Source: Neoconidiobolus thromboides FSU 785
Taxonomy: Eukaryota; Fungi; Entomophthoromycota
Direction of reading: 5' to 3'
DNA length: 38,853 bases
Assembly: GCA_025603075.1 (NCBI GenBank)
Contig: MU626439.1
Coordinates: 1-38,853, forward strand
In this document: in pieces, positions 1 through 38,853 of the stretch
Layout: each line of letters starts with the position of its first letter
Position numbering within the stretch: the stretch's first letter is position 1
Position numbers and translations under genes: made by a program
The notes under the pieces: generated by a model
Seen by the model: the letters and a program-made list of their open reading frames with translations, nothing else
What the model was told of the DNA's origin: nothing
Databases searched by the model: none

Positions 1-305
1 CCGAATTGGTCTTGACCTCCTCCAAATTGTCCTTGAGCCCCTCCGAATTGGTCTTGACCTCCTCCAAATTGATCTATTCCACCAAACTGCCCTTGGCCTC
101 CTCCAAACTGTCCTTGGCCTCCTCCAAATTGTCCTTGAGCCCCTCCGAATTGATCTTGACCTCCTCCAAATTGATCCATTCCGCCAAACTGTCCTTGACC
201 TCCTCCAAATTGATCCATTCCGCCAAACTGCCCTTGAGCTTCACCAAATTGAGCATGGCCACCAAATGAGTCTTGAGCACCAAATTGACCTTGAGCGCCG
301 AATTG
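1..305 (-). repeat. Coding minisatellite of 18- and 21-bp units (consensus ccaaattgtccttgacctcct on +)
   Basis: Imperfect tandem units encode GGGQGQF (7 aa) or GGMDQF (6 aa). All unit lengths preserve the reading frame. Confidence 0.95.
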
Positions 306-461
306 AGGAGAAACTTGAGGCTCTTTATTGTTTGCTAATTCTTTTACAGTATTTTTATCTTTTATTGAAGATTCATTTTTCACATCTTTTGCTTTTGGGT
401 CTAAAGAAGCAATTTGACCTGATAAAAGAGCAATTATTATCCATGTAAGTTGAAGTTTCAT
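1..461 (-). CDS. Secreted Gly/Gln/Phe-rich repeat protein (5' part; runs off the window edge)
   Basis: Manual translation from the ATG at 461 on the minus strand is stop-free to base 1: MKLQLTWIIIALLSGQIAS LDPKAKDVKNESSIKDKNTVKELANNKEPQVSP QFGAQGQFGAQDSFGGHAQFGEAQGQFGGMDQFGGGQGQFGGMDQFGGGQDQFGGAQGQFGGGQGQF... The hydrophobic N-terminus looks like a signal peptide. The ORF track missed it because there is no stop codon inside the window. Confidence 0.88.
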   Translation of the reverse strand, partial: MKLQLTWIIIALLSGQIASLDPKAKDVKNESSIKDKNTVKELANNKEPQVSPQFGAQGQFGAQDSFGGHAQFGEAQGQFGGMDQFGGGQGQFGGMDQFGGGQDQFGGAQGQFGGGQGQFGGGQGQFGGIDQFGGGQDQFGGAQGQFGGGQDQF

Positions 462-1198
462 TTTTTTTCAAAACGTGAAGCAACCGGGCTTCAAAAAATA
501 GATAGAAAATAGAAAAATATTAATAAAAAATAGAGGATTTAAAAAATTCAAATTAACCTCTTTATTGATTGACTTGGATTTTAGTGAAGCTCTTTGATAT
601 ACATCCCCGATCTTCAATTATTTTTAAATAACTTGTCGATTTTGTTATAAAAGTAAAAAAAATTCCATTTTTGGAATTTTAAAGATCATCAAACCAAAAT
701 TCGAGGGAATTAGGATGAATTGAAATCGTTAATGAAAATATAAAAATATCGAAATTCGGCTATATTAAACTAAGATTATTCACATGCTACTATAATGATA
801 GGACAGTATAGCAATTAATGCTCAAAAGTAAACTATGGCAAATGTTAACAGCTTGGCTATCAAAAATGAAACTATCATTTTTAAAATCCCTCAGTAGCAT
901 CAATTCGCTCAGCTTAAAATTAGGCTTTAATTCAACTCAAACAGTCAAAAAATACTAATTTAAAATTGCACTATTTTAGGTTCAACAAATTGATGGCTAC
1001 ATATGCTTTACCTCTTTAAAAACCCATTTAACGATACCTTTTATAGTTAAATAATTTGTATAAACGATTTTTTAAAGCCTGGTCCTAATACTTTATCTGA
1101 TATTTAGTATAAATTTCATTTTTAATGAACAATTACATAATTTATAAAAGAAATAAAATAGTTGTAAACTCGATGTCCACTCGAATGTGAAGTTATTT

Positions 1199-1275
1199 GA
1201 ATGCAGCTGTTGCAGCTCTTTTGTAACTTTTTGGCAATAGTTTTTATAAGTAGTCTATTTGCATACCCAATTTTT
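1199..1275 (-). pseudogene. Possible retroelement integrase zinc-finger relic (KIGY...KKLQKSCNSC)
   Basis: Diverged sequence match to 15550-15627 (+). Both read K-I-G-Y-x(n)-K-K-x-x-K-S-C-N-x-C, the second after one homopolymer frameshift. Confidence 0.3.
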
Positions 1276-1721
1276 CTGATAGCTGATCATTTAAGTATAT
1301 TTTAACATTGATTTTTTTCTTAAATAAGACGTTAAATAGGCTAAAAAAGAATTGCAATAGATGTATTTGCATTAAAATTTAATCATTATCATACCACCAT
1401 AAATTGTATAATAAGAGCTAGCTTTATCTTAAACTAATAAATTATAAATTGACAACATTATTTTATGAACTACCTTTGAGCATTGACATCATCTATTTTG
1501 TATTGTTTATCCTTCTGTAAAATAATATAAATAGCGTATAAACTAGGTACAAGGTTTTTGAAACTAATATTTATTGTGAAAATAATTACTTAATTCTTAA
1601 ATTAGGATATTAAGCACTGACAATTGACTATTTTGAAATTGCTAAACACTTTGCGCATTTTAACTTATCATCAATTTTTTACTTTATCCTTGATATAACA
1701 AGTTCAAATATTTCCAAAAGG

Positions 1722-1821
1722 TATGAGAATATTTTTTCGGTTTCATTACCCTTTCCATTTTTTAAGCACTATTTGAGCGGAAAGATTGTTAGTAAAATTA
1801 TTAAACGAAGAAATATCCCAT
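1722..1821 (+). mobile_element. MITE family copy A (~105 bp, degenerate ends)
   Basis: Contains the family core aagcactatttgagcggaaagattgttagtaaaatt, with decayed ATGGGGATG...CATCCCCAT termini. Confidence 0.8.
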
Positions 1822-2221
1822 TGCTTTAAAAATAAGCCTTTTAAGAGAATGAAGTGAGAAAACTAAAGCATGACTAAATCAACAATTTGGACCAGAGTTA
1901 TATTGCATATAATAATTTTTTTATTTGATTATAACTTCAAGGTAGGTAAGAAAAATCATGTTTAAACTAATTGGTAGTAAAAAAAAGCTATTAATCACAA
2001 AAAAATTTCATAGTATCTATATTTGATTTATTATCATTATTGTTAACCAAAATCGAAGACTTGGATTATAATGAATTTAACTTATTCTCAAAAGCAAATC
2101 CAGAATAACATCTTTGCCCAAAATTTCAATCCTCGGATCAAATTTATAAAGTCCCATAAATTTTCATTCATAGCCCAGAAAATTCTATTTTCTAATTTTA
2201 ACCATATTATAGATTAAAGAA

Positions 2222-5200
2222 ATGGCCCCGAACACCACAAGCACACAAAGTGATAATTTCCAATACCCTGATTTACAGACCATTACCCGTCATCATATTG
2301 AAGGCTTTAACAATATTTTTACATGTGATCGCCCTAATGATACCCGTGGTATCCTTGACCTTGCTATAAAAAACATCCGACCCAAAATATTTTATGATGG
2401 TAGTACATTAACAGAACGAGTTAAAGGGAATCGAATTAAAATTTGGATCGAAAATGTTAGTATTTCTCGTCCAGTACTTTCGGATCGAGAAAAATATTCT
2501 TCAGATCGATTGGTTTATCCAAGTGAATGTAGAGAAAGAAGAACTACCTATGCTGGTGCTATTAGTGCTAAACTTTGTTATCAAATTAATGATGGACCTA
2601 TAATAAGTGAACCTAAAATTTTAGGCCAAGCTCCTATTATGATTAAATCAAGTAAATGTAACTTGTATAAATTTGGACCCAAAAAATTGGTGAGTAAACA
2701 TGAAGAATCCGAGGAAATGGGAGGTTATTTTATTATTAATGGGATTGAAAAAATTATCCGTTTGTTAATTGCACCTAGAAGAAATATTGTAAGTTTATTG
2801 TTTTACTATTTTTTAAGCTAGTATTTAATTCTTTTTTTTATTAGGTAACTTTATTAGTTCGACCTTCTTTCAGTAATCGTGGGTCTAATTATTCTAATTA
2901 TGGTGCTGTTATTAGATGTGTAAGAGATGATGAAACTTCATCTACAATTACAGTTCATTATCTTACAGATGGTAACTGTGTTGTTAAATTTTATTATAGA
3001 AAACAAGAATACTTAGTACCAGCAATGATTGTATTAAAAGCGTTTTTAGAAGTTAGTGATAAAGATATTTTTGATGCCATTGTTAAAGAAGATATTGATA
3101 ATTCCTTTTTAATTGATCGCGTTGAAGTTTTATTAAGAAGTTTTAAAGAATATAATGTGTTTACTAATAAGCAATGTTTGGAATATTTAGCTAGTAAATT
3201 TCGAGTAGTTATGGACGTAGATGATGGTTTACCATTACATGAAATTGGAAAAGTATTATTAAAAGATTTGATATTTGTTCATTTAAATAATAATCTTGAT
3301 AAATTTAATTTATTAATTCATATGATTAGTAAATTATATGCTTTAGCTGCAGGTAAAGTTTGTGCAGATAATCCAGATTCTCCTCAATTTCACGAAGTTT
3401 TATTGGGTGGTCAGTTATACAATGCTATCTTAAAGGAAAGAATTGATGATTATTTAAATAACATTAAAATAGCTTTAACTCTAGATCATCGTCGTAAAAA
3501 TAGTACAGCGGATATAATGAAAAAAAATTATATCAATACGATTATTAACAGAATTAATTCAGATATTGGTAGTAAATTACATTTCTTTTTAGCAACAGGA
3601 AATTTGGTTAGTAAATCTGGATTGGATCAAATGCAAGTAGCAGGTTACGTTATTGCTGCAGAAAAATTAAATTTTCTACGTTATATTTCTCACTTTCAAT
3701 GTATTCATCGTGGTGCTTTCTTTGCTGAATTAAAGACAACCTCAGTACGTAAATTATTACCAGAAGCATGGGGATTTTTATGTCCAGTACATACACCGGA
3801 TGGTTCTCCTTGTGGTTTATTAAATCATTTAGCTCATAAATGTCACATTGTTACTAGATTTCCAAATGTTAATAATGTATTAAACGTATTAGTTACCCTT
3901 GGTGTTACACCAATTACTAGTATTTATACTGGTACAAAAGATTCAATTTCAGTTCAATTAGATGGTAAATTAATTGGATATTGTAATATAGAAGATGCAT
4001 TACTTATTGCTAAACAATTAAGAAAAATCAAAATTAATGGATCTAATGATATACCATTGGATTTAGAAATTGGTTATATACCCCCAAGTAATGGTGGACA
4101 ATATCCTGGATTGTATTTATTTTCATCACCATCACGTATGACACGACCAGTTAAATACATTGAAAATGGAAAACAAGATATTATTGGACCATTTGAGCAA
4201 GTTTATATGGAAATTGCATGTATGAAAGAAGATATTGTACCTGGTATAACTACTCACATTGAATATACACCAACTAATATATTAAGTGTTGTTGCTAATT
4301 TAACTCCATTTTCAGATTTTAATCAAAGTCCACGTAATATGTATCAATGTCAAATGGGTAAACAAACTATGGGTACACCAGCACAAGCATTAAAATATAG
4401 AACTGATAATAAATTATATCGATTACAAACTGGACAATCTCCAATTGTTCGTCCTAAATTACATAATAATTATGCTTTAGATGAATTTCCTAATGGCACT
4501 AATGCTGTTGTATGTGTTATTTCATATACTGGTTATGATATGGAAGATGCTATGATATTAAATAAATCATCTCATGAAAGAGGATTTGGTTATGGTACTG
4601 TTTATAAAACAGAAGTTATTGATTTGGAAGAAAATTTAAATCGAGGTGAAGTTAGAACAGCACATTTTGGATTTGCACCTGGAAGTAAAGTAGCACCTTC
4701 TACCAATGATACATTAGATAAAGACGGTTTGCCTTTTATTGGGGCTAAATTAACAACTGGTTCTGCTTTATATGCGGTTCATAACCATATTACTAATAAA
4801 ACTAAGATTATTAAATATAAATCAAGTGAAGATGCTATTATTGATGACGTCATTTTAACTGGTAGTCCATTGGGTAATCGAGAATTAACTAAATTAATCA
4901 TTAAATTTCGAGTACCTAGATCTCCAATTATTGGCGATAAGTTTTCATCTCGACATGGTCAAAAAGGTGTATGCAGTCAAAAATGGCCAGCTATTGATAT
5001 GCCCTTTTCAGAATCTGGTATTCAGCCAGATATTATTATTAATCCACATGCTTTCCCATCTCGAATGACTATCGGTATGTTTGTTGAAAGTATGGCAGGT
5101 AAAGCAGGAGCTTTACATGGTTTAGAACAAGATGCTACACCATTTACATTTAATGAAAAAGACACAGCAACAGATTATTTTGGTGAACAATTGATTAAAG

Positions 5201-5806
5201 CAGGTTATAATTATTATGGTAATGAACCAATGTATTCGGGTATTACTGGTGAAGAATTCAAAGTGGATATTTATCTTGGAGTAAGTGATCTTATCATTTA
5301 TTATTACTATTTATTTATTTGTTATTAGGTGGTCTATTACCAACGTTTAAGACATATGGTTTCAGATAAATACCAAGTGAGAGCAACTGGTCCTGTTCAT
5401 GCATTAACTCAACAACCAATTAAAGGGAGAAAGAGGGCAGGTGGTATTCGATTTGGTGAGATGGAAAGAGATTCTTTATTGGCTCATGGAGTTTCCTTTT
5501 TATTACAAGATAGATTAATGAATTGTTCGGATTATTCTCAGGTAAAATAGTTTTTATTTTTTTACTTTTTTTAATTTTTTTTAATTATTATTATTTTATT
5601 AGGTTTATGTTTGCCGTACATGTGGTTCCTTTTTATCAACATTATCTATTAGTAATAACAAGTTAAATAACAAACGTCATTTACAATGCCGTACTTGTTT
5701 AGAAAATTCTTCCATTGATTTAATTGCTATACCTTATGTATTTAGATTTTTAGCTACTGAATTAATGGCTATGAATATTAAATTGAATTTAGCAATTACT
5801 GAATAA
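2222..5806 (+). CDS. RPA2: RNA polymerase I second-largest subunit (Rpa135/RPA2); exons 2222-2788, 2845-5280, 5329-5541, 5603-5806; ~1139 aa
   Basis: Pol I-type motifs [77 protein letters not shown] and a C-terminal CxxC...CxxC. Three phase-0 GT-AG introns join the ORF-track pieces. Confidence 0.97.
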
Positions 5807-6095
5807 GTTAAAAAGAAAGCGGAGTTGTAAGACAATATGAAGTTGGTGATACTTTTTTATAGATAGATTAGTTATTATTTTTCATTCTCTTTTTTATTAA
5901 CTATTTTTATTGCATTTAAAATAAAAATAGTATTAAAAATTTAATTTTGATTTTAAATTTATAAAAATAGTTTAATAAAAATAGAAAATTTTATTTAATT
6001 ATTTTTTAATAATTTAAAAGCATTACTTTTTTTTAAAAATAAATTCCTTACTCACATCCAATCCTACTTATCCATTAAAAACATTGTTTCTTACT

Positions 6096-9000
6096 TTAAT
6101 TAAACTCATGATATTTTGGACATTTACGATTTGTTTTCATATGACCCAATTCACCACAATTGCCACATTTACGCTAAAATAAAGTAATTATAATTAATAT
6201 ACAACAAAAATCCATTCAATAAATTCTGCTTACAATCAATTCTTTTTTACCCCTTGGGGCTAAATGAGAAGGAATAGTACCACCTTGAGTAGCTTCCTGT
6301 GCTTTTAATTTATTTAATCTTCTTTCTTTTGAATTTTTAACTTTAACAAGTTGATCCGCGGTTCTGTTAATCATATTATAATTTAATGATTTTATTAAAA
6401 TATAAATATATAAAATTAATTTACCTTTTTCTCAATTCATCGACAGATATTGGTTCACTAAATAATATATTAATACATTGATATAAATTCTTGTTTGCAT
6501 TAATATTAATTTACTTCAATTTTGGATTTCTAATTGTGTCCCTTCTCCTCATGTACGCTTTAATAACGGCCGGGTGTGTAATTTTTTCCGTAACCCATTC
6601 TTCTTGACCCATTTTACGTACCTAATAATACCTCATTAATACCCCCATTAACTATGAGCTTTTAATCGAAAAACTCACTAATCTTTTAACAATCAACACT
6701 TTCTTTTTACTTAATTCCGATTTATTGGAACCAATAGAACCAGCTACTGAGATATCATCTTCTAAATTATTTGTGCCTGCAATAGACCCAGTTTCAAATG
6801 GTGATTCAATGTGCTTTGGCGAAACTGAAGATTGACGGGAAGATTTGGCTGTTCTTAAATCTAAACTGGGGTCTCTTTTAAGAAATAGAGAATTCTAATA
6901 AAATAATAATTCAGGTCAAATAACATATTAATATTAATATGGGTTAAATTATTGATTGTTATTCTAATACAAATGTTATCTTAAAACTTACCGGTTGATG
7001 ACCTACAATATCTTCATCACTATCCTCTTCAGTTAATTGAAAATCATCTGTATTAGCTAAAAATGCATTCTGAGTATCCCAAATTCTAGTTATCTAAGTT
7101 TAAATAATTTCTCATTAATATAAGTATTCTTTCTATAAAACTTCAAATTTACTTCTTCCCTATAAATTTTTTGTTGTTCAGCAACATTATATCGATGAGC
7201 ACTTTTAGGTCGAGCTTCAATTTCAGCTAATTATTGTTAATTATTGTTAATAAATAATATAAATTATAAATGTTTACCTAATTTTTCTTCAGCTTTTTCA
7301 CCAGCTCTTAAAAAGATATCTTTCATAGAGACTCTGACAAATGAAAATCCTTCTCCACGACCAGTAGGATCCCCCTCACCATATAATTTTAACATAGCTT
7401 TACCCTAAATACGTTTTATTATATTATTATCGCTCTTATCTTTTAACGATAATTCTATTTTACCTGCGTTGCATTAATAAAATTTCTAGTAGTAATCCAA
7501 GGCGCTAATTGTTCTTCAATAGTTAAAGATAATTCATTTTCATCATCTTCTTGTTCTGCTGATTTTCCATACCCTGCATCTTGTAAATGTCGTTTCCCAA
7601 CTAGCATGGATTCAAATAAACATAACTTATTAAAGATTATTAATTGTTAATTCTTTTTTAAAAATTACTAATATTATTTAATTGAATAAAAATTACCATT
7701 TCTGGTGTACACATTTTAGTTAATTCTTCTTCTGTTGGTAAAGTAACATTAGGTCTTAATTTCCAATAACCAACACTTGGTCCAGATCTCGAATACTCAG
7801 CAAATTCCTAATATTAATATTAAATATTACTTACATACTACTATTTCTTATAAACTAAAAACTAATTACTTTTAATTTAGTACGTATTTGACTTTCATTG
7901 TATTCTGGGAAATATTTAGCCAATTTTTGGATTTTTAAATGTCGCTTAGCACTAGCTCTTATTAATCGAAAAGCAGCTACCTAGAATATTAAATTATATT
8001 AATTAAATTTGGACATATTTCAACTATAATAATAATAATAATAAACTTACTTGAAGTCGATTTTTAATAGTTGTAGTGATTCTTCTAGAATGAGGACCTG
8101 GTACATCTTGTTGAGGATAAGTTTGACCAGCCACATATAAATCCGTTAATTCTCGAATGAAATATTTACTTTTCCCATTAATGGAATGACTAAAGAAATA
8201 AATTAATTAATATTATTTATAATAACAAAACATTCCATTTTTTACCGAATTAATAAAAAATCTGTAGCTTTAGGTTTATGATGAAATACAGGTGCTTTTA
8301 ATAAATTATTATATAAACTCATTTTAAATTCCCCTGGCTCAACATCCCCAAAATTCATAAAAGGAGATACATCCGTAGGTTCTAAAATTATGGGTTCCCC
8401 AACATCGGGCTATATTTTTTAATATTATTTATTAGTAATATTATCAAATCAAAATTTTAATTTTAATTCTTACATCATGAATATAATCATCATCTTTATC
8501 TTTTTTACGATAATAGTTCACTAATAAGGATCCCATACCACAATTTTGTATAATAGGTGGATATTCTTCCTATTAATTAACTGATTAATTCAACCTATTT
8601 ATTGAATTTATAATTAATAAAGATAACTCACACTATATTCAACTAAAACAAAAGGAGTATCATCTTTCAAAGTAACTTCTCTATGTTTTTGCATAAATTC
8701 CTCTTTAGCTTTCAACTTCATTTTTTTCTTTTTAACTTTTTTCGAGGGCATACATTTCAACTCAATACCAATAGGGAAATGAATTGGGGGCCTATGCCAT
8801 CTTCTTAAATCATTTTTAGTCAATCGTGTTTTAAAAAAAGGAGGCTGAAGACGTTGAGCTACCCCTGCATGTTGAATAATAATTTGACCAAAAGTTTGTC
8901 GAATTTTTTGTGCTTTGCCCGATTTAATAGCTTCATAATATAAATCATTCGATAAATTAAATTTATCTAATTGATCTCGTGCCACATTTTTGCCCAACAA

Positions 9001-10443
9001 AGAGATACCCGTAATCCCCATCTTACGTGCTTTCTTTAATAATCGCATACGTAATAAACTAGTTTCATCCCCCTTATTTTCTGGATTCTTTTCTTGATTC
9101 GCTATTTCAAATAACATATTTGAATCATTTAAATCTAATATTAATGGATAATTCACTTTTTTCGCTTGTTCTTCATCCCATGCTATATTTTTTTCCCAAT
9201 TGCCTTCATTTAATTCCTGATTATAAAAACCTAGTGTATTTTTCTATTTAAAAAAATCGAATTATTGTTGATTGATTATTAATAAAATTAAATTACTATA
9301 TCATTTTCTTCTTTATGTTGCTGTTGTTTATTACTATTAAATTAATTAGTATCATTTATTTTTTATTTATAATAATTCGATTTACTTTTCACTAATATCC
9401 CATACAATTTTATTTTCCCAATCTTCTAATTCTAATGGATCATAGTAGTCCGGTATATTACTATTCATTAGTACTTCATCATTAACTTCCTAATTAAATA
9501 ATAAATATATTATTGCTATAATTAAAATTTAATACTTACAGAAATTGTTTCATCGACGACAGGTGGATTCCTTTGCAGTTCACTTTCCATACAAATTTCA
9601 ATTAAATGATTTAACAAATTAGGGGATGACTGAGGTTCATAATCCGCATTAAATAGCAATTGATCATCAATTTCTTTAGTAATAGTAGGACATTGATTTT
9701 TTATTTTAGCCAAATTATTAGTCACTTTTTTAGCAAAATTCAATGGATATTTCTGATTTTTAAAATTCGGATTAGCGAATAGATCCGTAAATTTTAATAT
9801 ACCATGAGGCTCAAAAGCTGGATACGCTTTTTTAACTTCTTCAAAGGTTAAATCTTTTTCTTTAATTATTTCTGTTGGTTTATCTTGAGTTGTAATTGCA
9901 CTGGTAATTGAGTCCACTTTTTTATTTTCTTCTTTCTTATTTACTTCTTTTTTATCTAATTTTTCATGTACTTTCTGTTCATCATCAATATCATCATAAT
10001 CCTCGTCATAATCTTCCTCTTGTTTCTCCTTTTTCAAACTTTGTAAACCTTTTTGATATAATTCTTCATCTCTTTCTGTATCTTCTGCCAATTCTATGAA
10101 ATCAGAATAATCCATTGCACCCTCCATAGGTTTAATTTCATGCAATTTTAATTTATTTTGTTTACTAAGGCTCCATTCTTCTTCTTCTTCCTCTGTTTTT
10201 TTTAAGCTTTTACTATCAATACCAAGACCAGAAACGGAGAACATTTCACCAAGTAAATGACTCGCTCCACTCTCTTCCATTTTTTGTAGACTTTCGGCTA
10301 CTTCCTGAAATAAATGAAGTTAGTATTATTACATTTCTTGCTTTGATATGTTCACTAATAATTCAACTACTTACCTTATCCAAATCGGTTTCTAAATTGC
10401 CTTCCTCATCAATATTACCGAAAAATAAACCATTAAGTGACAT
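6096..10443 (-). CDS. TAF1: TFIID subunit 1 (TAF1), multi-exon, fungal type
   Basis: N-terminal MSLNGLFFGNIDEEG (exon 10375-10443). Central TAF1 domain EYSEEYPP..GMGSLLVNYYRKK and LYNNLFKAPVF. C-terminal zinc knuckle CGNCGELGHMKTNRKCP, then stop at 6096-6098. Many short GT-AG introns, including a 37-nt micro-exon at 9297-9333. Confidence 0.95.
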
Positions 10444-10744
10444 ATTGATACAATTATAAAATGGTTATTTTTTTAAAATCGATTCAAATTAAGACGCTAC
10501 TGAATTATGACTATTTGAAATTTACAAAATTACATAGCTGGTTTAGAAAGTTTCAGTTTTTTGCAAAATTGAAGTGCAAATTGAAATACATCAAGTTGCT
10601 ATTATTGAAATTTGGTCAGAGTAACTTTAATTTGATTTTTTGATTAATCAAATTTTTTAATGTTTTTAAGAAATGAATTTGTTAAAAAAGATTTTATAAT
10701 TATTAATAGGTTTAAAGTATCAGTATTGTGAAATATCGCTTTCT

Positions 10745-11200
10745 CAACCCCATGATTGATTATAGCATAATAAATCACTTAAGCTGTTATGTTCTCGAGT
10801 CCAGATACAATCAATCCTGATCCTCTTGTTTTGATTTCCTACGAGGATTTCTGATATGTGATTCCAAAGCACATTATCTCCCTGTTTTGATATACATACT
10901 TGTTGAAGTATAGAAAAGATTTCATAACATAGTAACTTGAGGCTTAACCGAATTATTCCTTGATATTGTACCTTTGATAAAGCCGCTAAATTTTCCTGAT
11001 AATATTTTACATAGATTTTACAGCAGTATTGCCTATTATATTTGTCTTACATAGTCCATAGCCTATTACGTGCTATTCTTCATAACTCAACTCCATCTTA
11101 GTCACATAAACTAAGACCTTTCGACTTACAGCTAGTCAACCAAGCAAGAACTGCTTTTGACTCCAACCACTGAGTGCTAGATTTCACGGCAGGAAAGCAT
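10745..11200 (-). mobile_element. Degenerate DIRS-like (tyrosine recombinase retrotransposon) RNase H and downstream domain relic
   Basis: The minus strand reads LSGWS...SYEE*HV..., then a stop-free stretch of about 100 codons: KIYVKYYQENLAALSKVQYQGIIRLSLKLLCYEIF...LWNHISEILVG...IRIDCIWTREHNSL...YNQSWG. This resembles DIRS motifs (GWG; HIN.LEL; DN..A.AYIN.QGG; IDLFASR.N.L...Y.SW). Stops and frameshifts are present upstream. Confidence 0.5.
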
Positions 11201-11218
11201 TTAGTTAATTTAGTATTT

Positions 11219-11310
11219 AGAGAGCTTTATTTAAAAAGTTTATAAAAATCAATATTTAAGCAAGTATAAGAAATCGTTTTAAATTTTAAAAGTTTTTATA
11301 TAATATATTT
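11219..11310 (+). repeat. ~90-bp diverged direct repeat, copy 1 (partner 19954-20045)
   Basis: Both copies share ttatttaaaaagtttataaaaat.aatat.taagca...taaattt..aaagtttttatat. Confidence 0.7.
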
Positions 11311-11497
11311 AAAAAAACTTGTAAATCAAATAGTAGTTTAGATAGTGATATTAATTTTTTTGCTAACCACTACGCAAAAATATAATTGATAGACATTTTG
11401 GAGACTTTGGAAATTTTCTATAATGGAGAAATAGTTTAAAACAAATAAAATAAAATATTAGCTAATTAATTTCAAAATTTGAGACTTTTATTTATAG

Positions 11498-11598
11498 ATA
11501 TGGGAATATTTTTTGGTTTTGTCACCTTTTTCATTTTTTTAAGCACTATTTGAGTGGAAAAATTCTTAATAAAATCTTAAATATATATATCCCTATAT
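11498..11598 (+). mobile_element. MITE family copy B
   Basis: atatgggaatattttttgg...aagcactatttgagtggaaaa...atccctatat. Confidence 0.85.
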
Positions 11599-11633
11599 AA
11601 TAAAATTGGTACTTAAATGCTAATAGTAAAAAT

Positions 11634-11737
11634 ATATGGAAATGTATTTTTTGTTTAAGAATTTTACTAATAATCTTTCCACTCAAATAGCACTTAAAAG
11701 ATAGAAAAAGTAATGGAGCCAAAAAAACACCTTCATT
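11634..11737 (-). mobile_element. MITE family copy C (inverted relative to B, ~35 bp away)
   Basis: atatggaaatgtattttttgtttaagaattttactaataatctttccactcaaatagcacttaaaag...aaaaaaacaccttcat. Confidence 0.85.
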
Positions 11738-12273
11738 TAGTAAATTAAAAAATCAACCTCAGTTTATTTCATAAAAACATTACAAGATCTAAAAGTTTCA
11801 ATACTTACTAAGTAAGTGAGTATTTTATTAAGTGAGTATTTTATTAAGTGATAAAAATTAATTATTAAATCTTAATATTGTTTAAGTTATTAACAGCTAA
11901 GTTAATAAATAAAGACTATTATATTATTTATATTATATAGTAATTAACCATAGTTTTAAAGCCAACATTTCCTCCTATACAGATATCTATCAACTTAATG
12001 ATGTATTGATAATACAATTATAACATTAAAACAATCTGTTTATTTGATACTAAATCTTCAATGTTGACTATGAAGGAGTTAATAATATATATTTTTAATA
12101 AAGTTTTGTAGAAAGATGTATCTATTTGCATACAACTTTGATTAATATCAATATATAGATTATATTAGTAAAAGCCTTGCTAATCCGTGAATTTGTGTTA
12201 AATTCAATACAAATTCCACTAACTTGTAACATAAATTATAAAATAATTTAAAACTGTATCAGATCCTTGCTTT
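11735..12273 (+). repeat. ~535-bp near-identical direct repeat, copy 1
   Basis: Base-by-base comparison with 20257-20790 finds 3 substitutions and one 4-bp indel over the ~515-bp core; the 3' ends fray. Confidence 0.97.
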
Positions 12274-12390
12274 TTAATAGAATTTTCAAAAAAAGACATG
12301 CCTATATATTAAACAGCTTAAAAATTTAATGGTAAAATGTAAATGATTAAAACTCAAACGGATAAAATTAGTCTAGAAATCAATATAAAA

Positions 12391-12496
12391 ATATGGGAAT
12401 GTGTTTTTGTATTTAAGAATTTTACTAACAATTTTTTTACTCAAATAGCGCTCAAAACATGGAAAAAATAATGAGCCCAAAAAAAACATCCCCATA
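12391..12496 (-). mobile_element. MITE family copy D, 10 bp downstream of the acyl-CoA oxidase stop
   Basis: TA|TGGGAATG...AAAACATCCCCA|TA termini with the family core. Confidence 0.9.
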
Positions 12497-12506
12497 CCCA
12501 TACTGC

Positions 12507-14748
12507 TTATAGTTTGGGTTTTCTTAAATTAATTTCTCCCTTAAAGTCCCCAATACTATAAGTCTCCCAATCATTAGCAATTGGTGAAAGAATCAGTCCA
12601 TCTGGAATAGCAAATCCATCTAGATAAGTCAATGTTTGCTTTGAAACAAGTTCTATTTGTTGCTTCAATAATTGAGATAATCGACATGCATTAGCAGGAG
12701 TAATAAATTCATTACTCATTAAATAGCCAAAGTCAGCTTCTAAAGTAGAAAGCATATAAACTTTACATAACTCTTTTAAGGCACCTCTAGAATAAAAACT
12801 TTTAGTATCGATTTGAGTTATATAATTATATTGGCTCACCTTGTAGCTTTTGATACTTTTTCATCTTGAATAACACAAGCAAATTCTTGTAAGCTAAAGA
12901 ATTCACCATAGGTCCGAGACAAGTCCTGAACGAGCTCGGATTCTTCCTTCATCCAGATTTGAAAGATATCTTTTCCTTCCTTTCTTTTCTGAATAGTAAT
13001 TGCACCAAGCTAATAAAGTATTAATATAGTTTATAACAAACTTTCTAAATTTACTTGTTTAACACGATTTATAAATCTTAAATTCATAAGGTCTACTAAA
13101 CTATTAAAATCATCAACTTTCCAGCTCTGGGGTGCACCACGGTTGTAGAAAGGAGAGAAATTGAATTTCTTCTGCTTAATATCAGAAAGTAATTCTTTAG
13201 CTGCTTTTTGCATTAAAACAACATTATCCCCTTCTGCAGTAATACACTAAATTTAAAAATTAAGAAAATAAAATTTAAAAAATAGTAGAATTTTACGGCA
13301 TGAGCTGAGCCGATAATGGCAGTAAAGGCAGAATGCTGTAGATATCCTTGTCCACCACACCTTTCACGACCAATAGAACCGCAACGTTCAGCATTCCAAG
13401 TTACTAAAGGTTTAATTGTACAACACAAACGAATTATTTCTGAATAAGAATATTGTTCAGGGTGAGCCCACACCCTCTTCGTATAATTTAAGCCAAAATT
13501 CAGTGCAAAAGTACGTGCCAAAAGCGGTATTAAAGCTTTTTGTTGAAGTTGATATTCAAGGATAGGGGTATCTGATTTTCCTGTACGACCCCCAGCAAGT
13601 CGAGTTGCTGAATATCTTAAAGCTATCGTTAGGGCTAATTTTGCCCCTGATAAGCTCACGGCGGACATACACAAACGACCAGTTAATAGCTGGTCTGCAA
13701 CTTTACCAAACCGGCTATATATGTTAGTTTTTAAATATGTATATATATATATATATTACTTTCTCCGTCCTACAATTTCAGAAGTATAAGTACCGTTAGG
13801 TAGAACATCAGAGTAACGATTTAATAAATTAATTCTTGGGGTTCTAGACAAATTTTTTTAAAAAATATATTAAAAAAAGAAATTGCACTATACCTAACAT
13901 GATCGAATTTCAATACTGCACTATCCACGCCATCTAGGCCAATCTTATTGCCCATTTCACGAATCGTTACCCCTGGACATATTTCATTATTTGGGCCATC
14001 ACGAATTTTTACAATGAAGCAATGAATCCCTTCTTGCTTTCCTTTAACCTCGAGCTGAGCAAACACTATTGCATATTTTGCATGCTTAGCTCCATTACTT
14101 ATCCAGAATTTTTGACTCTTTACTGTTGGGCTATTGATAATGAATTCTTGAGTTTTTTCATCATAAATAGCAGTGGTTTCCATTTCAATAGCATTATTAC
14201 CATACCCTAGCTCAGTAAGTGCAAAGCAACCAGTTGCATCAAAATTATTAACTTCTTTTAAGATCTCGTTATGGCGTTCAGTACCAAGTTTAACTAAAGT
14301 TCCAATAAACTAAATAAGGTGTTAGTTAATAATGAAGAAACGTAAAGTATATTACAAGGTTATAATGTACGGTAATTTTGGTGGTTATTGATTCAGGTGG
14401 AAAACTTGTAACTTCATGAACTACTCAATTATTTATATATTACCATAAAAGATGAAAATTAAACTTACCAGCTAATATATTTAAAGGGTTTTTAGTAAAA
14501 TCAGCAACGTCAATAAACTTTCCTTTTGCAATTGCTCTTAATTGTTCGAATACTCGCTCTTGCTTTTCATGTTGTAAACAATTAAACTTTGGAGCAAATA
14601 ACTCAATATTTTTCTCTATAAATGCTTTTAATCTTATTCTGTTTTCACGGTCATGAAAATCCAGCAATTGATTGACTTCATCTGAATCAAAAGTAGGAGC
14701 ATCAAAGCGCTGACGATTGTTTATAAAGGCAGAAGATGATTTAGACAT
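12507..14748 (-). CDS. ACOX: Peroxisomal acyl-CoA oxidase, 8 exons, C-terminal PTS1-like RKPKL
   Basis: Spliced translation gives [72 protein letters not shown] and [12 protein letters not shown], all hallmarks of the acyl-CoA oxidase family. It ends in PKL-stop. Confidence 0.93.
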
Positions 14749-15549
14749 GAGATTTTCTCAAATATAATGATAAGAAATGTAACTGAGTCACCCTATTTAT
14801 ATACCTTTCCTCACTCTTCTAGAATATTTCTTTAAAACATTTTAAATAGCTTTTTTGCCTTTAATTTATAGTATAATTTTGTAGACATGGATAATGATCC
14901 ATTAAAAATAAATAGCTAACTTTGTTAAGGTAGGATCCTAAGTACATTATTCTTGGGGAAAATAGCTTAATAGCCTAGAATTTTTACCCCAACTTAGCAT
15001 ATTTAAAGCATCAGGTTTAACTTTGATTTAGCAAACAAGTTAGAATGATGTAATAGCGATTAACTTCAACCTAAAAATTAATTTTTTTCTAAGATTGATT
15101 AACAGCAACATAGAGTTTTACTCCTAAAATTTAAAAAAATTACAAATAATGAAAAGGGGATGAAATAGTAATTAATAATGACCTTAAACAAAATTATATT
15201 AACACATCTTGAAAAATAAAATAAAGCATATTAATAATAAATTTTTTTGAAACTTTTATTTGGATCGATATCATTACGTGCTTAAACTGATCTGATTAAA
15301 TACTTATAATTAAAATCCACTATCATGTGTTTTAAAATAATTTTACCACTTTTGGAGTGATCTCTGCTTTTTATTAACTTTAGGAGTAAAAACTATGATG
15401 GCGTAAATCAACCTCAAATAATTACACCATAAAATAAAACTAGTTTCTTACTTAATATAGCTATTACAACTTCTTTATGACCTATTTGGCTGCTCATTTG
15501 AGAATGGCATTTGTGCTATAACTTTAGGCAAAATGTATATTAGGCTTTA

Positions 15550-15627
15550 AAAAATTGGCTATCTAGAGAAGTTGATTATAAAAGCCATGACTAAAAAAGT
15601 TGTGGAAGAGTTGCAACGGCTGTAATC
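15550..15627 (+). pseudogene. Second copy of the putative integrase zinc-finger relic
   Basis: Diverged match to the reverse complement of 1199-1275. Confidence 0.3.
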
Positions 15628-16428
15628 TGATGTTATTTGGATAAACAAACTGTACCTAATTTATTAAGACGATTCAAAAATTATACGAGTGATGAAATTT
15701 TAGAAACAATCATAACTATTTTAATCTATTTTTTATTTACACTATCACAAAGCTTAACCACATTTATTTTAAGCTATAGAAATCAGCTCTAATATAGCGG
15801 CATAAACTTAAATATTATATTAAAATTAATAATCATTTTATTGCTATTTTGTTGTAATAATGAAAAATGTTTAAATCTTTATGTTGAAACATGAAACAAT
15901 AAATGGATAATTGCTTAGATTAATTTGCATTACCTTTGTTCATTTTAAAATTGAGTGTACATACGTAAATAAAGGATAGTGAGTCTTTACCCCTTAATAA
16001 AAATCATCATTAGTTTGGAGGAAGATTAGAAAATATAAAGCTATAAATAATTTTACATCTTTTTAGCTAATGTTTCAGGGTGAAAACATTTATACTTAAG
16101 CTATTTTTTTACCAATTTAACTTATAAAATAGTACTCCGGACTTTTACTTATTAGGGAAATTTTATAAAATTAAAAATGATAGTTTATATTACGATAACA
16201 GGAAATTTAATAATGTCAAATGTTGATTAAATTATTTTATTGGTGATGTACCTGAAATGTAAAAACTAGTATAAAAGCCCTCACAATTTTAATGAAGCAG
16301 ATAAACCATCCTTTGTAAATTATTTATATTGTTTTATAAGCGTATTACTATATTACTAAAAATCATCTAATAAGTCGAATACTATAGCTATAACTATAAC
16401 TATAAATTTTAACCCAAACCAATATAAA

Positions 16429-17679
16429 ATGATTAAGAAATCCAAAAGCCAGGATAAGTTGAACCAGACTAATAAGAGTTCTAACCATATTCCTATATCG
16501 TTTAATGGAAAAGAAAAAGCAGTAGAATCCGCAGCTATTGTACCAAATGTCATGGAATTAGAAATTACAGATAAAGCCAAAAAATATTTCAAAACTAGAA
16601 CACCAGGGGGTAACGGCGCAATAAGAGATCTTATAGTAAGACCACCACTTACTAAAGATAGTATCAACGTTGGTGATAACGATTATCTCTGTATCGCAAA
16701 AGCTGTAGCTGTAACTAACCATGACTCTGAAGTAGTTATGTCAAGCGCTTTTATATCCGATGATGGGCCACAAGGTTTATTTCAGAAGCAACTAGCAGAA
16801 TATATGGGCAAAGAAGCTTCCATGATTGCACAATCAGGATATGCAGCTAATGCTGGCCTTATTCAAGGTTTTTGCAACAGTAAAACCAATGTGTACATAG
16901 ATAATCTTCTACATGGATCCTTTAGAGATGGCTTGGGTTTTGTTAGACCAAAAACACACATATTTAAGCATAATGACGTTAATGAGTTGGAAGAGATGAT
17001 TAGAAAAAATGGTCATGGTATCATTATAGTTGAAAGTTTATATAGTGTAACAGGAGACTTCGCGCCTATTAAAGATATAATAAGCATCAAAAAGAAATAC
17101 GGTTGCTTTCTAGTGGTTGACGAATCACATGGAATAGGATTATATGGACATAAAGGCAGAGGATATTCCAGTTTGTTTGATTACAAGGAAGTCAATATCG
17201 TTACCGCTAGTTTAGCAAAAGCTTTCTGTGCAAGAGCAGGAGTTATAGCTGGGGATAAACTACTTATCGACTATGCAAGAGAACATTCAATGCCTAATAT
17301 ATTTAGTACTTGTATAATGAATTATGATTTGATCCGAATGCATAAAATATTACATAGGATAATAGATATGGATAAAGAGCGAGAACATCTTTTGAACATC
17401 TCAAAAGAGTTTAGAAATTCTTTGGAGCGTTGTGGTGCAAATTATACCAAATCCGATATTCCTTCACCAATTGTTAGCTTGGTGTTTCCATCAGAAAAAA
17501 GTATGGTGAAAATGAACAAATATCTGCTAGAGAAAAATGTATTTGCTTCATGTTTTATTTATCCAACTACACCAATAAACGCCCCTTGTCTAAGATTTAC
17601 ATTGAACTCGGATATTACTATGAAGGATATCAACTATATAATGTCACAAATAACTTCCTATAATGGCTCAAAGTTATAA
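16429..17679 (+). CDS. cqsA: PLP-dependent alpha-oxoamine synthase of the CqsA/LqsA (alpha-hydroxyketone autoinducer synthase) type, intronless, C-terminal PTS1 SKL
   Basis: Motifs NDYL, MSSAFI, QSGYAANAGLIQ, TNVYID..H162, HGIIIVESLYS, GCFLVVD231ESH, TASLAK264AF..RAG, NIFST, VFASCF and RFTLNSD. These run colinear with Vibrio CqsA as I recall it (NDYL, MSASFL, QSGWNANVGLLQ, TNVYID..H, GPGIIVVDSIYS, GCALLVDESH, TASLAKTF..RAG, AIFSS, VFGSVF, RLSLNSD). The family-level call (class II aminotransferase/AONS) is firm; the CqsA subfamily call needs a phylogeny. Confidence 0.85.
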   Translation: MIKKSKSQDKLNQTNKSSNHIPISFNGKEKAVESAAIVPNVMELEITDKAKKYFKTRTPGGNGAIRDLIVRPPLTKDSINVGDNDYLCIAKAVAVTNHDSEVVMSSAFISDDGPQGLFQKQLAEYMGKEASMIAQSGYAANAGLIQGFCNSKTNVYIDNLLHGSFRDGLGFVRPKTHIFKHNDVNELEEMIRKNGHGIIIVESLYSVTGDFAPIKDIISIKKKYGCFLVVDESHGIGLYGHKGRGYSSLFDYKEVNIVTASLAKAFCARAGVIAGDKLLIDYAREHSMPNIFSTCIMNYDLIRMHKILHRIIDMDKEREHLLNISKEFRNSLERCGANYTKSDIPSPIVSLVFPSEKSMVKMNKYLLEKNVFASCFIYPTTPINAPCLRFTLNSDITMKDINYIMSQITSYNGSKL

Positions 17680-17849
17680 CTTTTTATTTCTCCTACATGA
17701 CAAATTATTAACAGTTACATTATGTTGCATCGTATATTAAATTTTGAATTTAAATAAAAATATTAAACTTCTTAAAATAATGTAATTTTAAACTATCTTT
17801 AATTCTATTTTTTGCCTTTAATAAATACAGCATTTGCCAAATCCAACCA

Positions 17850-18800
17850 AAACAATCTTAACTAAGTCACAAGTAAACATTCCAAGCAAAGTCTTTGTTT
17901 TAACCGCAGGCTTGTGAAGTACTCATATATATTATATTAAACCTTCTATCAATAACCCTATATCAATCAGCACTACAGCCGCAAGCTTATCCTATACATA
18001 GCCTCAAATTTACGAGCCAGAATATTTGTTTACCAAGTATAAATTATCTAGGACAAAGCTCAGCTCTCGAGAAATCACATCTCTTTCAATAATAGTATAG
18101 TTTGTTTTGTCTCTTTCCTCGCCCTGTTACTCCTTAATATCTGTTCTCACTTATAATATTTATTTTATATTAAAAACGAATACCTGGGGGTTTTTTGACT
18201 CAATCAAGGTTTTTAAAAAAATCACTTTTACTTGGTTTTGCTTGGTAATTTCTTTACAAGTAATAACACCTTGAAGGTTAAAATTTTATATTTAATATCC
18301 TAACTTCATCTTTTACCTTCAATGTAATGTTGTGATTTGTAATTATATAGTGTGCATCATCTATAATACTAATTGAAATTCTATAGCTTTTTAAACGTTT
18401 GAACGTTTTATTATTCAAGCATATTAAATAAAGCTTTGCTAACAAAACCAATAGTAGATTGCAGCGCTAATAAAAATTGTCTTAAAAATTAAAAAACTAC
18501 TTTAGATATTCATTTCTCAGCAACTAATAGTTGAAATGCACCCATTTTTTTGCGGTTGTATTTAACTATACTATATTAATGCCTATATTAAACATTACTC
18601 TTATAGGTTTTGTATTAGATTAACTATAATCCCTCAAATCAATATTTGAAATGGGATAACTTCTGTTAGCACTGTATAAAAAAGCCTTAAGTGATACTTG
18701 GGCCAAAAATTCCATACATTTTTTGTCATAAAGCTTTAATTTTTATTGATTTGAAGTTAAACCCATGATGTTTTATTGAATAATAATTATTAGAAAATTA
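17850..18800 (-). mobile_element. Possible heavily decayed Ty3/Gypsy pol relic
   Basis: Scattered minus-strand fragments in the expected order: MEFL (RT), FI*YA*IIK, NYTIIER, ILARKF, HKPAVK (RNase H-like). Many stops are present and motif spacing is only partly consistent. Confidence 0.3.
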
Positions 18801-19323
18801 TCAAGTATTGGAGCTGAAGTAGAAGTATTTAAGGGGTATTAAGGTATTAAAGCTTTTTATATATAGCTGATGCTCCTATCAAGCGACTTATGGCTATATG
18901 CTTGATAAGATTCTTGAGTTTTGTATTTTTAGAAAAATGCTATAGTGTGGCAAATTTTAATTAATTAATCAAATAGTATTATCAGGAATTTATTGGATAT
19001 TAAAATGTATAATTTCAAGAACTAATACATAATATTTGAAATTGTATTTAATGAATAATTATATCTTATACAGTAGTTTCAAAATATAGCGCTTGAGAAA
19101 ATAGAAACTACTGTGTAACGTAGTATTAAACAATGCAAAGACTAAACTTAAGATAACATTTTATTAACCTTGAATGTTTTAATGGTCTCCAATGGTATTT
19201 GATTTGTGAAAACGAGCTTTATTATATGAATACTAAAATTAATATCTACAACTTGTCATCACTTGATTTGTCCTTTATTTCTAATGCATTTATTATCTAA
19301 AAGTATTACCTTTATGTAAATAA

Positions 19324-19482
19324 ATGGGGGCATATTTTTGTGTTTGAGGATTTGATTTTACTAACAATCTTTCCACTTAAATAATGTTTAAAAAATGAAA
19401 AAATAATGAAATCAAGAAATACCCCTCCTATATGTTAAATCATAATTTGAGTGGAAAGACTGTTAGTAGAATTCCTAAACAC
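19324..19482 (-). mobile_element. Composite MITE (full copy plus inverted half arm), left arm of foldback
   Basis: Family core present twice in opposite orientation; 19332-19468 is the reverse complement of 19776-19912. Confidence 0.9.
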
Positions 19483-19573
19483 TCTTTTATGATAATTAAA
19501 GTAAATAATATTTAAATTTATTTAGAAACCAATCTAATTTTTGGGTTCAAGTTTTCAACTTTATAAGTTTTTA

Positions 19574-19680
19574 ATATGAGGATGTGTTTTTATGTTTAAG
19601 AATTTCACTAACGATTTTTCTACTCAAATAGTGGCTTAAAAGGTGGAGAAAGTAATGAAGTCAAAAAAACATCTCCATAT
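19574..19680 (-). mobile_element. MITE family copy F, inside the foldback loop
   Basis: atatgaggatgtgttttt...tactcaaatagtggcttaaaagg...aaaaaaacatctccatat. Confidence 0.9.
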
Positions 19681-19745
19681 GTAATTAAATTCAAAATTTT
19701 AATCAACTTTTTTTATCTAACTTGAAAATAAAACTAGTTATTTAA

Positions 19746-19916
19746 ATGGGGATGTATTTTTGTGTTTAGCAATTTTACTAACAGTCTTTCCACTCAAATT
19801 ATGATTTAACATATAGGAGGGGTATTTCTTGATTTCATTATTTTTTCATTTTTTAAACATTATTTAAGCGGAAAGATTGTTAGTAAAATCAAATCCTCAA
19901 ACATAAAAATATATCC
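19746..19916 (+). mobile_element. Composite MITE (half arm plus full copy), right arm of foldback
   Basis: 137-bp inverted match to 19332-19468 with 2 mismatches. Confidence 0.9.
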
Positions 19917-19953
19917 TTACATATATAAAGTTATGCAATTACTTTAATATTTA

Positions 19954-20045
19954 AAAAGCTTTTATTTAAAAAGTTTATAAAAATTAATATATAAGCAGAT
20001 ATAGGGAATTATTCTAAATTTGGAAAGTTTTTATATTATATATAA
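19954..20045 (+). repeat. ~90-bp diverged direct repeat, copy 2
   Basis: Matches 11219-11310. Confidence 0.7.
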
Positions 20046-20113
20046 GTTTATGAAATAAGTAATACTTTAAAAGTTGATTTTGATTTTTTTGTCAAATAAT
20101 ATAGAAAATATAC

Positions 20114-20219
20114 ATATGGTGATGTTTTTTTTGTCTCCATTACTTTTTCCATTTTTAAGCACTATTTAAGTGGAAAGATTATTAGCAAAATTCTTAAACG
20201 AAAAAATACATTCCTATAT
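20114..20219 (+). mobile_element. MITE family copy G
   Basis: atatggtgatgttttttttgtctccattactttttccatttttaagcactatttaagtggaaag...aaaaatacattcctatat. Confidence 0.9.
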
Positions 20220-20256
20220 ATTTTATTAAATATAGCAATAAATTATGTTATATAAT

Positions 20257-20790
20257 ATTTAGTAAATTAAAAAATCAACCTCAGTTTATTTCATAAAAAC
20301 ATTACAAGATCTAAAAGTTTCAATACTTACTAAGTAAGTGAGTATTTTATTGAGTATTTTATTAAGTGATAAAAATTAATTATTAAATCTTAATATTGTT
20401 TAAGTTATTAACAGCTAAGTTAATAAATAAAGACTATTATATTATTTATATTATATAGTAATTAACTATAGTTTTAAAGCCAACATTTCCTCCTATACAG
20501 CTATCTATCAACTTAATGATATATTGATAATACAATTATAACATTAAAACAATCTGTTTATTTGATACTAAATCTTCAATGTTGACTATGAAGGAGTTAA
20601 TAATATATATTTTTAATAAAGTTTTGTAGAAAGATGTATCTATTTGCATACAACTTTGATTAATATCAATATATAGATTATATTAGTAAAAGCCTTGCTA
20701 ATCCGTGAATTTGTGTTAAATTCAATACAAATTCCACTAACTTGTAACATAAATTATAAAATAATTAAAACTGTCAGATACCTTTGCTTT
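20257..20790 (+). repeat. ~535-bp near-identical direct repeat, copy 2
   Basis: Matches 11735-12273. Confidence 0.97.
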
Positions 20791-21530
20791 CTAATAAAGA
20801 GTTTGTTTTATAATTTTAAGCAAAAATTTAATATAAAATGCTTGAAAAATTGAGTTTTATTTTAGTATTGTTTTATTGGTTGTTTTGTTCATAATTTAAG
20901 TTTTAAAAATTAGATAAAAAAGTGAAATCGATTCAGCAGACCATTCCTACCTATTATTAATTACAAATGTAAGATTATCTCTTAGTTTAAAATAAGCATG
21001 CTTTTCCAATAAAAGCTTCTTATTATTGCAACCTATAGTTTTATTGGGATAAACTTGCGCAAAATTGTAAAAAAAATCTATAAAATAAGATAGATTATAA
21101 AATAAATACTAGCAAAGTTCTCACATTAAATAAATTGATTTTTCAAAATATGCAGGTCCCAAATTTAATTCATTTCAAATGCAAAAATAATGTTTTGAGG
21201 TTCCGATCATAACTAATATTTGTAATTAACAAATTTAACTTAAATGATTGGATTTATTTTATGCAAGTTAATCATACAGTTAGCCATTCTATATGATGAT
21301 TATGCAAACTAGACTTTATATTTTTACAAATATACCCAATATATTAAATAATGAATTTTGGTTATTGAAATAACACGACTGTTCCGTTCTCAACAGTTAA
21401 ATCTCAAATATACTAAAGCCATCTATCAACTATAAATATAATACGAAAGTAATAATACAATTTATATTATTTATTATATAAGTACTCATTTTGAAGCTTC
21501 TAAAATCTTTAAAAAGTGCCTTTGAACAAA

Positions 21531-21631
21531 ATATAAGAATGTTTTTTGATTTCATCATTTTTTCATTTTTTTAAGCCCTATTTGAGAAGACTATTAGTAA
21601 ACTTCTTGAGCAAAAAAATACATCCCCATAT
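21531..21631 (+). mobile_element. MITE family copy H
   Basis: Ends in aaaaaaatacatccccatat; small internal deletion. Confidence 0.85.
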
Positions 21632-21816
21632 GTATTCTTAAAAAAATTCCCAACAGCTGAATATCTTATTGTTAAATATACTTGACAAAGTTTTGATAAC
21701 AAATCAAAAAGGCAGTTTATAGCTAGAGTTTAAAAGAAGTATATAGTAAAAAAGTAAAGAAATGAGTATACTAATTCTTGTATATCGTCTACTGATAAAT
21801 TTTCATTTTTATTAAT

Positions 21817-21910
21817 TAAGGGTGTTTTTTTAAGAAATTTATCAGGATTTTTTCTACTCAATAGTATTTAAGAAATCGAAAAAGTGATAAAATTAAGAAA
21901 TATCTCCAAT
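21817..21910 (-). mobile_element. MITE family copy I (strongly degenerate)
   Basis: tttttctactcaatagtatttaagaaatcgaaaaagtgataaaattaagaaatatctccaat resembles the minus-orientation consensus. Confidence 0.55.
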
Positions 21911-24480
21911 TCAAGACTTGAAGCCTTGAAATTTGTTAAAATATAGTTAACAAGTTCTGAGATTTGGATTCAGGTAATAGTACTAGGGATAGAATAAAAC
22001 TATGCAAATTTTGTATCTATAGTCTAAAGTTCTCTTGACCAAGCTATAGCTTTGTATTTTTACATAAATGGTTTAATAACAATAAAATCTCATTCAAATA
22101 GTATAAATAGTAAAATAGTACAAATAGTATAATCAAGAGTTTATTGAAAATTTTAACATGTTTTAACAAATTTGCTGTTATTATGTTAAATATAATCAAT
22201 AATTTTATACAATAAATAGTTTCAAGCTATATCACTTAAAGATAATATCAACTATTTTACAATATAAAGTAAAATTAAGGTTGACCTTGAAGATATATTT
22301 AAACTATGTAAAATATGATCCAGTATTCGATTTATGAAAAATTAAGGTTAATGTATAAAATATTAAAGCTTAAAGTGCCTAAATAACTTATCCTTTCTTA
22401 TTTATCCCTCATATCTAACAGGTTCATTATTAAATGTGACATTTATAAATAAATAAATTTTATTGAAGCTCCATCTATCACGTTTTTCTTTTAATGTTAT
22501 TAATGCCAATGGCATTTTCATCGAAAATCATACATAGTTTTACTTTAATGTAGTACAAATATATCTTAGCCCTTTTTGGCAATAATATATGAGCATATGC
22601 TTTAGTATAGTATACATTAAATTTTTTATAACCTTCTATACAACCTATTTTCTAGCGAAATATATTGAACAGGTTTTTGCTGACCTTATCAGTGTCTAAC
22701 TTACGTCATTTCTAAAAATAAATAATAAAGGGATAATAACATGTTGTGGTTTTCAAAGGTAAAAAAGCTTAAAGTCACATCTTTTTTCAACCAGAGAATG
22801 AATCCATTTGATATTCAAACTTATAATTAATATGCTTTTCCTTATCAAAGTCACTTGACAAGTGTAATTAAATTTTACGCTACACCCTTTTAGTATTAGT
22901 AATATTTTTTCTTCATGATCTTCCTCTAATATCAAATCCTTCCAGGTTAGATTCCTGCTTCTTTATATTTTTTTGACATTATACTTTTACATTTTCTGTT
23001 TTTATGGGAATATCTCATATTACCCAATTTAGTTAAACGGTATTAAAATATAATTCATTCAAGAATTTTCAGGTTTAATAAGTTATGCTCCCATTGTATA
23101 TTTCAAATTCAAATAACCTTTTATTGTAAGAAAAACAAAGTTGAAATAAAGAACGAATTTAGTAGAAAACGTATATGACTTTGTAGTAAGCTTATATAAT
23201 TAAAGATGTTTGTTTAATTTTTATATCTTTGTTCTTGTTGAAATCTTACCAGCTATGATTTTTAGTTTTATTATATAGTATGGACTTTATTAAAGTAATT
23301 GTTAACAATATTCGTCATCAATTTTGACAATGAATATTAAATCCAAGTTGATTTTAAGAATGCAGTGCTCATTAAATGTAATAGCTATAAGTTAGGTATC
23401 TTATATTAAAATATTGAATAAGAAGAAAAGATAGAATAAGAATAAGCTTAGCTTAATGATGAAGTATTTTAAATGATTAAGTAGATCAAAAAGATCAAGG
23501 TATAATGTGTATCAAATTAAAGAATATATGGTTTAAATTCATGTTTAAAATATTCCAAATTATTATCTAAATACTATTTTAAATGATGTATTAATTTAAT
23601 TGAATATTATTTTTAAATAGTAGTGATACAACAAAGTCAATCAAATGACTAGATTGTGGTCATAGAAATCAATAAAAATTTAATAATTTTATGACTTTAA
23701 AAGTATAGTAGAGATTCTTTCTAATTAGTTAAATATACCGTTCTAATAAGTAGTAAAATTCCTTTATACTGATTGTTTTTTAGGTTATAATAAATAAAAT
23801 GATTTAAGTAGCAATATATTGTCTAATTTATACTTCTATCTTATTTAATCTTGGTAGAAAAATTATTAAAATTCAAAAGCAGCCAATTAAAGCATTCTAT
23901 TTTGATTCCAATCAATCAGGAATAAAAAAAAAAATGAATAATGATTTCAAGATTTCAACCATTAAATTAACCTAACTTAAAGAATTAAACTCGAATTTTA
24001 TAACAATACTCAATCAAAATTGCAATATTTTGTACCCTACATTTCCACCCCTTTTTTATTTTTCCAATTTTGGTCTGTATAAACCTAACTTCTTTCAATT
24101 TCTCTCTTTCATTCTAAGAAAGACTGATTTTATGTGTACAGTGTTTCAAATTTTATATACCTATTTTTAAATACATTTGCCATACATTATACATAATCCA
24201 ATTTTATATATACTATTCTGTCTCCTTTCTTTTTGCGAATTCATATTTTTATTCCCTTAAACTTAATCTTTATTAAACCACGTAAAGCCTTTTAATTAAC
24301 TATTGTCTGTAGTATATATTAAGAACACCATATATCAACAACCTTATCCTTGTTTTCTATCAACCTAAGTATATAAATATACAAACTACATTGGACTGAA
24401 TTACCCCAGCTTAATATCCCGCTACGAATCTAACCTTATCTATACAAAATCAACAAAAAGTTCATAACTATACTACATAT

Positions 24481-25342
24481 ATGAGTATAGTATCAAGCAA
24501 TCCTACTTTCATATCCTCCATTCCTGAAGAAGGATTACTTAAAATGGATACCCAAGAAAACAATAACAGTAATATACCATCGGCTAATAATTCAAAATAC
24601 GGGGATATGAAGAAGTTTAATACGGGAACTAGAAAAGTTAATACTTATCCAAGCTCATTAACACCAAGATCCAGTAAGTTTAATGTAATTACTGCTTATT
24701 TTAAATTAATTAATTTTTAGGAAGATGTAGTGAAAATTGGGACGGAGATTTTGAACTTGAGCCAAGAGCTAGCCTAAAAATCCCGACCAGTGTACGTAGC
24801 TCATCTGATCTTGCAAATAAAGATTCTAGTAATTTTAGAAATCTTTCTGAAAAGAAAATAGGTAATCCGACACATTTTTTTACTAATAATATTTATTTAT
24901 CCAAACTATAGTGCTTCGAGATTTACTTCGTCGTGTGCATCTCAAAATGAAGACTGAGCCTGAGAAGGCTTTTGATGAGGTAGGGCAAGCATATAGCCAA
25001 GATTTACAAGAAGCAGATGCGTTAGTTCAACACCTACATGAAGAAAAAGAAAAGGGACTGGCTCCCGATAGTGGTGACGCATCATCTGCAATGGAGTTAA
25101 AAAAGAAGCAAAGGCATAAGATACTTGAACAAAATGAAGTTTTTAAAACTTTATTATCAAGGACTAGACCCCCAAGTCCAGTAACTCCGGATGGGTGCTC
25201 TTTAGCATCGGACTCATCTTCTTCTCAAGAGGGAGATAATGGGTTCTTTCATTTCACTCCAGATGTACTTCCACCCTTATTGGACAAGATGGATATATTA
25301 ATCCAAAGACTGACAGAATATCTAGATTATCTTGAATGGTGA
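24481..25342 (+). CDS. Hypothetical protein, 3 exons (24481-24673, 24721-24861, 24912-25342), 254 aa
   Basis: Canonical GT-AG introns give a 765-nt open CDS. It contains ENWDGDFE..SLKIP, a charged helical middle region and a Ser/Pro-rich segment. Confidence 0.75.
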
Positions 25343-25973
25343 TAAAGTCTAACGCGGGTTATTTATTTATTTGAATTGGGTAACAAAGTTATAACGTCTT
25401 ATATCCCTCCCTTTTTCATTCTCTTTTATCTCATTTTGACTCCTAACTCAGTATCTACAGAACCAACCCTCATATAACTTATCTAAACTGTTTTATCGCA
25501 TATGATACCCTCAAAAGTTAAAGTAACTAGACTGAACATCATGTTATGGTTATGCTTTATTAGTAGTTGGATTTTAAAATTTTAAATACATTTTTAAATA
25601 TAATTATCTTTACACATCTTTTTAACTATAAAAATAAAAACATATCACATATATATAATTTAAGGGTTATATTATATTATAGCAAAATAGTTTACATTTT
25701 TGGCATTTTTTTAAAACAAATATACATCTTTTTAGTCATTTTTAATGGCCGTTTATGAGGTAGATTTGTTTCCAAATATGGTATTAATAAGAGACATCCA
25801 CGTTTTATTTAACATAGCATAATTTTAATAAAGTCTGTTGTGCCTTTTATTGTAGCTTACTTTTATTTAAATGAAAAAATTATTGAATCTGAGTTCCTAT
25901 TTCAGAATCAAAAAAAAAAGAATTGAATCAGAAAATACTTTGAGCAAAGCTTTATATTCGCACGTTAATAAAC

Positions 25974-26147
25974 ATATGGGGATGTATTTTTGTGTTTAAG
26001 AATTTTACTAACAATTTTTCCACTCAAATAGTGCTTCATTCTGTATATAGAAGTGTTTTTTTGGCTTTACTTTTCCCATCTTTTAAGCACTATTTGAGTG
26101 GAAAAATTGTTAGTAAAATTCTTAAACACAAAAATACATCCCCATAT
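25974..26147. mobile_element. Composite MITE with perfect 63-bp inverted arms
   Basis: 25974-26036 is the exact reverse complement of 26085-26147; the loop is 48 bp. Confidence 0.95.
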
Positions 26148-27164
26148 TAATTTTATTGATCAAAAATTAAAAGTCAGTTTTATGGGTTTTTTTAAAATAA
26201 AGTTAAGGTAGCTAGCTCTATTAGAACAAAATCATTTTTATCCGTAAATTTGAATTATGTAACAGATTACAAACTATCATATGGACGGAATTATGAAAAC
26301 AAGGGGGCTTTTAAAATAAACAATTAAGAAAAGTGATAATAATATAAAAATAATAGTATATTTAAAGATATAAATAAAAAGGTATAGAATTAAACTCCGT
26401 TGATTTTAAAGTATAACTTTAAAGCGATTTCTGTAATAAGTGACATTTCATGACATCAAACTTCTATTTAGCTCAGTTCTTTATTTTTATTATTCCAAGT
26501 TATTTTTAGATAATGTTATTAAAGTAAATTAATTTTAATATAATATTATTCTATAAAGCTTTAAAATGGTATTTTTTTACTTCCAATATAATCTTAATTT
26601 ATAACATTATCTCATTAAAACAACCAAGCATAAAGTATCCTAATAGCAAACTATTTGAATCTTTTTAATGGCTTTTGTATCTAGATTTACTAAACTTTTC
26701 CCATATTTAAACTTATCAAAAATAATATTGTTAATACTTATTATAAAAGATAGGTAATCTATAAAAGAACTGAGTTAAATTTAGCAATAAAAAATATTTT
26801 AATATAAATGTGAAGTCGTTAGTAAGGAAAGGCTATAAGCATTATAAATGTGTTATTCAAATGTATATATTTTTTACATAGCTTTATGTTCTATCCTTAT
26901 AATAATTAACTATTTAATTTATAATCATATTTAAATAACGCAATATACTTAAAAATATGCAAAACTATATAATAGGTCATTATAAATCAATTAATATATG
27001 ATCATTTAAATTTAGCTATAAAATTTACAACCTTATATTATTACTTTGTTAATTACTTTGTGATTTGATTTACTATTTTTATAAAGTCAATTTAATAATG
27101 ATTTGCTGAGATTGTAAAAATATTTTCAATTAAAATAATCATAATTACAATTCTTTTTATCTAA

Positions 27165-28011
27165 ATGAAAGCAATTACAGAGAAGGATAATATAAGGAAG
27201 TTTAAAGAAGAAATATATTATCATCCAGGAACACAAGGAAATATTGAAAAATGTCAAGAATGTGGAATGGTCTATAACAAGACAAAAAAGGATTTGGTAT
27301 TCCACAAGAAATATTGTAATAGTAGAAAAGAAGGTGTAAAAATTAAGGTATTTGAAATGATTTAGTTGATTAAGTTTAATCTTTAAGTAGAAAACATACA
27401 AAAATAGTAGTTTGCTAAAGAGAGTTGTTATTCGACCTTTAAGTAAAACTTTGGGTAAAGTTATATTGTTTCATGGCTCAAGGGCTCGAGGATTTGAACT
27501 AAAGAAAGTAGGTCCAAATTTGTTTCATTTATAATAACTAATACAATAATAGTTGATAGAAATTAATGAGTTTATAAATAGAAAGATAGATGGGATAAAA
27601 TTAGAAAATGATGAAATAAAAAATTATAAGGTAATTTATATAAAAATAAATTGAAGTAGTTGAAAAAAGATTTAGTATTTAATATATTTAAATGAATGTG
27701 ATGACGTGATAGGAGTATTAATAAGCGAACATGTTAGTGCTTATAAAAGATTAAACTTTAATGTTGAATTCCTTTGTGATATTAAAAAACAGGAAAAGAT
27801 GATCATTGGAGTTAAGCGTATTTGGACATTAGATAGCTACCGTCAATTGGGAATTGCTAAAACATTATTATCTTGTTTAAGGAATGATGTTTACTATGGT
27901 ATTTCTCAATTGCCATTAAATTATATTGCTTTTTCCCAACCTACAAACTTGGGATTATTCTTAGTAAAATCTTTTTTTAAGGATTATGGAAAACTAAATA
28001 TCTATACTTAA
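27165..28011 (+). CDS. ECO1: Cohesin acetyltransferase Eco1/ESCO; exons 27165-27347, 27391-27507, 27553-27630, 27676-28011
   Basis: Zinc finger CQECGMVY...D...H, plus acetyltransferase motifs GVKRIW...RQLGIAKTLL and IAFSQPT..G. Phase-0 introns join the exons in frame. Confidence 0.9.
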
Positions 28012-28065
28012 AAATAAAAATAAAGTATGAAGACAGCTATAAAAACTAATTTATTTATTAAACTC

Positions 28066-30000
28066 TTAATGACTTAAAAAAGGATCTATATAATTATATA
28101 AACTAGTACTAATTTTTTGTGCTGAAAAATAGTTTGATGCTTTTTGATTTAACTTTTGATTCTCTAAAAACTGGCCATAGTCGCTATCATATAACTCTAA
28201 TACTTGTTGAATATAACTTGAATATTGTTCAGCACTATCAGCTAAAAATCCATAATAATCTATTAAAAAAAAGTAAACATATAAATGACATAAGAAATAA
28301 AAGAAATACCATAATCCTCCTTATTTTGGTTGTTAATAATATCCATCTTTGGACCACCAGAATTATGCGCAATAGGAATAGTACCGGCAGCTAATAGCTC
28401 TACAACATTAATACCGAAATGTTCCATTTTCATAGAGTGTAAGCCAATGACTGAATCACTCAATAAAGATTTTAATTCACTAAATTGTAAGTTCTTTCTT
28501 AATTGAATGATATGTGATAAACCGAATTCATCAATTTTATCTTCAAGTTGTTGATATCTTTCTAAGTCTTCTTCATTCCTTACACTTCCAATTATATTCA
28601 ACTGAACTTTCTTATTCTTTCTATTTCCCCAACCATCAGCAAAATATTTTTTATTTTTATTATATAAATCTTTGATTGCCAATATTTGTAATATTTGATT
28701 TTTTTCTGGCCTATAATGTAATCAAAGCTATTAATAATTACAATTTAATGATATAAACGCTTTACCTAAATTGTGCGATAGATATGATATTTGGATTTCT
28801 ATCTTTTAAGCTTAATTGATTAAATTCTATAGTAGAACATGGTGGATATAAAATATTTGATTGAATTCCCCATAAACTATCAATATGACCTTTAGTCCAA
28901 GATGAATTTACCTATTAAATGTGTTATATATTATCTACTTACATCTAATAAAAATACCATAGTTAAGTTAGAAAAAGAGCCACACCATGAGTACAAAAAT
29001 GCGAAAAATTTATAATAACTAGCAAGTTTAGTATTTATGATAGTACACTTAAAAAACTTACATTAATTTTAAGTTGGATAATACGCTGCTATTTGAAATA
29101 GCTGAAGAATTATTGACCACATCGTCATCTCTTTGTTGAATTGAACTTATCATATCCGTACTAAATAATTAATTTATATTTATATTTATATTTATATTTA
29201 TATTGACAAATACCTGATAGTTGGATAATGTACATATGCTGCAATTTTACAGTCGACTAAGTTTGAAACTAACGGATAGGTGAATGCATACCCCATAGTA
29301 TCTAATTAAAATAATGTAAGCAAAAAACGTAAAAACATATTCTATAATACCAAAAAAGAGGTCTGGAATAAGTTTAGACATAGCTTCCCATCCTAACACT
29401 GTGCTTGCTAAACTTTGGAGCAACATTGTGAACCTTGGGTAGCTAAAAATGGAATAAATATGATTGTTGTGTTTTTAAAATAAATACTTTTTAGCCTCCA
29501 CCCAATTCCTTTTAGTTAAATGAATTAAATACAAAGTATCAACATTAATTTTTATATTAAAGTTAGTCTAAACATTAATATAAGGACATAGTATATTATG
29601 TTTATTGTTATTATTTACCTTAACTTTTTCAACCAATTCTTCTCTTTCAATATCATCTCCAGTATAAATCACATGTACTAAATTTGGATATTTATTTTGT
29701 AATGCTTCTATCATAGCCCAAAGAACTCTTTCACCGCCACCACCATCATTACTAATAATTAATAATTAATAATTAATAATTAAAGAAATAAAGAAGTAAA
29801 GAAATAAATTACCAAAAAGGATGGAAGTAACCAAGAATAAAAGGGGGTAACTGTTCAATATTTGGTTTTGTATTTTGCAATATAACTCTTCTATTTTCAA
29901 TAAAACCTTTTCTTACATATTTTTTTAATTTAAGGTAAAGGACATAGGGCGCTAATAATACTGGTATTATATATGGCAGTAGTAAGAGGGTATTAATCAT
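28066..30000 (-). CDS. ALG11: GDP-Man:Man3GlcNAc2-PP-Dol alpha-1,2-mannosyltransferase, multi-exon
   Basis: Motifs [48 protein letters not shown] and [11 protein letters not shown]; N-terminal transmembrane segment. Confidence 0.95.
29172..29203. repeat. (TTTATA)n microsatellite in an ALG11 intron
   Basis: About 5 tandem hexamers. Confidence 0.8.
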
Positions 30001-30639
30001 TGAAATTGATTGAGCTTGATTTTTTTATATATTATGTTTTGTTTTAATAAAAGTTATATCTAAAATCAAGGTGTATCTTAATTATGAATTGTTTTGATTT
30101 TGATAAAAATAAAAAAAGATAAAAAAGGTAAAGATAAGGCGGCTTACGCTTATTCTAATAGATTTTTGATTTAAAAAAACTAAGGGTCATATAATGGGGG
30201 TAAAGTTTACAAAACGTACTTATAATATTATTATTTTATTAACTACAACATCGTACATAATATGTTTATTTGTTTACAAGCTATAGAATCATAGTTTCAA
30301 TATAATTAATGACAATTTAAAAGTGAGAAATTTAATTACACATGAAATTAAGTGGTAGACACAACTATAGATCTAAAAATAGCAGAACTTAAATTTAGTT
30401 GTGGTAATCTTTTTCGGCCATTCATTGGTTGATGTTGCATTTAAAGTTAAGTTATTATTGGCTATAAACATCTAAAGTTCTTGAATGAAAATAAAATTAC
30501 CAGGTTTACGGAATAATTAAAGTTGAGGAGACTAAGAATTCACCTAAAGTGGTAAAGGTACTCCTACTACTGCAATTCTTATAAACTACAATTAATCTTT
30601 TCAATTTTCACTTTTCACTTTTTATTACAATAATTTTTA

Positions 30640-31233
30640 ATGAAGTTCTCTTCTACTCTCCTTGCTACTGCTTTAGCCATTGGTTCATTTACCAATGCTA
30701 TTGTTTATGATGAATCGCAACGTGAACAGATTTGTGTAGAGACTCAGCAAGATTGTGTAACTGCATGTTACTGCCAAGATAAGTCTGATCCTAAAAAAAA
30801 TGAGTGTGAGCCAAATACCCTTGCATATACATGTCTTTGCGAATCCGGATATGTTCCACCAGTAGCAAGTAATTTTTTTTTAATTTTAGCTTTAAGTCAT
30901 TAAACTTTATTAGATACTACCTTTAGTGCTCATTTCGCAACTTGTAATATTAAGCATTATGAATGTAAAGAAAAGTGTGGAGAGTCCAACTCAACTTGTG
31001 AGAAATGTGAAACCGATCTCTATGCATGTGAACCTAATGCAAGCAAAAATAATAAATGTAAAACTACTGAAAAAGATAATGAAAAGAAAGACAAAGATAA
31101 TGCAAATAAAACTAAGGACAAAGATGAACAAAGAAAAGAACTTGCAGGATCTGATTCTTCCCCAGTTTTCGTTTCATATTCATTGGTTTCCTTTGCTGCC
31201 ATCTCTTTTATGGCTACATACTTTAGCTTATAA
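30640..31233 (+). CDS. Small Cys-rich, probably GPI-anchored cell-surface protein; exons 30640-30868, 30914-31233; 182 aa
   Basis: Signal peptide MKFSSTLLATALAIGSFTNA, 14 Cys, a Lys/Asp/Glu linker and a hydrophobic C-terminal tail after GSDSS. The ORF-track frame 30926-31330 is a shadow frame. Confidence 0.85.
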
Positions 31234-31495
31234 TTCTATTTGGCCTTTCCTTCTAAAAGCTATATCTTTTTTCGCTTGGGTGAATAGTAATATAATTAAT
31301 TTTAATAAAATATTAATAATCAAAATTTAATATCGTTAACTTATATAAACCTCAATAAATATTCTATTTTTAAAATAATTATATTTAATATCCTATCTAA
31401 AATAATCGGAATATTAGTAAGAACACTTTGATCTATTTATGGATTTGTTTATAAAGCTAGTGTATAATAGGAAATGCAATTTTATTAGGTAATAA

Positions 31496-32712
31496 TTAAA
31501 GTAAATAAAATCCAGCAAACAAAGCTAATAAAGGGATAGATGAGAATTGAACTGAAGTTAATGAAGCACTAGGTTCGGAATTTTTACTGCCTGAGTCAGT
31601 ATCATTCAATTTGAGATCACCGTTTCCGTTAGAGTTTGTACAGTTAATTGAGCCAGATGCATGGCCACCGATTCTCTCATAAAAAGCTCCTTCTCCTTCA
31701 CAAGTCAAGTTTGCAAAGACAGAAATGGCACCATCAACAGAGATTTGGTTACTTAGATTTAACGTAGCAATACTTGGGTTTTCAATTGTAAAACCTCCAG
31801 CTACTTTTTCAAGACCCTTGATGTCCAATTTCTTTAAATTAGGATTATTAACAACCAATATGCCATCATGAGTAAGCTCTGCAAGGACAGGGAATAAAGC
31901 CTCCTTGAGTTTAAGATTAGTAGTAAGAGTTAAACTTTTCCCAATTTTTTCAAGCTTTTTGAACTCAAATTTAGTATCGGAGCAACCTGCAAGATGCACA
32001 AGGCCTTTGACTTCTTTGATTTCTGGGGCAGAAAATACACTTGAATTAGTGTAATAAACATCACCGCCAACAGTTTCAAGTTTAAGAGCTTGGATTTTGG
32101 CTGCAACATTGTTGGCTTCAAATCGGACTTCACCTTTAGTTTGCTTTAATTTGGGAAAGTTGATCTCTTGAAGATTAACATTTGAAAATAATTTAACTGA
32201 ATCAACAGATTCGAAAGATAGACCATCAACCTTGGTTAATTGAGTTCTGGAGATTTCAAACTTTCCAACCTTACTTAAACCACCGTTAAAAGTCAATTGT
32301 TGGAGTGGAGTCAAATCCTGCAAAACTAATTCTGTTACCTCACTAAGTTTAGGGAAGTCGAGTTTTCCAAGTCCAGTTAAATTAGCAATGGTAATTTTAT
32401 TGGCAGTTTTAAGCTTTGGAAAGCTAATACCAGAAATAGCTTTGTCCCCAGAGATTTTAAGTTCACCTTCTAACTTCTCAAGATCAGAGAAGCTAACTTC
32501 TGAAATACCAGCATTTTTGAAGGTAATTTTACCACTATAAGTGGAACAGCCAGATAATGATTTCAAGTCGCCTTGTTTTTCAATATCTACATCGTCACTA
32601 CAATCAGCTAAATATAATTAATAAAAGTAATAGTAATGTGATATAAAAAATTACATTGAACATATCCTATAGCAAGGATACCAATTAACAAATTAACTAA
32701 AGTACTTTTCAT
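31496..32712 (-). CDS. ECM33: Ecm33/Pst1-like GPI-anchored receptor-L-domain cell-wall protein; exons 32655-32712, 31496-32607; 389 aa
   Basis: Signal peptide exon, then DCSDDVDIEKQGDLKSLSGCSTYSGKI, repeated xFPxLxxVxGxxxI units and a hydrophobic C-terminus preceded by a Ser-rich omega region. Confidence 0.85.
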
Positions 32713-33667
32713 TTTGAAATAGATAACTAAAAAAACTTTCGTTCAGCTTGTAGTTATATCCTTTTTTGAATAAGAATGTTCTCCATAGAAATTATTTTAA
32801 TTTATTAATCTTTTTAATAATAATAGTAGGAGATGCAAATACGTAGCCAATTATGATAGATGTTCTTGCTTAATTAATATCAGAATATAAATAGATTGTT
32901 TTTTTTCGGCTAACCAGGGGTCCCCCAATAAAATCTCATTAACTTAATTTATGGTTGGATTTAATTGTGACAAACTTTTATCTAATAATAATTAAAATGA
33001 GCAAGCATTCGATCATATTAACCACAAAATCAAAAAAATTCTTTACTTGATAATCTACCAAATACATTATTTATCTTTGGGTTTTTATTAATTAATTATT
33101 TTTTTAAGCAGGTTTACAACATTAAAGATTAACATTAAGTCTACATATTATGAAACAAAGGAAATAAATTAAATTTTAGATACAATATTAACAAGGAGTT
33201 AATATTATATTATTAATTGTTGAAATAAAAACAGTGGATGTTTTATACAGAATCAAGTCAGATTAATTAACTGGTGGCTCTAACAGGAACTAAATTTAGT
33301 CCGACTTAGTGAAGAAAAGTAGTGGAAAATTATATGGAATGGAAAAACGCTATTGACAATTCAAATAATAATTTCAATGTTTGATTATCATAAATTTCAA
33401 ATGTTTATGTATATGAATAGTTGAAGTTTGTATGTATCTTATAAAAATTAAATATACTTAAATGAATTCTAAAGTATCAATAAGCGCTTATATCAATAAA
33501 TGTTGTTGAAATAAACTAACCTTGGCTTCATTATCATATAACTTTTTTAGAATGTTTATTTAGTAATATTTTTGTCAAAAAATACTGTTATTATGCATAA
33601 TCATGAACCTTTAATTATCCTTTAGTATAAGTGATTTGTATTTAATTTGTTACCATACAAAACAGTG

Positions 33668-33771
33668 TAGGAGGGTGCCTTTTTTAGCTTCATCACTTTT
33701 TCTATCTTTTAAGCGCTGTTTGAGTGGAAAGATTGTTAGTAAAATTTTAAACACAAAAATACATCCCCATA
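33668..33771 (+). mobile_element. MITE family copy K
   Basis: aagcgctgtttgagtggaaagattgttagtaaaattttaaacacaaaaatacatcccca|ta. Confidence 0.9.
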
Positions 33772-35068
33772 GTTTATTTAAATAACATAATCCAGGATAT
33801 CAAAAAAAAATCAAGATGCTATAAAAACTCTTTTCATTCAAATTAAAGTTGAGATAATTCTCCACTAACAATAATACACTTATAAATTTCTCAAGTTCAT
33901 TCAAGATCTTTAAAGAAAATGCTGTAAAATGACATCAGCTAAAAGTGCTCCATTGTTTTAAAAAGATAAGACATCTGTCATACAAATAACATTAAAGCCA
34001 AAAACATGTTTGACATTTTTACTTTTATTTTAGTGGCAATCATCCGCTATAAAAAACTCTTTAGTTATAATATTTTAGAAATAATTGCATTAATAAAAAC
34101 TAGATGTTCATATTGTATAATATTTAAGAATGTTGCTGATGAAAATAGGTGGAATTTTAATATCAATTTTTTCAATAAATTTTTCAGCCCAATGATTTGA
34201 AAAATAATTTAATTTGGATCAATGTTTGTAATACTTAAATTAGACTTCTCAGATAATAAATTTCAAAATAAGGTTCGTTTATTTATGTTAAGTATGTTTA
34301 TTTAAATCTGCTGTTAGCTATATTATTAAATATGGCGCAATATTTAGCTTGAACTTTGATTTATTTTCAAATTAAACTTTGATCTAATTTTTTTAATCGA
34401 TTGTAAGCTTCACTATTACCATCTTAAAATACTTTACAGTATTATTAAAAATCAGCAATTTTTCTAGTTACAATTTACTACTGTTACTGAGTTTTCCATC
34501 AAAAAATTTCAAATTATTTGAAAAATTACTTTATATTTCATTTTAGTTTTCATAATAAACATTTGCCTTAGGTTCAATGTTTTTAAAAATGGTGGCAGGA
34601 ATATAATCCTGGTAAGGGAGATATTAAAGTTAACAAAGTATTGTATTGGTGAATCTTAAAAATGATATTATTTTAGTATTAAAGTTAATCTCGAGGCTAG
34701 GTTAAAGCTAATGCTATATTCTATGTAGTGAAAATTTATTTGGATTTTTATAACATAAAACTTTATTTGGCATCAAATGAATTTTTAACCAGACAACTTT
34801 AACTCCTAGTAAAAATTTTGGTAGAGTTTGACTTAAAAATTTTGAAGTTATATTTAATAGCTGTTTCAAATTCAATTCCAATAGATTGCCCACTCCAAAA
34901 TCCTAGAAATCCATTAATTCTTAATATTCAATATTTTAGCCCATAATAAAAGCAGTAACTAAATTGCAGTCACTTAAACTGCAAAAAGTGACCTGAAATC
35001 CAAAAATTAGATCAGATTAAAACCACAAAAATCAGATTATACATTTTTAATTTAGCTTTATTTTCAAA

Positions 35069-35740
35069 ATGACCTTCAACACACTTGAAAGTAACTCCAA
35101 CGAAGCAGGAATAGCAGCAAGAAAGTTATTACGACAGGAAGGGATCGGGACATTATCTACTATTTATAATCCATCACCACAACAGGGTGGTCATCACAAC
35201 CTTGAGAAACTAGAGGCAGGCAATAATTTATCCGGTTACCCATTTTGTATCTTCGACTACTATATTGATCTTAATGAAACTTATGGAGATCCTATATTGC
35301 TGGTATCAACCATGCAAAAAAGCTACCATAATTTCAGTTCTAATCCTAAAGTAGCTTTTACAGTCCGTGAACCTGGGGGTACTAAAATCATGGGAAATAG
35401 TAGATTTTGTTTGATGGGAGAAATAGCACGATTGGAAGAAGAGTTAATTGAGTTAGCAAAACAAGCGTTTTTGAAAAAACATAGTGATACTAAGTTTTGG
35501 TTGGGCTGGAAAGACTTTCAATTTTATCGTATTAAAGTTCAGTCTATTTATTGGGTTGGTGGGTTTGGCAACTCGCATTATATTGGGGATGTTCCATTGT
35601 TGCAATATAAGAATGTTGATACAAGTATATTAAAAAAAAAAGTTGTATTCATCCATAGGCATTTCTTTGGTGGTGTAGGGTTACTTTTTATTATTTTATT
35701 TTTATATTACATCCACTTGTCGCTTCCAATATTGCTATAA
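35069..35740 (+). CDS. CREG: CREG-like / pyridoxamine 5'-phosphate oxidase-fold (split barrel) protein
   Basis: Motifs ARKLL...GTLSTI, GYPF, GDPILLVS, NPKV.FTV, RFCLMG, AFLKKH.D.KFW, DFQFYRI and YWVGGFG. Confidence 0.8.
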   Translation: MTFNTLESNSNEAGIAARKLLRQEGIGTLSTIYNPSPQQGGHHNLEKLEAGNNLSGYPFCIFDYYIDLNETYGDPILLVSTMQKSYHNFSSNPKVAFTVREPGGTKIMGNSRFCLMGEIARLEEELIELAKQAFLKKHSDTKFWLGWKDFQFYRIKVQSIYWVGGFGNSHYIGDVPLLQYKNVDTSILKKKVVFIHRHFFGGVGLLFIILFLYYIHLSLPILL

Positions 35741-36703
35741 GAGATAATAAAGTATAAGTTATTTTATATATTCCTGTCTTTATAAACTGAATTTTCTAAG
35801 TCGTAATATAATATATGTGTACCCAAATAGTTTTATTTTAAAAGACGCGTAATTATATTTTATTGTAAGTTGACAACGTCATCCTACAAAAAGAAATAGC
35901 AGGCTTTTATTTTTGATAATACCAATAGAATATTATTATAATAGCAAATTAGTTAGTGTGTAGTTTAAAATTATAGCATAATAATTCTTTAGTTTAGAAT
36001 TTATTTTTAAAAAGTTAGCATTTTATTAGGTTATTTTCTTTATACTGGTATTATTATATTAAATGATAGTTGTTTTGACTTATTAATTTTTGTTTTAAAG
36101 CTAAAATAGCATGGTTATGCAAAACAGTTTAAAAAATAGCATTAAAAACATCTATTAAAGTCTGTTTAAGTTTGAATGTGGGCTAGTTAGCGATGTTTTT
36201 TATAATTAATAGTTTATAATTTCACTAACTTGGAGCCTGAAACTCAAAATTTTAGTCTTAAGTGGATAATTTTTAGTGTACATTTGAGCTTACAAATGTA
36301 AAAAATAATAGCAAAATTGAAGATCACTTATTAAAAGTGATTAATAACCCTGTTCTACATAAGGCTAGGCTAAAATATAGTATACAAGTAGAATAAGTTT
36401 AATTTTATGAATGACACCCTTTGTTGCCACATTTCTAGCTAGTTTTAAGCTTAAAAGTACGATCAAAGTAATGAATATGTTTTAAAATTGTTAACTTTTG
36501 CTAATTTAAAGTTGATTTTTAAAATGTTGACTTAATTGTTAACTCACCGAACACCAACTACTAATTAAGTACAAAAGTGTATTAATATGGACATTAAATA
36601 CCCCTAGTAGATTAAGAAGGCTTTTATATTATTAATTATTCGTGTGATTTAAAGTATATAAAAAGTATAAAAAGAATAAATATTTTAAAAGAAAGAATAA
36701 ATC

Positions 36704-37381
36704 ATGTTTTTGAGCATATTATTTCCAAAGTGTAACACTAGTAAAGTGGATAGGCAGGACAGAAAGAGATTTTCTACTGGTACCTTAGTTTATTTATACC
36801 GCCCCATTGAAATTAAAGAAAGTCAATATGACTTCACATCAAAGAGTATATTCAATTTAAACCATATAATCATTCGAGAAAGTTTTGAAAATTCGATTAA
36901 ACAATTAAATTGTATCAGCAAAACTTATAAACACTCCACTCTATCATTAAGCGGCGTTGGAACTGTGGCTACTCTTCGTAGTAATATATCGACAAAACAA
37001 AAATTGATGTGGTCTATTTCTATCTGTAATTGGAAGTATTTTAATGATTTGGATTATCATACTATCTGTATCGAAACTGGGGATGGTAAATGGTTTATGA
37101 TAGAGTTTATATCGAATAATGAAACTGTGCTTCTGTTGTTAGATGCTACTAATAATATGAATGATTGGAAGCTAATTGTAGTGGAAAGTAAACAGATTTT
37201 AGGCACAGTCAAATTTGATTTTATAAAATTAAAAGAAGTGGCTAAAGTTACAATCGATAGTATTAATACTATTTTAGATTTACCTGAAGGTTTAATTGTA
37301 TTTATGTTAGGTCATATTATATCTCAAAGATCATCTATCATCAATTATTTTAATCCTTCCCCTTTAAGGTTAAAATTTTAA
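36704..37381 (+). CDS. Hypothetical intronless protein, 225 aa
   Basis: A 678-nt ATG-initiated open frame in DNA where stops are otherwise very frequent. No family recognised. Confidence 0.65.
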   Translation: MFLSILFPKCNTSKVDRQDRKRFSTGTLVYLYRPIEIKESQYDFTSKSIFNLNHIIIRESFENSIKQLNCISKTYKHSTLSLSGVGTVATLRSNISTKQKLMWSISICNWKYFNDLDYHTICIETGDGKWFMIEFISNNETVLLLLDATNNMNDWKLIVVESKQILGTVKFDFIKLKEVAKVTIDSINTILDLPEGLIVFMLGHIISQRSSIINYFNPSPLRLKF

Positions 37382-37716
37382 TAAAATGTTATTTATTTTT
37401 CACTTTAATTAGTTTTATATCGTATCTTTATCATTGTAAAAACCACATTAAACTATAATTTCCCATTTTACTGTATAGATCAATAAAACATAAATACTTA
37501 TATAATAGCTTCTGCCAAAACCTATATACATAGTTAATAGTAATCACCATTGGGAATTTCTTTCCTATCACAGTAAGTTATATCATGCCAACAACTTGCT
37601 CACGTTGGTTACTGTAATTGTATAGTTCATCAAGTCTATGTTCTAGTGAAGGGGTCAATGTGTAACTTATAAATAAATACGCTTATTACGTTGGTTGAAT
37701 GTATCGTTATTATAAT

Positions 37717-37820
37717 ATATCGGGATGTTTTTTTTGCTTCATTACTTTTTCTATCTTTTAAGCGCTATTTGAGCGGAAAGATTGTTAGTACAATCCTTAA
37801 ACAAAGAATGCATTCCCGTA
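37717..37820 (+). mobile_element. MITE family copy L
   Basis: ta|tcgggatgtttttttt...aagcgctatttgagcggaaagattgttagta...cattcccg|ta. Confidence 0.9.
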
Positions 37821-38350
37821 CTATGCTAATGGAATTCGAACAAAGAATTTAGGTGTTTGAATAGGCAAAGTGCTTTTATATAATCATATAAGGTATTTAG
37901 GAATAGAAATACTAATAGGAAGTAACTAACGGTTTTTATATAAAAGAGGCTGCAGTTTATTAAATAAAAGTGAGGTTATTTATGTTTTGAATACAAAGCA
38001 AAATTGTTGCAAATATTACTATTAGTTACTCTTTTTGAAAACTTAGTGTATTTGCTATAAGCTTATTCTAACAAATGTGCAATAGCTCAAATAACTAGCC
38101 ATTTTTTATATGAAAATAAATAAAAAATACTAAACATAAATTGTTTATAGCACTAAACTACAATCCATTTTACAAATATTATAATAAATCGACATTTTAA
38201 TTCTAGGATACTATCCATCAATCATAGCTTTTTAATACTTTTAATGCTTTTTAAAACATAAGTAATATGGTACAAATGCATTTTATATAAAGTAATAATA
38301 ACAACAAATAGTATAAAAGGGAATTGATATACAAATCAATCAGCCTAGAA

Positions 38351-38853
38351 ATGGATAAAAATATAGATTTATTCTCTAAAAAACCAATTTACTCTTTTTC
38401 AACACTAGATAATTCAAGTAATGTGTTTAATGAATTATCTTCTCAATCTACATTAACTACAAACTACAAGACTCCTTTACCTTATAACGCAAAAGTAATT
38501 TTATTCTTAGTTTTTTTTAGTTTTTTTAGTTTTCTAATTTTTTATAGCAATTACCACTTTCTGATAATAAAGTTAATACTCGATATCACCCAGAAGATAG
38601 TTACCGCTTTCCGATTGATCCAGAAGATTTCACTCGTTATGGTTATATTAAGAATTGTAATATTAATTATTAAACAATGATAAAAATTACTAATATGTTT
38701 GAAGATATCATAAAGAATCATATGGGTGATATTCATCTTGGTATTGAAGAATCTAATCAATTAAAGATAAAAGTAAATATAAAGTATATTTCATTTTGAT
38801 TATTAATACTTTTTATTAGATGAAATCAAATATCAATTATTATCGTATTAAAT
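38351..38853 (+). CDS. Hypothetical multi-exon gene, 5' part (exons ~38351-38494, 38548-38656, 38705-38772, 38820->end)
   Basis: ATG at 38351. GT-AG introns of 47-53 nt join the frames MDKNIDLF...NAK/QLPLSDN...PEDFTRYGYIKN/YIIKNHMGDIHLG.../MKSN. Truncated by the window end. Confidence 0.55.

What the first reader, a model, noticed from the sequence alone, without database searches (positions are those of the whole stretch)
12507..17679. Head-to-head peroxisomal pair: acyl-CoA oxidase (PKL) and CqsA-like synthase (SKL) as a candidate two-gene pathway
Seen in sequence: the two genes are divergent with a 1680-bp shared upstream region (14749-16428) that has no MITE copy, and both end in PTS1-type tripeptides. 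Established knowledge: acyl-CoA oxidases shorten acyl-CoAs in peroxisomes, and alpha-oxoamine synthases use acyl-CoAs. Inference, two hypotheses. (1) The oxidase tailors chain length or makes an enoyl-CoA for an alpha-hydroxyketone-type signal. (2) The pair acts in biotin synthesis: in Aspergillus and plants the BioF step is peroxisomal and pimeloyl-CoA comes from beta-oxidation, so this enzyme could be a non-orthologous BioF replacement. Either would be an undescribed mini-cluster.
Basis: partly seen in the sequence, partly recalled or inferred. Interest (0 to 1): 0.8.

Follow-up and report, generated by a model that had tools for sequence, protein, structure and literature searches.

The report
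Conserved peroxisomal oxidase-synthase gene pair
In the insect-pathogenic fungus Neoconidiobolus thromboides, an unusual acyl-CoA oxidase and a bacterial-type (CqsA-like) signal-molecule synthase, both carrying peroxisome address tags, sit head to head, and the same pairing occurs in the very distant fungus Mortierella alpina, which points to an undescribed two-enzyme pathway that makes a fatty-acid-derived small molecule.

Summary
The window is a contig of Neoconidiobolus thromboides FSU 785. It carries an 8-exon acyl-CoA oxidase (ACOX; minus strand, 12507-14748, ends PKL). All 7 introns are confirmed by RNA contigs. Head to head with it lies an intronless PLP-dependent synthase (16429/16552-17679, ends SKL).

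The synthase is nested in the bacterial CqsA/LqsA clade and is clearly separate from BioF. It belongs to a patchy eukaryotic clade whose fungal members almost all end in a PTS1 tripeptide; none of 128 bacterial relatives do.

Nine other fungal loci and one rotifer locus showed no neighbouring oxidase. The Mortierella alpina locus does have the same arrangement: an ACOX (ends AKL) head to head with the synthase (ends SKL), about 0.9 kb apart. These two genes are the only similarity between the two contigs. The two oxidases share a derived motif ([15 protein letters not shown]) and three apparent intron positions.

The pair is therefore conserved across two fungal phyla and is probably a functional module. 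Its product is unknown. A medium-chain alpha-aminoketone or alpha-hydroxyketone is the best guess, and a BioF substitute is less likely. The co-expression data are weak.

The scan has noted this stretch before (s1-062660, s1-062948). It also noted, unchecked, a second CqsA-like pseudogene elsewhere in this genome (s1-062709).

The parts
12507..14748 (-). Acyl-CoA oxidase gene: 8 exons (280, 65, 416, 84, 418, 192, 170 and 280 nt), 7 introns of 45-53 nt, 634 aa
   Evidence: Gene model built. Splice joints seen in RNA contigs. Pfam PF02770, PF22924 and PF01756 match the exon translations. The best solved-structure matches are human and rat ACOX1, Yarrowia ACOX1/3, plant ACX1 and C. elegans ACOX.
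12510..12518 (-). C-terminal PKL of the oxidase, a non-canonical PTS1; stop codon at 12507-12509
   Evidence: The Mortierella alpina counterpart ends in AKL.
13232..13234 (-). Codon of Glu426 in the TAEGDN motif, the presumed catalytic base of ACOX enzymes
   Evidence: The motif is also present in the M. alpina copy (MTAEGDN). The catalytic role is assigned from general knowledge of ACOX1.
14163..14309 (-). Start of exon 3, holding the derived motif [13 protein letters not shown]...[15 protein letters not shown] that is shared with the M. alpina oxidase
   Evidence: 69% identity over 49 aa to L013. Canonical ACOXs have TE[LM]GHG..GLETTAT at this place.
14749..16551 (.). Divergent intergenic region (1680 bp to the first ATG at 16429, 1803 bp to Met42)
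   Evidence: The ACOX transcript reaches at least 14805. Synthase transcript coverage starts in the 16040-16226 bin. 14918-16039 has zero depth in 4 RNA runs. No ORF of note, no CCTCGG site, and no k-mer shared with the M. alpina spacer beyond chance.
16429..17679 (+). CqsA/LqsA-like PLP-dependent alpha-oxoamine synthase, intronless; 416-aa ORF with a probable start at Met42 (16552; 375 aa)
   Evidence: RNA contigs in run X1.
17218..17220 (+). Codon of Lys264 (SLAKAF), the PLP Schiff-base lysine, aligned with CqsA Lys236
   Evidence: Alignment to 2wk8, and K236 as given in PMC3376566.
17668..17676 (+). C-terminal SKL of the synthase, a canonical PTS1; stop codon at 17677-17679
   Evidence: Conserved in relatives.
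11735..12262 (+). Left copy of a direct repeat of about 530 bp that brackets the two genes
   Evidence: about 99% identical to 20257-20779.
20257..20779 (+). Right copy of the same direct repeat. No ORF of 35 aa or more with any known similarity lies between the synthase and this copy

Best explanation
The two genes form a conserved peroxisomal two-enzyme module. One partner is a diverged ACOX1-type acyl-CoA oxidase. The other is a eukaryotic descendant of bacterial CqsA/LqsA autoinducer synthases that has acquired a PTS1.

Proposed mechanism (inferred, not shown): both proteins are imported into the peroxisome. The oxidase works with the general beta-oxidation enzymes as a chain-length gatekeeper on fatty acyl-CoAs, or it supplies a 2-enoyl-CoA directly. 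The PLP enzyme then condenses the resulting medium-chain acyl-CoA with a small amino donor. In CqsA that donor is SAM or 2-aminobutyrate. The product would be an alpha-aminoketone or enaminone, which can be converted to an alpha-hydroxyketone-type lipid.

Shown here: gene structures, transcription, PTS1 tags, intact catalytic residues, phylogenetic placement, and conservation of the pair in two phyla.

Inferred: peroxisomal location, substrates, the order of the steps, and the product.
For: (1) Pair conservation. In Mortierella alpina contig JAAAHY010000732.1 (L013), an ACOX on the minus strand (ATG 7421, ends ...FEAKL at 4829) lies head to head with the synthase (8324-9459, ends SKL), 902 bp apart. 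tblastx between L013 and the window finds colinear similarity over these two genes only. Of 93 fetched loci (1.1 Mb, including 80 bacterial cqsA loci), only L013 holds an ACOX homologue.

(2) The two pair-bearing synthases sit in the two deep halves of the core fungal clade: the window with Conidiobolus (99*), and M. alpina with another Mortierella (99*). The linkage is therefore either ancestral or arose twice.

(3) The two oxidases look like orthologues of a diverged subfamily. They align colinearly over aa 21-627 with no stops. Block ends coincide with the window's introns after aa 281, 485 and 541. They share the motif [15 protein letters not shown], where canonical ACOXs have TELGHG..GLETT. 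The exon-5 region scores 122 bits between them, against at most 47 bits to any solved ACOX.

(4) Both partners carry PTS1-type ends in both species: PKL and SKL in the window, AKL and SKL in M. alpina.

(5) The synthase is a CqsA relative. NF005526 scores 323.8 bits against 219 for bioF. V. cholerae CqsA matches at E 3.5e-58, against 1e-33 or weaker for the other enzymes of the family. In the careful tree the eukaryote clade (99/98) is sister to a bacterial protein that has a histidine kinase gene next door (95/92). His162, Asp231, His234, Lys264 and Arg389 are all present.

(6) Both genes are transcribed in run X1. Their GC and GC3 values match each other.

(7) CqsA-type enzymes use C8-C12 acyl-CoAs (PMC3376566). 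ACOX paralogues act as chain-length gatekeepers for peroxisome-made pheromones in nematodes (PMC12334608).
Against: The pair is absent wherever else it could be examined: C. coronatus (10 kb upstream), a Logan contig of a relative, Mortierella sp. GBA30 (no relic), three Aspergillus species, Emericellopsis, a metagenome contig and a rotifer. That makes 2 of 11 fungal loci.

Expression looks separable. Runs X2-X4 show the oxidase but no synthase contigs. Runs X6-X8 hold some synthase words yet did not reach the threshold with the 5.4-kb query. These are low-depth assembled contigs and show presence only.

The spacer is long (1.7-1.8 kb), silent in the middle, and has no motif in common with the M. 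alpina spacer.

The synthase keeps only 14 (plus 6 partly) of 44 CqsA-specific columns and fails the curated cut-off, so its substrates may differ from those of CqsA.

No unlinked ACOX from the same genomes was available as a control for the subfamily claim. The M. alpina oxidase is annotated only as a fragment, and I did not build its full gene model.
Confidence: 0.55

Rival explanations
1. The two genes are neighbours without pathway coupling. They are independent peroxisomal genes whose adjacency is a retained or coincidental arrangement. At most they share fatty-acid-responsive regulation, and the synthase simply draws on the general peroxisomal acyl-CoA pool.
For: Adjacency is missing at 9 of 11 fungal loci, including the closest named relative and a second Mortierella. 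Detection in RNA runs looks uncoupled. The two transcription units are more than 1 kb apart with a silent middle. The locus lies in a repeat-rich, rearrangement-prone island.
Against: Only the two genes are shared between contigs from two phyla. With a handful of ACOX genes among roughly 10,000 genes (my own estimate), finding an ACOX as the divergent immediate neighbour in a second lineage by chance has a probability of about 1% or less. Neutral microsynteny would be expected to keep other neighbours as well. The two oxidases share derived features.
Confidence: 0.25
2. The pair is a biotin module. The oxidase shortens dicarboxylic or long-chain acyl-CoAs to pimeloyl-CoA, and the CqsA-like enzyme acts as a non-orthologous 8-amino-7-oxononanoate (KAPA) synthase. 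This would mirror the peroxisomal BioF of Aspergillus and plants.
For: Canonical fungal and plant BioF carry a PTS1 and work in peroxisomes, and beta-oxidation is implicated in the supply of pimeloyl-CoA (PMC3713238). The same enzyme superfamily and chemistry apply, and the Arg that binds the amino-acid carboxylate is present. A dedicated oxidase next door fits this logic.
Against: The clade is separated from BioF-like sequences with 100/100 support. bioF TIGR00858 scores 219 bits against a cut-off of 426. The fungal clade keeps 1 of 34 BioF-specific columns. The Aspergillus, Emericellopsis and other loci show no bioDA or bioB neighbours. The family has a patchy, accessory-like distribution (a few Aspergillus species, some Mortierella, the Conidiobolus group, rotifers), unlike a vitamin pathway.
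Confidence: 0.12

Closest known systems
Vibrio cholerae CqsA / Legionella pneumophila LqsA (alpha-hydroxyketone autoinducer synthases; NCBIfam NF005526; PDB 2wk8, 3kki)
   Same: It is the best family and structure match. It is nested in that clade in the tree. It has the PLP lysine and the catalytic His/Asp/His/Arg set. CqsA-specific residues around the PLP site are retained: DESH, TASLAKA..RAG.
   Different: It is eukaryotic and carries a PTS1. It has no CqsS/LqsS sensor kinase next door and is instead paired with an acyl-CoA oxidase. It scores 304-324 bits against the 428-bit equivalog cut-off. Two thirds of the CqsA-specific columns have changed. Its product is unknown.
Peroxisomal BioF (KAPA synthase) of Aspergillus and plants
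   Same: It is a PLP alpha-oxoamine synthase with a C-terminal PTS1 that depends on peroxisomal acyl-CoA metabolism (PMC3713238).
   Different: It belongs to a different subfamily: 100/100 separation in the tree, 1 of 34 BioF signature columns, and a bioF model score of half the cut-off. It is not located beside bioDA or bioB in any locus seen.
Caenorhabditis elegans ACOX paralogues that gate ascaroside side-chain length
   Same: These are ACOX1-type peroxisomal oxidases used as chain-length gatekeepers for a secreted signal molecule (PMC12334608). The C. elegans ACOX structures are among the matches.
   Different: There is no evidence here on chain-length preference. The partner enzyme is a PLP synthase, not ascaroside machinery. 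Physical gene linkage is the feature here.
Canonical ACOX1 / Pox-type acyl-CoA oxidases (rat, human, Yarrowia, Arabidopsis)
   Same: It has the same domain set (PF02770, PF22924, PF01756), the TAEGDN motif and a peroxisomal tag.
   Different: The conserved TELGHG..GLETT motif reads [15 protein letters not shown]. The C-alpha1 region is only weakly similar to solved ACOXs (at most 47 bits) but strongly similar to the M. alpina linked copy (122 bits).

Membership tests
CqsA/LqsA alpha-hydroxyketone autoinducer synthase (NF005526) | Fold-type I PLP alpha-oxoamine synthase with the Schiff-base lysine and the catalytic His/Asp/His/Arg residues | tested here: met
   Lys264 aligns with CqsA Lys236. 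His162, Asp231, His234 and Arg389 are invariant. The Atlas structure match to AHK synthase clusters has TM 0.94.
CqsA/LqsA alpha-hydroxyketone autoinducer synthase (NF005526) | Score at or above the curated equivalog cut-off (428 bits) | tested here: not met
   The window protein scores 323.8 bits and other eukaryotic members 304-318. The bacterial sister P0010 scores 488 and an Enterobacter protein 483.
CqsA/LqsA alpha-hydroxyketone autoinducer synthase (NF005526) | Phylogenetic placement inside the CqsA/LqsA clade rather than with BioF, KBL, ALAS or SPT | tested here: met
   100/100 split from BioF-like sequences. The eukaryote clade (99/98) is sister to bacterial P0010 (95/92).
CqsA/LqsA alpha-hydroxyketone autoinducer synthase (NF005526) | Genetic pairing with a CqsS/LqsS-type sensor histidine kinase | tested here: not met
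   The neighbours are an ACOX upstream and non-coding repeats downstream. The bacterial sister locus L010 does have an HATPase_c kinase next door.
CqsA/LqsA alpha-hydroxyketone autoinducer synthase (NF005526) | Makes a 3-amino- or 3-hydroxy-alkan-4-one from a C8-C12 acyl-CoA and SAM or 2-aminobutyrate | not testable with these tools
   Needs enzyme assays or metabolomics.
BioF (8-amino-7-oxononanoate synthase, TIGR00858) | Score at or above the curated cut-off (426 bits) and BioF-specific residues | tested here: not met
   219 bits. The fungal clade keeps 1 of 34 BioF-specific columns.
BioF (8-amino-7-oxononanoate synthase, TIGR00858) | Genomic association with bioDA and bioB, as in the Aspergillus nidulans bio cluster | tested here: not met
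   No such Pfam families appear among the neighbours in L003, L004, L006, L009 or L013. The rest of the N. thromboides genome could not be searched.
BioF (8-amino-7-oxononanoate synthase, TIGR00858) | KAPA synthase activity, or complementation of a bioF mutant | not testable with these tools
   An experiment is needed.
Acyl-CoA oxidase (ACOX1 type) | ACOX domain set and the catalytic glutamate motif | tested here: met
   PF02770, PF22924 and PF01756 match the exons. TAEGDN has its Glu at residue 426. The best solved-structure matches are ACOX1 proteins.
Acyl-CoA oxidase (ACOX1 type) | Canonical TE[LM]GHG..GLETTAT motif | tested here: not met
   The motif reads [15 protein letters not shown] in both the window and M. 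alpina. This is a diverged subfamily.
PTS1-targeted peroxisomal matrix protein | C-terminal tripeptide of the [SAC][KRH][LM] type, conserved in orthologues | tested here: met
   Synthase: SKL, with PTS1-type ends in most fungal relatives and 0 of 128 bacterial ones. Oxidase: PKL (non-canonical) here and AKL in M. alpina. Actual import was not tested.
Fungal metabolic gene cluster (functionally linked neighbours) | Adjacency conserved between distant taxa beyond background synteny | tested here: met
   The same head-to-head pair occurs in N. thromboides and M. alpina with nothing else shared. It is absent at 9 other fungal loci.
Fungal metabolic gene cluster (functionally linked neighbours) | Co-expression of the members | tested here: inconclusive
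   Both genes are present in X1. Only the oxidase is seen in X2-X4. Some synthase words occur in X6-X8. All are low-depth contigs.

The most novel reading that the evidence does not exclude
Some fungi make CAI-1/LAI-1-like alpha-hydroxyketone or alpha-aminoketone signals inside peroxisomes, using a dedicated oxidase-synthase gene pair inherited from an ancient bacterial cqsA transfer. These molecules would serve fungal self-signalling, or would let the fungus listen to, mimic or jam bacterial CqsS/LqsS quorum sensing in soil and in insect hosts.
Probability: 0.2. Interest if true: 0.85.

Novelty: new variant of a known kind. Interest (0 to 1): 0.68.

Why it matters
CqsA/LqsA-type synthases are known only as bacterial quorum-sensing enzymes. 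My literature searches found no description of a eukaryotic member, of peroxisomal targeting, or of a link to an acyl-CoA oxidase.

A gene pair conserved across two fungal phyla gives a concrete and cheap hypothesis to test. Both N. thromboides and M. alpina can be cultured, and M. alpina is an industrial lipid producer. If the product is an alpha-hydroxyketone-type lipid, this would be a new class of fungal signal and a possible route of cross-kingdom communication. If instead the product is KAPA, it would be a new route into biotin synthesis. Either outcome adds a function to fungal peroxisomes.

Tried and rejected
I was leaning towards chance adjacency. The exhaustive profile search then led to the M. 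alpina locus, which reversed that reading.

(2) The metagenome scan with the fungal alignment returned only bacterial-type cqsA loci (31-37% identity), so it added no eukaryotic loci. None of those loci has an ACOX or ACAD homologue detectable with the window's oxidase. Joint transfer of the pair from bacteria is therefore not supported.

(3) A search for shared cis-elements found nothing. There is no FarA/FarB-type CCTCGG site in the spacer. The k-mers shared with the M. alpina spacer are fewer than in shuffled controls.

(4) Contamination or recent transfer is rejected. GC and GC3 match the neighbouring gene, the synthase is transcribed, and it lies on a contig with RPA2 and TAF1.

(5) The idea that the Aspergillus relatives are the canonical BioF is rejected on locus context and on the accessory distribution of the family. 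No canonical fungal BioF sequence could be fetched for the tree.

(6) The 530-bp direct repeats are not obviously LTRs: they are non-coding, AT-rich and lack TG..CA ends. Their meaning for the mobility of the pair is unresolved.

(8) Searching the scan's notes for biotin genes in this genome found nothing.

Full report
**Organism and setting.** The window is AT-rich (about 27% GC) and carries intron-containing eukaryotic genes. A 767-aa exon of RNA polymerase I subunit RPA2 (3025-5325) is 99% identical to the protein deposited for Neoconidiobolus thromboides FSU 785, which lies on a contig of the same length, 38,853 bp. The next-best RPA2 relatives are only 70% identical (Entomophthora muscae) and 63-65% (Mortierella, Basidiobolus). 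The lineage is therefore deep, and background synteny with other sequenced fungi should be negligible.

**The oxidase.** Pfam finds ACOX domains in four minus-strand ORF pieces. I built an 8-exon model running from 14748 down to 12507. It gives 634 aa with seven GT..AG introns of 45-53 nt. Assembled RNA contigs from four runs reproduce six joints exactly (12786/12840, 13009/13055, 13246/13297, 13843/13894, 14309/14356, 14420/14469). They are consistent with the seventh, which lies in a TA repeat. The protein ends ...NLRKPKL and contains the TAEGDN motif. Its best solved relatives are human and rat ACOX1, Yarrowia ACOX1/3, plant ACX1 and C. elegans ACOX. Five differences seen in the runs of a second organism label are three synonymous changes and two conservative ones.

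**The synthase.** The ORF at 16429-17679 (416 aa, no intron) ends ...NGSKL. Homologues, the deposited model (375 aa, P0001) and the tblastx match to Mortierella all begin at Met42 (16552).

- It is a class I/II aminotransferase-fold protein.
- Its best NCBIfam model is the CqsA/LqsA alpha-hydroxyketone autoinducer synthase, at 323.8 bits against a cut-off of 428. bioF scores 219 bits.
- Among solved structures, V. cholerae CqsA is far ahead (E 3.5e-58). BioF/KBL-type chains follow at 1e-33 and weaker.
- The ESM Atlas agrees, both by sequence features and by structure.
- Lys264 aligns with the PLP lysine of CqsA (K236; PMC3376566). His162, Asp231, His234 and Arg389 are conserved.

**Family and origin.** Relatives occur in Conidiobolus coronatus, Mortierella, several Aspergillus species, Emericellopsis, Dactylellina, unnamed eukaryote-like contigs and bdelloid rotifers. 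Next come hundreds of bacterial CqsA-type proteins.

A careful maximum-likelihood tree splits the whole CqsA-like group from BioF-like proteins with 100/100 support. It unites fungi (100/99) and rotifers (100/100) into one eukaryotic clade (99/98). It places a bacterial protein, P0010, as the sister of that clade (95/92). P0010 passes the CqsA cut-off at 488 bits and has a histidine kinase gene next door. All eukaryotic members fall below the cut-off, at 304-324 bits.

Of 44 alignment columns specific to bacterial CqsA, the fungal clade keeps 14 fully and 6 partly. Of 34 columns specific to BioF, it keeps one. The GC and GC3 of the synthase equal those of the oxidase. This is an old, domesticated bacterial-type gene.

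**Peroxisomal tag.** PTS1-type ends are found as follows.

- SKL: window, P0002, Aspergillus venezuelensis, A. filifer, P0008, P0340 and several new representatives.
- AKL, TKL, CKL, PKL, ARL or SRL: other members.

Two apparent exceptions are annotation errors. The C. coronatus ORF read straight through ends ...LLTSKL at the contig end, and the Mortierella sp. ORF ends ...SSKL*. None of 128 bacterial relatives has such an end.

**Is the pair a unit?** From the synthase side, nine fungal loci and one rotifer locus showed no oxidase, either by annotation or by tblastn:

- C. coronatus (10 kb upstream);
- the Logan contig of P0002;
- A. undulatus, A. californicus and A. fumigatus;
- Emericellopsis;
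- Mortierella sp. GBA30;
- a JGI contig;
- Adineta.

The exhaustive profile search then added P0340, which is Mortierella alpina KAF9958336.1. Its contig (L013) carries a gene annotated with PF01756 (ACOX) on the minus strand, upstream of the synthase. tblastn of the window's oxidase hits 7394..5293 at E 1e-98. The ORF pieces run from an ATG at 7421 to ...FEAKL at 4829. Stop-free blocks are colinear with residues 21-627 of the window's oxidase. The synthase (8324-9459) ends SKL, and the spacer is 902 bp.

tblastx of the whole 16-kb contig against the whole window finds similarity over these two genes only, in the same mutual orientation.

In the synthase tree, the M. alpina protein groups with the other Mortierella sequences (99*) and the window protein with the Conidiobolus group (99*). 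These are the two deep halves of the core fungal clade. The linkage is therefore either ancestral and repeatedly lost, or it arose twice. Both readings argue for selection on the linkage.

Taking my own rough estimate of five ACOX genes among about 10,000 genes, the chance that one of the roughly 20 immediate neighbours at ten loci is an ACOX is about 1%. It is lower still if the divergent orientation is required.

**The linked oxidases are alike and unusual.**

- The start of exon 3 is 69% identical over 49 aa.
- Both carry [15 protein letters not shown] where human, rat, Yarrowia and tomato ACOXs have TE[LM]GHG..GLETTAT.
- The C-alpha1 region scores 122 bits between them, against at most 47 bits to any solved ACOX.
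- Block boundaries in M. alpina coincide with the window's introns after residues 281, 485 and 541.

No unlinked ACOX from either genome was available as a control.

**Expression.** In run X1 both genes are covered, the oxidase at word depth about 8-18 and the synthase at about 1.5-6. In X2-X4 (another organism label, a few SNPs) only the oxidase is seen, at depth 3-5. At the X1 ratio, the synthase in those runs would fall near the assembly floor, so this says little. A synthase-only search lists three further runs (X6-X8, share 0.11-0.13) that had not reached the threshold with the 5.4-kb query. The stretch 14918-16039 of the spacer is silent. Co-expression is therefore unresolved.

**What the module may do.** CqsA couples SAM or 2-aminobutyrate with octanoyl- or decanoyl-CoA, and LqsA probably uses dodecanoyl-CoA (PMC3376566). 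Peroxisomal beta-oxidation generates exactly such medium-chain acyl-CoAs. ACOX paralogues are known chain-length gatekeepers for nematode pheromones (PMC12334608).

The most economical reading is that the oxidase sets the acyl-CoA that the PLP enzyme condenses with an amino donor, giving an alpha-aminoketone or alpha-hydroxyketone-type lipid.

The biotin alternative has a real precedent in the peroxisomal BioF (PMC3713238). It is disfavoured by the phylogeny, the signature residues, the locus context in Aspergillus and the patchy distribution of the family. It could not be excluded, because the rest of the genome was not searchable.

**Local context.** The two genes are bracketed by direct repeats of about 530 bp that are about 99% identical (11735-12262 and 20257-20779). 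Only MITE-rich non-coding DNA lies between the synthase and the right copy.

**Literature.** Searches combining CqsA, LqsA or CAI-1 synthase with fungi, eukaryotes or peroxisomes found nothing relevant.

**Verdict.** The pair is conserved across phyla and is probably functional (confidence about 0.55). The product is unknown. This is a new variant of known kinds.

Noticed in passing
L001:10901-11174 (Conidiobolus coronatus KQ964618.1): The deposited gene model of the C. coronatus synthase (P0003) ends ...SICQDLSY through a probably false terminal intron. The uninterrupted frame reads ...PRPQLLTSKL up to the contig end, so a PTS1 is hidden by the annotation.
   Followed up: yes
L008:6302-6510 (Mortierella sp. 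GBA30): The 'partial' protein P0111 stops at ...KRSS, but the ORF continues to ...KRSSKL*. This is another hidden PTS1.
   Followed up: yes
L013:4829-7421 (Mortierella alpina JAAAHY010000732.1): The acyl-CoA oxidase is annotated only as a 236-aa C-terminal fragment. Stop-free blocks colinear with a full-length ACOX extend up to an ATG at 7421.
   Followed up: partly
window 16429-16551: The 41-codon N-terminal extension of the synthase ORF has no counterpart in any homologue, and similarity to relatives starts at Met42. RNA coverage begins upstream of both ATGs, so the start codon in use is unresolved.
   Followed up: partly
window 11735-12262 and 20257-20779: Direct repeats of about 530 bp, about 99% identical and non-coding, bracket exactly the oxidase, the synthase and a MITE-rich tail. 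An older, more diverged flank similarity lies outside them (11226-11308 against 19961-20043).
   Followed up: partly
window 14170-14356: In run X1 this bin has a summed contig depth of 634, against 10-18 over the rest of the oxidase. This is probably a high-depth contig from a paralogue or a repeat overlapping the conserved motif region. It is unexplained.
   Followed up: no
window 12300-12486: The MITE copy just after the oxidase stop codon has a very high summed depth in RNA contigs (1028 in X1, 94-208 in X2-X4). Many loose ends lead into different flanks, so copies of this element are transcribed from many loci.
   Followed up: no
window 2222-5328, 8614-10280, 31496-32566, 35069-35740: Other genes on the contig: RPA2 (RNA polymerase I subunit 2), a TAF1-like protein (DUF3591), a receptor-L-domain/LRR protein and a CREG-like beta-barrel protein. 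None is related to lipid or biotin metabolism.
   Followed up: partly
P0397, P0367 (representatives): More distant relatives occur as fusions: a fatty-acid hydroxylase domain plus the synthase (655 aa), and an MMPL/RND transporter plus the synthase (1195 aa). These may hint at lipid substrates in related subfamilies.
   Followed up: no
L001:7473-9182: An unannotated 569-aa ORF with no Pfam match lies in the 3.3-kb 'empty' stretch upstream of the C. coronatus synthase.
   Followed up: partly
L010:9278-10594: The bacterial protein closest to the eukaryotic clade (P0010) has a convergent HATPase_c histidine kinase gene next door and an IS element just upstream. This is a classic cqsA-cqsS-like arrangement beside mobile DNA.
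   Followed up: partly

Follow-up and report, generated by a model that had tools for sequence, protein, structure and literature searches.

A CqsA-like alpha-oxoamine synthase bearing a peroxisomal targeting signal in Neoconidiobolus thromboides and its eukaryotic relatives

The fungus Neoconidiobolus thromboides FSU 785 carries an expressed gene for a CqsA-like alpha-oxoamine synthase (AOS) that ends in the peroxisomal targeting signal PTS1 and belongs to a broad eukaryotic clade. The gene lies in the window considered here, the whole stretch of 38,853 nucleotides of contig MU626439.1 that was analysed. CqsA and LqsA are, to our knowledge, known solely as bacterial autoinducer synthases, and a literature search for a eukaryotic member found no paper; the eukaryotic subfamily is previously undescribed. 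In the reading that we favour, with a probability of roughly 60%, the protein is a functional PLP-dependent synthase of the CqsA/LqsA clade that its C-terminal SKL directs into peroxisomes and that, as part of a eukaryotic subfamily, condenses an acyl-CoA with an amino donor. This reading builds on clade membership, catalytic residues, a CqsA-like fold, PTS1 conservation, expression, residence in a eukaryotic genome and linkage to an acyl-CoA oxidase, all of them observed; the peroxisomal location, the substrates, the product and any signalling role are what we infer beyond them.

Read directly from the sequence, the frame of the synthase is uninterrupted and encodes 416 aa with the C-terminus ...NGSKL-stop (Table 1). 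The gene is intronless, with RNA contigs colinear over 16533-16837 and 17029-17454, and RNA cover starts 5' of 16429, ahead of the start of the longest frame. Codons 1-41 show no conservation among homologs, and translation more likely begins at Met42, since that is where the public gene model starts, as does every close homolog. The preliminary description had proposed an intronless frame of 416 aa with a canonical PTS1; the frame, its lack of introns and the SKL-stop end all stood, but the start site moves to Met42 and leaves a protein of 375 aa.

Table 1. Positions of the synthase gene, its motifs and neighbouring features in the window
Feature	Position	Strand	Basis or remark
Direct repeat, left copy, ~545 bp	11735..12279	+	97.6% identity to right copy
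Acyl-CoA oxidase gene, modelled at 634 aa; 6 or more GT-AG introns, 45-53 nt each	12507..14748	-	Introns RNA-confirmed (six spliced)
Intergenic region common to the divergent oxidase and synthase, putative bidirectional control region	14749..16551	.	RNA cover
Longest ORF, CqsA-like alpha-oxoamine synthase, 416 codons + stop	16429..17679	+	Pfam, NCBIfam and PDB matches
Most likely CDS, 375 aa from Met42	16552..17679	+	Public gene model; homolog N-termini align there
His162 codon (His121 in the 375-aa form), PLP-stacking histidine	16912..16914	+	Invariant column in all groups; aligned to CqsA 'AHMS' motif
D-E-S-H motif, Asp231 to His234, contacts PLP ring N and O3'	17119..17130	+	D190, E191 and H193 columns invariant (375-aa numbering)
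TASLAK motif, with the Schiff-base lysine Lys264 at 17218-17220	17203..17220	+	Aligned to CqsA K236
C-terminal Ser-Lys-Leu (PTS1), then stop codon	17668..17679	+	Sequence; PTS1-type end conserved across eukaryotic clade
Direct repeat, right copy	20257..20796	+	97.6% identity to left copy

Being intronless and of bacterial ancestry, and lying in a repeat-rich island flanked by direct repeats of 545 bp, the frame might be taken for bacterial contamination, a product of misassembly or a pseudogene undergoing decay, a reading that we consider extremely improbable. Its GC content of ~30% is the same as that of neighbouring coding regions, and the contig also carries Pol subunit, TAF1 and acyl-CoA oxidase (ACOX) genes, spliced, intron-bearing genes among them. 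In one RNA run, a neighbour gene was spliced at 100% identity and the CqsA-like frame was covered unspliced. The frame is thus transcribed; it is also intact, retains every catalytic residue and has orthologs in related fungi. RNA and linkage to intron-bearing neighbours had been suggested from the outset as a check on contamination; contamination is excluded by the spliced RNA of the neighbour and by the intron-bearing genes on the same contig, and shared composition and orthologs likewise speak against an artefact. The gene for the CqsA-like synthase resides in the fungal genome and is expressed.

The protein belongs to the AOS family of fold-type I PLP enzymes, as established by its match to Pfam Aminotran_1_2 (PF00155; E about 1e-36 to 4e-36), its conserved columns and its structural model. 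Its place within that family is the CqsA/LqsA clade, not BioF, KBL, ALAS or SPT. The best NCBIfam match was NF005526 (alpha-hydroxyketone autoinducer synthase), with 323.8 bits, short of the equivalog cut-off of 428 bits for that model, against 219 bits for the second best, BioF TIGR00858. In sequence comparisons with solved structures, V. cholerae CqsA was the best PDB match (200 bits), with every other alpha-oxoamine synthase at 119 bits or less. The AlphaFold model (pLDDT 94.5) aligned to solved AOS structures overall with TM 0.8-0.9 and came closest to V. cholerae CqsA (TM 0.91, rmsd 2.4 A, 32% identity), compared with TM 0.82-0.87 and 21-25% identity for BioF. Identity to CqsA was 32-37%, and the neighbours of the protein in a protein atlas, both by feature and by structure, were autoinducer-synthase clusters. 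In a maximum-likelihood tree rooted on BioF/KBL/ALAS, in which BioF was represented by sequences other than the canonical fungal ones, a 100/100 branch set the CqsA family apart from BioF/KBL/ALAS. The eukaryotic clade (31 rows) was nested among bacterial CqsA with a support of 98/94, and the fungi clustered at 94/73, or at 100/99 in a smaller sequence set. Word-index searches, an exhaustive search of representatives and the candidate long matches P0049 and P0331-P0346 gave no canonical fungal BioF with a PTS1. The HMM search and maximum-likelihood phylogeny that the preliminary description had called for thus place the protein inside the CqsA clade and outside all sampled BioF, and its view of the gene as CqsA rather than BioF, ALAS or SPT is upheld by HMM, PDB match, fold and tree alike.

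The columns of the catalytic residues H162, D231, H234 and K264 (416-aa numbering) do not vary among CqsA, BioF, KBL and ALAS, and H121, D190, H193, K223 and the carboxylate-binding R348 (375-aa numbering) lie on universally conserved AOS columns. In a HMMER alignment to 2wk8, K264 pairs with K236 of V. cholerae CqsA, the residue named as the PLP lysine of that enzyme (PMC3376566). The HMMER alignment to CqsA also bore out the spacing match proposed in the preliminary description, with catalytic spacings of 69 and 33 residues in the fungal synthase versus 69 and 34 in CqsA. S192 is a CqsA-type residue, at a column where BioF and KBL carry Ala, and the eukaryotic clade keeps 17 of the 43 CqsA-specific columns at 70% or more, including Q94, Y115, G156, S192, S220, R228 and A229. 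All universal catalytic columns are retained in the clade with hardly any reversion to BioF-type residues, and residues fixed at 80-100% in BioF/KBL/ALAS (G69, M166, G229, V340, R336, R346) were not taken up by the fungal synthase. Clade-wide changes relative to bacterial CqsA involve R322, T197/H198, L256 and E259. R322, near-invariant in bacterial CqsA, is never Arg in the eukaryotic clade, where W125 varies and G-L-Y-G takes the place of the bacterial G-T-H-G. Since these near-invariant CqsA residues (R322, W125, G-T-H-G) are replaced, donor or acyl specificity may differ.

Members of the eukaryotic clade were identified in Conidiobolus, Basidiobolus, Mortierellaceae, Orbiliaceae, a few Aspergillus, Emericellopsis, bdelloid rotifers and eukaryote-like contigs; two or more early-diverging lineages of fungi are represented, together with several of ascomycetes, rotifers and eukaryote-like sequences. 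A scan of metagenomes for CqsA-like loci returned almost entirely bacterial ones, and a viral scan for homologs gave one phage contig and no giant viruses. Judging from the sequence tree, the CqsA-like gene is ultimately bacterial in origin, because the eukaryotic clade nests in bacterial CqsA when rooted on BioF/KBL/ALAS. The preliminary description had envisaged a horizontal acquisition followed by the gain of an SKL; bacterial ancestry holds, but an event private to this fungus does not, as both steps predate the broad eukaryotic clade, whose width also rules out a recent transfer of that kind.

PTS1-type ends, defined as tripeptides of the [SAC][KRH][LM] type at the extreme C-terminus, are conserved across this clade. 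About 25 eukaryotic members finish in [SA][KR]L (SKL, AKL, ARL, SRL), on tails that are non-homologous and differ in length and sequence, and outside the rotifers almost every member whose end is intact terminates in SKL, AKL or ARL. Among ~120 bacterial homologs, no such end was found except in P0111, labelled as a bacterial metagenome-assembled genome. The annotated C-terminus of the C. coronatus protein (...DLSY) is a model error; a straight reading gives ...TSKL at the contig end. From the C-terminal SKL we infer a peroxisomal location for the fungal synthase.

The genomic surroundings of the eukaryotic and bacterial genes differ. A CqsS-type kinase adjoins the bacterial homolog in 130 of 159 loci (70/80 in genomes, 60/79 in metagenomes), and none of the 12 eukaryotic loci (the window and 11 others) has a CqsS/LqsS-type kinase beside the synthase. 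In the window, the divergent neighbour is an acyl-CoA oxidase whose C-terminus, ...RKPKL-stop, is PTS1-like, PKL being a non-canonical PTS1. The Mortierella alpina ortholog is likewise arranged head-to-head with an upstream acyl-CoA oxidase, which ends in AKL, and the oxidase-synthase pairing is therefore seen in two fungal lineages. No oxidase neighbour was found in ~170 other loci (10 eukaryotic, ~160 bacterial), and none lies within 10 kb of the synthase in C. coronatus, in the closest unnamed relative, in three ascomycetes or in four other contigs.

These elements can be assembled into a proposed pathway. The ancestral gene would have been of the bacterial CqsA type, its donor possibly a Legionella-like bacterium or another that associates with protists, and the eukaryotic lineage would have shed the link to the CqsS/LqsS sensor and acquired a PTS1. 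The SKL would bring the synthase into the peroxisome, where its acyl-CoA may be made or trimmed by beta-oxidation, with the adjacent PTS1-bearing acyl-CoA oxidase as a likely partner. The synthase would then join this acyl-CoA to a small amino donor, for which the candidates are SAM, as in CqsA, 2-aminobutyrate, alanine or similar molecules, and a decarboxylative Claisen condensation would yield an alpha-amino-ketone or enamino-ketone lipid that may go on to an alpha-hydroxyketone. More speculatively, fungi, bdelloid rotifers and some other eukaryotes might make alpha-amino- or alpha-hydroxy-ketone lipids in peroxisomes by such a pathway of bacterial origin, using a CqsA-derived synthase and a dedicated acyl-CoA oxidase, with products that could be fungal signals or cross-talk with CqsS/LqsS; we hold this wider scenario only tentatively.

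Two other functions have to be weighed against this proposal. In fungi and plants, canonical BioF carries a PTS1 of its own and has to reside in peroxisomes for biotin to be made, its pimeloyl-CoA being thought to come from peroxisomal beta-oxidation (PMC3713238). An alpha-oxoamine synthase with a PTS1 is therefore no novelty in itself, and the fungal synthase, which shares with BioF the superfamily, the reaction type, the C-terminal PTS1 and the proposed reliance on peroxisome-generated acyl-CoA, could be an analogue of BioF, namely the KAPA synthase of this lineage, joining pimeloyl-CoA from oxidase-started peroxisomal beta-oxidation to alanine for biotin. The second-best HMM family is indeed BioF, and an oxidase-synthase pair would suit such a module. 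However, the protein and its whole clade lie inside CqsA, separated by a 100/100 branch from every BioF sampled, and the protein lacks BioF-type residues, those fixed in BioF/KBL/ALAS not having been adopted. Rotifers too have the gene, and its distribution in Aspergillus is patchy (only a few species and a single A. fumigatus isolate); BioF is reported across Aspergillus species. The Aspergillus copy is not adjacent to bioDA or bioB; the characterised bioF of A. nidulans lies within the bio cluster. Neither the window nor the surroundings of the Aspergillus, Emericellopsis, Dactylellina and Mortierella copies contained bio genes, and a BioF-like role is unlikely.

Somewhat less improbable, but still doubtful, is a faithful eukaryotic CAI-1/LAI-1 synthase that would use SAM and a C8-C12 acyl-CoA and whose product would act on bacterial CqsS/LqsS sensors or on the cells of animals or amoebae. 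This was the full reading of the preliminary description, which had such molecules possibly jamming or mimicking bacterial quorum sensing. CqsA and LqsA are the closest characterised enzymes and take SAM with decanoyl-, octanoyl- or, presumably, dodecanoyl-CoA (PMC3376566), medium-chain acyl-CoAs are among the intermediates of peroxisomal beta-oxidation, and many carriers live with or prey on animals (Conidiobolus, Basidiobolus, Orbilia, Dactylellina). Yet the sensor partner is present in no eukaryotic locus, R322 is gone and further CqsA-invariant residues are altered, identity to CqsA is modest (see above), and a downstream reductase is not linked. The favoured reading, a peroxisomal CqsA/LqsA-clade synthase that condenses an acyl-CoA with an amino donor, leaves room for a different donor or acyl chain.

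Compared with CqsA of Vibrio cholerae and V. harveyi and LqsA of Legionella pneumophila, the fungal synthase has the same catalytic His, Asp-x-x-His, Lys and Arg, together with the shared CqsA-specific residues and the similar fold described above. It differs in being eukaryotic and PTS1-bearing, in having no adjacent CqsS/LqsS kinase, in the replacement of R322 and G-T-H-G, and in its linkage to an acyl-CoA oxidase in two fungi. In nematodes, ascaroside side chains are shortened by dedicated acyl-CoA oxidases in peroxisomal beta-oxidation. The ascaroside pathway may offer a parallel, in that a dedicated acyl-CoA oxidase would be combined with a peroxisomal enzyme making a small lipid from a shortened acyl-CoA, but its chemistry and enzymes are unrelated and the comparison is one of analogy only.

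In this conserved, expressed eukaryotic branch, a peroxisomal address, with an oxidase neighbour in two fungal lineages, appears to stand in place of the bacterial sensor partner. The family defines a candidate pathway to lipid metabolites of a new class in fungi and rotifers, and would provide a clean example of a gene that passed from a bacterium to a eukaryote long ago and was then redirected to an organelle. Should its products be similar to CAI-1 or LAI-1, fungi that live in soil or with animals might release or imitate signals to which Vibrio, Legionella and many environmental bacteria respond; if they differ, the alpha-oxoamine synthase scaffold would have been repurposed, in parallel to the independent peroxisomal targeting of BioF.

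Between the divergent oxidase and synthase, 14961-15945 showed no RNA, with low cover setting in from about 15946-16143. The two direct-repeat copies flank the oxidase and synthase unit on either side.

The CqsA-like synthase is encoded by an intact reading frame of 416 codons ending in SKL-stop, as the preliminary description had it. Because the public gene model begins at Met42 and the N-termini of the closest homologs line up with this residue, not with the 41-codon extension, the 375-aa form is likely to be the actual coding sequence; the longer form may nevertheless be made, given that RNA cover, although low, starts already upstream of 16429. The in-frame extension (16429-16551) is rich in Lys, Ser and Asn and unconserved among homologs, and RNA contigs from a second organism or strain carry two substitutions in it, at 16437 and 16469. 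The proposed catalytic residues H162, D231, H234 and K264 (416-aa numbering) were all found on superfamily-conserved columns. A pairwise HMMER alignment to CqsA reproduced their spacing (69 and 33-34) and placed K264 on K236, the PLP lysine of CqsA (PMC3376566).

Coordinates of the synthase features and of the repeats bracketing the oxidase-synthase unit
Feature	Position	Strand	Remarks
Longest synthase ORF	16429-17679	+	Uninterrupted, 416 codons, end ...SYNGSKL-stop
Likely synthase CDS	16552-17679	+	Met42 start, 375 aa, public gene model
TASLAK motif	17203-17220	+	Found in ORF
Direct repeat, left copy	11735-12279		Brackets oxidase-synthase unit
Direct repeat, right copy	20257-20796		Brackets oxidase-synthase unit

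The synthase is a resident, expressed fungal gene. Its contig, MU626439.1 of assembly GCA_025603075.1, which the window spans in full (27% GC overall), also holds intron-bearing eukaryotic genes, namely those for TAF1, the second-largest subunit of an RNA polymerase, an ESCO-type acetyltransferase and an acyl-CoA oxidase, and GC in the ORF region (ca. 0.30) is similar to that of other coding parts. Contigs from one public run, labelled RNA by an automatic guess and 100% identical to the window, show the neighbouring oxidase gene with six GT-AG introns (45-53 nt) spliced out and are colinear with the synthase ORF over 16533-16837 and 17029-17454, at a depth of 2-6 versus 10-18 for the oxidase; in this run, cover was zero in the intergenic interval 14961-15945 and past 17522. 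The nearest named relative is that of Conidiobolus coronatus, at 49% identity. With an RNA-spliced neighbour on the same contig, similar GC and orthologs in related fungi, a contaminant or pseudogene is effectively excluded.

While Pfam detects a generic Aminotran_1_2 domain only, all finer tests point to CqsA rather than BioF, ALAS or SPT, in agreement with the initial assignment. The top NCBIfam model was NF005526 (alpha-hydroxyketone-type quorum-sensing autoinducer synthase), with 323.8 bits, a score below its equivalog cut-off of 428, followed by BioF (219 bits) and by SPT, KBL and ALAS (at most 165). Among sequences of solved structures, V. cholerae CqsA scored 200 bits versus 119 for the next alpha-oxoamine synthase. 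An AlphaFold model built with 55 homologs as input (pLDDT 94.5, pTM 0.92) best matched the V. cholerae and V. campbellii CqsA folds (TM 0.91, rmsd 2.4-2.5 A, identity 32-33%), with BioF entries next (TM 0.82-0.87, rmsd ca. 3.9 A, identity 21-25%), and protein-atlas neighbours by features and structure were autoinducer-synthase clusters.

Word-index searches, together with HMMER run exhaustively against 1.84 billion cluster representatives, revealed that the synthase belongs to a previously unrecognised eukaryotic family. Its members include C. coronatus and another close relative, Basidiobolus ranarum, Mortierellaceae (Mortierella alpina, Mortierella spp., Podila and Actinomortierella), two nematode trappers (Orbilia brochopaga and Dactylellina cionopaga), Emericellopsis atlantica, a few Aspergillus species (undulatus, lucknowensis, venezuelensis, aurantiobrunneus, filifer and oleicola, plus a single A. 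fumigatus isolate in which it is a fragment), the bdelloid rotifers Adineta vaga and A. ricciae, and about a dozen eukaryote-like sequences from read-archive assemblies. In a 96-row maximum-likelihood tree (LG+C20+F+G4), whose BioF rows did not include canonical fungal BioF, the CqsA family was split from BioF, KBL and ALAS at 100/100 by a branch some one change per site long. The eukaryotic sequences formed a single clade (31 rows, 98/94) nested among bacterial CqsA, and were joined at 100/99 by a sister group containing several metagenomic sequences as well as a gene from a Legionella sp. plasmid; the fungal grouping received 94/73, and 100/99 in a smaller 78-row tree. The suggested horizontal acquisition thus holds as to bacterial ancestry, but the width of the eukaryotic clade indicates a transfer that long predates Neoconidiobolus thromboides.

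Several further relatives deserve mention. The Legionella sp. D16C41 plasmid gene (L012:3950-5158) has no adjoining sensor kinase and lies among genes for a peptidase S51, an MFS transporter and a nucleotidyltransferase; as it falls, with P0125, in the group sister to the eukaryotic sequences, it would represent either the donor lineage or a return transfer from a eukaryote to Legionella. An AT-rich phage contig (IMG/VR, IMGVR_UViG_3300025769_014894) carries a CqsA-family gene (L094:5366-6499, 377 aa, P0153) directly 3' of a phage DNA polymerase, together with a PD-(D/E)XK-like exonuclease and an SSB-like gene. Placed near the base of the group leading to the eukaryotic clade, P0153 is a phage-borne autoinducer-synthase-like gene. 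Long fusions were also encountered (P0109, 802 aa; L018, a 1207-aa ORF; P0130, 1195 aa), in which the CqsA-type domain is preceded by a second alpha-oxoamine-synthase-like domain (P0109) or by other large N-terminal regions.

The column comparison (375-aa numbering) took in 88 sequences of bacterial CqsA, 31 from eukaryotes and 59 of BioF, KBL or ALAS. The eukaryotic clade retains, at 70% or more, 17 of the 43 CqsA-specific columns (bacterial CqsA consensus of at least 80%, rare in the outgroup), including, around the PLP motifs, Q94, Y115, G156, S192, S220, R228 and A229, and has almost never taken up the BioF-type residue. R322, an Arg in 99% of bacterial CqsA, occurs in none of the eukaryotic sequences, E259 is replaced by Asp clade-wide, and the classical G-T-H-G following DESH is G-L-Y-G, a variant also found in a kinase-linked Ferruginibacter gene and other deep bacterial branches. 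These replacements leave room for another amino donor or acyl preference.

The canonical PTS1 noted at the synthase C-terminus (SKL) has counterparts in the eukaryotic clade, where about 25 members with intact ends terminate in SKL, AKL, ARL or SRL, and three more in TKL, NKL or ASL. These tripeptides cap unalignable tails differing in length by up to ca. 30 residues, and none was found among about 120 bacterial sequences, with the sole exception of P0111, labelled as a gammaproteobacterial MAG and falling in the sister group; this argues strongly for selection on PTS1, a conserved eukaryotic feature of the family and a predicted peroxisomal address. The C. coronatus gene (L002:10001-11174, KQ964618.1), read straight to the contig end, closes with ...TSKL, the deposited ...DLSY end being an artefact. 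The M. alpina model (L087:8324-9459) also looks wrong, a short intron deleting ca. 18 conserved residues present in Mortierella sp. AD094. Rotifer copies have no PTS1 and are instead extended at the N-terminus and interrupted by an internal insert: the bdelloid P0011, P0013, P0017, P0023, P0024 and P0026, nested inside the PTS1-bearing clade, have lost the signal and gained 40-100 N-terminal residues as well as an insert ahead of the MS(G/S)xF motif, a sign that they may have been retargeted within the cell to a different compartment. Other PTS1-bearing sequences (P0115/P0255, P0113 and P0116) come from low-GC contigs that are compact and densely packed with genes (L088, from ERZ27314334; L093, from SRR28335996; and L089) where most neighbours have no Pfam match, the recognisable ones being Peptidase_G2, Band_7 and, on L089, Skp1; either a protist or a large virus might be their host.

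A histidine kinase adjoins bacterial CqsA genes at 70 of the 80 loci from genomes and at 60 of the 79 from metagenomes, the majority of these kinases matching the CqsS sensor domain, and none adjoins the synthase in the window or its relatives at 11 other eukaryotic loci. The immediate upstream neighbour in the window is instead the divergent acyl-CoA oxidase gene, 1.7 kb away, whose product ends in ...RKPKL; the M. alpina ortholog has the same head-to-head neighbour, ending in AKL and 31-40% identical to the window oxidase. The pairing is real but not universal, because no oxidase flanks ca. 170 other loci, including those of C. coronatus and of the other close relative noted above, as well as the ascomycete copies. 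Eukaryotic loci appear to have lost the bacterial kinase partner and, in two fungi, to have gained a predicted peroxisomal oxidase. The direct repeats flanking the two-gene unit (ca. 545 bp, 97.6% identity, 8.5 kb apart) have no further copy in the window, and the unit could be a cassette that is mobile or prone to recombination. MITE-like inverted repeats adjoin both copies. In D. cionopaga, the CqsA-like gene (L091:11931-13310) precedes a gene of the Aminotran_5 family and one for an ABC transporter, an arrangement that may be a small metabolic cluster unlike the oxidase pairing.

We favour, with a probability of about 0.6, a peroxisomal CqsA-type enzyme that would join a beta-oxidation-derived acyl-CoA to an amino donor, yielding a lipid of the amino-ketone or enamino-ketone type, with the acyl chain supplied or trimmed by the neighbouring oxidase. 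The stronger proposal of the preliminary description, a CAI-1/LAI-1-like product acting on bacterial sensors or hosts, is compatible with these data and seems to us rather unlikely. A BioF analogue is the main rival, worth mention because in fungi and plants the canonical BioF likewise carries a PTS1, and peroxisomal beta-oxidation is the presumed source of pimeloyl-CoA (PMC3713238). It is nonetheless quite improbable: the tree groups the synthase with CqsA, apart from every BioF sampled, BioF-type residues are missing, no bio genes adjoin any copy at the loci examined, and the distribution is patchy in Aspergillus, where several species are reported to have BioF.

The enzyme family is known, and its eukaryotic branch, marked by predicted peroxisomal targeting, apparent sensor loss and, in two fungal lineages, linkage to an oxidase, is undescribed in the literature found, where publications on CqsA with fungi, rotifers, HGT or peroxisomes yielded no description of eukaryotic members. 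Public records name these generic PLP-dependent transferases or hypothetical proteins, and the automatic JGI label 'CAI-1 autoinducer synthase' is attached to some metagenomic relatives, among them a PTS1-bearing sequence of fungal type.
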